Shown here: in pieces, positions 1-64,000 of the stretch | Numbering within the stretch: position 1 is the stretch's first letter | How the letters are laid out: the number at the start of each line of letters is the position of its first letter | NCBI GenBank assembly: GCA_964016885.1 | Contig: OZ024742.1 | Coordinates: 155,806,001 to 155,870,000, forward strand | Direction of reading: 5' to 3' | Source: Eledone cirrhosa | Taxonomy: Eukaryota | DNA length: 64,000 bases | The notes under the pieces: generated by a model | Told to the model about the DNA's origin: nothing | Database searches by the model: none | Seen by the model: the letters and a program-made list of their open reading frames with translations, nothing else | Program-made: the position numbers and the translations under genes

Positions 1-51
1 ATTTTGAAATAATTAGAATATACACAAATATGAAATTAAATTGGAAGGAAA

Positions 52-85
<34 letters not shown>

Positions 86-2181
86 ATGTATATATAAATA
101 TTCCAATATACGTTAATAACATTACTAACAAAATTCCTAATAATCAGACTAAAACACCTAAATCAGTTAATCTAACTAAACCTATATATAATAAATTCAC
201 TAATACTAACTCTCTTAGTAAACATCCCGATACATCGTATAAATATAAAAAAGCATCATCGAAACTGTAATAGACGATTTACTTGGTATAATGTTCCATT
301 TAATCTACAACTTAAAGATAATATCCCAAAACATTGTTTTACTATCCTAGAGAAAAACTTCCCGCCAAACCATGAATACCATCAAATTTTAAATAGATCA
401 ACTGTCACATTTTCCTACTCCACTACCAAAAATATACAAGAAAAAAATAAGTGCGTACAATGCATATAAATGTAAAAAACCCACGAATATACCACCAACA
501 CATCAACCCAACCATAATACTAAAATAAACCGCAACAAAACACCATCACCTTCACATATAACAACTCAAGTAAATTCCACACCAAATTTGACTAACTCCC
601 CTGATATAATATTCACGAATGGTTGTAACCGTAGAAACAAAAGAAATTGCCCATTAAAGGGAAATTATCTTATTAATAACATAGTATATACATGTAATAT
701 TAGCACTAAGGATTCAACTTATTAATATATAGGAGCTACTTCTAACCAATTTAGAGTAAGATTTAATACCCACAAACATAGTTTTTAAAATGAGGCATTA
801 GTTAATATAACATCCTTAGCTGAAACATTTAATAATTATAGAAAAAAGAATATCGATTACAACATGACCTGGGGTGTGCTCAAAAGGGCCACCTCTTATC
901 AAAATAACAGATATGAGTGTAGATTATGCTCCCAGGAACGTTTTGAAATAATGAAATCTAAGGATATCCTATTATATAGGGGACAAGAATTAATTATATC
1001 TTGCAATCATAGAAATAGAAGAACTTTCAAATATTATAAACCTAATTAATATATACCTGACACTTATATTTTACCTATTATTATTATTAGTTTTTTTTTA
1101 ATTTAGTTAACCTATAATTAGTATTTTACTACAAAGAACTTCATAATTTTATTTTCCTTTTACAGCTCTATTTTCCTAAAATTAATACCTATAAGTAAAC
1201 ATATAATCTATTTTAATTTCCTATGTTGAATCTAGATTCATTGTAGTCTATATAAGTTTGGTATTTCTCACTAATACATTTATCCCAAAATTTTATTTTC
1301 CTTCGTTTTTAACACAACATTCTTTAATAACATCTAACCCTTATTTATCACATCCATATGAATTAATATAAATTTATCCGTATAGGTATACCTATCAATC
1401 AATTTAATGACTTGTTATATGTCTAAATTCCTTGTGTTTTAAATAAGATTGGTATTTCTCACTAACACATTTACTCTAAAATGTTATTCTCCTTCGTTTA
1501 ACATTAGCATTATTCTTTAATAACATCAAATGTTCGTGTACCTTTCACCAGCTTGACCTCTTTTCACCGCGAAAGTATTCTTTTCATTCAAAGTATTCTT
1601 TCCATTCAAAACTTAAGTCTGCATTCCTCTACCCCTAAATTAAATTTCTACTACTACTATTCTATCAACTTGACCACTTACTACTTTTCTATTGGTCAAT
1701 TCAAAACCTGTTCCCAAACAGACCTATTATATTAAATCTTTGTTTTTCTTTTTCAATAAACAAATATCATTATTTGTGAAGGTATGTATATTTCCTCTGA
1801 TAGTTTGTAATATTTTTACATAGATCTATATGATATACATACCAAAATACATATATATCCTAGAAACGATCGTAAAATGATGAATGTTTTAATATAGGGA
1901 ACTTCTTCTTTGTTTTTATTCATTGTTTTTATTAATTTAACTTGACTCTGTTTTCCTGTGATTTTCATCGAAACATTTTTGGATACATCTTCTCTTTTCA
2001 TGATATGTGGATTACATTGAGTTCTTCATACGGATTGGACATTACCGTATATTTTGGTAGATTTATCTATATACTTTGCTCCTAATTGTATACAGGTATT
2101 CTTTTCATAAATATATATATAATTTTATAACTCCCTATATATATAGTTGAGCTCTCTTTCTTGTCCATTATCCATATTACA

Positions 2182-4712
2182 ATGGAAAACAATATTTGGG
2201 AACTTCTTTAAATAATATACCGATACCTTCTAAGGATGAATTCTTACTTCTTATGATACCCAAAAAAAACAACCAATTCATTAAAAGGGTCATATGGAGG
2301 GCTTACCACTTTGATAAAAAAACAAAAGGTACGGATAAGAAATATTTATATGATTTCAGCACACAACTCCTTGCTTGAAAATTTCGAGAAATAACTTTTT
2401 CACTAAATCAAACACCTCAAATTTAAGAAATATAAATCTAATTTTCAAATGGATCTTGACTCTATCCTATTGGATCTAAAAAAATCTTACAAAGTCCACG
2501 TCCACTCAGACAAAACTGGAAATCTATACCACATGGATATTGATAATTACAATGAATTCATTTATAATGAACTCAGGAAAAATTATTTAAAAGAAACAAG
2601 TAATGCGGCACTTACTAATATCAACAACAAAACACACAACATAGTAAATAAACTCAATATTGAAGACAGAACTGAACTTTTGGCACTGCAAAAACCACAC
2701 TTTAACCTGAAAGATCACAACTCTAACTTTAACTCTAATCATTCTATAAGACTTATATGCCCTTCCAAATATGACATTGGCATCATTAGTAAAACAATTT
2801 TAGACAGAGTCATCCCCCAATTAAGGAAACACGTTAATTTACCACTCTGGGAAAACACATCCCAGGTAATAAACTGGTTTACTAATATTAGAAATAAATC
2901 ATCTGCTTCATTTCTACAATTTGATATCAATGCTTATTATCCCTCTATATCACCCACACTCCTGAACAAGCCTTGAGATTTGCCAAAAATAGATCAAACT
3001 TAACTATGGATGACATTAATATTATCACGCACGCTAGACAAACACTACTGGAATTTCAGAAGGAAGACTGGACCAGAAATACATGTAATAATCTATTCGA
3101 CATTACTATGGGCTCTAGTGATTCTGCCCAAATTACCGATCTTATGGGCCTCTTTATTCTATTTAACATAAATGCTTCTTTTCCCCACCAAAAAGGTGGT
3201 TTACATCGTGATGACTCTCTTCTTCTTTCCACCAACCTTAGCCTATCAGAAATTTAAAAAAATAAAAAACGTATTAGAACTTTCCTCAAAAGACTATTAT
3301 AGTCTCACTATTACGTTTGAAAACACCAGTAAAGTAGTTAATTTCCTAGATATAACTTTAGACATATCTACGGGTATCTACCAACCTTACCATAAACCTA
3401 ACCAAAACTTACATTACATACACTCACAATGCAATCACCCTAGATCTATCCTTAAAAAACCTAGCATATAATATGTCACTCAGTATTTCTAACCTTTCAT
3501 CTAACCAGGATGTATTCGATAAAAATGCGCCCTTTTAAAACGAAGCTTTAGCTAGAAGTGGCCACAAAATCAAATTAGTCTATATAGCTTGCACCAATAA
3601 TACTTCAAACAAACAACCCAAAATTACCATCAAACACCAAATGAAAAACACACACCTAAATGCCACTCTCACTACACCCCAAAATACCAAATTAAAACTT
3701 AATTTCTCTACCTCTCCTCACATAAAATATAATGACTTTCAAAAAACCATTCATCCTAATATTCCAATATACGTTACTAACATTACTAACAACATACATA
3801 ATAATCAGACTAAAACCACTAAATAAGTTAATCTAACTAAACCTATATATAATAAATTCCCTAATAATAACTCTCTTAGTAAACATCCTGATACATCGTA
3901 TAAATACAAAAAAAAAACACCGAAACCGTAATAGACCAATTACTTGGTATAATGCTCCATTTGATCTACAAATTAAAAAGATAATATCCCTAAAAATGTT
4001 TTTACTATCCTAGAGAACAACTTCCCGCCAAACCATAAATACCGTCAAACTTTAAATATATCAATTGTCAAATTTTCCTACTCCACTACTAAAAATATAC
4101 AACAAAATATAAGTGCGTACAATGCATATAAATGTAAAAAAACACACGAATATACCACCAACACATCAAACCAACCATAATACTAAAATAAACCGCAACA
4201 AACCACCATCTCCTTCACATATAACAAATCGAGTAAATTCCACACCAAATTGGACTAACGCCCCTGATATAATATTCACGAATGGTTGTAACTGTAGAAA
4301 CAAATGAAATTGCCCATTAAAGGGAAATTGTCTTATTAATAACATAGTATATAAATGTAAAATTAGCACTAAGGACTTAACGTATTCATATATAGGAGCT
4401 ACTTCTAACCAATTTAAAGTAAGTTTTAATACCCACAAACATAGTTTTAAAAATGCCGCATTAGCTAATACAACATCCTTAGCTGGAACAATTAGTAATT
4501 CTAGAAAAAAGAATATCGATTACAACCTGACCTGGAGTGTGTTCAAAAGGGCCAGCCTTAACAAAATAACAGATACGAGTGTAGATTATATTCCCAGGAA
4601 CTTTTTGAAATAATTAAATCTAAGGATATGCTATTAAATAAGTGACAAGAATTAATTATATAGTTGCAATCATAGAAATAGAAGAACTTTCAAATATTAT
4701 AAACCTAATTAA
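2182..4712 (+). pseudogene. Frameshifted PLE reverse transcriptase + GIY-YIG endonuclease ORF
   Basis: ATG at 2182. Track ORFs 2196, 2449, 2973 and 3172 carry consecutive RT motifs in shifting frames. Ends YYKPN-stop at 4712. Confidence 0.85.
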
Positions 4713-4976
4713 TATACACTTATATTTTACATATTATTATTTTTTTTTTAAATTTAGTTAACCTATAATTAGTATTTTACTACAGAGAACTTCATAATTT
4801 TAGTTCCCTTTTACAGCTTTCTTTTCGTCTCTTTTAATCCCCAAAGTATTATTTTCATTCAAAACATAAGACTTCACGCCTTACCCCTAAATTAAATTGC
4901 TACTGGTCAATTCAAAACCTGTTCCCCGACAGACCTTTCATATTAAATCTTTGTTGTTTTTTTCAATAAACACATC

Positions 4977-5112
4977 TCATGATTTCTGAAAACGGCATGT
5001 ATATGTGAAGGTATGTATATTTCCTCTGATAATTTGTAATATTTTTACATAGATCTATATGATATACATACCAGCACACATATACATCCCAGAAAAGATC
5101 GTAAAATGATGA
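4977..5112 (+). ncRNA. Degenerate type I hammerhead motif with ~99-nt stem II
   Basis: Stem I tcatgattt/aaatgatga, core CTGAAAA, long stem II (atgtatatgtg..ggtatgtatat / atatacatacc..cacatatacat), GAAA agatcg TA. The paralog at 1863 reads GAAA CGATCG TA but has lost the 5' core by deletion. Confidence 0.55.
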
Positions 5113-5308
5113 ATGTTTTAATATAAGGAAGTTGTTCTTTGTTTTTATTCATTGTTTTTATTCATTTATCTTGACTCTGTTTTCCTGTGATTTTCATCAA
5201 AACATTTTTGAATACATCTTCTCTTTTCATGATATTTGGATTACACTGAGTTCTTCATACGGATTGGACACTACCATATATTTTGGTAGATTTTTCTACA
5301 CACACACA

Positions 5309-5339
<31 letters not shown>

Positions 5340-5344
<5 letters not shown>

Positions 5345-5525
5345 TCTACGTTAGGCACAAGGCCAGCAAATACCAGTTCATTACTGGTACTTTATTTTAT
5401 CGACCCCGTAAGGATGAAAGGCAAAGTCAACCTCGGCGGGATTTGAACTCAGATGGTAAAGGGACGTAACTATGCTGGAAAGCATGGCGTCCGACCCTCT
5501 ACCGATACTGCCAATCCACCGCCTT
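5340..5525 (-). mobile_element. tRNA-derived SINE (family 1)
   Basis: Minus strand has A-box-like TGGCAGTATCGG, B-box GAGTTCAAATCC, central gcctttcatccttacggggtcgataaaataaagtaccag and tail gtagaaacaa. At least 8 copies in the window. Confidence 0.85.
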
Positions 5526-5639
5526 ACCATATATATATATTACTATATATATATATATATTAATATATATAAATGTATATATATATATATATGTTATATA
5601 TGTGTGTGTGTGTGTGTGGGGGGGGTGTATGTCATGTAT

Positions 5640-6045
5640 ACACACTGGTCATAGACCCACACATACACATATATATATACACACGCACACACACACATAT
5701 ATGTATATATATATATACAACAACACCAAGAGCTCCGTCTCTCTTACATTCCCCTTCTCTGTCTCATCGTCTCTCTCTTTCAATCTACCCTTTCACAACC
5801 ACTATCTCTTTCAAGCTCTCACTCTCCCTCCCCCTTTCTCTCTCTCTGTTTATGAAGGTATGCAGAAAATCCTATATCTCGGGAAACCGTGCTTCGATTT
5901 ATGCGAAACTTGTATAATTCCATTTTCGTTTTCCAGTTTCAGGGGCAACTTCCTTTCAAAGTATTTTCCCATTATGCGCCCTTTTGGCTGCATTGTATTA
6001 CAGACAATCACGCAAGAAACACAAACTTTTAGTAATATATAGATT
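5640..6045 (-). mobile_element. Non-autonomous Helitron-like repeat
   Basis: Homologous to 26725-27127. Minus strand begins A|TCTATATATTACTAAAAG, resembling a Helitron 5' TC end. Confidence 0.45.
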
Positions 6046-6551
6046 GATAGATAGTTCAACCCATGAACACACAGGAAACTTGAAATTAGATATCCCACCT
6101 TATGACAGCCACATAAAACCAATGGAGTAATCATTGAGAAAGCCTCTACGCGTTTAGTCGCTCTAATAGGTTTAGCATCTAGAACTTGTTCCAGACATAA
6201 TCATACACACACAAATGAGGTGTACACGCTCAGAAATTACTAAAAAAATATTAATAAATAAATAGCAGATTGGTTATGGTTGAAGAGATAGTAACCATGT
6301 GTCAAATTGATGAGAGCAAAATTATATATTAACATATAGGGAGAAAAGGGATCACATATATTAGTTAAGTCAACAGCTATACAGTTAATTTAATTAATCA
6401 TGGAAAGACTGTTTGGGGAAGATTAAAATAATTAAAATGAGGGCAAAGGTTGAACGTTTAGTAGAAACCCAAACACTTAGACATACTAATATTTGATCTG
6501 AAAGCGATCCTAGCGAATGGAAAGTGTGGGGAGGCATATAGGGGATTACAT

Positions 6552-6603
<52 letters not shown>

Positions 6604-6607
<4 letters not shown>

Positions 6608-6867
6608 CTTGATCACCTTGACTGGTCAGTCTGTCGGGCGCCAATAGGTGCCGCTGGTCACAGCACGTCGTGGTGTTTTAGCCATAAGATAACGCCAACC
6701 CACTGGCTGGGCGAGCAGGCTGATACTCATTTCTACAGCTGAGTAAACTGGAGCAACGTTAAATAAAGTGTCTTGCTCAAGGAAACAACACATCATCCGG
6801 TCCGAGGATTGAACTCACAACATTTCGATTGCATGCCCAATGCTCTAACCACTAAGCCATGCGCATT

Positions 6868-6870
<3 letters not shown>
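6604..6870 (-). mobile_element. tRNA-derived CORE-like SINE (family 2)
   Basis: Minus strand has TGGCTTAGTGG A-box, GAGTTCAATCC B-box, then tgtttccttgagcaagacactt CORE-like segment. Flanked by (TA)n. Confidence 0.8.
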
Positions 6871-6897
<27 letters not shown>

Positions 6898-6898
<1 letters not shown>

Positions 6899-7042
6899 CT
6901 TCAGTGACTGGGGATTCCCATCTTTGTTTCTGTGCCTCTCCTTTGTTCTGTCCTACGCCGTTTTGTTTCAGAAACAAAATGGCGTAGGACAGAACAAAGG
7001 AGAGGCACAGAAACTAAGAAAGGAATCCCCAGTCACTGAAGA
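6898..7042. repeat. Fold-back inverted repeat, ~72-bp arms, apex at 6970
   Basis: tcttcagtgactggg...ttttgtttc A gaaacaaaa...cccagtcactgaaga. Confidence 0.95.
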
Positions 7043-7075
7043 GGTCACAGAGTGTGTGACGAAAGAACTATGACT
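7031..7075 (+). ncRNA. Minimal type I hammerhead ribozyme
   Basis: agtca CTGAAGA g gtcaca gagtg tgtgac GAAA gaac TA tgact; stem I agtca/tgact is perfect. Confidence 0.75.
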
Positions 7076-7424
7076 ATATATAAACAACTATCTGGTTGTG
7101 GAACCAACCAACCAACCAGAAATGTATAAATTTATAAATTTATAAATATATAATAAATTGAAGTGAAAGCAACTGGTGCGTGTGTTTCTTAATGGCAACA
7201 TGACCCTCCCAAATTATAACAATATCGGTTTCAACACACGATTTCAGATAAATAATCTTGCTAAACAAATTCAGAAATGAAATATATATATATATATATA
7301 TATTAGGGTAAACATTGATGCAATTCAATTCAAGCACGTACTTTTTCCACATAGGAGTGACGGAGTAAATATCGAATAAGGAAAAGCGAAGTAGTTTCAG
7401 ATGTTCAAGTCCTTTAATAATAAT

Positions 7425-7498
7425 GCTGTGATATATATTTCAGTGACGACACTGGCCACACTGTTCTGTGTGCGAGTGTCGTGTCATCATCAGACAGC
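7425..7498 (-). ncRNA. Type I hammerhead ribozyme (left arm of fold-back)
   Basis: gctgt CTGATGA tgac acgacac..gtgtcgt cact GAAA tatata TC acagc. Confidence 0.8.
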
Positions 7499-7588
7499 TT
7501 GTTACATAATAAGGTTATGTTTCCGAGGCAATCCAAATTGGATCGACAATTTGGATTGCCTCGGAAACATAACCTTATTTTGTAACAA

Positions 7589-7662
7589 GCTGTCTGATGA
7601 TGACACGACACTCGCACACAGAACAGTGTGGCCAGTGTCGTCACTGAAATATATATCACATC
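7589..7662 (+). ncRNA. Type I hammerhead ribozyme (right arm of fold-back)
   Basis: Same motif as 7425-7498 with one stem I mismatch (acatc); predicted cut after 7657. Confidence 0.75.
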
Positions 7663-7709
7663 ATTATTATTAACGGACTTGAACATCTGAAACTACTTCG
7701 CTTTTCCTT

Positions 7710-7823
<114 letters not shown>

Positions 7824-7936
7824 TATACATATATATACATATATATATAGCGGCGATGAATTAGTTTAGCGAGGTTTTTTATATGAAATCGTGAATAAAA
7901 AATGGCGTAGACATACAACACAACAGGAAAAATATA

Positions 7937-7997
7937 ACACCACTGACGATGTTGCAGATGTGCAACGAAAGATTTATGTAAATTATGTAAACTATGT
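7937..7997 (+). ncRNA. Hammerhead-like motif, degenerate
   Basis: CTGACGA t gttgca gatg tgcaac GAAA; stem III disturbed by a ttatgtaaa duplication and stem I weak. Confidence 0.45.
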
Positions 7998-8356
7998 ATA
8001 TGTGTTTGTGTCTATATCGTATCTGTATTATTTTTGACCGTCGGTCAGTCAATGGCAACATTGAGGACCGAGTAAGCTAGTTCGCAGATATAAAAGATAG
8101 CGAGAAGCGAAAACCAACCAAACAGTGAGTGTGTTCTGTTATTAATTCTGGCAATATTACACAAATATGATCCTCCCCACGTATAACAATATATATATAT
8201 ATATATAAGAATTAAAATACTAGAGTGCTTTTTAATAAAATACACTCGTCTTATTATAGAAATGACAGTATAGGGTATAGCTCAATGTAACACAACAGAG
8301 CCGAAAAATTATAAAAATAGACAAAGAAGCCTTCAATACATCAAAAGTCTTTATTA

Positions 8357-8397
8357 GCCTACAATGTTTCGTCCCATTAATCAGGACTCATCAGGGC
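8357..8397 (-). ncRNA. Minimal type I hammerhead ribozyme
   Basis: gcc CTGATGA gtcc tgattaatg ggac GAAA c att g TA ggc. Confidence 0.85.
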
Positions 8398-8641
8398 AAG
8401 TAAACAGATAAGAAGCATTAACGGCCAGAAACTAGCCAAAACTCAGAAGAATAGGGAATACATATTCATGAAAGCTTATGAGAGATATGAAGGAAAAAGT
8501 ATGCAGTTACAAATATAGACTATAGGGCAATAAAGTGAGTAAAATGTCAAACCAACGTTGATATTACAGTATGAGACAAATACATTACATACAACATGAT
8601 AATACAATGTGGGAATTACAATATAATGGGTAATAAGAAGC

Positions 8642-8678
<37 letters not shown>

Positions 8679-9684
8679 ATATATATTCACACTTACACAA
8701 ACACATACTAACACTTAATAAGTATAAATATACTCTCTATAATATAAAAAAAACACCCTGACGGTGCGCATAAATTATACAAAAAATAATAAACTATACA
8801 AAAAAAATATATAAGTTAAACAAAAAATAATAGAATAATCTACTGACATCAAAACATATATACAAAACTTCATCATACATATCACTTAATGTCAACAAAT
8901 TGTACATAAAGTTTTTCGCAGGGTAAGCAAAAATATCATAAAGCTGAAGTATGTTGAAAAAATATAATATATATATAAATACATAGAGTAATGATAATAA
9001 ATATACTGAGGTATATGGAGTTTACATTCATAAAATATTACAAAATATTACAAAACAGTACCTTAAATATCTGACTTATATCAATACGTATAAAACAATT
9101 ACATACAAACAATATGATATATAAATGTTAATATTATAATAATAAATAATATAATAATATAAAAGTATATAAATGCAGACAGACAGAGCCAATGGAAAAT
9201 ATTTAAGAGATATTTACGCGATTGATATAATAATATAGGGAGGCATGTTATGATGCAAATCAAATTACAGGAAGACGAACAGCAAGTGATAGTAAAGAAA
9301 TAATGATGATGATGATGATGATAGGAGGACAAACAGCAGGTGGTAGTAAAAAAATAAATAAAACAAAATAAAATGAAATACAAAAACAAAAACAAAAAAC
9401 AAAAACAAGCAAGTTACGAAGGTTTAATGATTTAATATGTAAATATAGAAGATATTATTATTCTAAACTAAAGAATTGAATAGAAAACCTTATTAAATTA
9501 ATTAATATTTAAATTGCTTAGAAGATATTATTGGTCCCTTCGAATGGAATAAATTTTCAGTCATCAAAGTCATATAAATTTAGGGTATTTTAATATTATA
9601 GAGTATAGGGTATTTTTATATTATAGAGAGTATATTTATACTTATTAAGTGTTAGTATGTGTTTGTGTAAGTGTGAATATATAT

Positions 9685-9736
<52 letters not shown>

Positions 9737-9741
<5 letters not shown>

Positions 9742-9966
9742 AACCAGTAAGACCCCGACAGCTGAGCTCAAGCCGTTTCGACGGCTAATTCTGGACTAAA
9801 TTCTGGACGGCTAATTCTGGACTAGATTTAGTCCAGAATTAGCCGTCGAAACGGCTTGAGCTCAGCTGTCGGGGTCTTACTGGTTCCTATTACCTACTCT
9901 ACTACCTCAAGTATTGAGTACTTTGGTGCGTTATGGTCCACCTGGTTCCTTACCACATTTCCTTTG

Positions 9967-9968
<2 letters not shown>
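9737..9968. mobile_element. Fold-back fragment of the Naiad family C pLTR
   Basis: Arms 9737-9800 / 9827-9890; sequence matches 16531-16671, 18196-18262 and 39900-39962. Each arm holds only the 3' half of the hammerhead. Confidence 0.9.
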
Positions 9969-10017
<49 letters not shown>

Positions 10018-10278
10018 GCTTCTTATTACCCATTATATTGTATTCTATATGATATTGTAATTCCCACATTGTATTATCATGTTGTATGTAATGTATTTGT
10101 CTCATACTGTAATATCAACGTTGGTTTGACATTTTACTCACTTTATTGCCCTATAGTCTATATTTGTAACTGCATACCTTTTCCTTCATATCTCTCATAA
10201 GCTTTCATGAATATGTATTCCTTATTCTTCTGAGTTTTGGCTAGTTTCTGGCCGTTAATGCTTCTTATCTGTTTACTT

Positions 10279-10319
10279 GCCCTGATGAGTCCTGATTAAT
10301 GGGACGAAACATTGTAGGC
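10279..10319 (+). ncRNA. Minimal type I hammerhead ribozyme
   Basis: Identical inverted partner of 8357-8397; predicted GUA cut after 10316. Confidence 0.85.
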
Positions 10320-10361
10320 TAATAAAGACTTTTGATGTATTGAAGGCTTCTTTGTCTATTT

Positions 10362-10405
<44 letters not shown>

Positions 10406-10406
<1 letters not shown>

Positions 10407-13392
10407 CAGACTCAGAAGCTCCCACGTCTTGCGACGCATGAGGAAATCTTAGTGTTCCCCCGCGTTCGGACAGCAGCCAGTTGCACAGCGTCACCATTGT
10501 CTATGTGTCGCTCGCAGGTCCCTCTCAACTGTCTGGCGCCAGTTCATTTTGGGTCGCCCTCTCCGTCTGCTTCCCTGTGGGTTCCATTTAAGTACTTGGT
10601 TCGCCAGTCTCTCCGGGGGAAGTCTCAAAGCGTGCCCAAACCAGCCAAGGCGTCGCTTGCAGATGGTAGAAGAAACCAGCTGCTGGTTGGTGCGGTTGCT
10701 GACTTCCTGGTTTGTTACATGGTCACTCCATTTAATCCACAGGATCTTTCTCAGACACCTGGAATCGAATGCGTCCAACTTCTTCTCTTGGCTGGTCACT
10801 TCCGTACAAGAGTATGGACAGCACGTTGCTGTTGTAGAATCTCATCTTTGTTTTGAGGGTGAACTTCCTACTCTTCCAGATCTTGTCAAACTGGTTAAAT
10901 GCTGCTGAAGCCTTTCCCATTCTACATTGCAATTCACTGTGCATGGCGCCCCCATTGTCAATGGAGCTTCCTAGGTAGTTGAAGTTGTCCACTATCTCCA
11001 CCTCCCCCTGTTCAATGAAAAGACTAGTTGGTGATGGGTGTGTCCTAGATAACTTGCTTTTCGTCTTCTTAGCACTGAGATTGAGACCTAAGCTTCCTGC
11101 TTCGACATTGATATTATTCATAATGATTTGCAGGTCAGCTGTGTTCTCTGCAAGTGCAACAATATCGTCCGCAAAGTCCAGGTCAGACAATAGACCTTCC
11201 CTGGTATGGAGAGAAGTGTCACTCCCCTCCAGTTGTCACAATCGGCAAGGTTGCCCTTCTTGGGGATACAAACAACCGCTCCGTTTCTCCAATCTTCTGG
11301 GACTTCACCCGTGTTCCACACAAGATTACATAAGTGGACCATCCACTTGACCATGCTTTCGCCTCCTGACTTCAGCATTTCAGCAGAAATGCCATCCATA
11401 CCTGGTGACTTGTTATTCTTAAGTGTTTTGATGGCCATGCGGACTTCCTTATCGGTGAATTCATCAGTATTGATAGGCAACAAACTAGTATGTTCCTTAG
11501 TGTCTGCTGGCACATGTGGTTCCGGTCGGTTGAGGACTTCCTTGAAATGTTCAGCCCATCTGACTAACTTTTCTTCACCCTTGGAAAACAGCGTACCATC
11601 TTTCGCTTTCACCGGACCTGAGTTAGCTCTAGAGCTGCCGGTGATTTTCTTGGCAATTTGGTACACAGAGCGCATTTCATTGCGTGCCGCAGCTGGTTCC
11701 GCCTCCTCTGCCTTACCCTCAAGCCACATTCGTTTGTCCTTTTGGGCGCTGCGTTTCACGTCCTTGTCCTTGTCAACATACTGCTGATATACCTTGATGG
11801 CCTCTGTGGTAGTGGCATGCCTCTGCTGGTGCAGGGCTTTCCTTTCATTAATCAGCTGCCAGGTGTTGTTGCTGACCCAAGCTTCTCTGAGGGACTTCCT
11901 GTAGCCCAGGATTTCTTCCTCTGCAGCTTCCATGGTCTTCTTCATTTCCTCCCACCAAGTGACCGAGCCTGGTGCAGACTCCTGAAGGACAGCAAATCTT
12001 TTCCTTAAAGCAGCCTCGAGCTGTGCTTCTGTGTCACCGTTCTTCAGCTTGGTAGTGTCAAAACGCCTTGTAGTGAGTGCTCTCTTCTTCTGCTTTCTCA
12101 GTCTGATTTTAAGTTTCGTAACAGACATATAGTGGTCACTGCAGACATCTGCACCCCGGTAGACTCGGGCGTCCTGCAGGCAAGGAGCTCTCCAAATTGG
12201 GCCAATCGCAATGTGGTCTATTTGCGTCTTGGTCCTGTGGTCGTTCGAAGCCCATGTGACCTTGTGGATGTTCTTGTGGTCAAATAGTGACGAGCCGATT
12301 TTCATATTGTTTATGGCACAGAACTGGACAAACCTGTCCCCGTTGTCCGTGCGGTTTCCATAAGCGTGGGGGCCAAGGACGTGTTCAAAGCCAACCCTGC
12401 TTCCCCCGATCTGTGCGTTCATGTCTCCCATGATGATCAGGATGTCATGACGTGGGGTTCTGTTTACAACATCTTGTAGTTGCTGGAAGAAAGCGTCCTT
12501 GTCTTCATCGTTATGTTCGTTGGTTGGAGCATAGCACTGAGCTATGGTGAACTTTGCATGTGATGTGGTGAAACTAGCTGTCATTAGGCGTTCGTTGATA
12601 GGAGTCCACACCTCAAGGGCACCACTGGCAGCCCTGTCCATGATGATTGCAACTCCATCTCGGTGGGTCCCGTTCTGACGGCCTGAGAACAGGATGGTCT
12701 TGTTTTCATGGACAAACTTCCCAGAGTCAGTCCAGCGGACCTCGCTGAGGCCCAGGATGTTAATTTTGTAGGCCTCCATTTCTCCGATAACTTGCGCAAG
12801 TTTGGATGGTTGGTACATAGTTCTTATGTTCCCATATCCAATACGTGTGGTTGTTTTTGCAAGTAGAATTCTGGTCCTCAGGATGTCGGCTTCCTCATTG
12901 AGACTTTCGCCGACACCCGTCATACAATCTCCGGTTATAGACAACCGTTCTCCTGACTGCTTGGAATTTAAATCTGATGCACTATGAATTGTTTTCTTAG
13001 CAGGAGAGTTTTTTTCCGGGAACAGGTCGCTAACCTAAAGCCCAACCACTGACATTTAGTAAAGAGATAGCAAGTGGAGTAGTCTCTGGTAGAACTGCAA
13101 ACCGATGGCCACCATCAGGGTTGCAGGTGTTATATCAGAGTTTTCCTTCTCCTAGAATTCTGCCTTGACAAAGACTAAGGGGTCATCTCTCCCGGTGATT
13201 TTGGATGGCCATTGACTCTCAAGAGCTCCTTTGCCCTTTGACAGGTTTTGTTTTTAGTCCTGCAGGATGTCCAAAGTCACCCTTCTCACCAAGAAACCTT
13301 GGTGAGGTTGCCAGTTGAGTTGCCAAAGACCCGACCATGAGACAGGTTGTACTGGGATACATGTTACCAGTAGCACCAACTGGTGACCTGAC
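10406..13392 (-). mobile_element. RTE-clade LINE, both ends present, internally deleted in RT
   Basis: APE endonuclease motifs (GLSEVRW, CYAPT, GDMNA, IDHI, SDH), RT start (KSPGMDG, NWRGVTLLS), FADD, YLGS, RRLGWFGH. 3' stem-loop catgcgtc gcaa gacgtgg and ctgagt tail. Flanked by (TA)n. Confidence 0.95.
11118..12944 (-). CDS. RTE endonuclease and N-terminal RT (open 608 aa, frame lost at deletion near 11190)
   Basis: ORF track; IPGKVYC is joined out of frame to the SDLDFADDI segment. Confidence 0.85.
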   Translation of the reverse strand: MSITGDCMTGVGESLNEEADILRTRILLAKTTTRIGYGNIRTMYQPSKLAQVIGEMEAYKINILGLSEVRWTDSGKFVHENKTILFSGRQNGTHRDGVAIIMDRAASGALEVWTPINERLMTASFTTSHAKFTIAQCYAPTNEHNDEDKDAFFQQLQDVVNRTPRHDILIIMGDMNAQIGGSRVGFEHVLGPHAYGNRTDNGDRFVQFCAINNMKIGSSLFDHKNIHKVTWASNDHRTKTQIDHIAIGPIWRAPCLQDARVYRGADVCSDHYMSVTKLKIRLRKQKKRALTTRRFDTTKLKNGDTEAQLEAALRKRFAVLQESAPGSVTWWEEMKKTMEAAEEEILGYRKSLREAWVSNNTWQLINERKALHQQRHATTTEAIKVYQQYVDKDKDVKRSAQKDKRMWLEGKAEEAEPAAARNEMRSVYQIAKKITGSSRANSGPVKAKDGTLFSKGEEKLVRWAEHFKEVLNRPEPHVPADTKEHTSLLPINTDEFTDKEVRMAIKTLKNNKSPGMDGISAEMLKSGGESMVKWMVHLCNLVWNTGEVPEDWRNGAVVCIPKKGNLADCDNWRGVTLLSIPGKVYCLTWTLRTILLHLQRTQLTCKSL

Positions 13393-13420
13393 ATATATAC
13401 TATATATATACTATATATAT

Positions 13421-13546
<126 letters not shown>

Positions 13547-13576
13547 AGATCATAAGATGGTTAAAAGTGTTCCATG

Positions 13577-13647
13577 TATATTATTATGCTCATTTCAAAA
13601 ACAAATGTCATCATGCAATAACATTTGCGTTTTCGTCAGATAAAATA
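13577..13647 (-). ncRNA. Type I hammerhead ribozyme
   Basis: tattttat CTGACGA [stem II] GAAA tgagca TA ataatata. Confidence 0.75.
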
Positions 13648-15398
13648 GGGAGACATGATATGAAGGTTAAAACACACTTGTGAATAGTGCAGTTTTAAAT
13701 CAACATATGGAAAATAGTTTTAGATTGATGTGCGATATTGGGGGGAAAAATGAGAGTGGGATGAAAAAGAGGAGGAGATGAGAGTGAAAAGTGGAGGGGG
13801 AGGAGTATAATGAAGAAGGATGAGATAGGAGAGATGGGTGATAGAGAGAGAGAGGGATAGCTTTTATAACTGAGAAAAATATATTGTTTTACATAGAGAG
13901 GTTGAAAAATCGTTAGAAGATAATATATAAATTAAGAGAATTTGAAAATTAACGAAGAGAAACATTTTAGAATAATGTTAAATTAAGGTTTGTATATTTA
14001 AGGGTTTAATAATATGTGCGATGAAAAGAAATTGTTAATATGTATTAAGAATAATATTTAAGGGTTTCATAAAATGTGCGATGGAAAGAAATTGTTGATA
14101 TGTATTATTAAAAAATATAAAAATATAACAATAGTAATGTAATTAAGGATATATCGTGAAAGAAGTAGAAGAGTGGATGAATAAGTGTATATGTATAAGT
14201 TAGATGAGCATGAAAGGGAGAACAAAATAATGAATTGAGGATGAATAATCTAACGTCAAAAAAATGTTTATGTTTACGAAGAATTTTTTCAAGGTGATAT
14301 TATGAAGTAAGAATATATTGTGCTGAGTAATAATTGTTTCTACGTTAGGCACAATGATAATTCAGATGTATCTAGGAAGAAAAGGCACAGATTAGAGGTT
14401 AGCAATTAAAAGAAAAAGAAAAAAAGAAAAGAAAAAAGGAAAAAGAGAAAGAAAGGGAAGTGATAAATAGGAGTGATATAGAATGAGTAACTAGTATTAT
14501 ATAATGTATAATAAATAACATTGAAAATATGTAGAAAGATGGGTATATTTTTAAAGAAATATATATGTATATATATATATGTGCCTTTGAGAAAAGGATT
14601 ATAAATTGGTAAAGTATTAGATATCAGCTGCATACTTTATGGAATGTTCTGTGGAATGTATGCAAGCCGAGAGAAAACAAGTCAGTGCGTCTATTTATTA
14701 TAGAATCTAAATTAGATATAATGGTAAATTGTTCACATAAACAGAGATTGCATGTCTTGGATAGAGAACTATTCAAGTATAGAGAAGCAGAACAAACCTT
14801 CGTCCAAGAGATGTTATAGTTAATATTTGTTGTCTTTCAAGGACCATATGAGTTCTGAGTGTGCCGTGTTAGTTCTTTTAAGTTGGTATTTAAAAGACGA
14901 ATGATGATTATAAAGACGGGCTTTAAAGGAGGTGGAAGTGGAGCCAAAATAGGTAAAGGAATTGGTGTCAGTTATAACTTTACATTCGTAGATTCAGTTT
15001 TTTTCAAGACAATGGTTGTTGAGAGGACAATTATTTTTAACAGGGCAATTGCAATTGCGATTAGAGAAATTAACAGAGTTATTAACAAGTGACCAAGTGT
15101 TATTTACAGAAGGAATTGGATTGGAGAAGTTATTTACGATAGGAATAATAGTTTCTTGATTTAGAATGGGATTAAGAACATTTAACGAAGTTGCGTTTGA
15201 CGTTGTATTTGGGTTTGCAGACATTAGCCTAGAGTTACCAATGACGTCGGGAGTACAATTACTATTATTATGTGTAATAATTATCATTGTAATACTTTTT
15301 TTTCCCAATATCACACGTCAATCTAAAACTACTTTTCATATGTTGATTTAAAACTGCACTATTCACAAGTGTGTTTTAATCTTCATATCATGTCTCCC

Positions 15399-15469
15399 TA
15401 TTTTATCTGACGAAAACGCAAATGTTATTGCATGATGATATTTGTTTTTGAAATGCGCATAATAAAATA
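15399..15469 (+). ncRNA. Type I hammerhead ribozyme
   Basis: tattttat CTGACGA [stem II] GAAA TGCGCA TA ataaaata; perfect 8-bp stem I and palindromic stem III. Confidence 0.85.
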
Positions 15470-15593
15470 CATGGAACTCTTTTAACCATATTTTGATCTT
15501 ATATATTATTTATACTCCAGTCCTACAAACTGTAGAGTGCTACTTATCCGATATCTGCATTGCTTTATTGTACCACAATAAAACTCACCTCCT

Positions 15594-15636
<43 letters not shown>

Positions 15637-15886
15637 TATATAGAGATAATTTAATATATCTACTAACATAAGCGCACAGATGTACGCTAATGCCAGCAAA
15701 TACACAGATTATGTCATAGTACCTAGGTGGTTCAATGCAGGAGAATGCAGAACAATAATATAAAAGACGTAAAAAAGAAAATGAAAAAAAAAAAATTTTT
15801 TAAAGCAAAACAAGACCACAAACTTCACAAGGAAGACATTATTAAAAGATTGTCAACATATTTTAGTTTGATGTAAGGAATGTAGA

Positions 15887-15971
<85 letters not shown>

Positions 15972-16152
15972 TCCAGGGATGGTTAAAGAAAATCGGCCCC
16001 TTCACGCTTTTTGGAACGCTTCAAAAGGCATGCTTGCTTGAAACAGCAAGAACCCTCCGATACGTCCTGAATATCTGAGGCTGCAGGTAGTGGCTTGATA
16101 TTCATTCCAACGGACTTTCCAGTTAACCAACATCAATGACTGAGATTCAAGG
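15972..16152 (+). mobile_element. 3' end of an R4/Dong-clade non-LTR retrotransposon inside (TAA)n
   Basis: Reads QGWLKKIG...LQKACLLETARTLRYVLNI-stop, the typical R4/Dong C-terminus. (AAT)n on both sides (15889-15970, 16153-16223). Confidence 0.8.
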
Positions 16153-16161
16153 AATAACAAC

Positions 16162-16225
<64 letters not shown>

Positions 16226-16530
16226 TCCGTTTACAATTGTTTCGCTACTCCTTATAATATTTCTGGATCAGATGACTATATATCATAATTGATCTGGTTC
16301 AGTTGAAAATAATTAACATATTTAAAAAAAACAGAGTGGCTCATCGGAACTCAAAGGAATATAAATTAAAATAATGTTACATAATATAATGTTCCATATA
16401 ATGTTCTAACTAACTCACCAATCTCTCCCCTCATATCTCCTCTACTATTTCGATCTCTCTCTTTAAGATTGGCTACTCTTGAACTGTGTATATATATATA
16501 TATAAATATATATAAATATATATATATATA

Positions 16531-18259
16531 TAACGAAGGAAATGTGGTAAGGAACCAGATGGACCATAACGCAACAAGTACTCAATACTTAGGGTAGTAC
16601 AGTGGGTAATAGGAACAAGTATAGCTCCGACTGCAGAGCTCCAGCCGTCCCGTCAGCTAATTCTGGACTAATCATCTCCTCTAACAACAACAAACTCAAC
16701 CCCTATGGAAGTAATAACCTAGACAGCTGTGGAGAGCCGACCATGAGGTGGAACTGTCCTGATAGATCTACGTGCCCCCTCAACAACAGATGCCGAGATC
16801 GTAATGTGATCTACCAGTGCAACGTGAGGACGGACAACTCCAACAAAGCTTCTATAGGATTAACCGCTTGTGACTTCAAGACCCGGCTCTACCTACACAG
16901 ACATACTTTCTGAAACCCGGCCCGGCGTCACGCCACTACAATTAGGGCCACATCTGGGACCTCAAAGATAATATTATAACCTACCATCTCACTTGGAGCT
17001 TAGTGTCCAGAGCTAACTCTCACACGGGAGGCCGCCGTCCGTGTAACTTAGGCTCGGAGGAAACATTACAAATGCTGTTTTCGAAGGACCAACACCTAAA
17101 CAAGAATGACGAACTGGTAACTGCATGCAAACACAGATTGCGTAGGACTTACCTCGCACTCAAACCCCATAATGACCCAGGAGGGGGGGGGGTAGACAAG
17201 GGCTGAAACACCCCACTTGCGGACTTTGTAAGGGGTAACCCCTGCTTACAAGTGTAGACGTAACTTTTTTTTTTAAATATCTTTTCCTCGATATTTCCTT
17301 CTCCCCCCTATCTCTTCCTAGTCCTTCCACCCCAGACTTTTTTTTTCACCTTTTTGCCCACCCGGATGCAGCCCATCGGTCTTCTGTAGCCTCAGTACCC
17401 AACCCCCCTTATTTTAAGATAGAATTGGACGATTACGCTTTTTATAGCAGATGTATAATCCCCAGATAATTGCTTTCTTTCTGGTTTCTGTTCCATTTCC
17501 GTGATTTCTAGATTTCTTAGTGGTATTTTTGCATTAGTATTCTTGTATTAGTATTTATGTATTAGCTTTCGGAATTAATATTTCGTATTAGTTTTTTAGT
17601 ATGTTTGTCCTCAATTTATTAAACTGTCATTGTAAGATAGCATAGGCTCATTACTACCTGCTATAGTAGTGGTGTTAGACGCCCTGTAAAGATGGTTTTA
17701 TTAAATTATTTCACTACAATCGCGTATTTAGTATTTTTATCCACCTATTAAACTTGTCTATAGCTTAGCAATACCAATGAGAGATTTGGTGATTGTGGGT
17801 ATGGTGTTGTAACCAGAAATTGTTTTTTAAATATTTTTTATATAATTATTTCCTCATTTTTATAATGGCTTTTTTGTTTACTCCCTTTCGATTTACCTAT
17901 TTTTCCAACTTCCCACCCCCCTCCGCTTCTCCATTACACTTTTTTCGACCTTCTATACACTATCCTTAGAATCAGCTGTATAGATTTCACTTTCAACGCA
18001 TGATTGGGTTTCCCCCACTGTCTCTTTGCTCTACCGGCAAGTTCAGCTACCCCTACCTTCCACTAAACGCTATGATAGAATCATCTGTCTTGACAACAAA
18101 TTTTTGACGAATCCTTTTGACAATTACTCTCTTCCCATATATGGAATTAGCCCCTCAGTAGTTCGGGTATTTATTTACCAGGCTAAAAATTCTTATTTAG
18201 TTCAGAATTAGCCGTCGAAACGGCTTGAGCTCTGCCGTCCCGTCGGGGTCATACTTATT

Positions 18260-18262
<3 letters not shown>
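16531..18262 (+). mobile_element. 5'-truncated Naiad-type PLE (family C) with inverted pLTR piece at 16531-16671
   Basis: WNCPDRSTCPLNNRC, NVIYQC..SIGLT..FKTR, ELVTACKH. 3' UTR is homologous to 39900-41150. Confidence 0.88.
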
Positions 18263-18313
<51 letters not shown>

Positions 18314-18396
18314 TAATTATATATATATATATATATAGTTATGGTTATATATATACATCTATAGTTATTAGGACCAAATTACCATTCCTAGATATA

Positions 18397-19305
18397 ATGA
18401 AAATCAAAAACGACACCACCATTACCACGGATATATATTATAAACACACAGACACCCATCAATATCTGAATTTTAAGTCGTGCCATCCACCTCATACAAA
18501 ACGCAACATCCCATACTGCCTAGCCAGAAGAATTTGTACCATTGTAGAAGATACGAATACCAGGTACAAACGCCTAACAGAACTAAGAGAATTTTTGCTC
18601 AAACAAAAATACCCATCTCTACTTATAGAAAATGGCATACAGCGGGCTATAAAAATACCTATACAACAACTTAGAACAACCCAAGGAAGAAGAAACCAAG
18701 AACTGGTCATACCATTTATAATGACACACAACCCATGTCACCAGAATATATTCAACACTGCCAAAGCAAACCAACCGATCATTGCTCAAAGTAATGAATT
18801 AAAAGGCTTAATCACAGATCGATCTTTGACTCTTAGTAAAAGACAGCCAAAAAATTTGAAGCAATTGCTAACAAAAGCAAAGTTTGACCTTAACAACAAA
18901 GACCAATCGTTCACTGCATCTAAATGCAATGATAATCGATGCGGCACATGTCAATCCATACACGCCGGTCAATATATGAAAACAAAAACTGGAAAAATAT
19001 TCCAAAATGCAAATATTAACTGCAAAAGCAGAAATTTAATTTACTGCATTAAATGCCCGAATTGTGAAGAACTATATGTCGGTCAAACTGGAAATGCACT
19101 ATCGGAACGTGCACGGGTACACCGTCAACAAATCAGAGACCCAAATGTCCGTCAGATACACCTAAGCGGCCACCTGGCAACATGTGGTCAGGGAATATTT
19201 ATAATATTCCCATTCTACAAATTACACAGCCCAAGTGAAATCAAGAGAAAAATCAAAGAAAATAATTTTATTGATAAATTCAAACCCAAGCTAAATGAAC
19301 AATAA
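18397..19305 (+). CDS. PLE RT thumb + GIY-YIG endonuclease (uninterrupted 302 aa, 5'-truncated)
   Basis: ORF track; no stops or frameshifts. Confidence 0.88.
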   Translation: MKIKNDTTITTDIYYKHTDTHQYLNFKSCHPPHTKRNIPYCLARRICTIVEDTNTRYKRLTELREFLLKQKYPSLLIENGIQRAIKIPIQQLRTTQGRRNQELVIPFIMTHNPCHQNIFNTAKANQPIIAQSNELKGLITDRSLTLSKRQPKNLKQLLTKAKFDLNNKDQSFTASKCNDNRCGTCQSIHAGQYMKTKTGKIFQNANINCKSRNLIYCIKCPNCEELYVGQTGNALSERARVHRQQIRDPNVRQIHLSGHLATCGQGIFIIFPFYKLHSPSEIKRKIKENNFIDKFKPKLNEQ

Positions 19306-19685
19306 TAACGCCTAGGGGTATTACTTCCACTACCACTATGACCACGACCACTAACAACAACAACAACAACAACAACAATAATAATAATAATAAAAGTGAT
19401 GTTGATGGTGATGATTAATAGAAAATGCTATTTTCATCATTTCAAAAAGCAAAACAATTGATACGTTGGGTATGACTATTGGACGTTAGCATGCTCAACC
19501 AGCCGTGACGCTTAAACCAATCAGCTGTAGTAATTCAGTGAAACTACACACTGATTGGTCGAAATACAGTTTACAGGGCTTTGCATTCTGGAGCCACTTT
19601 TCTCTGTATAAAATGTATAAAAGGTAGTAAATTTACCCATCTCATTACAGTTGAAAATTGCAAACTCGACTGTCACCACATATCA

Positions 19686-19724
19686 TGAACCTGAAGATTG
19701 CGAAAGCATGAAAGTACTTGTTCA
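19686..19724 (+). ncRNA. Minimal type I hammerhead ribozyme
   Basis: tgaac CTGAAGA t tgc gaaa gca t GAAA GTAC TT gttca. Confidence 0.8.
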
Positions 19725-19844
19725 ATTAACACTTAGAATTTAATATTCTATCATAATATTTCATTATAATACCATATTATATATATTTTAAAGGATTGTA
19801 AATAAAACGAGTAAATCAGACAAAGTTGGAATTCCTCTTATTAA

Positions 19845-19965
<121 letters not shown>

Positions 19966-20260
19966 GTATATATATATATAACTATAGATGTATATATATA
20001 ACCATAACTATATATATATATAACTGGTACTATAGTTCATAGTAGTGGTTCGGCTGCTGTCTTCTTAACAAACGACTCCTCACTGATTAACCTCGATGTG
20101 ACGTGATTGATTCTTTTGAATTTGCCACCGACGCTGTAGGCAGTGATTTCTTCAATGTCTTGGAACTTAGTCCACGCTTTGCTTTTTTCCATCCACTGAA
20201 TTATTTTTGTATAAGTTCCCTGTGTTCACGCATCGCCTGGAAACTTAGCTGTGAATAGAT

Positions 20261-20339
20261 TTCCCTGATGAGGAAAGGCTTCTCCGTACGTTTCTTCGAA
20301 AACTATGTTTATTCCCTTTCAGAAACTAATTAGTTGGAG
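20261..20339 (+). ncRNA. Type I hammerhead ribozyme (orphan)
   Basis: ttcc CTGATGA g gaaagg...cctttc a GAAA CTAATTAG TT ggag. Confidence 0.7.
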
Positions 20340-20636
20340 TGAAATTTTAGTAAGTAAGTTAATTTTTATAATTTTCTTATTTTACGTCTTTCATATTATT
20401 GTTCTGCATCCCCTTGAATTGAACCACAAAGTTACTAACACAAAACCTATATATTAGCTGGCATAAGTATGCATCTGTATATATATATGTTAGTAGATAT
20501 AATAATTCTTTACATATATATATATATATATATATAAGATAAGAGTAATCTTGTATATAACCCGATTACCAATAACATGAGTAGCTCAATGTAAAATATC
20601 AGATATAATACAGAGCAGAAATACAACTTACATGTT

Positions 20637-20808
20637 TTTACTTTTGGCACAAGGCCAGCAATTACCCAGTGAATTACTTGTACTTTATTTTATTGCCCCT
20701 GTAAAAATGAAAGGCAAAGTTAACCTCGGCGGGATATGAACTCAGAATGGCAAGGACCGTAATTCTATGCGTCAAAGCATGGCGTCCGACCCTTTACCCA
20801 TACTGCCA
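20637..20808 (-). mobile_element. tRNA-derived SINE (family 1)
   Basis: Homologous to 5340-5525. Confidence 0.85.
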
Positions 20809-20860
20809 AACAATCAAATAGTGTTTAATGATTAGGAATATATTTGTTTAACCTTTTGTA

Positions 20861-20907
20861 TGCTCCGATGAAATAATAGTTATATATGGTTGAAACGATC
20901 GTAAGCA
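20861..20907 (+). ncRNA. Hammerhead motif with U4C core variant
   Basis: tgct CCGATGA aataata gttata tatggtt GAAA CGATCG TA agca. Confidence 0.65.
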
Positions 20908-20952
20908 ATTAAATGCCTTAAACACAATTTGATTGTTATTTATGTTATATAT

Positions 20953-21046
<94 letters not shown>

Positions 21047-22355
21047 ATGTGTATATGTGTGTGTGTATGTGTGTGTCTATATGTGTATATGTGCGTGTGT
21101 ATATGTGTGTGTGTGGGGGGGTGCGTGTACATGTGTTTTTATGTGCTTATCTATATATATGTCTAACTTACAAAGCACTGGAAGATTTCAAATTTTAAAT
21201 GTATTTGTAGATAACTGCGTTGTGCCGAGTCGGTGAACGGTTGTAGAAGGCATGTTACCAATGTGCCACTCACTGAGATTGAAACTGCAGTATATTCATT
21301 ATTATCAGGAAATACCTTTGAAAAGTGACATTAGATTATACTTTTTCAAAATCTACTTAAGTCTTCGTTTAAATTGTTTCACTCGATATCCACACTAACT
21401 TTTCTCTTTACACAATGCTTTATAATAATTGCGATTCTGAGAACAACTCTTTGAAATAAACCTGAAAAGACGTGATATGAGACACATTAAATCAATATCT
21501 ACTTAGACTCTTGTAAATATAACGATAACTTTCTTTGTGTATTTTTTAAAAAATGTAATTATAAATATTTGTGTAACACATTTCTGACTGTTACAATATA
21601 GTAATAGATACGGTTGTCAATTTATGAAGTACAAGGAGGTTTATAACCTATGTATTTTTTTGTAAGTATTAAACATTTTCTAAGCGCGAACAATTACAAT
21701 ATGGCTTTAATAAACGCATTTCCTGAGTCCGTTAAACATCACTTTATTTACATATGTACAGACACAATTTATATTCACAAACGAATGTATTCATCATACT
21801 GTCATCAGTTATAGCATGGGCTGTTCTATTGCTATATGTTATTAACTACAATGTCGCGCTTCGTGTGATTTTATTTCCTTGTATGCTGTGTGGCATGCAG
21901 ACCATAGAGATTTGAATGAAGTATTCAAACGATCTTAGCAAATATCGCAATGCACTTATTGATTCCACCAATCTTCATTTGAGCTCAGATGGAAAAAATA
22001 CGAAAATCCATGTACTATCATTATGTATCCGTATACTGAGACATAATTCCAGTTTAATATTATATTAGGAACTTTCTCTTGTGGTTCAATGCGATAAATG
22101 GTGAATATGATCAAAGATATGTAAAATTGCACTCACACATTATTTTATTTTAGCTGGAGGTTATGTAAATAGATCATATCGAATCTGATTCCTCCTGCTT
22201 ATGATTGTATTTTGCCGGTATTTGAATGTTAATCGCCTTTTTTAGTGCTACACACACCCAGATACAAATATATTCAATAAGAAAAAAAAACAAGCATACA
22301 CGTGTATATACGTGTGTGTGTGTGTTTGTATATATATATATATAGATATAGGCGC

Positions 22356-22448
<93 letters not shown>

Positions 22449-22469
22449 CATATATATACACAGACATAC

Positions 22470-22504
<35 letters not shown>

Positions 22505-22630
22505 AAATTCTATTTAAATTGTTGGGATACAACAAGCAAATATTTGTATAACTGATATAAAGCACTCAACAAATAATTTGAGTAAAAATACGATATTAAG
22601 AAATGGAAACAATATTTATAAAACCATATT

Positions 22631-22695
22631 TATTTCATTATACATATTTCAAGGATACCAAGTTAAATTATGGTGTTCTTTCATCAGATAAAATA
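22631..22695 (-). ncRNA. Type I hammerhead ribozyme in a short pLTR-like fragment
   Basis: tattttat CTGATGA aagaacacca..tggtatcctt GAAA tatgta TA atgaaata. Confidence 0.75.
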
Positions 22696-22871
22696 TAATA
22701 TAGAGCAGTTATGTGTGTGTGTGTATCTGTATGTATATATATATATATATGTGATACATATCTACCTATTTGTGTGGGTACGTCTATGTATTTATATGTG
22801 GGAATTGTGTATATATATATATATGTGTATATGCATACAGTATATGCATATATATATGTGTATATGCATAC

Positions 22872-23635
22872 ATAAGAATAAAAGAACACCTCAATACTAA
22901 CGCTTCCTCATTTAAGAAACACCTAGTTAAATGCAAAAACACCGATAAAAAACATAACAGTTAGGATAGAAACTAAGGAAAGAAACCTCGGCAATCTTAG
23001 AATTAAGGAAGCACTTATTATAGATAGAACACATCCGCCAATCAATAATAGACTAGAGCTCAACACGCAATTTATAACCTGATAGGGCCTCTAGCCCCAT
23101 TTTTACACACCACACACACACGCACGCGCACACACACACGCTTACACCTCCACTTATTCTCTCTCACACATACACACACAAAACCAGTTCTAACACCAGA
23201 TAACACCTACCCCCCACTTTTACGATTAGACCTATCTTCCCACACTCACACACACACACCCACATACCTACACCTTCATGCATTCTCCCACACACATATA
23301 CAGGCACGTATATAAAATTAATAAAAAAAAATAAAAAAACCCTAAACAAACCCCTCTTAAAGGGAGACTACTCTTTATCCACCTAATTTTAATTCTTTGA
23401 TATTAGAGTTAGAACAGATACTCTATACTATTTCCGGTCAGCATGGCTTGGCTAGAGATTTAAAGACGCTGGTTTGAGACCATTACTTCCCTCCGAAGAA
23501 GAGCTATTATCTCGAAAATTAAGGACATTTAAATAAATTCAAGGTGAAAGACGAATTCACATCAATATCTTTCACTATTGCATTCTTTTTTCTATGTCCA
23601 TATGTGCATTGTCTTGGCCTTATTACACATATTCA
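22872..23635 (+). mobile_element. PLE 3' fragment (GIY-YIG C-terminus + pLTR)
   Basis: RIKEHLN..FKKHLVKC, LRIKEALII..PPINNRLE; hammerhead-like cct CCGAAGA agag..ctc GAAA at TA agg at 23490-23524. Confidence 0.75.
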
Positions 23636-23638
23636 AAC

Positions 23639-23721
<83 letters not shown>

Positions 23722-23730
<9 letters not shown>

Positions 23731-25293
23731 TATTGAATGTTCATAATACCAATCTAAATCAGGAAACTATAGTTCCTATCGTAAATAACTTCTCCAATCT
23801 AATTCCTTCTGTAAATAATACTAGGTGATTTGTTAATAACTCTGTTAATTTCTCTAATAGGAATTGTAATTGCCCTCTTAGAACTAAATGTCCTATTAAT
23901 AACCAATGTCTTGATAAAAAATAAGTGTATGAATGTAAGGTTATACTGGTACTAATTCTTTTACCTATTTCGGTTCCACTTCCACTTCCTTTAAAGCAAG
24001 ATTTTATAATCACAAACCGTCTTTTAAATACCAACTTAAAATAACTCTACACGGCACTCTCGGAACTCATATGGTCTTTAAAAGACAAAAATATGAACTA
24101 TAACATCTCTTGGAGAAAGGTTTGCAACGCATTTCCTTACCTGAATTCTTCCCTATCCGGAACATGTAATCTCTGCCTAGCCAAGAAATTTACCATTATA
24201 TCTAATTTTAATTCTATAATAAATAGACGTACGGATTTATTTTCGCTCTGCTTGCATAAATCCCATAGAACATTCCATAAAGTATACTGCTAATATCTCA
24301 ATACCTAATTAGTGTAAAATCTTATTTTCTCAAAGGCTTTTATATCTTTTACAAATATACCCATCTTTCCACCTTATTTCAGTATATTATATTATACGAG
24401 TTACTCCTTTAATCTGTAACTTTGACTTACCAATTACTTCTCAATTCATATTATTACTCACTACAGCATTCTCCATTTTTCCTCATATTATTGGCCATAG
24501 AAACTTTATATTTTTTAATATATAATAATATTACTATTACAAAATGTTTGTAAACATATATACCTTTTGACGTTAGATATTTTTTTTCCTTAAATTCTCT
24601 TTTTTCTTCTCTCCTTCCATGCTCGTTTTAAACCTATTATTTACTTTTAGATATTACAATACATAAAAACAAACTTAAAACCTAACTAATTCCTCTAAGT
24701 TCATAATTCATTTATTCTTCTCCTTCTTTCACATTATATCTTTAATATCCTTAATATTTTTATTTTAATAATACATATTAATAAATTCTTTTTTTTCGCA
24801 CATATTATTAAACCCTTCAATATATAAACCTAAATTAATACTATTCCTAATTCCTTTTTCTTCTATCATAAACATCAACATCCATAAAGGTCATTAACTT
24901 TTAATTTCAAAAGGATTTTTTTATTTCTCTCTGTGTGACAATGTTTTTCTTAATTGTAAATGCTATTTCTCTCTCTCTCTATCACTCATTTCTCCTCCTC
25001 TGTCATCATTCCTTTTTATACTCCTCCCCCACCATCCTTTATTTGTTTTCTTCCTCTTCCTTACCTCTTTACACCCTCCCCCCCTCATTTTTTCCCAATC
25101 TCATATATCCATCTTGCCTTTATTTTTCATATGTGGATTTAAAACTTCACTGCTCACAAGTGTTTTTAAGCTTCATATGATGTCTCCCTATTTTATCTGA
25201 TGAGAACGCTGATATCATCACATGATGATATTTGATTTTGAAATGGCCATAATAAAATACTTGGAACTCTTTTAACCATCTTTTGATCTTATA

Positions 25294-25295
<2 letters not shown>
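23722..25295 (+). mobile_element. 5'-truncated Naiad-type PLE (family B)
   Basis: CNCPLRTKCPINNQCL, CNLCLAKK, CLHK; homologous to 13543-15200 in the opposite orientation. Confidence 0.88.
25189..25259 (+). ncRNA. Type I hammerhead ribozyme
   Basis: tattttat CTGATGA [stem II] GAAA TGGCCA TA ataaaata. Confidence 0.85.
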
Positions 25296-25338
<43 letters not shown>

Positions 25339-26222
25339 AGTTATATATTATGATATATATTATGTTATATATTATGATATAGTTACGGAATTATTAAATA
25401 GAAATAATAATATTTTCAAGAGTAAATATAACTACTTATTAATCCTATAAGTAAATGACAACTGTTTATAATGTAAAAAGAATAATTCAGATAATAATTC
25501 TAAACATTATATAAAATGCATATACTGATGGTGATATGCGAATAAGTTGTGGTAAATATCCGTATTCATATTTAATATGTTTGTAAACTTGCTTGATAGG
25601 TAAAAATGTTTTTGATTTTTGAATTTTGTAACAAAATATCGAATATATTTATTAATTGAACTATGCTTCTGATTATTATAGAAAATATTTTTATATTGTT
25701 TAATTTTGATATAATATATTAGTATAATTAGCTCAAACATAACCAAATACAAAAGATATTAAAAAATTCATGCTATTTAATTGGTCGCTTCTATTTGAAA
25801 ACAATGGTCACTCATCATGTCTCTTTCTTCTCTCTTTCTTTCATTCTTTCCTTTTTGCAGTTACGTCTTCCCTCTTCTCTCTCCTTCGTGTATCTTCTCT
25901 TCTTTTTCTCTCTTCTTCTTTCTTCTCTGTTATCTATCTCTCTCTCTCTCTCACTTCCTGTTCCTCCCTAACACAGATATTTATCCTTTTAAATATTTAT
26001 ATATGTATGTACGTATGTGTTTATTTATTTCTTCTTACATTTTCTGATACTCACCCCCTCCTTATACATATATCTCGCTCCACATCCTCTTCTTCAACAT
26101 ATTTAAGTTTATCATGTTATTATTTGTGTATATACATATTGAGAATTGTTGTAATAAATCACTGCCAATACTGGAATTGAACCATCAAGACAGTTGAGGT
26201 ATGTCATACATCAATTCATATA

Positions 26223-26285
26223 TTTTATCTGATGAGGACGTACTGAAAAAAACAGCATAGTAACTCCGGAATATATATAATAAAA
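26223..26285 (+). ncRNA. Hammerhead motif, one core substitution (GGAA)
   Basis: ttttat CTGATGA gga...tcc GGAA tatata TA ataaaa. Confidence 0.6.
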
Positions 26286-26420
26286 CATATATTTTGATTA
26301 TGTGAACGTCTTCATTCATTTATATTTTGAGTAACTCCAGAAATCTTCCTTGTAGAGTGCTTTTAATCTATTGTAAAACTATATTCATTAAGTAATCAAT
26401 GAATCATATTAATCTTTAGT

Positions 26421-26487
<67 letters not shown>

Positions 26488-26724
26488 ACTAGGCCGCCCG
26501 TGAACGTTGCGTCACTTTCACTTCAAAATATATTTTTATAAAATCATGTTCACTTAAAAATAATTTTTAGATAATTAAAATATACACAGACATGTATATA
26601 ATGTGAAATGAACTGGAAGGCCCATATACATACATATATATAAATGTGTGTGTATATATGTATGTGTGTATATATATATATATATAGTAAATATATATGT
26701 GTGTGTGTGCGTGTGTGTGATCTA

Positions 26725-27127
26725 TATACACTGGTATTAGACTCACAGATATATATATATATATATACACACACACTCACACATATATATATACACAACA
26801 ACACCACCAGCTCTTTCTCTCTCACTCTTCCATTCTCCTTCTATGTCTCTTCTTCCTCTCTTTATGTCTCTGTTTCAATCAACTGTCTCACTAACACTAT
26901 CTCTTTATCTCTATCTTTCTCTCTCTGTTTATGAAGGGTACAGGAAAAATCCCATATCTCATGAACCCGTACTCCTGTTTACGCGAAACTTGTTTTATTC
27001 CGTTTGTATTCTCTTTTCATGGTTATATTTCTTTCATAGTATTTTCCCATTATTCGCCCTTTTGACTGTATTACATTACAGATAAGCAAGCAAACAAACA
27101 ATCGCAAAGTGTTAGTAGTATATAGAT
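26725..27127 (-). mobile_element. Non-autonomous Helitron-like repeat
   Basis: Homologous to 5640-6045. Confidence 0.45.
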
Positions 27128-27834
27128 ATACAGACACTCACCTTCTCCGTCTCACCATTCTAATTGACTCTCACTTTGGTACCCCTTCTAGTTTTCTAAA
27201 AATCTTACTTTACAATCCACACGTGTGTTTCCGTTTTTTTCTCTCAAGCACCTCACGACCTTTTCTCCGCCACGCCGCTTCTCACTACCCTGCCTCTTCT
27301 CCAACCTCTGCCCTCACTTAGCCCTCATTCATGCCATCTCCCAAAATGGCTGACCATCATTTTCTCACTCTTTATATATTTCATCTTGTATTCCTCATGC
27401 TAAATTGTGTCTGAAACTTTAAGACTCCTTTCTTCTTATTTCAAGCGTTAAACAATATATTTCTTCAGTGTACTCTCCTGTCTGCTTTGTATTTTCTGTT
27501 AACACCCCCCACCCCCCACCCCACACACACTCACATGATGGCTGCAAACTCTGCTAAGAATATTACAATCGCTTGTCAGATTGCCGAAACTGGTGCACCT
27601 TTAGGCTACAGCCAGCCACACGAACTTGAAACAGATCCTGTAGGAGCAATGCCTGTTATTGAAAGTTGTTTTAAGTGGGGAAAGTCCTTGAACTCGGCCA
27701 ATCCCACTCTCTCAGTCGAAAACAGTACCCGAAAAGGAAAACTTGTCAACATTATCGGATATTTCCGAAGCCGCTGGATTTTTTTCAGAGATTCCCTCTC
27801 TTAGAAAGGTGTTGTGACAATAACTGGGGGCCTT

Positions 27835-28030
27835 TCACTCCCAGGTGGATGGCCATTGACTCTGCTTAGTTACTCCGCCCTTTGCCGGGCTTGTATTTCC
27901 TCCCGCAGGGAGTCCAAATATCACCCTCAACACCAAGTAAGCTTGGTTGGATTGCCAGTGTAGTCGCCGATGACCCGACCATGAGACAGGTTGTTCTGAG
28001 TTACATGTTACTAGTAGAACTCGAGACATA
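27835..28030 (-). mobile_element. RTE 5' UTR-related fragment
   Basis: gacccgaccatgagacaggttgt and ggatggccattgactct are shared with 13200-13392. Confidence 0.75.
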
Positions 28031-28646
28031 CATACATAGGTATACACATTAATGTTATTCCTTTTTGTGTTTCATAAAATAACATATTCATATATGGAAT
28101 TGGTTAATTAATTATATTGCCATGTTTTTTTTCATGTAGAGATAAAGGTGAAAAAAGTATTTTCCTTCCGCTAAGGTGTAGAACTATATACATTTTCAAC
28201 ATACTTGAAAGCATTGGCCTAAGTACAGCATTGATGCACGTCTCATTGATGTATTCACCAATACATAAACTTTGATTTAAATATTGTTATTTCAATTTAG
28301 TTCTATGAATATATATACGTACACTCAGATTGATTTTTTTTAGTTGCAGAAGATCCCATTAAGGGTGAAAGCAGCGATACTTTGTTTAAACATTAATCTG
28401 TTATTTTTATATATACATACTACTGTACGTCTGTATACATATATGTATGTACGCATACATACTTATATTTAAGTAACAGCCGTACGAAGAGTGAGAAATG
28501 AAATTTCGTTTCATTTTTTTCCGTTTATCGTTTTCGGTACCCCGGCCGATTAACTCACTCGATATGCAAATGAGACTGCTCAGCCGTTAATATGCATACG
28601 GAAAGTATATACTTTCAGACGTTCAATCATCTGGCAGGAAGGTATA

Positions 28647-28687
28647 CGTTGCTGACGATAGCTATTAAGCTTGAAACTAGTACAGCG
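28647..28687 (+). ncRNA. Minimal type I hammerhead ribozyme
   Basis: cgttg CTGACGA t agct atta agct t GAAA CTAG TA cagcg. Confidence 0.85.
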
Positions 28688-28901
28688 TTCCTTTGTCGGT
28701 GTTGAACAAATGAGCAACGATGGTGGCTAGACACTGTACGGCTTAATTCGGGATGTTCGTTTACAAACACACCGAGCATTATAATATATGTTCCGTGAAT
28801 CCAAACGTACATACACATATGTGTGCATGTATGATTATATATATACATACTACTGTACGTCTGTATACATATATGTATGTACGTATATATACTTATATAT
28901 A

Positions 28902-28938
<37 letters not shown>

Positions 28939-29010
28939 TAAATTTGGACGGGAACGAAACAGAGAGGCAGACAAATAAAGGTTTATTAGGTTCACGCTCT
29001 TGAGAGGGGG

Positions 29011-29260
29011 GACGTTTCATGCATAACCCCTTCTTCAGGAGAAAATATGTTAGGAAGAGTGTTCCGAGGGTGTGTGGATGAGGGGTGGAAATACATTTAG
29101 AAAAAAGGGGGAAGGAGAACAAATAAAAATAAAATAGACGTAGAAATAAACATAAGAATAAACAATAAAATGAACAGGTGGTGGAAGCGTGTGAGGCGTG
29201 TAAGGGTGGTGGTGGATGGAGTTGGGAGAGGGAGGCGGGGAGTCGAAGCGGGGAAGGCTT
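29011..29260 (-). mobile_element. pLTR-like fragment with a hammerhead-like core; same family as 63750-64000
   Basis: Minus strand: ggaacactcttcc..ttttctc CTGAAGA aggggttatgcat GAAA CG TC; stem I not evident. Confidence 0.5.
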
Positions 29261-29372
29261 CATTATATATATATATATAAAGTCTAAAGTCTGTCTCAAG
29301 CCCGGTGTCTCATTAGGCCGGTGCTTATCCCAGTTTTTCATGGCATTTTTTTTTAGTGACTGAGAGTACAAT

Positions 29373-29550
29373 AATTGTTTCTACAATAGGCACAAGGCCA
29401 GCAATTATCCCAGTGTATTACTGGTACTTTATTTTATCGACCCCGTAAAGATGTAAGGCAAAGTTAACCTCGACGGGATTTGAACTCAGAATGGCAAGGG
29501 CCGTAACTCCATGCGTCAAATCATGGTCCGACTCTCTACCGATACTGCCA
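29373..29550 (-). mobile_element. tRNA-derived SINE (family 1)
   Basis: Homologous to 5340-5525. Confidence 0.85.
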
Positions 29551-31778
29551 AATCCCACCTAGACAGGCAGGACGCCAGACAATCGCAGCATTAAACTCCC
29601 ATATATTGCCTGTTTGTCTGGCTGTCTGCTTGGCTGTTGCGTTATGCAATGATAAACAATTATAAAATATTTACTACTCTATGTATATAATTGTTTTTCT
29701 CAAAAAGCACCCAAATATATACAATGCCTGTACGTGTCTCTTTTCAAAACAAATATTTATCGTGCTAAAATGTATATTAGACCACTTTTACATAATTTAT
29801 TTTCCTCGATGCAGAGAAGTCAAATACATTTGAAAATCTTCTTTAGACACTTAAAAAAAAATTACATTATGTTTTTTTAATGTCATGTTTACGCTTTCAT
29901 TTCAATGGAAATTAATAATACAAGCTAATTAATATGAAACTTCTGCGTGATAGTTAATTGTGTAAATCGACCGATATAAATATCCTGTTACTTCTTGAAT
30001 TCTTAATTACTACATCCTATTATTTTTTTCTGCCGCTACATAAACATTGTGTCTGTCTCCATTTACTGTCGTTACATTAAAAAAAAAATGTTTTTCTCTT
30101 TCTGTTTCGGAAAACAAATTTCTTTCTTCAACCAACCGTAGAATTACTTTGCTTTCTCACGTATTATTTAGCTTTTATTCTAAATTGCAAAATGAATCTG
30201 GCGTCTAGAAAAACCTCGATCTATTTCTGCTTGCTTGCGTTGTTATAGAACCGTCACCTGCTGACCAAATGACAGAAAATATAGCGAATTGCAATGGATT
30301 TATAAGATCCACAACATGTATACAAAGGAATTAAAGTGAATTTTCTCGCCCACATTATATGGCACGGCTGCACACTAATCTATTTCAATGTTTTATGAAA
30401 ACTTTCAACATTTTCCCAGAGAAACTTACATACATTGCACCTACAATGGTCTACACATGTAATGTAGAAAATCATTTAGCTCTGATTTACAATAACATTT
30501 GGGAAACTTAATATCAACAAAATCGGAATATAGCTGAATAGAAGCAGAAGAAAAAACACATCAGAACACTTAATATATTCACAGTAATCATAAAACAATA
30601 TACGTATGCTACTGTAAGAATTAACATTTTGTTTTTAATAGAACTGAGACAATCATAGCACGAGTATTATCTCCAGAGATGGTTTATAAGATCTTAGTAA
30701 AATTAAGATAAGCAATATATATTCCATTTCCAAGTTCTATCACCAAAGCCATTACAAATGTAAGAAATGCACAGTCTGAAAAGAAACAATACTCATAATT
30801 ATTTTGATTTACAAAGTTTCGTCGTTAAACATGTTGTTTGTTGAATAAATTATGTAATGAGACAAACGCAACGTGAATAATCTGATCTCGCTAACACAAG
30901 CCATAGCAATAGAGCAACTGGTTGTTAAAAGAGGGAAACAAAAACGTATTGGACATTTGAAACGTAATAGACTATTAGAAAGTACATATATAATATTTTG
31001 ATAGAATAGTATAAGGTTAGTCAGAAGAACACACCTGACACAGCAAGCATAATTTCCAAGTGAACACATAATTCACAAGAACAATAATCTAATCTAAAAT
31101 TGATCATTAAATTTCAGAATGCACATATGAAATTGCCTACGAAGTAAAATTACCTCGGTATACTTTTCACATACACTCCTGCAATGGTCATAATACAGAG
31201 TTAAACGTACTCGGTAACTTACACGTTACGTTCACTTTATGACACTTTTCATAAGGACAAGACAAATGACATAATTGCTATTATAATCTCGAAGATGTTA
31301 TTAGAGATGAACTCGGTTTGTGGTATGCTGAAATTTTATGTAACTAAACATATTATTTATCGGTACAATACACAACATAACGAATTGCACAAAACATGCA
31401 AACAGAAAGATTTGTTAAATTCTATCAACATTAATCAATGTATTAAGGGATTTATTTCAATTTTCACATTCCTCAGAATACAAGAGGTCCTAATCTCCTT
31501 ATAATATATAACCAGCAATTTCTCTGTCTGTCCGACAGTGGAAACACGTACGCGCGTGGTTGCTATCTCTCTCTCTCTCTCCAGCTATCCCTCTCTTTTA
31601 GTCTGTCTATTTCTCTCACTCTCACTCTTTCTCTTTGTAACACACTAACATTCCACCCCTCTATCGCTGTGACGAATGGGGAGATGCAGGAGGAGGGGGA
31701 GGATGAGAGAGTCACTTCGTCACTTCACCTCTGCCTTTCTTTCTCTCCCCTCTCACTCCCTCATTATGTACAGATATT

Positions 31779-31972
31779 AGGGGGGTGGATTGGCAGAATC
31801 TGTAGAGAGTCGGACACTATGCTTCATAGCATGGAGTTACGTCCCTTTGCGGTCCGAGTTCAAATATCGCCGAGGTTAACTTTGCCTTTCATCCTCACGG
31901 GGTCGATAAAATAAAGTACCAGTAATGTACTGGGTAATTGCTGGCCTTGTGCCAAAAGTAGAAACAATTATT
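31779..31972 (+). mobile_element. tRNA-derived SINE (family 1)
   Basis: tggcagaatctg A-box, gagttcaaat B-box, conserved core and gtagaaacaattatt tail. Confidence 0.85.
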
Positions 31973-32149
31973 AGAAACATTGCTTCATTTTTACATATCT
32001 AAGCATTAGTAAAATAACTAATAATTTCAAAAGTAATTTTTCAATTCCAATTGTTATGAACAGCAAAACATTAATAATAATTTTGTTCTAAGAAATATAT
32101 ATACATTTCTGTGTGTGTAATATATATATATAAATATATATATATATAC

Positions 32150-32705
32150 ACACACATAAATATATGGGCATTTCTCTGTTTGTCTGTTTGTCTATCTGTC
32201 CTTCCCTAAAACTCAAATGTAGGTGCTACAGAAATATTACCTTCCCCTTCCTTTCTCCACTTTTGTACTACCAAGAGAAACACTGTCGCTATAGAAACAT
32301 TACCTTCCCCTCTCCACTGACTTTGGTCACTGAGGCCGAGGGAATCGCTGGTTGCTATAGAGACACCTTGCACAAGCCAGAAGTAACCAGTTCGAGGCGG
32401 TTCTGACTTGACACCATGTCAAGGACCATTTGAAGATATATTTCCAACGTTATATCATAACGTTTATGTATCATAACGTTTATATTTCCGTCACTAATCT
32501 CTTTTTCTACTTTTTCGTTTTAACATATATTTATTTCAAAGATTTCACCGTATAGATAACATATATATTTATACATGCATAAAAGAGACACCGAGAGACG
32601 GTGAACATGTGGTGCCGAAAACATTTCTCATCCAAATCTCAACAATATCAGTATATACACTAGATTTGCAAGCATAAAACCGCCAACCAGGTGGTTTTCT
32701 GCTAG
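32150..32705 (+). mobile_element. Non-autonomous Helitron-like element
   Basis: 5' ctgt/gtct microrepeats; 3' hairpin aaaaccgcc aacca ggtggtttt followed by CTAG|T. Confidence 0.6.
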
Positions 32706-35539
32706 TCTACTATATAAATGGCAATTTCTGCCTGTGTATCTAGTGTATCTGTGTATAACCAGTTGGCGCCTACATCAGTGATCCGATCCTGATGAAATTT
32801 TACACACATGTTAAGCTAATATTCAGAAGCAGGACTGGCTAATTTCAATAAAACTCAATAATGGAACACCCGGGGATATATTTACAATGGAAAGAGAAGA
32901 CGTTTCAGTGAGAGAGGGAGAAGAGGAGATACTACTACTGTATGTTAAACCCTCACTCCCCTTCCTTCCCCCCACAACTCTGTCCTCAAAAACGAGGCAA
33001 CAACTTATTAGAAATGAGTTTATTTTGTCGATATTTCGTGGTGTAGGATCGTGGAAAGATTGTTCTTCGTGCGTTCCCTATTGAATTTACATTGCACGAA
33101 TTGTCCTTTTAAACGCAATTAACATGCCGTCTTTGGGAGTAGAGTCTATTTTGTCGATATTTCGAGGTAACGGATCGTGGGAAGATATAACACGAATTAA
33201 GAAGATGTAACGTCTCCCCCATTATTGACAATTTGCAATAGTGAACGTTACAAGGCCCTATTTAGGGCCAACACTTCCGATAGTTTATCCGACTTATTAT
33301 GGTGTGTTTTCTCAGGTTATATCTACTATAGGGGAACAACGTGATGGTTTTATTGAATTGCTTCAGTCATTCGACGGGCTTGAACAGTACCTGAATATGT
33401 TCACTCGGTTATAATTTCTTCAATAATTGCGATGACATCCTCAAATATTCTGTTTGTTTTTGAGCGCTAAGGCAGTAGTAAGTTTGCTATTCTTATACAT
33501 AAGTTTGTTGAATAAGTTCGATACTCTTCGAGCTCAAACTACTCTGGCTTATTCAATCTGAATAAAGAAAGCTGGATGGAAGGACTTATGACTTAAATAG
33601 CTATGACTTAAAATGCTACACAACAAATTGATCTGCCATAAACACACATAGCAAAGGTTGCTATCAAAAATCCAGTATGGCAGATTTTCAGGCGCACTCT
33701 GGGAACTGCGAATAAACCGACCTCTCCTGGTATTATCAGGTACTGCAGCTAGTTATACATAGAACAACATGACCACATATAAGCATAATTTCTGTATGAC
33801 CTCAGTCTGAAATAAATTATATTCACAAAATATTGATAGCGAATAGTCCAATAGACTTTTCCAATACATATATGAAGAAAGCAGAAAAATGTTAACAAAT
33901 TCAAGACTATCACTCTGATTTTAAAATCTGTAATGTAATGGTATGAAATATTATAAGGAAACCTATTACGAAATAAAATAATAATTTATTAAGTGATATT
34001 CAGCAAAGTTTAGGTCGTTGGCATATATAAACCGCAGTGAAGCCAGTGGATGTTAATTTATCTTATTAAATTCACAGAGTTTATCTGGGCTGTGATAAGG
34101 GTTTGAAGAAAAAAAGGAGCATTATGTATTAAATAAGAAATATCGTCACAAATGATAACTAGGTAAATATTTGTATAAAAATTAATATGACAGATATGAA
34201 ACTAATATCTAATATGTCCATTCCTTGCGGTTTTTAAGAGATGGAGCAGACATATAGAGGCTCTCAGTTTCACTCACTGATTGAAAGAAGAGGCGAAAAC
34301 CCAATACTTGTATTTAAGAATACAAGTATCGGGTTTAACCCTACGATCACTCAATAAAATACACGTACAGAGATTTCTCTATGTTTGTTATACAACTATA
34401 TATTGCATATAGTGTCACATATTCCTCAACACTTTCGTACGCTGCCCGATGGCTTAGGGGTACAGCTGATTATGCAGCTCAGTATAATCAGCAGTGGGTT
34501 GATGTAAATAGGAAAGGCTGTGAAGAGGAATGTAAGAAAGTGTTTCCGCATATCTACGTACACGCACATACTTTATGTGTGTGTGTGTTTGTGTGTGTGT
34601 GTGTATGTGTGTGTGTGGGGGGGGGGGGGGTGAGTGTGTGTAAATAAAATTTGGCAAATATAAAATTATGTGTGAAATTGAAAGAAATAACATATAGAAT
34701 CACCCCATAAGAAAATATCAATAGATAAATTCTTAAAATATGTCGCAGACTGTAATATTATTTATTCCGATATTTGTCATGAATATTAGATTAAAATGTT
34801 ATTACAAATATCCTCTTACAAGTTTTGTACAATTTCAATTATTATTGATGAACACAAACTATTCTTTAAATACATAGAAGTATAAATTTGATATATAATA
34901 TTGACATACGCTTATTAATTCGTAAATAGAAATATAATGTATAATAATGATACGTTTGCTGAAATATACGTACCTATTTACTCTTGCGGAATGTAATATA
35001 ATGTAGCCAAGCTCAATATTATTGGTAAAACTCGAATGAAAAAGTAAATAAAAATAAAATTAGCGCAATACAATATTGAAAACACGAATACACCGTAGAT
35101 ATTTAGCAAGAAATGTATGAATTTTAAAATTGTGTACGTAACAATACCAAATGTTAACTGTTATCACGCAGTCATTGTGTGCTCACCTTTCCTTGTTTAA
35201 GCGTTTATTCTTTCATCTACACGTGTCTTAGAAGCAATATATGTATGTGATAAAAAGATATATTGCTTACAGTACACAATTAGAACTTGAAGTTATAGAA
35301 TTCGTTGAAAAGAACAGCTTCGCAGCCTTTAAATAATTTGACGTTGTCACGTGCCACGCCACGTAATGGAAAACGCCTAAAACCCAGTTACAAAAAATAC
35401 GAAGCCGTAAAGAGCCACAAAGTGCAAAATAAACTCAGTCACCAAAATGTTACATAATAGTGGTTGAATTGGTGTAATTCAAATGTAAATAGCAATATAT
35501 TCTAATAACATTGATTTTATTTGTGTTATATTTTATTCT

Positions 35540-36940
35540 GACAGGGAAGGGCACTTGCCCTGCCATTGTGGAGACCTCCGATAATTGACGATTTAAATTC
35601 AAGTCGGAGATTTAACACGAAAAATTGCAACAGAATGAACATTATTACAAATACCAAGTCTATTTGGAGAAGTTCAACGAGGACAGTTAAGACTACTATA
35701 TAAATTGACTACAGTAAAATCAGAACATGAAATGTTAAGGTGCCATAAATTCTCTGATCACATGCTTTAATAGTTGCATCCATCCATTTAAGCAACTTCG
35801 ACTGGTAACTTAATTTACTGTCCCCTTACAGAGGAATTGCTTAGCTGACCTCAGTGAAGTTTCAACTCAAAATTATCAGTACTGATTTATTGGAAACGGA
35901 CCACTAGTAGAAAGCCTTCAGATGAAAAAAAAAACATGCCTGCACAAGTTATTGTCATGTTTTAAAGAAGATGCAGAATTATCCTAGTATGAAAGAGCTT
36001 TCAAAGTATGTATGAAATGGGTACAGCGTGACATCTGAGCAGCAAAATATTCATGTAGTACGATAAAACACACCACATACACAAGCCTCGTCAGAAAGGC
36101 AAGATGCTGAACTGTGCACAGTATGTGGACCACCTACTATAGACTTTTCCCCACTACAGCCAAGGAATGGAAACGAAGTGTTGCGTAAGCCTGTTGTCAT
36201 CAAGACAAGGCGATGCAAACATTATAATGACCTCATAAGCCACGCATCGATCATGAATCCCGACGTGATTAGTGCCATGTAAGTGGTTAAAGAGCTTGAT
36301 CCTTCTGCACTGAAAGAGGTTAAAACTGCGGTGGAACAAATGAACTCAGACAACGCACCTAGAACGTGGCTATACTGGCCGAAATAGTAAAACGTTGTTC
36401 GAAAATAAAAGATCTTTTGTTCGTCAAGTAAAGGATCTGTTGCATAACATACACCATGGGGTGTGTTTGGAGGATGCAGTCCCATTGGACTCGAGGGATG
36501 ATTTTCTTGATTCTTTCTTCAGGAAGCGTCGCAAAGATGTTTGTGACAAGTACACTAGTTACATTTTACTATAACTTACTCGTAAAAGTTTTCCAATAAT
36601 TGCTATTAACAATTGTGTGAGGCACGTTGCATCTCACTGTCCGTTGGGGCACTAGAGATATGATATTCACTGTGCTGCAGATGCAGAAAAAGTATAAGGA
36701 GCAACAGGTTCTTCTGTGAAATTGTTTTATTGATGCCTTTGATACCATCAACAGGTAAGCATTTTGGAGTATTCTCTTAAAGCTGGGCTAATACCTCCAT
36801 TGCATGATGACATGAGGATATATGGTATCGTTAATGGTAAGCACTTAGAACATTTTCCCGTTGAGAAGTCGTGATACAGGGTAAACTGCTCGCCCTCACT
36901 ATGGTTGCCATCTACTTTACGATTTTTTTGTTAAAAGCAA
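35540..36940 (+). mobile_element. Old degraded RTE LINE
   Basis: + strand remnants: ALKEVKTAVEQMNSDNAP, DMIFTVLQMQKKYKEQ, FIDAFDTINR, VIQGKLLALTMVAIYF. Confidence 0.75.
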
Positions 36941-36962
36941 TTACATACACCGAAGGAATATG

Positions 36963-37038
<76 letters not shown>

Positions 37039-37060
37039 TATATATATATATATATACACA

Positions 37061-37934
37061 CGAGGTATGTCAGAAAGGTTCCAGGACTGATGTCACAAAA
37101 GATTTTTTTCAAACCCATACTTCACACTGAGCGTTTTCTCCTTCAAAGAAATCCCTCTGGAGTCTAATGCACTTTTCCATCCATTTCTGCCACGCTTGTA
37201 TGCACTCCTGGAATGATTCTCCGCAGATCCATCATCACGGCCTTTTAGATGTCGTCCACGTCTTCAAAACGGGTCCCCTCCGGGTCGTACTCGAAGATCC
37301 ATGACTCATCACCGGTGATGACTGTCACTAGCATATCTGGTTCGGTTTCAAGACGCTCGAGGATGTCCTGGCACACTTGCATGCGTCGACCCTTATGGTC
37401 ATCGTTCAGCAGTTTTGCCACCATCTTCGCGCAGACATTCCGCGTGTCCAAATCTTCAGTGAGATTCTTCCAAACGCTATCCCGATTCATGACCAGCTCA
37501 TTTGGCATCGCTCGAACAGTCAGCCGACGATCGCTACGCACCATCTGCCAGATGCGCTCAGCGTTGACCTCAGTCCTGGTTGTTGAGGGCATGGGGTCAT
37601 CTTCCACGACGTCACACCCTTCTTTAAACCACTTGCACCCCTCACAAATACGTGAGCGTGACATCGTCTAATCTCCATACACTTGCTGCAGCAATCCCGG
37701 TGCTTCTGACGGAGTTTTCCCCATCCGTACCAAGTTTGTTCGTTGCTCTGAGCTCATTGCTTGACGACCTGAAACAGAGGAAATGTATATAAAATTATGA
37801 AGAAAAAAGTTTGATCGCTGCAGAGTTACATACTTCAGGAGGATCACTTTGAAGGAGAAAACACCTAGTGTGAAGTTTGGGTTTGAAATAAATATTTTGT
37901 TACATCAGTCCTGGAACTTTTGTGACACACATCG
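37061..37934 (-). mobile_element. Internally deleted mariner transposon with ~105-bp terminal inverted repeats
   Basis: Ends cgaggtatgtcagaaaggttccaggactga / tcagtcctggaacttttgtgacacacatcg|TA. Transposase remnants from ATG 37757: WFKEG..VEDD, SDRRLTVR, ITGDESWIFEYDPE fused to RFEDVDDI, and DFFEG. Confidence 0.9.
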
Positions 37935-39813
37935 TATATAGTTTCGTTGACAAGTATATTAACGTGCATAGGCACGCAGATATATTGCCCTTGGTATGAC
38001 AGAGTGGTTTTAGCTCAATTTAGGATAACTAGTATACTACAGAGCCGTTGTAAGTTTAGGGTACAACCTACTTAAAGCTTTTCAGTATACCAAGCACAAT
38101 TTGACCCCATACAGGCACCTACCCATACTAACTAAAAGGATATAGTTTATAAACATACCCATTGTGGGCTTCTGATAGCACAGCTAAATGGTTTGTCGAA
38201 AGCCCAACAAACTCCGCCGCAGCTATAAGGCGGATGGCTTGGGCACCTGGGGTCCAGATAACCTTGACCTTATGGTGTGAGATAGATACAACATAATACA
38301 GGGAACAATATGAACAAATAGAGTGGACTAAGTGCCACAGTGATCGATCAAACCCTAGAATGAATGGGTAATTGGTCGCTGAAGGGTTTGAATCGAACAA
38401 ATGATTTTCACCCTGGGATATCTAATGAATCCGCCCTTCATGAAGCGAATTGCCTCCCATACTTTTCCTAAGCACACAACCACTTCCTGAGTTTGTATTC
38501 TGACAAACGTTGTGTTACCAGCGTGAGGGTAACTTTTGAAATTGTGGAATATGAATTGTGCTGCAAATATGATGAATTATAGAACCACACACAAAGCAGT
38601 GTGCGGCGGTTGATATTGACTTCCAGCCGACCCAGGAGGGGTTATACCCGACTACCGATTACTACCACCGGATTCAGTAATCCACACGAAACCACGTGGT
38701 GGACATGTAAACAACATAGTTGTAATTAACAGTTTTAGCCGTGAGTTTACTATTTATTCTACAGTACTTGCACACAACAGATATTTTGCACTCACTCTAA
38801 TAAACCCGCTTATTAATGTAACCTTAACTGCTTTTCCTTCACTCTGCCATAGGTAATTCCGTAAGCGGAGTTTTATATATACGCTTTCTGTCTATGCGAC
38901 TGACTAGCCATCAAGGACAGCACTTACTGTAGTATATTCGCATATAGTATGACACTTTAGTTCGATGCCGACTCGGCCATACAGTGTATTTCACTTGGGA
39001 AGTTAGGTTGCGTAACCGAACGTGAGGACTTTGGGAGATAGCAGATATTGCGGACCTGTCTTATTTTCACTTTCTTCACTGGAGTGCCGGCTGTACATGT
39101 ACCCTACTTTGCTTCACCTCATCGTACTTTACTTTATTTTAGATTTAAGGTATTTACTGCAGACTACGTATGTGGAGAAATCCTCTGGGTATATATTTTG
39201 GAAACATATATTATATCGCCTAACGCTTGGACCTGGAACCAATGGATGGAGAGTGTTGGTATGATATGGATAAATCGAACTGTTACAAGGCGATATAACT
39301 GGAGTACACCATCCTTCCTATAGACAACCCTACATGTAAAGCTGTACAACATCTAACTAACTTCTTTTCACGGACTCTTGCTTGCAAGCTTTCAAACACT
39401 GCCTGTACATCATGTATTTGCACTGCTTGTGAATTGATGTGTCCATGATTTTGCTGTTGTTTTTTTTGCTGTTTTTTTATCAAGCTGAGTAAAATCCTCA
39501 CTCATTTCTTGCTATCCTCTCTCAACCTTCTTATCATCTATTGCACCATTTATGTGATAACATTTAGATGTAATTTTTCATGACATTTTATGACATTATG
39601 TGCGTCATGTATTGCGTGTTTTTCTATATAGCGCTGGCCTTGGGACCCCTTACTTGTCCATTAACCTTGTTCAGGTGGCTGCACTTGAAGGAGCCTGCAA
39701 GCTTTAATATATTTTTGTTTATAAGGTCTAATGATGCCTGTCATAGGGTATAGATGAAACGCTGTTAGCAAATAAAATAATGTATTTCTAAGCACTCTTT
39801 GGTTATTCCTAAA

Positions 39814-39878
<65 letters not shown>

Positions 39879-39899
39879 ATATATATATATATATATATA

Positions 39900-41395
39900 T
39901 AGGAACCAGTAAGACCCCGACGGCTGAGCTCAAGCCGTTTCGACGGCTAGTTCTGGACTAAACGAAAATGTATCCTGGTATTTAAATAGCCGATCTTCTC
40001 AAGGAGTCATTCCATATATGGTCAAAGTGATTGTCAAAAGTCAGTAGTAATTCTGTGATTGCAAATTAGTAGGGAGATAGTGGCTAAACCTGCCTGTAAG
40101 ACAAAGAGGGGCGGGGGTGGAGTAGACCCAATCAAGCGTTGGTAGTGCCGGCTACAGCTGGGCATGAGGTCAAAGAAGATACTGGGGAGGGGGAGGGGGA
40201 GGAAGTCGGAACGGTAGGTAGAACAATGAGGGGTAAAAATATATATGAAAGAAAAAATACTGAGAGTGAAGAAAAGCGAATAAGTGTAAAGAAAAAAGTA
40301 AAGCAAGTTCTACGACCTAACTCTCTAGCTATTGTTAGGCTAGATAAATAAATAAATAAATAAAGAAAGAAGTAAAGAAAGAAAGACAGAAATAACGAAA
40401 TAAGTAAATGAACTAGGTGGGACGGAATAGGCAAGGACCCTTTTAAGAGGTATAAGTACGTAAATCATACGGTGACAAGTCAACAAATGGGGCCAACATA
40501 CTAAAGAGACTACCACGAAATAAATAATAAAGGTTTCTATCCCGGGCGCAATGCCAGCAACCACCCAGTGCAGCAAAGTAAACTAGTACGAGATAATAAT
40601 TCTGAGTCCCGAAAAAAATATATACTAATGCTAACTCTAAAAGATCTTAAACAAGGTACATGAAAGTTCGTACGAAGTAAAGGTAGAATACGGAAAAATA
40701 AATTCAGAATCCACCCCGCCCAAAAGAAAAGCGAAGAAAGAAATACTGAAACGAGAAAATAAGGCATAAGTGCCACTAAGAAATATAGAAGGCACGGAAA
40801 ATAGTAGGAGCGGTCGGAAAAAGGGAGCAAGTATCCCGGGTCTAAAACGACTGCTATAAAAGGCGGAGTCCGCCAAATCTATCATAGACTAGGGGAGGGG
40901 GTGGGGGTACTAAGGCTACAAGGGGCCAAAGGGCAGCCTCGAGTGGGCGAGAAAAGACGCCGACAAAGAAAAAGAGCTGGGGTAGAAGGACTAAGGAGGG
41001 ATGGGGGAAAGGAAATAAAGGAAGCGATAAAAGAATAAAAAGATCTTACGTCTCCCTTGGCAAGCAGGGGTTACCAATTGCAAAATCGGCAAGTGGGGTG
41101 TTATAGCCCTAGTCTACCCCCCCCTCCCCGGTCATTATGGGGTTTGAGGGCGAGGTAAGTCCTACGCAATCTATGTTTACATGCAGTAACCAATTCATCT
41201 TTCTTGTTTAGGAGTTGGTCCGTCGAAAACAGCATTTGTAAAGTTTCCTCCGAGCATAAATTGCACGGACGGCGTCCTCCCGTGTAAGAATTGGCTCTGG
41301 ACAGTAATCTCCAAGTGAGATCATAGGTGATGTTGTTGTCCTTGAGGTCCCATATGTGGCCCGAAAGTGTAGTGGCGTGACGCCGGGCCGGATTT
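39900..41395 (-). mobile_element. Naiad-type PLE (family C) 3' portion
   Basis: Reverse-complement homology to 16915-18262. Confidence 0.88.
39913..40008 (-). ncRNA. Type I hammerhead ribozyme with U3-A8 core and long palindromic stem III
   Basis: gactcc TTGAGAA gatcggcta...tagccgtc GAAA cggc t tgagctca gccg TC ggggtc. Confidence 0.8.
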
Positions 41396-41940
41396 ACCTA
41401 CAAATCTCCGCCCCCGAATCCCTTGATCTCACCCTTCGAGAATGACCTCTTCCAACTGGTCAAGAACATTAAATTTAAACCCAAACACAACCGATTCCTA
41501 CAAAAACTCCGTAGCAACTTAACAGGGTATGATAACACCAATGACATCTTGGTGCATTCGGATAAAACAGGGAACCTATACTTTGTCAACCCTGACAGAT
41601 ACCACACACTGATCAGGAGCAGCCTAAACTCCACCTATAAAAAGGCCAACCACTCTTGCATCGAGGACATAAATCGAGATGGACAACAAATTACCTCCAG
41701 CCTCGTGGTTGCCGACCGCACGGAACCTCTAGACCCACGGACACCATACTTCACACTGAAGGACCATAAATCCGATTTTGACCGTAAACCCTCTATCAGG
41801 CTTATTAACCCAACAAAGTCCGACATAGGGAGAATCAGCAAAATATCCTAGACCGCGTGATACCAAAAGTTAAGCAACACGCCCGACTTTGCCTATGGAA
41901 ACACCCAGGAAGTAATCTCTTCGTTCAGCAATATGGAGTA
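41396..41940 (+). pseudogene. Inverted N-terminal RT fragment of a Naiad-type PLE
   Basis: FENDL, HSDKTGNLY, TLKDHK, IRLINPTKSDIGRISK. Confidence 0.88.
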
Positions 41941-42079
41941 TAAACGATTGAATTTTACTTGTTCTGCTTATCTTAATATTAAAGTTCTGGTGTATCAAAT
42001 TAATACCATTGAACAACCTTGAATCATAGACAACCTATGTATTTCTGGGGGTACCTAGTATCCCTGGACATATTAACTT

Positions 42080-42130
<51 letters not shown>

Positions 42131-42136
<6 letters not shown>

Positions 42137-42690
42137 TTGGTGCTCTGAAATAGCGATATATATATGAATGTATATATCGTGTATTTTGCAATACACTGTA
42201 TGCAAAAAAAAATGATAAGCACCAAAAAGTGCGAAACAGAGCTATGTCAGCTTTATCTCCCTTGTTTGCTGAAAATTAAAGTAAGTGAGACTGTCACTAC
42301 TCTAAAACAATAGCTTCGAAATGCTTTTAATTAAGCATACAGTTTATTGCAAAATACACTATATATACATTCATATATATATATCGCTATTTCAGAGCAC
42401 CAATTCTAATTTTCAATTTCTGCTTGACCGGCAACCGCTCTGTATAATCAGTTCCTGATTATTACTAGAATTCTATAAGAATCCAACATTCATGATTTTC
42501 GGCAAACAGGCGGAGTACTTAGCTTTGATAAGCACCAACGGGTGCGAAACAGAGCTCTGTCAGCTTTATCTCCCTTGTTTGCTGAAAATTAAAATAAGTG
42601 AGACTGTCACTACTCTAAAACAATAGCGTAAGGTCTTCGTAATGCTTTTAATTAAGCATACAGTGTATTGCAAAATGCACTATATATAAA
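42131..42690 (+). mobile_element. Retrozyme/pLTR-like tandem with 5' inversion; 313-nt hammerhead-to-hammerhead unit
   Basis: 42213-42370 repeats at 42526-42690; 42131-42203 is inverted relative to 42335-42410. (TA)n on both sides. Confidence 0.8.
42521..42565 (+). ncRNA. Type I hammerhead ribozyme with U3-A8 core
   Basis: agct TTGATAA gcacc aacg ggtgc GAAA CAGAGCTCTG TC agct; partial copy at 42213-42252. Confidence 0.8.
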
Positions 42691-42710
42691 TTCATATATA
42701 TATATATATA

Positions 42711-42780
<70 letters not shown>

Positions 42781-42783
<3 letters not shown>

Positions 42784-43070
42784 AAAAAAAGATGAAATCA
42801 AAAATGCAACTGGAGACTTGTTTTTTTTTAAAATATACATATTTGTTTGGTTCCTTTACCGCTTTCGCATTTCTTCTACTTTTTCAAAAGTAGAGTTGAG
42901 ATGGAGGGTCTGTGGTTTTTCTCACCTCTGAGAAAGACCACAAACCCTCCATCTCAACTCTACTTTTGAAAAGCAGAAGAACAGCGAAACCGGTAAAGGA
43001 ACCAAATAAATATATATATATTTGTTTAAATAAGACTCCAGTGCATTTTCGATTTCATCTTTTTTTTTTA
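42781..43070. repeat. Fold-back inverted repeat (~143-bp imperfect arms, loop 42925-42928)
   Basis: ...gtagagttgagatggaggg..tttctca cctc tgagaaa..ccctccatctcaactctac... Confidence 0.92.
42961..43000 (+). ncRNA. Minimal hammerhead motif with U3-A8 core (mirror copy at 42852-42892, minus strand)
   Basis: tactt TTGAAAA gc agaagaaca gc GAAA CCGG TA aagga. Confidence 0.6.
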
Positions 43071-43127
43071 ATACTTTCACTGATGTAGGGCACATCGGTT
43101 ATTTTTCATTTTGTAAAAAAGCCTCAC

Positions 43128-43202
<75 letters not shown>

Positions 43203-43402
43203 TTTATATGTAATAATCTCCCGTTTGGTTGAGATACAAATTTGGCTGTAGTGTGCTGCGCTTTCTAGCAAAAAGCCACCAGCCGTAAGCAACTAACCAC
43301 ATTCCTTCTAACCTGACCGCTGCTACATCACGATCCTTAGCAATTTTTGAATGTATTCTTGGCGCGATCACTTTGGAAAATGTATTGTCTAGATTTGAGC
43401 TA

Positions 43403-43479
43403 ACTTCCTGAAGAGTCCGGTGCTCTAGGTTCCGAAGCTATCGGATATCTTAAAATGCGGACGAAACCATGGTCGACGT
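43403..43479 (+). ncRNA. Type I hammerhead ribozyme
   Basis: acttc CTGAAGA gtccg..[tccga agcta tcgga]..cggac GAAA CCATGG TC gacgt. Confidence 0.85.
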
Positions 43480-44032
43480 AACTAAATGTATTCACTTTTC
43501 TCCTAGTCTATTTTACACCTAATTCTGTTTATATCTGGGCGATTACGCTGTCGAAATATTCGATAAATATTCCGTCGCAGTCGGCGCGAAGGGCTGGTTT
43601 CGGTTATTTGTTGGAGATTTCTTCATAGAAGCCTTATTCTTATAGCTTGGTCTATTCGATTTTTATATGGTTCATTGTGCTAATTGGGAGAGGAAATAGT
43701 ATATATTTTATCTGGTGATTCTATAGACACCTTTTATGATATATAGCTATGATTATTTAATTTATTAACTTTTCATTGAGCCACAAAGTGACCCGTTGCA
43801 AAACACGTATATATATCTATATATATGTAAACCTTTATACGTAATAATCTCCCGTTTGGTTGAGATACAAATTTGGCTTTAGTGTGCTGCGCATTCTAGC
43901 AAAAAGCCACAAGCCGTAAGCAACTAACCACATTTCTTCTAACCTGACCGATGCTACGTCACGATTCTTAGCCATTTTTGAATGTATTTTTGCGCGATCA
44001 CTTTTGAAAATTTATTGTCTAAATGTGAGCTA

Positions 44033-44109
44033 ACTTCCTGAAGAGTCCGGTGCTCTAGGTTCCGAAGCTATCGGATATCTTAAAATGCGGACGAAACCAT
44101 GGTCGAGGT
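44033..44109 (+). ncRNA. Type I hammerhead ribozyme
   Basis: acttc CTGAAGA gtccg...cggac GAAA CCATGG TC gaggt; canonical GUC site at 44102-44104. Confidence 0.9.
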
Positions 44110-44393
44110 AACTAAATGTGTTCACTTTTCTCCTAGTTTATTTTACACCTAATTCTGTTTAATTGACTGTATATCTGGTCGATTACGCTGTCGAAATATT
44201 CGATAAATATTCCGTCGCAGCCGGCGCGAAGGGCTGGTTTAGGTTATTTGTTGGAGATTTCTTCATAGAAGCCTTATTCTTATAGCTTGGTCTATTCAAT
44301 TTATTATATGGTTAATTGTGCTAATTGGGAGAGGAAATAGTATATATTTTACCTGGTGATTCTATAGACATGTTTTATGATAGACATGTTCTA

Positions 44394-44437
<44 letters not shown>

Positions 44438-44719
44438 TATCGAACAGCAGAAACGCTCTTTAATACCCAATGATTCCTTGCTGTATGAACATTATATACA
44501 GTGGATTGGTAGAAAAAATAGCCTAAAAAGTATATATAGTGGATGGGCTAGAAATAATGCCCTAATACACACAACTTATAAGCTCACCTAGGAAGCGAGC
44601 GCAAATATAAATAAAAGTTAGAGTTAATAACTCATACTGATAATCTGTAATTAACAAGCTCAAAGTATATATACTCCGTAATTAAGTGGTTTAACTCCTT
44701 TAATCCAAAAAAGCGAAGT

Positions 44720-46420
44720 TTACACAGTTTGACATTGTCGATTTTTACCCATCGATCTCAGAGACCCCGTTAAACAAAGCGTTGGACTTCGCTACCACTT
44801 ATACCACCGTCGATGGTTTAGACAGGGAAATCATCGCTCACTGCCGGAAAACCCTCCTCTTCCACGACGGAGTAGCCTGTGCAAAGATGTCTACATATTC
44901 AGACCTGTTCGACGCCTCCATGGGATCGTTTGACAGTGCTGACGTATGTGACTTGGTTGGCCTTTTTATCTTAGACATATTACGTGTTAGATTCCCGGAC
45001 TTCCACACGGTAATATACCGTGACGATGGACTGACTTTATCGAGCCATAAAAGTGGTCACGACCTCGACCGGTTTAAAAAAGACTTAGCTTCTACCTTCA
45101 ATGAGTTAGGCCTTAGGATAACAGTAGCCACCAACCTCTCTAGCGTGGATTTCTTAGACATTAATTTAGAACTTCGCACACACACCCACAGACACTTCCA
45201 TAAGCTAAACGAGAAACTCAATTACATTCACAAGGACTCATGCCACATCCCACTGCTTTTAAAAACTTCGTTAAGAATATCAGTACTAGAATATCAAACC
45301 TCTCCTCTAATAAGGCTATCTTTGAGAGGGCGGCACCCTACTATAACACGGCGTTGGCTAACAGCGGCTTCTCACAACCTATCACCTACTCTCCCACTAG
45401 CAACAACACCATTAAAAAAAGTATGCGCATCAATAGACAAACTATCTGGTTCTCTCCTCCCTTCTCACTCAACGTTAAAACCAATATAGGAAAATAATTC
45501 CTAGCCCTCTTAGATAGACACTTCCCCATGGGTCATAAATACCGCTCCATCTTTAACCGACACAAAGTTAAACTAGGATACTCCTGCGCTCAGAACATGA
45601 GGGCCCACATCACCAACAGCCCTATGAGCAACACCCCACCAGGGTGCTCTTGCCGTAAGCCAGAAGCTTGGCCCCTCCAACAACAATACAACACACCAGC
45701 TGTAATCTATGAAGCTGTGGTCACTTCCAACCGAACAAACGAATCACAGGAGGTCAAATCCTATGTGGGCATGGCGGAGGGCCAATTCAAGGAGCGTTTC
45801 CTGAACCACCAGTCTACCTTCAGATACCCGCACAGACGTTCATCCACGAAACTTGCAAGCCGCCTATGGTCCCTCAAGGACTTAAGTATAGGGTACTCCA
45901 TTCAATGGAAAGCCATCACTAAGTCCAAGCCATACGCAAGGGGAAACCGACGTGTGGCTTATGTATTGACGAACGAATAACTATCCTAAAGAGATTACGC
46001 AATAGTGATTGCCTAAAGACGAGGAGGGAATTTTTCACACGTTGTCCACACGTCACCAAACATCTATTACATAACTACAAGGCTCCGGACTGATTCTTTG
46101 TAATTTTATTTTAAATTTTTTATATTTTATTTTCAACCAAAAAACTTTCCTGACTTTCGCAATTATCTCCCTTACACCCCCCGCACGCAGTGTACTATTG
46201 CCTGTGTGAAGTAACCGAGTTTCTGCGCATGCGCGTTCGTACGGTTGTCCTTCCTGTTCCTATAACCATATACATCCCGAGCTGAAGATCCGCGAAGGTG
46301 AAACAATTGTTCTCGGAATGGTGAACAAACTGTTGCGTAACCACTTCTATCTAACTCGTCTCTTAGTCTGAGTGCTCTACCACTACGGATATTACCTTCC
46401 AGTGTTCCACCACTATATAT
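44720..46420 (+). mobile_element. 5'-truncated Naiad-type PLE (family D)
   Basis: FDIVDFYPSISE, MGSFDSA, YRDDGL, VDFLDI, CSCRKPEAWPL, VIYEA..YVGMAEGQFKERF. Confidence 0.92.
46277..46316 (+). ncRNA. Minimal type I hammerhead ribozyme
   Basis: ccgag CTGAAGA t cc gcgaa gg t GAAA CAATTG TT ctcgg. Confidence 0.85.
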
Positions 46421-46423
46421 ATT

Positions 46424-46640
46424 CCAGTTCCTCAGTGAAATAATAAACTAACCAGGAACTGGGCATATCAGAGTATTGACAATATTATACACCTCAACAA
46501 AATATGTACTTGTCTATACCATACTAATTCAAACTGCCACAAGAGGTCACAGCCAAAGATGGATGTCACTGAAATATATATAGCAGTAATAAACGAAGCT
46601 AAATTTTAAACATTTGACTTTTTATTTAACTTTATTTTAT
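46424..46640 (+). repeat. Solo copy of the 56404-56786 pLTR-like family, hammerhead core decayed (CACAAGA)
   Basis: Near-identical to 56625-56786. Confidence 0.8.
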
Positions 46641-47429
46641 ATATATATATATATACAACACACTCTTCACTATTTATCGTAGGAACAAACATAGAAGACA
46701 GCTCATATACGAGTTTAATGTATGTAAACGTATATTTAAAGTCAAAATTTAGTCTAAACTATTTACTGATAAAATGAATAACACTTGAATGTTTTAAATA
46801 GCAATTGACCTCAGCTGGTCAAATTAAAATTGCGCATTAACGTTTAGGAATCGTTCATGATTCTGCAACCTGTTTATTACAGATACGACTCCACATCATT
46901 CAACACATCACATCACTCCAATTCTAAAAAAAAAAAGAAGAAAAAAGTGAAGAAAAAACTGAATAGATTTTACACTTTCGCAGCGTGGCTTTTTTTTTAT
47001 TTTTTTATAAATGATACGATAGAATATATGTGTCATGACAACCCAAGTATTGTAACCAACTTAAAAAAAGGACCCCTTTAAATATCAATTCTCTACATGA
47101 TATTCGTTTTAACTGACTGGTGAGAATTGGCGATCTTACCAGACAGAGTGCATGGAAAATACACATACACTGATAAATGAAAATACACAGAAGGACATAC
47201 ATAAAAAAAAAGCAACATTCCTGTTTCGCATTGAGGGAATGATCTAGTACCATTTTCGTAGCCACAACGTTGGATGCAATGCCATACCTACTCGCCTCGT
47301 TAGTTTAACTACTGACTCGCCCTCAGTTTTATTTTTTCTAAAGCTATCAATCCTACTCTAATCACTCTGTTGAGTGCACACCACCACCTGTTGTTTACGA
47401 CGGATACTGTCAACAGTTGCTTAACTAAC

Positions 47430-48900
47430 TTGCTAATCCTGACTCTGTCTGCGTTTCCTTTTTTGGGCGAACTTGCATATCACACACTTGTAGTCTGAAT
47501 AGGTGACCTGTAGAATTCTGGACTTCCTATCGACTAACCCAATGAAATACCTATCTAAGTACAATCTAGATGTCCCTAAATGGTTTGACCAGGTCCATGT
47601 GGTAGCATTCAGGAAATCTAGTCGGTACCTGTTAGACAGTTGGAAATGTCTGATCACGTGCATGAAGATTTTACGCACCATGCATCTACATGCTCCTCCC
47701 ATACAGTTGTAGCGTGTATCTAAGATGCCGTTCCCGTCCCCTTGCTAACACTAAAGGGCGATACGTTCCCCGAAAGGTATTCAGACGCCTAAAGAAATCA
47801 GACCGTCCAACTCCGTTCGGGGTGTAGACAGCCAACAGTCGAAAAGCACCCTCTTCGCTGCTGCTCATTGCAGGAGCATCAATCTACTGTCTGGTTCTAC
47901 GAGGATCATCCGTACCTCGAGAACCAAGCATTTCCTAAACACCATTGCCACTCGATTCAACTAATCTCGGTTCGACTAATAAACGCATAGATATGAAATT
48001 TGTCGAGGATCGGAGTGCGCGCGAGTCGGAATCATGATCTCGTTGAAGGCTGTCACAACCATTGCTAGTTGAGTAAGCGGCCTTGCTTCCAGCAGAACGC
48101 CAGACCACGTACATTGATGCAACCTCCAACTAGCACAGCCGTGTCGGCGGGAAAGAAAAAAAAGTTAAAAAGGAAAAGTGGGGGATTATTTACTATCAAT
48201 GTGCCTTTGGTGGTCTTGTGCTTCGGCCTCCATTTCTTGTTGACGTTCATTTGGGAACACCTTTAAAAGCCTACTCGAGGCTTTCACACTAGTTGGGCTA
48301 TACTCACCTCTCTCAACCCTATTTCAGCAAACTTATCGGTGCAGGGGGGGGGGGGGGGCGTTTTCATCTCCGCACTCTTTAAGTGAAACGTAAAAAATTT
48401 AACCAAAAATTTAACCAAAGAAACCACTTTTCTTCAAACCTTTCAAAGCCTTCCATCGCAACGATCTCTTTTACTGTGCCCCCAGAGAGATAAAAGCTGC
48501 ATGTCCTTCCCAGCTAAATGAAGGTGGGGCGATGTTCGACATAAACGCACTAGTCAGCAAAGCTCACACACTGAAAAAGGTTGTGAAGGAAAACTCCCTC
48601 AGTCTGCGTATAACTCTGACAGGCCTGGCTGTTAGGAATTCCATTTCTGTAGAATTTATATCGAACTGGCAACGATTCTCTGAAGCACTGCCAGACCAGA
48701 GAAATAGTGTTTTAAACATGAGCGTTTGACCGAAAGTCCTCCGGAAAAAAATAGCTAGTTGATTTCTGTCGACGCAAAGAATCCCCCCAAAACGCCTTCA
48801 CATTTAGAAATAAGAGTAACATTTTCAAGGGTCTTATTTCCTGATTGGCGGAGGGCTGTGAGCGCTTAAAGAGCTTCCAATCTCCAAGCGATCTCCCTCG
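47430..48900 (-). mobile_element. Degraded Tx1/L1-like LINE fragment (5' region and endonuclease)
   Basis: GCINVRGL, AFRLLAVYTP, RYRLDF..WTWSN..YLDR..YSDYK; homologous to 60540-61360. Confidence 0.8.
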
Positions 48901-48949
48901 GTATTCGTTTAACCTAGGATTGCAGCTCTGTCAAAGAAACCAGGTATGG

Positions 48950-49500
48950 AAACAGTTGTCTAGCAAACGACTACACCTGTTAACCGTTATGGAAAAGCTC
49001 CAGATGACATGACCTCAGCGAAAGCGTGTGCATCATAAGCCATACATGTGGTGTTGCCAGCGATTGGACCGTCTTCTCATTTGCACGCTTCCCTTACACA
49101 AATAGTACGATAGTCAGGCGGTAGCAGATGACTGATTTTATGTACTTGTTGGCCACGACTAGTCGATATATGAGAGATAGCATCCTTTAGGGACATATGT
49201 TGGTAAGAGTGGCCAAACTCCTCCAACTTCCTGCCAGTTTTTGTCTATTTGGATATTTCGGATCAAACCAGACTCCCGAGCAGTTTAACCGGGTCGCACA
49301 TCCAGGACAGGATGACGCTGTTGGATGACATGGACAACAATTTTCGTTCTCTCCTAAGAGCAAGCTCATTATCTCTGACAACTCAGCCTTCGTGCTTGGC
49401 GTTGAATAATTGTTTGAGGGTCATTAGCGCCACTAATACGTCGGTCGCAATGCTTCTTTGAGCTTTCTCGTTACCACTCCCTCTAATCTAAATTTCTCTA
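48950..49500 (-). mobile_element. Degraded Tx1/L1-like RT C-terminal fragment
   Basis: PVKLLGVWFDPNIQIDKNW matches GPVKFLGVWFVPDLNVDKNW near 59100. Confidence 0.7.
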
Positions 49501-50169
49501 TTATTATGTCTTTATTTAACCTTATCGATTCTATTCTAATCAAATTTCTGTAATTTTCACGCACCCGGAAGAACGCGCCTGTGAAGCCTATTAAAATCGA
49601 CTACAGAATTTAAAGATTCGTGGTCGACTACTTTGAAGGTTGGACAATTTATACACGCCTAATCTACTACCCTACAAAATACCTGAGGTATCTGGGAGAT
49701 ATGAGGTTCGATTAATCGTAGCAGAATATGGCAACTTCTCTCTTTTTTATTGTCTGTGAAGACTTTTACACAATTTTATAAACTATTTAATAGCATCTCC
49801 GCCTATGAGCACAAGATAATTTCTATTAACTTTATCCTCCCAGTTCTTCATAAAATCCGAAAATTTACTAAGTTTGTTTGCTTTTAAAAGCCGAGATTCA
49901 GCTACAAAATTTAAGAAGGTGATAGTTGTGAAGGTTCTTTGGATTAATGGTTCAAAACACTCCACCAGTAACTGGAATAATGATAATGATACGAAAATCA
50001 TAAAAAAATACATCATCATATCTCCTGACTATATTTCTCGGTAGTCATACACGCTGACATGTCTTCCAATATAATTATACATGAATTCGAAACAAATGTT
50101 ATGATATAGTACGACATGTGTCTTCTAAAATGTTCACACATTGATTAACTGAGTGGATAAACTATTCAC

Positions 50170-51170
50170 TCTGCGGAAGATTTCGAGAAATCATGGGATT
50201 ATAGCCAAGAGGGATATGCTTGATTTGTGGGCCTCAAAAATGCATATGATTGAGCTCCATGGGACTTGTTGAGGAACGTTCTGCAAGATTTTTGTACTGA
50301 GGGTCAGCTATTTTGTTGCAATGAATTCCTGATATGAATAACCTAGTATTTGTATTCGGAAAAATGGGATTAAGAGGATATGTTTCAAAGTCGATATCAG
50401 AATACACAATGCGTGCATACTGTTACCTTCCCAGTTCCTAATCTTAATGAACAGGGTTGACGAGTGCTGCTGAGTTGAGGGTGATAACAAGACTGGCAGC
50501 TGTAGGATCATTTGAATGGAATTTATGGACGAAATTGAACTACTAAGCTCGTCGGGATATGTACTCCAACATGCTGTTGATGGGTTCGCTGCCGAGTACC
50601 GCATGGCAAAATAAAAATCAGTACTGCGATGGCTGAGTCATTCGTCCTCTTAAGGAAACCTGCGCAGTGTATTCTATATGTAAGTAGAGTTCCACTGAAA
50701 CAGGTGGAAAAAATTCAATTATCTCGTGGCCGTTTTTACATGTGATAGCTGGCAATAGGCTAAATTAAATTCAATAATTGTTAGTTCTGGTCCAGCAATT
50801 CCCCGGCTTCAGCACTCGGTTATCACGTAAATGGAGGTAGCTGCAAAAGCCAAACATGCTATTTTCAATTTAATGTTCGTGTCAATGCTTAACTATTCCG
50901 AGGAATGAGGAATGGACAAAAGAATACGATCGCGAATACAAGTAGCCGAAGTAAAGTTCCTCTGAAGGACAGTTTGAGTAAAGTCACGCGATATTTGTGG
51001 AGCTCTGAGATTAAAGTTGGGCTCCGGGTCGAAGCGCTACCTCTCCGAAGCGAGGGATTATACAGCTCTGGTACTATAGACATGTTTAATTGTCTAATGA
51101 AACAATTACTCAACAGAAGAAGAAGAAGAAGAAGAAGAAGAAGAAGAAGAAGAAGAAGAAGAAGAAGAAG

Positions 51171-51199
<29 letters not shown>
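50170..51199 (+). mobile_element. Degraded RTE LINE 3' part followed by (AGA)n
   Basis: FEKSWDY..FVGLKNAYD and SEIKVGLRVEALPLR; (AGA)n at 51115-51199. Confidence 0.7.
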
Positions 51200-51201
<2 letters not shown>

Positions 51202-51354
51202 TTGAAACAATACACACATTTAATGGTTCAAAAGTAATATATCTTAAGTTGTTGAACACCGTGTAAGCGATGTGTTGAAGAAAGATGTGGATATTGATAT
51301 TAGAAGTTTTAATGATTATCGTATGAAATATAACATATATAATGAGTGTCCTCA

Positions 51355-51735
51355 TTGGCAATATCAGTATAGGGTCGGACGCCATGCTTTGGAGGAAAAA
51401 GTTACGGCCCTTTATCGTCTGAGTTCAAATCCCGCCGAGGTTAACTTTGTCTTTCATCATTACGGGGTCGATAAAATAAAGTATAAAGTAATACACTGGG
51501 AAAATTGCTGGCCTTGTGCCAAAGTAGAAACAATTATTATAATCAATATCATGGGCTGTGGTTTGGAAGTATAGGTAGATCATCAAACACAATGCTTTGT
51601 AACACAGACTTATGACTCTTTACGACATGAGTTCAAATCCTACTGCCTTTCATCCTTATGGAGTCGATAAAATAATGCACCAGTAATGCACTGGAATAAT
51701 AGCTGGCCAATAATAAAGGCCAAACGTAGAAACTT
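51355..51735 (+). mobile_element. Two adjacent family-1 SINE copies (51355-51540 and a diverged 51555-51735)
   Basis: gagttcaaatcc B-box plus the gtcgataaaataa core in both. Confidence 0.8.
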
Positions 51736-51876
51736 TATCATCATCATCATCATCATCTTATTAACAATACCAATATGATGGAATTCATAGGTATGTTTGA
51801 TATTGATGATAATTAAAACTGACCACACGCACATGTATGTAAGTGTGTGCGTGTATGCGTGTGTGTATGTGGGGGC

Positions 51877-51933
<57 letters not shown>

Positions 51934-52284
51934 CATCATGTATATATAGGTATACATATGTATGTGTACGATTGACATTAATCAATATGTTCTTGTCGTT
52001 TAATTACTTGAGTGACAAGTTAAGTGGGTTATGACATGCGCCTAGCCTACGATGACAAATATACTTACCTTCATAAATATTTGAATGTAAGTATAATTGT
52101 AAGCCAAATTTCTCTTCATAAAGACTAAATAGTTGTTATCAATTACACTTCGCTGAAACATTATTTGATGGTGTTATAATGTGAAAGCAACTAATATATA
52201 ATATATATGTATATATTATATATATGAAAATAGAGAGAGAGACAATTTATATACGCATACACTCACACATATATATATATGCAT

Positions 52285-52352
<68 letters not shown>

Positions 52353-53179
52353 TTATTAAAATAACAGATTAAAGTTTAAGCAAAGAATATATATATATAT
52401 ATATACGTTAAGAAATAAAGAGAAGGATTAAAATAAGTAACTTTATAATTGAGGCAATTTCTTTGACAGGTTTTATGATGTAGAATATTAAAAGTAATCC
52501 CAAGCGTTTTGCATCTTTTTATGATAACAATTTAAGAAACGTAAGTTTTTTGTAATATTTTACGAGCAAACAGTTTTCTCTAAGCGTTTATTTCAAGAGA
52601 AGTATAAATAGGAAAATAGGAAGTAAATTGAAAATAACTTAAGTAAAAAACAAAAAAAAAAAATGAATATATTTCATGACACGGATTTATTTGATAATCA
52701 TCATTTTCAAGTGAAATATATAAATGAGATTTTATATTTTCTCATAATATCAACAAATTCTCTTTCTATATGAAGTGGATCTTTCACTCATTGCTGCCAA
52801 TTCATCTGTTGACAGTTACAAATTCTCTGGCATATCAAACTTGATATATGTATAAATGCATATTTAAAATATATCTGATATTATTTTAATTTCGTGCTCT
52901 TTGTTGCGTATTTTTATATCGGAACTATTTATGCGCATTTTACATCTGATTATCTTGTATATTCCTAGAATAATATTACTACATGTTTACTTTTCAGCAA
53001 ATCTCTTGTAATTATTTCAACAGTTTTTGTGACCAATTTCTTGCTGCCCAATTCCCTGGCCTGCTATTGGATATCATTTCATTTAATACAGCTTAATGAA
53101 AAATCGTCCACGAAAAGGTCAATGCTTGAAGAAATATTTTACTTCTAATACGAATAGAAGTGTTAAGTGTCAATTAAGT

Positions 53180-53375
53180 TTTCGCATTTAATGACAAGGC
53201 CAAAAATTCGGCCGGAAGGAAGAGTTAATTAAATCAAATCTAGTACTTGTCTTGGACTTTATTTCATCGACCCGAGAAGGATGAAAGCTGAAGTTGATTT
53301 GAGCAGGGTTTGTAAAGTACTAGAGCAGATGGTGTAATGATAATATCATCCAACGCTCTATCAAATTTGCCAATT
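53180..53375 (-). mobile_element. Diverged family-1 SINE
   Basis: actttatttcatcgacccgagaaggatgaaag core. Confidence 0.65.
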
Positions 53376-54989
53376 CAATTCCATTACCCACTAATTGTAA
53401 CAATGTTGTTATATGATACGAAAGAATATTTGTTAATGTAATAATACACATATTGCAAATTGCCATTAGCTCTGTGATCGATTCTAATGTTTTGGTATAA
53501 TTAACATAGGTCAGCTACTCATATAACCATCATAATTTGTCATGAATCCCTATATGACACATTTCGCATAAAGTAAAGTAGAACGAATATGTAAAAAAAT
53601 GTATAACATTCACATTATATATCAGGATAGAAAGAATTGGCATATTATTCAGTCCTTGTTAATATTGTATTCGTTGGAAAGTGTTTATGTTTAAATATAT
53701 ATTGTTTGTATCTTTCACCTTGTTTAATACCATAATGAATATATTTTTGATATAATGAATTAATTAAACCATGGAAATATTTTGGAGTATCCTCTCTTCT
53801 AAATCTAGCTTTCTTACACATTAAATCTACTATAGGTGCATATTTCTTAGCCTTTGTCAATTAAGAATTATCAATTACACATTGATTAAAATTAAACCGT
53901 TTAAAAGCCAACAGATGAATTGAAAAAATAGTAAAGTTCACGACCCCTACAGCGCATTTATTTATGAGGCACAAGTTGCTTCATGAAAATAAGAGCAAAC
54001 ATTACATTCCCACAAATAACTCTATTTCAAATACATTTCCACTATCATTAATTGGTAAGCAATTCTTTGGGAAATTGAGAGAAAGTGAGACTAAATCCGA
54101 TATTCTATGAAATATCCATGAAGAGTATATAGGGTATATTAACGGGATATTTAATATCCAGACAATTCTCATTTTAAATTGTCTATTATTTTGAGAAATG
54201 AAAAAAATAGATGACAACCTAATAGTATTCATATATCACACATTATTATGTTATGGTAATCTATAAATGTCAATATAATATGTATTTCATCTTTATAAAT
54301 CCGACTTTCAACCTAACCAGATGTAAAACGTTACAATCTTTAAAATCTGATCTAAGTGGGGGTATTTCAATAAAAAAGTAAAAGTAAAGCACCCAATTAG
54401 ATTAAAAGTACCCTACTATGAACCACGATATATTTATTGGTATAGATAGGTTATTTATTCTAACTTGTGAAAGTTAACATATATCCACATGTCACTGTCT
54501 AATTTAATCTAACAAAGGCTCGCAATTTCAAACAGTAATAATTAAAAATGTATTTCTCTTTTCTAGGTGCGGTTGCAGCTCATCTAGGATATCGAAAAAT
54601 GCCTTCCCCCACTTATCAAATTTCGTTAATCTATCTGCGGCGAAATTACATTTTAAGTGGTAGCCTTCCTGCGACAATTAATTTTCTTTATACATTAAAA
54701 ACCCTTATACATGACAAAAAGTACATTACTAGAAATCCCATACGTTATAAAAATATATTGGATGTAAACTAAACAACTAATTCTGGTAGTTAAAGAATCT
54801 ATGGAGGCAACCTAAAAAAACTTACAGATCCCCCCGAAAAAGTGTATTCCGCCAAACCCCCACTTATTTCACTGCACCCTAATATTTGGGGCAGGAGAGT
54901 TGAAAATCTCCTTAAGTCCCCCCTATAGAGTATATGGTTCATGTCTGGTGAAGATATAAAGGGAGAGGGTAGAGTGCAAGTTAGCTAAT

Positions 54990-55725
54990 GAACAGTGCAG
55001 TTGTCCCGACACAGTACAGCCGACGAAATATTCACACTGTGGCTGGTCTTCGAGAATTCATGGGAGTATTGCCAAGCGGTATATTCTTGATTTACATATA
55101 ATCGCGTCCTGCTGTGGTGTTCGAGCCATTTTCAGCATTTTGCTGTCCTGATTTCTCTATTCAAATGCCCGAGTATTTGTGTTAGGATGAATACTGCCAA
55201 ATCAAGATCGTTCAATGTGAGAGTTGGACTCCGCAAAGGGTGCATACTGTCACCTCTCCTGTTAATTATTTTCATAAACTGGTTTTACATGCACAGCCCG
55301 GTTGAAAGTGCCATCACAACTAGCAGACGAAATGTTGTAACTTAACTTGGCAGAGGGTGATCTCCGATTTGCACTTGGTAGATTTGATGCCGAGTGATGT
55401 AGGCTAGAATGAAAATCATTGCTGTGAGATCTAAGACACTCGTCCCCTCAAGGAAAGCCTGTGGAGTGCAATATACATGTGAATGGATGTCTACTGAAGT
55501 AGGGGGACAGACTCGCTATCTTTAGTTCTGTATTCCTGCCAAATTTTACCTATGTACATGAAGCTTCGGTAATGACTGAAAGAATACGATCGGGAATAGA
55601 AGCGGCCGTAACGGAGTTCCTCCAAAGGGTGTTTCAACTAACGTTACTCGATAGAGTGCGTAGTTCAGAGATCAGAGGGTCACTCCGTATTGAGAGATCA
55701 CAGCTCCGATATTATACGCATGTTT
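54990..55725 (+). mobile_element. Degraded RTE LINE RT fragment
   Basis: STADEIFTL..FENSWEY, GLRKGCILSPLLLIIF, LRIERSQLRYY. Confidence 0.8.
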
Positions 55726-56185
55726 TATTCGATTTTTCCTTTCGTTAATAAAATTACTTTTTACGGACCGGTACGTAATACCTTGTGATTTTTGCGAGAT
55801 ACACGTTGTTTCAGATAAATTCAAATGTATTCAGTTGCGTTCACATGGGCTTTATTGCATTATAAATGTATAATTCTATAGGGAGTCATTTAAAACGTAT
55901 TGGCTTTATTCCACTTCATAACATTTTATTTAGTGTGTGTCCATTTGGATCGCGTTGTATCTATCAACACGTCATCATGTGCTTAAGGATGATCATTGTC
56001 AGGAGAGTCCACACATTAGTCAAACATGAAATCGAGTAGCTCACGTTCAAATATATGTTCTTTATGACATTTAAATGCATTAAGATTAAAACTAACCTTA
56101 TCTTTAACATACCATACAAATGTTTTACAATTAAAATGAGTTGCCATGGAACATTGAATTCCTGTTTTAATGAACATATGCATGC

Positions 56186-56304
<119 letters not shown>

Positions 56305-56403
56305 ATTTGAGTTTATGTTGGTTGTATACCAACACCTCAGTGTGCAAGCTGAAGCACTCGACGAAGTGCGCAGGTTGGTTTGGCTACTCCGGAGTAGTGT
56401 AAA

Positions 56404-56779
56404 ATAAAGTTAAATAAAAGTCAAATGATTAAAATTTAGCTTCGTTTATTACTGCTATATATGTTTCAGTGACAGCCATCTTTGGCTGTGACCTCTTCAG
56501 GCAGTTTGAATTAGTATGGTATAGACAAGTACATATGTTGTTTAGGTGTATAATATTGTCAATACTCTGATATGCCCAGTTCCTTGTTGGGTTGTTAATT
56601 CACATATGACTCCAGTTCCTCAGTGTATTGACAATATTATACACCTAAACAACATATGTACTTGTCTATACCATACTAATTCAAACTGACTTAAGAGGTC
56701 ACAGCCAAAGATGGCTGTCACTGAAATATATATAGCAGTAATAAACGAAGCTAAATTTTAATCAGTTGACTTTTATTTA

Positions 56780-56786
<7 letters not shown>
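56404..56786. repeat. Fold-back inverted repeat (~162-bp arms, ~58-nt spacer) with a hammerhead in each arm
   Basis: 56404-56566 is the reverse complement of 56625-56786. Confidence 0.95.
56451..56505 (-). ncRNA. Type I hammerhead ribozyme (mirror at 56685-56739 has core CTTAAGA)
   Basis: actgc CTGAAGA ggtc acagcc aaagat ggctgt cact GAAA catata TA gcagt. Confidence 0.75.
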
Positions 56787-56878
<92 letters not shown>

Positions 56879-57218
56879 GAATTTGCCATCGGACATAGCC
56901 GCCGATGCCAAATTCTTTGTCGGTCTTTATTGGTGTGTTCATCCTCTTTCATAGCAGCTCTGCGATATAGCACGTTCTGTATACTTATATATTTATATAT
57001 ATATATACAGTTATATATGTCTCGCTCACACTGCCCTCCTCAGAAACAATCTTGTTTCCGAAGAATACATTATCATTGAACCTATGTATTATGTCTGATA
57101 GTATATAGTTCCCTAACTGCTATAGATCAGTCAATATATCAATATGATCAACCCTCCGAATCGCTAGTAAAACAATGAAATGAATATGTGAAATAAATTG
57201 CCTTCATTAGGATTACCA

Positions 57219-57831
57219 CTAGCAGGAAAACCACCCTTCGGGTGGTTTTCTGCAAGCAGGTGTAGTGTGTATATTGATATTAAACACAGGTACATATACA
57301 TGTAGATATGATACATCAAATAAAATCGTAATTGGCAATATACACAGAAATTGAGCGAAGACTGTGTTACACTGTCTTATATAATCAGTAACGTAATCCA
57401 TGATACATTAAAAAAGACGAGTTAATAAATAAATATAACGTTATACTTGTTTTACCATCCCATTTCCAATTAAACCGAACGCTATCATGACTGTATGTGT
57501 GTGTGTGTGTAAATGTATATGTATGAATGTATGTATGTTTGTGTAAATGTATATGTGTGAACGTATGTATGTTTGTGTGAAAGTATGTGTGATTGTGAGT
57601 ATGTTTGTGTGAAAGTGTGTGTGAATGTATGTATATTTGTGTGAAAGTATGTCTATTTGTGTGAATTATGTCCGTGAGAGTGTATTTATATAAGTTTGTG
57701 TTTGCGCGATTATAGTTATATACTCATACATATAAATGTATGTATGTGCACAATCATACGCGTCAGGTGTAGAAAATCATAACCTCTCTATCTCTCTCAT
57801 CACACACTCTCTCTTTCTATATATATGGTAG
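57219..57831 (-). mobile_element. Non-autonomous Helitron-like element
   Basis: Minus-strand 3' hairpin gaaaaccaccc gaa gggtggttttc then ctg CTAG|T, the same type as at 32676-32705. The putative 5' end reads ctaccatatatatag. Confidence 0.6.
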
Positions 57832-58164
57832 TTGAAGTGATGATGGTTTCGACGATATACCGGAAGTGCAACTTTGAAAAGAAATAAATTTTAAATTATT
57901 TATTTTTACGAAATTATTTTTGTTTACGAAATTGAGTAGACAGATTATGTAATATTCATTCATTATTTATTCAAAGTAATCCAACTTATTTTACAAACGG
58001 GATAAAAAAAAATAAACCGTACGCAATCCCGCAGACCTTCCTATATTGTAGTTTAGATTGTTAAATTAATATCTAATATATCAGACTGTTGACTGTTTAT
58101 CAAAAGAATTGACTCAGAGAAACACGGAACACATCTCTGGATCTAACTAAATTACTTACTAACG

Positions 58165-61100
58165 GATTGCATTGTAAAACCGCCTCTCCTTCATTCTTAA
58201 ATGAAGGTGGCGGGGTGATCCAGACGATGGACTCGGCTGACAACTGGATGCGTCCCACACGTGACAGTAGCTTTTCGACATAATTCCACAGGTCGGTCAC
58301 CTCTGGGCACTGAACAATTGCGTGCAGAACGGTTTTCATGTCCTGCTCGCATCTTGAACAGGATCTTTTGGCAGGATTTCTGCCAGGGCGTCCGTGCCTG
58401 TAGATAGTGTCTCGAACTGGTAGAGCTCCTCGGTAGCACTGCTAGGCCAGTGAAATCTGGAAGTTAATCATAAGCCCTGGACGGAAAGTACTCCAGAACA
58501 AACTGGTCAGTTCGTCCTTCTCGATGCCTAGAGTTTCCCCGAGAACGTCGTCGCACTTATCCTCCACTAATTCCCTATTGAATGGCGAAATGGAGTCTCC
58601 GCTGAGTGCCGTTTCCGCTTGGTAGAGGGCTGTGAACGCCTGAAGGCACTCGATGTGCCAAGCGCCCATTTTCGGTCTTCGCTTGAACCAGGACTGCAGC
58701 TCTGTTAGTGAGACGAGTTGTGGAAGAGCTCGTCTCGCAAACCACAGCCACGCCGGTTCGCCGGACAGGAATACCTGAAGATGGCGTAGTCTTAGCGCGT
58801 GTTTGTGCATTATCAGCCACGGCATGCCCAGCCTTCCGTTAGAAGGGTGTTAACAGCAGATGGATCTCCTCAACAATGGAGCTTGTTTCTTCCAGAGGAA
58901 CTTGAAGATTAGGCGTTCCATTTTTGTGAGGTGTTCGCGGGGACAATGTCAGACTGTCAAGCGGTATTAGATGACGGACGTTATGTAAGTGTTCGGCACC
59001 TCCGCTCTTTCTTTCAAGGATAGCTTGCTCAGCCTACTTCTGTGTGAGTGCAAACACCTTCGCCGTGACCTCGTTCCAGTTCTTGTCCACATTGAGGTCT
59101 GGAACAAACCAGACCCCGAGAAATTTCACCGGTCCTTCCGTCCAGAGTCTAACCACACTGTCGGGAGACATGGGTTTGCCTCTCCATGTGCCGATTTGCA
59201 AACCGTCAGACTTGTTTGGGTTTAGTCTTGCTCCTGTCAACGTTTCGTATTCCTGTTATAGGTTGCCGATTACCCCGATTTCCTAGGTTTTCGACACCAT
59301 TACGGTTACGTCGTCAGCATAGGCTGACGCTGCTTTCCGCATTCCTGGTTCGACCAGGATGCCCTTCAACTGCTCCCACTTCCACAGTAATGGCTAGAGA
59401 GTCAGTACATACAGAATGGATGAGAGAGGGCATCCCTGACGGATGGAACGCATGATTTGGAATGGCTCCGATAGTTAGCCATTCACCATGACTGCCGAGC
59501 AGATGCTGGTGTGTATGGCAGCGAGCCAGCCTCTGAAGATGGGGCCGAACACGGCCGCCTTGAGAACCGCTTCCAAGTATTGATGATCGACCTAATCAAA
59601 TGCCTTAGACTGATATAAATTGATCAGAGCACAACCGAAGCCAGGTTTACACCCTACCATATCTATGATGTATCGCATGCGGTGTAGGTTGTCGTGTATG
59701 CATCTGGTCGGGATTGCCCACGTTTGCCTATTCCCTACCAGGTCTCAACGACAAGTGCCAGCCTCGTTGCTAACACCTTGGCCAAAATCTGTAACTCTAT
59801 GTTGAGCAGAAGTATGGGTCAGATATTGTTTATCTCATCCCCCTTGTTCTCATCTTTCCTGATCAGGGTTACTACGCCTCTGCCTACAGAACTGGGAATC
59901 CTCCCGTGCTGCTGCCAGTTGCAGTAGACCGCTTCGAGGACGCCAGAGAACAAGTCTAGCATGCCTATGTAAAACTCATAGTGTAGACCATCTAAACCGG
60001 GAGATTTGCGTGTCCGAAGGCGGCCTAGGGCATTTTCTATTTCGCCCGTTGTGATCGACCTTTCACACCTCTCTGCATCCCTACTCGAGAGTCGTGGTAC
60101 GCCGTCGAGGTAGGAACTGAAGTCGATCACCTCGCTGGACGTACCGCTTTGCCCGAACAGTTGTGCAGTGCTGCTGCAAGGCCGTGCACATCTGCTTGGA
60201 TTCAAGTAGAATGCCTCCATCTTCGTCTTGCAAAGAAAGAATTGTGGATTTCTTGGCATTTTCGCCTCTGCCACTCGGGCCCAGCCAACAGCTTTAGCTT
60301 CCTCGTTTCTTAGAGCACGTGTTCTACTTCTGACAATACAACCTTCCGGTTTCACGTTGGAGAACTGGTCTAGTGCCGTTCTCGCCGCTAGCACGTCAGG
60401 TATACTGCCATTCCTACGTGCCTGTTCTACTTTAGCTACGAGTTCCTTTTCGGTTTTGTTTTTTTTCTAAAGCTACTTCCTTGCTAAATGCTATCGATTC
60501 TATTCTAATTGCGCTCTTGAGAGAGCTCCACCACCTGTCATTTACGATCGCCACGTCAACTGGCCCTTAACTAAGGTGCTACTCCGTTCACTGTAGGCCT
60601 TACGCGACATGTTTAGCTTCCAGTATCCTGGTCCCTGTCTATGTGTTCTATCAAGGTTGACTATGCAGGTAACTAATTTGTGGTCTGAATAGGCAACCGT
60701 GTGCATTTGTGGACAGCTTACTGTTTCCTTATCATTCTGTCTAATTAGAAATCTATCTAAATACGATCTAGAAAACCCAGTGCGGTTGCTCCACGTCCAC
60801 AGTGGTGCACTTGGGAAGTCTAGTCGATATCTATCAGCCAGTTGGAATTGGCTGATGATATTTTTTATGCTATTACACCCCCCTCTATTATCACAAGCTC
60901 CTACATAGTCCCAACATGCGTCTAAGAAACCATTCCAGTGCCCCGCTAACACTAAGGAGCGAGACGTTCCCCGGAATGGCTCCAGACGCTTGAAGAACTC
61001 TGGTTGCGATGTCCTTGTCGGGGCATATACGGCCAACAGTCTGAAAGCTCCACCTTCACTACCATTCACGTCCAGGACCACTAGGCTGCCCTCCGGGTCC

Positions 61101-63150
61101 AGGGGAATCGTCTGTACTTTGAGCTCCAGGTTTTTTCAAAACAGTACAGCAACTACCCCTCCACCTCATGGTTGACAGAGAGATGCGTAGATCTCAAAAT
61201 CATCGAACATGCGGGTTAGCTGCTGCTTGTCGTGAATCCTGGACTCGATGATGGCTATCACATCTATACAGTGTGCTCTGAGATCATTTAAAAACTGGCC
61301 CTGTTTCCAAGGCATGCCCAGGCCACTTAGATTCAAACATCCATCTGGTATAGTCGCCATGTTGGTGAAGAAGCGTTAGGGAGAGAAAAGGCAGGAACTC
61401 TTACCGTTTCATTTTCTGTAGGTTGGGTTTTTCGATCTCCAAGTCCAAACTGGGGGTGTTAGGGGAAGGATGGAATCCTTTTAGCAGGACACGGTTGAGG
61501 GGTTTTGGCAAGGGGAGGGGACCACAACATGTGGGAAGTTCCCTTTTAATGTTTCATACTGTAGGGTTGTTACCATGATTAGTTTATGGTTTGGGGTGGG
61601 TCGTTGGTGGGGAAGGTTTTCCCTTCCGTTTTGGATTGTGGAGTCCTTTCGGAGAGTTACCACCAGTTCTTTGTTTCTTGTTTTTATGTATGTGTAATGT
61701 GTTTTGTTATTTTATGTGTACTATTTCTGTTTGCAGTTTTCTTTTGTGGTTGGGGTTTGTCAGTGTGGTGGTGTGTGTGTTTGTTTTGTTGGTGAAGTGT
61801 CTGGCTCTGTTGTTCGCGTGGGTGTTGTTTGTGACGATATGTTTATGTCTGTGTTGGGTGTGTGCTTGTTTTCTGTTGATGTTTTTGTTTGTGTATTTTT
61901 TCAGTGTCATTTTTTCTTTCAGGATTGTTGGGCTTCCACTTCATCCTCACTCGGAGATGTAGAGGTTCATGTGTATGAGGTGTTATCACTGTTTGGTATA
62001 TGGGAGGGGTATTTTGTGTGGGGGTTGAGTGTTTGTGTGTGTGTGGTTGTGCGAGTGTTAGACAGAGGGGGAAGGGGAGGACAGAGTCCTTCAGGGTAAT
62101 TTCTGGTGTGGTGTCTTTTGTGGTTTGTGATGGTTGGGTGAATGTTGATTGTTTGGGCGTTTCGTTATTTGTTTTCGGGTGTGTCTGTTATGGTTTGGGT
62201 GTTGGGAGCAACGCTTTCTTTTGTTTTTCCACACCCAGCATTGGGCAAAATGCTTATAAATGCGTTTTTTTTCCACATTTGAAACATTATGGTTTTTTGC
62301 TCTCCACTGCGAAGTGCACGGCATGGTTGTGTTCCACCGGCATCCTTTCCGGTATTTTTTCAATCCTCTCCGGTTTCATTTAGACCAAGAGTTCCATTGA
62401 GCTCCCATTCCAGTTCTGTTGGATTGATTTTTTTGCAGAGAGGAGGTTGTCATCACCCTTTCTCCAAAAAACAACCCAGGATCCACCATATGTTGGTGTT
62501 CGGTGGGATCTGGGAGATCCTTATTTTATGGGTTCTTCTTCCCATGTATGTTGGGAAGAATGTGTTGGCTCGTTCTAATTGGAGCCACCGAATATTTCTG
62601 GGCGAGGGCCTCGCTTTTAATGAGCACCGAGAAGCTCCTGTACTGCTTGGCCCTCTGAAGGTAAGCAATGTACGGCATTGCCTCCTTTAGTGCGGTTCTA
62701 CCCTCCTATGGCTTTAAGCAATAGGTTTCTGGGTTGTGAGCTGATAGTCTGGAAGAAAATTATTTCTCTAAAGGTCGCTGCCCTAATTTCCGGTGGGGTA
62801 TTTATTCGAAAACAGTCGAAAGTTTTATGTTGCGCAGCGGCCTTTAGGTGCTGCGCTGGGTTTGACAGATCTATTTCTATACACTCTGTCCCTTTGGCAA
62901 AGGTTTCTGCAAACGTTTTTTTTTTTCCGTGTGTTTGGTTGTTTTCGCTTGTGCTGGGGTTGTTGCTTTTGCTGTTCTTGTTACTGTTATTGTCTTCGTT
63001 GTTTTGGGGGTTGTTTTTATTTGTTTGTGTTGCCATGGCCCAATTTGGCATGACGTCTGAGTTGTCCAGCTGTTTCTGTTAAGGCGAAGGAGTGTCTCCT
63101 CTTTGTGCTGGGATTGTTGAATTTGCCTTGTAACTGACTACTATTATTGA
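58165..63150 (-). mobile_element. Near full-length degenerate Tx1/L1-clade LINE (ORF1 with zinc knuckle; ORF2 EN-RT-CCHC)
   Basis: ORF1 remnants include CFKCGKKTH...C near 62250-62287. ORF2 from 61360: GCLNLSGL, AVYAP, YLDR, SDH, YWKLN, KSPGLDGL, QGCPLS, AYADD, TVLHAIVQCP. Confidence 0.92.
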
Positions 63151-63274
63151 AGGGAAGTGCTGCTGTGGTAGTAAGTAAGCAGTCCCTTTTTCCATTTTCT
63201 TCTTTTGGCCAGAAAATTCTTTTCTTTTCGACCGAACTTTCAGGATTGGCGAAAGTGGCGGTAGTAGAGGAAAT

Positions 63275-63468
63275 AATTGTTTCTACTTTAGGCAAAAGGC
63301 CAGTAATTATCCAGTGTATTACTGGTACTTTATTTTAGCGACCCCGTAAGGATGAAAGGTAAAGTCAACCTCGGCGGCATTTGGACTCAGATTGTAAAGG
63401 GACGTAACTATGCTGGAAAATACTGTGTCCGACTCTCTACCGATACTGCCAATCTACCGCCTTGCCAA
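63275..63468 (-). mobile_element. tRNA-derived SINE (family 1)
   Basis: Homologous to 5340-5525. Confidence 0.85.
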
Positions 63469-63964
63469 TCCCTTAGCCGTGCCGGTAGTAGATGAAATAA
63501 TGTCTTCTTTTACGCTCCCCTTTCCAAGAACGTTCTCTGCGTTTAAAGAAGGCAGCATTTTTGATGCCATTTTTAAATTTTCACAAATAGTATCTTTTTC
63601 AATTTTGAGAGTGGAAATTAAATTTTCCCCCTAAGGGCTTGAAACTTAGAAAAACCAACCCCCTGGAGTCTCAGGGTGTTGGTTTATCTTTAAAACAATG
63701 TAATACAATTTACAAAAATCAGAAAGTTTACCAGAAAGTTTAAACAAATACTCACCTGCGAGTCGTCACTCGTCTACCCATGTGGGGAGATAGATAGGTA
63801 CGCCCCACATCCTTCCACCACTTGTTTTACTTCATGTTTATTTTTATTTTGTTTATGCTTTTATATTTAATTCAATATGTACCGTTTCCTCTCACCCTCT
63901 TTTTTCTATATGTCTCTCCACCACACTCCTACACACCCTTGGAACTCTCTTCCCACACACTTTT

Positions 63965-63997
63965 CACCTGAAGAAGAGCTTATGCCCGAAACGTCGT
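63965..63997 (+). ncRNA. Hammerhead-like core at the window edge
   Basis: cac CTGAAGA agagc ttat gccc GAAA CG TC gt; stem I weak and the sequence is cut off. Confidence 0.5.
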
Positions 63998-64000
63998 TCC

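What the first reader, a model, noticed from the sequence alone, without database searches (positions are those of the whole stretch)
28411..28898. 430-nt hammerhead cassette flanked by a 58-bp direct repeat
Seen: 28411-28468 recurs at 28841-28898 (2 mismatches). Between them are a clean minimal HHR (28647-28687), further palindromes (gaaatgaaatttcgtttc, gaaagtatatactttc), an 8-bp inverted pair agccgtac/gtacggct and an ATGCAAAT octamer. Inference: a slightly-more-than-one-unit insertion, as expected from reverse transcription around a ~430-nt circular retrozyme RNA, or an unusually long target duplication.
Basis: partly seen in the sequence, partly recalled or inferred. Interest (0 to 1): 0.7.

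Follow-up and report, generated by a model that had tools for sequence, protein, structure and literature searches.

The report
Hammerhead retrozyme with Penelope insertion footprint
This is one of about ten thousand genomic copies of a 430-base non-coding repeat that carries a hammerhead (self-cutting RNA) motif; it is likely a protein-free jumping element of the known 'retrozyme' kind, likely pasted into TA microsatellites by a Penelope-type enzyme, and its predicted self-cutting and circular RNA are untested.

Summary
The repeat, hammerhead motif, palindromes and octamer are all there. The 58-bp repeat is not a target duplication: it lies inside a ~428-nt tandem unit with at least 9,724 genomic copies, and this insertion is 1.15 units long. 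Ends are not freely permuted. 143 of 171 sampled arms end at two sites 59 nt apart that merge into (TA)n, 5' ends scatter, and 39 of 40 classifiable head-to-head insertions use one site at each end. That is the published Penelope 'tail' footprint. The unit was not found as the terminal repeat of a coding element, and no partner was identified. Copies run through the ribozyme cut without a scar (3 indels in 165 crossings), the catalytic core is conserved, and two sister families keep the same fold with compensatory changes. So the template is a circle (about 55-60%) or an uncut multimer; no RNA data were available. Verdict: new member of the non-LTR retrozymes. This scan has already reported similar elements in this genome and in others.

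The parts
28408..28898 (+). Whole insertion, about 1.15 units of the ~428-nt family unit; 5' end truncated inside the TA-rich hairpin (unit position ~154 from the ribozyme cut), 3' end at priming site A; 94% identical to the family majority sequence
28411..28468 (+). First copy of the 58-bp repeat = unit positions ~157-214; terminal redundancy, not target DNA
28460..28475 (+). Small predicted hairpin whose loop holds priming site A (28468/28469)
   Evidence: 75 of 171 arms end at this site
28469..28528 (+). 'Tail' between priming sites A and B (59 nt in the family, 60 here); site B = 28528/28529; holds the hairpin 28495-28517
   Evidence: 63 of 171 arms end at exactly B, 68 within its bin
28478..28485 (+). 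One strand of a conserved long-range helix (pairs with 28736-28743); compensatory changes in both sister families
   Evidence: alignment columns 59-65/283-289
28564..28571 (+). Octamer motif, kept in all three families, in the 5' strand of a predicted hairpin; function unknown, no likeness to this genome's U2 promoters
28601..28616 (+). Palindromic hairpin upstream of the ribozyme; a hairpin sits at this place in all three families
28646..28688 (+). Type I hammerhead motif with palindromic 6-nt helix III and U.U at the base of stem II; predicted cut 28682/28683; stem I predicted to extend to about 25 bp (28622-28651 with 28683-28707)
28736..28743 (+). Partner strand of the conserved long-range helix
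28803..28886 (+). Long TA-rich hairpin of the unit, with a length-variable (TA)n loop region
28841..28898 (+). Second copy of the 58-bp repeat, ending at priming site A
28899..28935 (+). (TA)n target run at the 3' junction
28326..28410 (+). End of another, unrelated repeat family that borders (TA)n elsewhere; forms the 5' flank, no target-site duplication visible
   Evidence: 85-nt matches in 11 other loci, two of them overlapping

Best explanation
The cassette is one 1.15-unit copy of a high-copy, non-coding ~428-nt hammerhead repeat (a non-LTR retrozyme) that is likely copied in trans by the reverse transcriptase-endonuclease of a Penelope-like element, from an RNA that is predicted to be continuous across the ribozyme cut and most likely circular. 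Steps: (1, inferred) arrays with two or more ribozymes are transcribed and cut as dimers through the palindromic helix III; monomers are ligated, and a one-ribozyme circle would cut itself poorly. (2, footprint shown, enzyme inferred) the enzyme nicks (TA)n and primes cDNA at one of two fixed internal sites, A and B, 59 nt apart. (3, shown) copying runs upstream for a variable length, through the cut site, often for more than one unit. (4, footprint shown) often the second target strand primes at the other site, giving head-to-head arms, one with and one without the tail. (5, shown for this copy) cDNA began at A, went once round and stopped about 60 nt past its start in the TA-rich hairpin, which made the 58-bp repeat. 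This copy has one ribozyme and would not release a circle by itself.
For: Copy number 9,724 exact 29-mer hits, control 0. 143 of 171 arms end at A or B into (TA)n; 5' ends fall in all 22 bins of the unit; 39 of 40 two-armed insertions with both ends at A/B are A+B, p 4e-11. A coding PLE family in the same genome also ends at two sites about 66 nt apart into (TA)n: 24 of 30 loci. Two internal RT start sites bounding the tail are shown in vitro for a PLE (PMC11167929, parts 1-2 of 4 read); tail on one inverted pLTR (PMC3846280, PMC8557442, passages). 128 of 171 arms cross the cut, 72 exceed one unit; no pile-up of 5' ends at the cut (10 vs 6.5, p 0.13); 3 indels in 165 crossings vs a median 2.3% elsewhere. 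Core substitutions 31/1979 vs 1388/53806 elsewhere, p 0.004. Three families 74-87% alike fold separately into the same set of about 13 helices; 23 of 90 consensus pairs show double changes. Rare variants are shared within an insertion (28/270 same arm, 24/201 across arms) far more than between loci (246/29748), with no advantage for arms in the same register (3.7% vs 3.8%, p 0.82, 10 loci), as expected if every turn reads the same unit.
Against: No RNA evidence at all for transcription, cutting or a circle. No partner PLE identified by sequence. In vitro a PLE uses uncut RNA and does not need its ribozyme (PMC11167929), and 8 of 9 Xenopus retrozyme dimers did not cut (10.64898/2026.07.22.740005). 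The family's stem II starts with U.U instead of G-C. Some long arrays grew by DNA duplication (L100; mosaic shared variants in a 31-unit sister array), so array length is not proof of rolling-circle copying. Outside subfamily-diagnostic sites, divergence within an insertion (3.2-3.8%) is about that between loci (3.7-4.0%): the larger gap seen came from subfamily sites and one young array. Without its TA-rich part this copy folds only at z -1.5. Rfam does not call the ribozyme.
Confidence: 0.8

Rival explanations
1. Same PLE-driven element, but the template is an uncut linear multimer transcribed from young homogeneous arrays; the ribozyme is weak or acts later, and no circle is involved.
For: Uncut RNA is the main substrate of a PLE in vitro (PMC11167929). 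Seamless crossing of the cut and arms longer than a unit fit this equally. Young, nearly uniform arrays exist (L130; 31-unit sister array) and can grow at DNA level.
Against: No carried-over source flank: the 59 head-to-head pairs counted join arm to arm within 30 nt, and 53 solo arms share no element-specific 5' flank. Arms in the same register are not closer than offset units. The old large array has units 8.9% apart and cannot be the source. The core is conserved within and across families.
Confidence: 0.35
2. The unit is just the pLTR of a coding Penelope-like element, and these are truncated solo ends.
For: All insertion hallmarks are those of PLE ends. Two loci (L018, L049) join the unit directly behind a truncated PLE endonuclease gene.
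Against: 0 of 53 solo arms have a PLE protein match within 600 nt upstream (five window fragments as queries). Arrays close on themselves for up to 7.5 units with no ORF. The L049 junction is single-copy among 40 scored hits and that PLE's own 3' region is unrelated. The coding family at window 44.7-46.4 kb has a different pLTR. Only three of probably many PLE families were compared.
Confidence: 0.06
3. The 58-bp repeat is an unusually long target-site duplication.
For: Direct repeat at both ends of the cassette, TA-rich like the targets.
Against: The same sequence is part of the unit in the other copies and sits between units in tandem arrays; flanks outside the repeat differ.
Confidence: 0.01
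4. A satellite-like repeat spread and lengthened mainly by DNA recombination, with no RNA step.
For: DNA-level duplication is visible in some arrays.
Against: Dispersed over many contigs, two fixed 3' ends, scattered 5' ends, A+B inverted arms and (TA)n targets are retrotransposition marks; compensatory RNA-helix changes.
Confidence: 0.02

Closest known systems
Metazoan non-LTR retrozymes (Cervera and de la Pena 2020, PMC7229834: parts 2-3 of 6, Discussion and passages read; Li, Clavereau and Pollet 2026, 10.64898/2026.07.22.740005: parts 1-3 of 5 read)
   Same: Non-coding tandem unit of a few hundred bases with one type I hammerhead per unit, low GC, thousands of copies, proposed circular template and PLE partner. 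U.U at the base of stem II as in axolotl HHR_Amex2.
   Different: Slightly longer than the 170-400 nt circles measured there (within the 150-450 bp repeat range). Circles and cutting were measured there, not here. The parts read argue PLE mobilisation from co-occurrence and pLTR likeness; here it rests on an insertion footprint, and no pLTR relative was found.
Endonuclease-bearing Penelope-like element insertions with pLTR, tail and inverted 5' copy (Frangieh 2024, PMC11167929, parts 1-2 of 4; Craig 2021, PMC8557442, passages; Arkhipova 2013, PMC3846280, passages)
   Same: Two fixed internal 3' ends bounding a tail, tail on one of two inverted arms, 5' truncation, partial tandems, AT-rich or (TA)n targets, hammerhead in the repeat.
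   Different: No RT or GIY-YIG ORF; tail 59 nt rather than 30-40; 3' ends show 3-4 nt TA microhomology with the target, whereas the in vitro start site of the anole element is not homologous to the cut DNA; the unit closes on itself.
PLE hammerheads with short palindromic helix III (Cervera and de la Pena 2014, PMC4209133, parts 1-2 of 4 read)
   Same: Palindromic helix III predicted to work as a dimer; that paper already proposes circles as templates for more-than-unit copies.
   Different: Helix III is kept, so not a strict min-HHR; G10.1-C11.1 is missing in this family but present in the 466-nt sister family.
Newt satellite 2 with an snRNA-type promoter (Coats 1994: not held; seen only as a citation in PMC2220036; its octamer element is recalled)
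   Same: Tandem hammerhead unit with an octamer motif.
   Different: This genome's U2 promoters show no full octamer within 400 nt and no likeness to the unit above shuffles.

Membership tests
Non-LTR retrozyme | Type I hammerhead in each unit | tested here: met
   Descriptor match; core nearly invariant in about 190-200 units; Rfam gave no hit
Non-LTR retrozyme | Tandem repeats of about 150-450 bp, dimers to multimers, many loci | tested here: met
   41 cut-to-cut units of 419-447 nt; arrays up to 7.5 units in the sample; 9,724 hits
Non-LTR retrozyme | Non-coding, low GC, no LTR | tested here: met
   Only a 129-aa low-complexity stop-to-stop frame on the minus strand overlaps it; region 35% GC; the terminal repeat is unit redundancy. 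PBS and PPT were not searched for.
Non-LTR retrozyme | Self-cleavage of the transcript | not testable with these tools
   Only indirect: core conserved
Non-LTR retrozyme | Expressed as linear and circular monomer RNA | not testable with these tools
   No RNA holder listed; the laid runs are contigs of unknown kind
Non-LTR retrozyme | Highly self-paired unit structure | tested here: met
   Majority unit folded as a circle z -7.8; same helices in three families with double changes; weaker without the TA-rich part in this copy, z -1.5
Penelope-like element (autonomous) | ORF with telomerase-like RT and GIY-YIG endonuclease between pLTRs | tested here: not met
   None in the unit; 0 of 53 solo arms with a PLE match upstream; two single-copy junctions only
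Penelope-like insertion footprint | Two fixed 3' ends bounding a tail, tail on one arm | tested here: met
   143 of 171 arms; 39 of 40 A+B pairs
Penelope-like insertion footprint | 5' truncation, partial tandems, inverted 5'-truncated copy | tested here: met
   59 head-to-head pairs among 171 arms in 103 loci; scattered 5' ends
Penelope-like insertion footprint | Microsatellite or AT-rich target | tested here: met
   (TA)n follows most A and B ends (read by eye, not counted)
Penelope-like insertion footprint | Sequence relationship to the pLTR of a coding partner | tested here: inconclusive
   No likeness to three coding families examined; about 58,000 first-look endonuclease candidates exist, most families unexamined
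min-HHR of PLEs (strict) | No helix III; G10.1-C11.1 pair | tested here: not met
   Palindromic helix III kept; U.U at 10.1-11.1
snRNA-promoter satellite (newt satellite 2 type) | Octamer plus PSE like the host's snRNA genes | tested here: not met
   Three U2 upstream regions (two distinct loci): no full octamer, alignment scores within shuffles; U6 and U1 not examined

The most novel reading that the evidence does not exclude
A Penelope enzyme dimer grips one circular retrozyme RNA and primes both strands of a (TA)n target, one subunit at site A and the other at site B, then rolls round the circle from both: double-ended rolling-circle target-primed reverse transcription. The near-strict A+B pairing, the scar-free passage through the ribozyme cut and the shared variants of both arms would be its genomic record, in a superfamily of about 39,000 ribozyme copies.
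Probability: 0.4. Interest if true: 0.62.

Novelty: new member of a known kind. Interest (0 to 1): 0.33.

Why it matters
Retrozymes were proposed to borrow Penelope enzymes, mostly from co-occurrence and pLTR likeness. This family shows the enzyme's own footprint on the retrozyme and puts numbers on it (39 of 40 two-armed insertions use one priming site at each end), which constrains how the second end of a Penelope insertion is made, a step the in vitro work left open. A short protein-free RNA with mapped priming sites is also a convenient substrate for testing circle against linear template. The locus itself is an ordinary, slightly aged copy.

Tried and rejected
Rfam scan: no hammerhead hit at this place. 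DNA search with the 3' part of the unit returned nothing because its words are too common; replaced by exact patterns. Sequencing runs: no RNA holder listed; four contig sets of unrecorded kind hold the family, at very high depth in one sample and low depth in a second organism, and say nothing on expression or circles. Target-site duplication: rejected. Pile-up of 5' ends at the cut, expected from cut linear monomers: not seen. Template jumping at the cut: no scar. Long arrays as proof of rolling circle: rejected, since L100 is explained by later DNA duplication and a 31-unit sister array has mosaic shared variants. Within-locus against between-locus divergence (2.8% vs 6.5%): mostly subfamily sites and one young array, corrected; the paired excess (5.2% vs 3.9%) vanished once rearranged arms and arm ends were left out. 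snRNA-type promoter: not supported. Partner search: two junctions to a PLE endonuclease gene are single events, chimera or target deletion. Literature: searches for hammerhead + cephalopod + repeat and retrozyme + target-primed + inverted + tail + microsatellite listed no paper on this family or on tail footprints in retrozymes; listings only, open-access library only; the bioRxiv supplements of the 2026 preprint were not seen and could list related families. The sequence look-up in earlier findings returned nothing.

Full report
Observation. The sequence is as described. 28411-28468 recurs 430 nt later with two mismatches, and the palindromes, the 8-bp inverted pair and the octamer are at the stated places. 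A type I hammerhead reads cleanly by descriptor: 6-bp stem I, CUGACGA, a 4-bp stem II with U.U at its base, GAAA, a palindromic ACUAGU helix III and a GUA cut at 28682/28683. Rfam does not call it at E<=1, and the ribozyme region alone folds like its shuffles.

It is a large family. The window lies in a 3.0-Gb animal genome; no call names the taxon. The core matched 40 of 40 scored candidates at 94-96% on many contigs. An exact 29-mer of the unit occurs 9,724 times, control 0; a 26-mer of this copy's subfamily 2,028 times. Forty-one complete units measured from cut to cut are 419-447 nt; their majority sequence is 428 nt, and the window copy differs from it at 25 sites and 4 gap positions. The 58-bp repeat is part of that unit and appears between units in arrays, so it is not a target duplication. 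The insertion spans about 28408-28898, 1.15 units.

End mapping. I took position-ordered hits on contig C1 (109 loci; the last three clusters of the first list and part of the second were not fetched), dropped four segmental duplicates and one large complex array (two loci), arms under 84% identity, arms touching a locus edge and within-locus duplicates, leaving 171 arms in 103 loci. 3' ends: 75 at site A (unit 208-221), 68 at site B (266-275; 63 at exactly 273), 10 in the TA-rich hairpin, 18 elsewhere; the two bins cover under 6% of the unit. They merge into (TA)n with 3-4 nt of TA microhomology. 5' ends fall in all 22 bins. There are 59 head-to-head pairs; of 40 with both outer ends at A or B, 39 are A+B and one is A+A (p 4e-11). 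The five two-armed insertions seen in the 466-nt sister family are also A+B.

What that footprint is. A purified Penelope-like protein starts reverse transcription at two adjacent internal sites that bound the genomic 'tail' and cuts AT-rich DNA on both strands (PMC11167929). The tail is described as present on one of two inverted pLTRs (PMC3846280; PMC8557442). A coding PLE family of this genome, with a copy at window 44.7-46.4 kb, behaves the same way: of 30 loci, 9 end at a first site and 15 at a second about 66 nt further on, into (TA)n (my 'Neptune-like' label is recalled from its cysteine linker, Pfam did not name it). So the mover is very likely a PLE enzyme acting in trans.

Not a pLTR. 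None of 53 solo arms has a PLE protein match in the 600 nt upstream, and they share no element-specific flank. Across 236 loci, 26 have PLE matches nearby and three have the unit within 700 nt downstream on the same strand; two of these (L018, L049) join a truncated endonuclease gene directly, within about 12 nt of the same place in two PLEs 76% alike. The L049 junction is single-copy among 40 scored hits and that family's own 3' region is unrelated. These are chimeras or target deletions. The partner remains unknown.

Circle or multimer. 128 of 171 arms cross the cut, 72 exceed one unit and 13 exceed two; 5' ends do not pile up at the cut (10 vs 6.5, p 0.13); crossings are scar-free (3 indels in 165, median 2.3% elsewhere). 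The template is therefore continuous across the cut. For a circle: the core is conserved (1.6% vs 2.6% substitutions, p 0.004); both arms usually carry the same subfamily (18 of 21 in the unbiased set) and share rare variants (24/201 across arms, 28/270 within an arm, 246/29748 between loci); arms in the same register are no closer than offset units (3.7% vs 3.8%, 10 loci); a palindromic helix III that works only as a dimer would spare a monomer circle (PMC4209133). Against: most divergence arose after insertion and is about equal within and between loci, which limits these tests; some arrays grew by DNA duplication; the anole PLE uses uncut RNA in vitro; 8 of 9 frog dimers did not cut; no RNA run was listed. 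I put the circle at about 55-60% and an uncut multimer at about 35%.

Structure. Two sister families turned up: one with 15,242 exact 18-mer hits (85-87% alike) and a 466-nt one (74%). A shared ribozyme pattern has 39,222 hits, control 1. Site A sits in the loop of a small hairpin in all three. The majority unit folds at z -7.8, but this copy without its TA-rich part only at z -1.5. The octamer is kept in all three families, yet three U2 upstream regions show no full octamer and no likeness to the unit, so an snRNA-type promoter is not supported.

Comparison and verdict. It meets the testable features of non-LTR retrozymes (PMC7229834; 10.64898/2026.07.22.740005) and carries the PLE insertion footprint without being an autonomous PLE. 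Cutting and circles are untested. Earlier notes of this scan report like elements of 470-591 nt in this and other genomes. New member of a known kind; the measured A+B rule is the part most worth following. Interest 0.33.

Noticed in passing
family units in L061-L198 (window equivalent 28469-28805): Sense-strand A>G changes exceed T>C (58 vs 32, p 0.006 after removing five recurrent sites), more often before G and in paired regions but without the usual ADAR 5' preference; C>G against G>C is also skewed. Possibly A-to-I editing of the template or RT bias; weak.
   Followed up: partly
L282-L283 (G000:C1:5738327-5752443): Very young 31-unit array of the 466-nt sister family ending at site A, with an inverted arm ending at site B that is identical to the array majority; units carry mosaic recurrent variants.
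   Followed up: partly
L018 and L049: The unit is joined 5' to a PLE endonuclease gene cut within about 12 nt of the same place in two PLEs 76% alike, each itself two-armed; chimera by template switch or target deletion.
   Followed up: partly
window 7036, 13639, 15407, 19691, 22687, 25197, 46282; Rfam partial hit 42213-42248: At least seven further hammerhead motifs of other families in this window, two of them behind PLE coding remnants (18229-19305 with a Pfam GIY-YIG hit; 44704-45980).
   Followed up: no
window 46226-46235 and 19517-19560: pLTR regions of two coding PLEs hold promoter-like motifs: a GCGCATGCGC palindrome and two opposed CCAAT boxes (motif names recalled).
   Followed up: no
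L199-L200 (G000:C1:118078500-118098000): Old complex array of more than 30 units, 8.9% apart from each other, next to a copy of the 466-nt sister family.
   Followed up: partly
L289-L307: Young PLE family (91-97% alike over the endonuclease region) with a 3' region of over 700 nt that is extremely AT-rich, no hammerhead seen by eye in the part printed.
   Followed up: no
G000:C3:307349256-307453739 (L269-L281): Tandem U2 snRNA array with a 2.2-kb period; upstream regions lack a full octamer within 400 nt.
   Followed up: no
window 6931-7009 and 42888-42965: Long near-perfect hairpins that score on miRNA models below their cut-offs; the first looks like a head-to-head junction of a hammerhead-bearing repeat.
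   Followed up: no

Follow-up and report, generated by a model that had tools for sequence, protein, structure and literature searches.

The window, a 64-kb stretch of DNA from Eledone cirrhosa, contains an aged insertion of 1.9 units from an ORF-less hammerhead family, and our results indicate that this family was probably moved in trans by PLE RT and endonuclease from a predicted circular RNA. By its sequence the family is best classed as a non-LTR retrozyme or a non-autonomous PLE, as it joins a hammerhead with a long stem II to a clear PLE insertion signature. It is dispersed and lacks an ORF, with a unit of about 630-660 nt and thousands of copies in a genome of 3.0 Gb.

An earlier note on this DNA had described a non-coding tandem dimer of a 630-nt unit. 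Two head-to-tail copies are indeed found on the plus strand, at 43196-43826 (631 nt) and 43827-44382 (556 nt), with 93% identity by BLAST when gaps are counted and 95.0% over 545 ungapped sites. According to BLAST and the family alignment, copy 1 is a full unit with a tail and an internal TA run, but copy 2 stops at the family main 3' end without a tail, and the array is 1.9 units long rather than a full dimer. The array is set between two target microsatellites, (TA)31 at the 5' junction (43134-43195) and (TA)18 at the 3' junction (44396-44432). The non-coding character is borne out by a longest stop-free frame of 77 aa and a longest ATG ORF of 46 aa, and the GC content of the dimer is 0.37, below 50%.

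Mapping of family 3' ends placed the tail at 43746-43839 on the plus strand, where the main end of copy 1 lies at about 43745 and the second end about 13 nt inside the next unit. By analogy with PMC11167929, which describes the PLE tail as the interval between two internal RT start sites, these boundaries would represent such a pair of sites. The tail opens at the main end with a GCTC...GAGC stem (43746-43787) that is intact in 118 of 162 tails and is broken in copy 1 by a C>A change at 43749; this stem is a possible RT start signal. The neighbouring Hydra-type PLE family carries an ACTC...GAGT stem in its tail, and the overall similarity of the two tails is not significant. The internal TA run at the unit junction (43808-43826, plus strand) was recognised from the sequence and from family arm starts: in 25 of 215 arms the 5' end lies no more than 3 nt from the unit start, immediately behind this run, and the array at the locus starts there too. 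Additionally, a 16-nt stretch of the 3' terminus is duplicated (2.2 copies, 44364-44398, plus strand), possibly by re-priming during insertion.

Each copy contains CUGAAGA, a 48-nt stem II, GAAA, the palindrome ACCATGGT and GUC. Type I hammerhead 1 was placed at 43394-43497 (plus strand) by motif, folding and family alignment, with the 5' arm of stem I reaching 43407, CUGAAGA at 43408-43414, stem II at 43415-43462, GAAA at 43463-43466, the palindrome at 43466-43473 and the predicted cut after 43474. Type I hammerhead 2 (44024-44127, plus strand; motif and folding) is intact, with its core at 44038-44044, a predicted cut after 44104, and a stem I made up of a 5-bp proximal part and a distal helix. 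The GUC triplets end at 43474 and 44104, giving the 630-nt spacing that had been reported. The description of both hammerheads as canonical holds for the core and GUC of each copy but not for stem I of copy 1, where a G>C change at 43477, the third base 3' of the cut, was seen in only 2 of 126 units. This change leaves 2 contiguous stem I pairs in copy 1 versus 5 in copy 2, with predicted duplex energies of -1.3 and -8.4 kcal/mol, respectively, and in monomer and dimer folds alike base 43477 lies in the stem I helix closing the site at 43474. Stem III is palindromic, as the earlier note held, but its length is 8 nt rather than 6, and stem II is not branched: folding and the family alignment gave an unbranched arm of 5 bp, a large internal loop and an irregular helix of 9-10 bp.

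The stretch from core to GUC had been called identical in both copies, and an 81-nt run (43396-43476) is without difference. A run of at least 81 identical nucleotides appeared somewhere in 30% of simulations; for the fixed stretch from core to cut the figure was 2.6%. The run is a weak sign of selection at the locus, being unremarkable in length and only mildly remarkable in position. No hammerhead matched Rfam at gathering scores over the 64-kb window, nor at E values up to 5 over 43100-46600.

Folding predicts that stem III is poor as a hairpin (+2.9 kcal/mol) and favourable between copies (-11.2 kcal/mol), and that the double hammerhead lies 4.3 kcal/mol below two monomer hammerheads and 10 above the free fold. 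These energies are consistent with the dimer rule for hammerheads with a short stem III given in the consulted parts of PMC4209133, PMC3088659 and PMC7229834. Together with the presence of a core in each non-coding unit, they agree with the proposal that the element is of the retrozyme type, with a dimer-dependent type I hammerhead.

The locus itself is a poor candidate for activity, because the two copies have diverged by 5% and the cut required for monomer release is affected by a rare stem I lesion in copy 1. Across 53 family arrays the median difference between copies is 2.9% (quartiles 1.4-4.4%), and each locus copy differs from the majority of its own subfamily by 18 substitutions; on this measure the insertion is older than the upper quartile of arrays and looks like an ordinary decayed copy. 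These results do not uphold the view that the locus is active. A cut at 44104 would be plausible and one at 43474 likely impaired, and the folding models make it unlikely that a 630-nt monomer is released efficiently at this locus. Of the 14 arms that carry more than one hammerhead, both cores and at least 3 stem I pairs are retained in 7, and three of these (L090, C1:375861929-375863130, minus strand; L091, C2:4513125-4514314, plus strand; and L139, C4:231181353-231182583, minus strand) also keep the 5-bp stem II twice; the locus is not among them.

Exact patterns matched the genome 345 times for strict hammerheads, 1,698 times for tails, 3,113 times for main ends and 2,499 times for relaxed hammerhead cores, a few of the last stemming from a cousin family, and each of the four reversed-pattern controls gave 0 matches. 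A first look yielded 3,152 candidates for the locus unit and 4,741 for a sister subfamily (79% identical), of which 40 each were scored. We analysed 150 loci, a biased sample composed of the 30 best matches to the locus unit, the 30 best to the sister subfamily, 60 chosen by hand among the first 100 matches to the hammerhead pattern (one, L081, without a family copy) and the first 30 C1 tail matches; they provided 147 arrays and 215 arms clear of locus edges. A further 20 more divergent hammerhead loci were examined apart from these. Neither viral_contigs nor metagenome_contigs contained a match to the exact hammerhead pattern, and contig runs X1-X3 (one sample, type unrecorded) contained family variation only, with no bearing on expression. 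The family was not described in the literature searched; the supplements of the preprint 10.64898/2026.07.22.740005 might list similar families. At one locus, L006 (C3:300628266-300629391), the pair of inverted arms match perfectly over 430 nt and have 5 private changes in common, which suggests a recent insertion or conversion, and the family may have been active recently.

The 3' ends of the 215 arms fall at two fixed sites in 201 cases: 112 at the main end, about 280 nt past the predicted cut, and 89 at the tail end, about 90-100 nt beyond the main end (the other 14 end elsewhere). (TA)n follows directly after 98 of the 112 main ends. The 147 arrays comprise 68 with an inverted arm, 46 that are tandem only and 33 single copies; all 68 inverted arrays run minus-then-plus, and 59 of them pair one main end with one tail end. 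The 5' ends are scattered by variable truncation, apart from a single cluster at the internal TA run. Two fixed 3' ends, (TA)n and inverted, 5'-truncated arms constitute the full PLE insertion signature.

PMC8557442 describes Hydra and Naiad PLEs as targeting (TA)n and forming partial tandems, with an inverted copy truncated at its 5' end and a tail that is optional. Furthermore, the neighbouring Hydra-type family shows the same two-end pattern over 30 loci (8 main, 14 tail and 8 other or missing ends). Because the arrays match the anatomy given in PMC8557442 and PMC11167929, and because the Hydra-type neighbour shares these ends, we infer that the family was mobilised by PLE proteins. A PLE protein would nick (TA)n, and the RT would then very likely start inside the RNA, about 280 and about 370 nt downstream of the cut, with one start per arm giving the pairs of main and tail ends.

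The nature of the template is less clear-cut. No peak of 5' ends was observed at the predicted cut: 159 of the 215 arms cross it and just 3 start within 5 nt of it, so the main template was not the cleaved linear monomer. On such a monomer, which would contain both RT starts, cDNAs would end at the cut. As a cDNA pile-up there is absent, the templates were either circles or uncleaved read-through RNA. The poor stem III of a lone unit predicts that cleavage needs two hammerheads per transcript, so that two-hammerhead arrays would be the only sources and the monomer circle would be shielded from recutting. The freed monomer would be ligated to a circle, and we lean towards the idea that an RT going round it produced arms longer than the unit across the cut site; 38 arms are 800 nt or longer.

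The strongest alternative, which we consider possible though less probable, is that the same PLE-mobilised family was copied from uncleaved linear read-through RNA with no circle formed, the hammerhead trimming the RNA or acting late together with protein. The two ends and the inversions fit this explanation, and cut-crossing arms fit uncleaved linear RNA equally well. PMC11167929, in the part consulted, reports that the anole PLE needs no cleavage in vitro, that unprocessed RNA is the main substrate and that the ribozyme is protein-assisted. Only 1 of 9 predicted Xenopus dimers was cleaved in vitro according to 10.64898/2026.07.22.740005. Two or more complete hammerheads are present in only 14 of the 215 arms. 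The predicted 630-nt circle, folded from one decayed copy, is not unusually structured, with 57% of its bases paired and a z score of +0.26 against 40 dinucleotide shuffles. On linear RNA, however, arrays could grow only through template jumping; the lineage nevertheless persisted over at least 21% divergence, and one arm carries four hammerheads. Strict conservation of the core and palindrome also implies a function that cutting of the template would seem to oppose. Finally, inherited differences between upstream and downstream copies were absent from 65 neighbour pairs (86 of the same versus 143 of opposite polarity, with no same-polarity excess), in a weak test, since three-copy arrays raise the count of opposite polarity and young linear sources would produce the same outcome. 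Circular templates are favoured over linear RNA because the ribozyme is kept in a non-coding unit, because arrays exceed one unit and because inherited copy differences are lacking.

Conservation of the ribozyme was examined in 126 near-full units, 119 of which fell into seven subfamilies of at least 3 members that are up to 20.7% apart. Among the seven subfamily majorities, 0 of the 22 positions in the core, palindrome and first pairs vary, compared with 25.5% of all columns (P 0.0015). Tolerant positions do vary between subfamilies, namely N7 (A/U) and H17 (A/C), and both switches are allowed by established hammerhead rules. GUA or GUC is kept in 92 of 97 copies that were not chosen via the hammerhead pattern. 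In 34 diverse copies two-sided changes occur in 12 of 26 pairs, including 7 in the distal arm of stem II, and 84.9% of alignment cells pair under the drawn structure versus 27-48% in slid controls; as the sequences are related and the structure was drawn from the same alignment, these counts lend support and do not amount to a probability. The lower frequency of post-insertion changes in the core (37 of 1,752, versus 1,338 of 46,453) was given no weight, since subfamily heterogeneity inflates the background. Overall it is highly probable that the source lineages had a working hammerhead.

For PLE hammerheads, PMC4209133 gives a helix II of 7-8 bp. Other hammerhead families in the genome have 25-36 nt between core halves, and the account available from PMC6155905 gives an elongated helix III and no long stem II. 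Long arms are not without precedent, given the helix II length in PMC4209133 and the Naiad 'half cores' that PMC8557442 places 35-50 nt apart. As the 48-nt stem II was missed by Rfam, such ribozymes are probably undercounted. A pyrimidine tract ending in AG lies just past stem I (43496-43506 and 44126-44136), is kept in the sister subfamily and could be a putative 3' splice site; 5 of the 215 arms start within 5 nt of it. PLE pLTRs often contain an intron.

In a further reading, which is quite improbable, ORF-bearing copies of an autonomous PLE escaped the search; the unit would be the pLTR or 3' end of that PLE, and the arrays its 5'-truncated products. The architecture is that of a PLE end, and the scored candidates are a small fraction (40 of 3,152 and 40 of 4,741) of those seen at first look. 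The sequence upstream of full units, however, is another unit copy or (TA)n and not an ORF, and the end-to-start junction is identical in subfamilies 17-21% apart. The earlier note had asked whether the unit is attached to a PLE ORF elsewhere, and the sampled loci showed no such junction: only 1 of 123 family hammerhead matches (overlapping loci being counted repeatedly) had a piece of PLE ORF on the same strand within 900 nt upstream, where a partial endonuclease piece precedes a truncated arm, and an adjoining ORF was present at 0 of 17 divergent hammerhead loci.

Comparisons with candidate helper PLEs identified no partner. A tblastx search of the unit against 30 Hydra-type loci gave no match below E 0.1, and when its end and tail were compared with those of two Neptune-like families, one Hydra-type family and three further families with hammerheads, none of the 18 comparisons was significant after correction (best p 0.037, uncorrected); the labels Hydra-type and Neptune-like are based on linker motifs in PMC8557442, not on a tree. 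A family profile run over all fetched DNA gave 49 weak matches, all to family pieces, and termini shared with an autonomous family were absent from about 1 Mb sampled of the 3-Gb genome. Both Hydra-type and Neptune-like PLEs in the genome end in (TA)n. Pfam recognised none of five ORF pieces from nearby PLEs.

A Hydra-type PLE, 5'-truncated and broken, lies at 44673-46420 (plus strand) and retains an RT, a C-terminal GIY-YIG, a CxCX5C linker and its own short hammerhead core at 46282; 57,960 candidates for its family were counted in the genome, and the 150 that were scored include open frames of up to 651 aa. The dimer and this fragment were rejected as parts of one element, as they have no DNA similarity and the fragment starts on the far side of (TA)n, about 275 nt downstream of the dimer.

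It is very improbable that a solo unit was inserted and then duplicated locally much later in a satellite-like manner. Some arrays do look like this: L015/L016 are 100% alike with 8 private changes in common, and L018/L019 are 99.4% alike with 10. The copies at the locus, in contrast, share 1 locus-private substitution versus 6 and 10 of their own, which argues that they were doubled at or near insertion, and copy 2 stops exactly at the main end, like 112 arms. The objection that the dimer is a duplicated solo pLTR fails on this single shared change and on the ORF counts at sampled loci given above. Duplication very soon after insertion at the locus is possible. A viroid-like circular replicon was rejected, as the minus strand of the dimer has no CUGANGA core, Rfam finds no ribozyme on either strand (43100-46600) and pairing is not in excess.

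Similar elements have been described in other animals. The family shares with the metazoan non-LTR retrozymes of coral, mussel and axolotl (PMC7229834, 10.64898/2026.07.22.740005) a type I hammerhead in head-to-tail non-coding units, a GC content below 50% (here 37%), a short palindromic stem III fit for cleavage as a dimer, and PLEs in the same genome. A type I hammerhead core, by motif, is present in each unit, and by the same measure the locus array holds two, that of copy 1 with the stem I lesion, as do the 14 arms mentioned above. In contrast to these retrozymes, the family has a 48-nt stem II with an internal loop and occurs mostly as dispersed insertions of 1-2 units with inverted arms, not as long arrays. 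Its unit of 630-660 nt also exceeds the 170-400 nt of the invertebrate cases. The locus had been called unusually large, which is true only against those examples from PMC7229834: the unit falls outside the 150-450 bp given there and inside the 51-972 bp of the preprint 10.64898/2026.07.22.740005. Furthermore, PMC7229834 describes its circles as 'highly self-paired', as a descriptive trait that does not appear as a criterion in the portion of the preprint consulted, whereas the predicted 630-nt monomer of this family would not be highly paired.

The Hydra-clade PLEs of PMC8557442 resemble the family in (TA)n, partial tandems, an inverted 5'-truncated arm, an optional tail and a hammerhead upstream of the 3' end. 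The family differs from them in that it lacks an RT or GIY-YIG ORF, has a tail of about 90-100 nt versus 30-40, places its cut about 280 nt from the main end and does not significantly resemble the tested autonomous families in DNA sequence. The non-autonomous Chlamys PLEs in the same source, e.g. MRC1, are likewise non-coding and form pLTR-like head-to-tail units; they generally share 3' ends with autonomous families, whereas no partner was found here, and most Chlamys lack canonical hammerheads, whereas the hammerhead of this family is strictly conserved. Similarly, the PAc Poseidon element of the green anole (PMC11167929) has two internal RT starts bounding the tail and AT-rich targets, but it is autonomous, with a hammerhead overlapping the start of its ORF.

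Several other repeats were observed in the window and the sampled loci. A short insertion of another repeat family with two inverted arms (about 149 and 205 nt) occupies 42781-43133 in the same (TA)n tract as the dimer, and this repeat is also present in L095, L074, L015, L166 and L144. Type I hammerhead motifs of other repeat families lie at 7036+, 8394-/10282+, 13639-, 15407+, 22687-, 25197+ and 63968+; several have 30-36 nt between core halves and a palindromic stem III, and none reaches the Rfam gathering score. A short palindromic repeat recurs in (TA)n tracts at 9737-9890, 16489-16671, 18195-18326 and 39839-39962. At L074:2450-3140 an inverted two-armed insertion carries another hammerhead with a long-hairpin stem II. 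The cousin family (L201-L220, e.g. C3:283379398; 546 candidates) has the palindrome ACCATGGT again with a different long stem II, and its shared stretch extends up to about 500 nt with no linked ORF seen. It was rejected as an ORF source, since of 20 loci only L218 had PLE ORF pieces, at least 500 nt outside that stretch.

In animals the link between retrozymes and PLEs has so far consisted of co-occurrence and pLTR similarity, and PMC7229834 and 10.64898/2026.07.22.740005 leave the mechanism of mobilisation open. In the present family the integration signature of PLEs is seen directly on a hammerhead unit without an ORF, across the 147 arrays sampled. The ribozyme is strictly conserved in the absence of protein coding, even though PLE insertion in vitro did without a ribozyme (PMC11167929). 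We tentatively raise the idea, which we regard as doubtful, that an ORF-less ribozyme-circle lineage has exploited PLE RT through at least 21-25% divergence while keeping just the hammerhead, with its long and covarying stem II arm, and the two-site RT start region. If this is true, the arrays would directly show that internal-initiation TPRT by PLEs copies retrozyme circles, and the stem II arm would represent a new module, for protein docking or regulation, through which cleavage depends on the helper protein. Thus the family offers a clean substrate for asking what PLE hammerheads do, and whether they serve a circle or a linear template.
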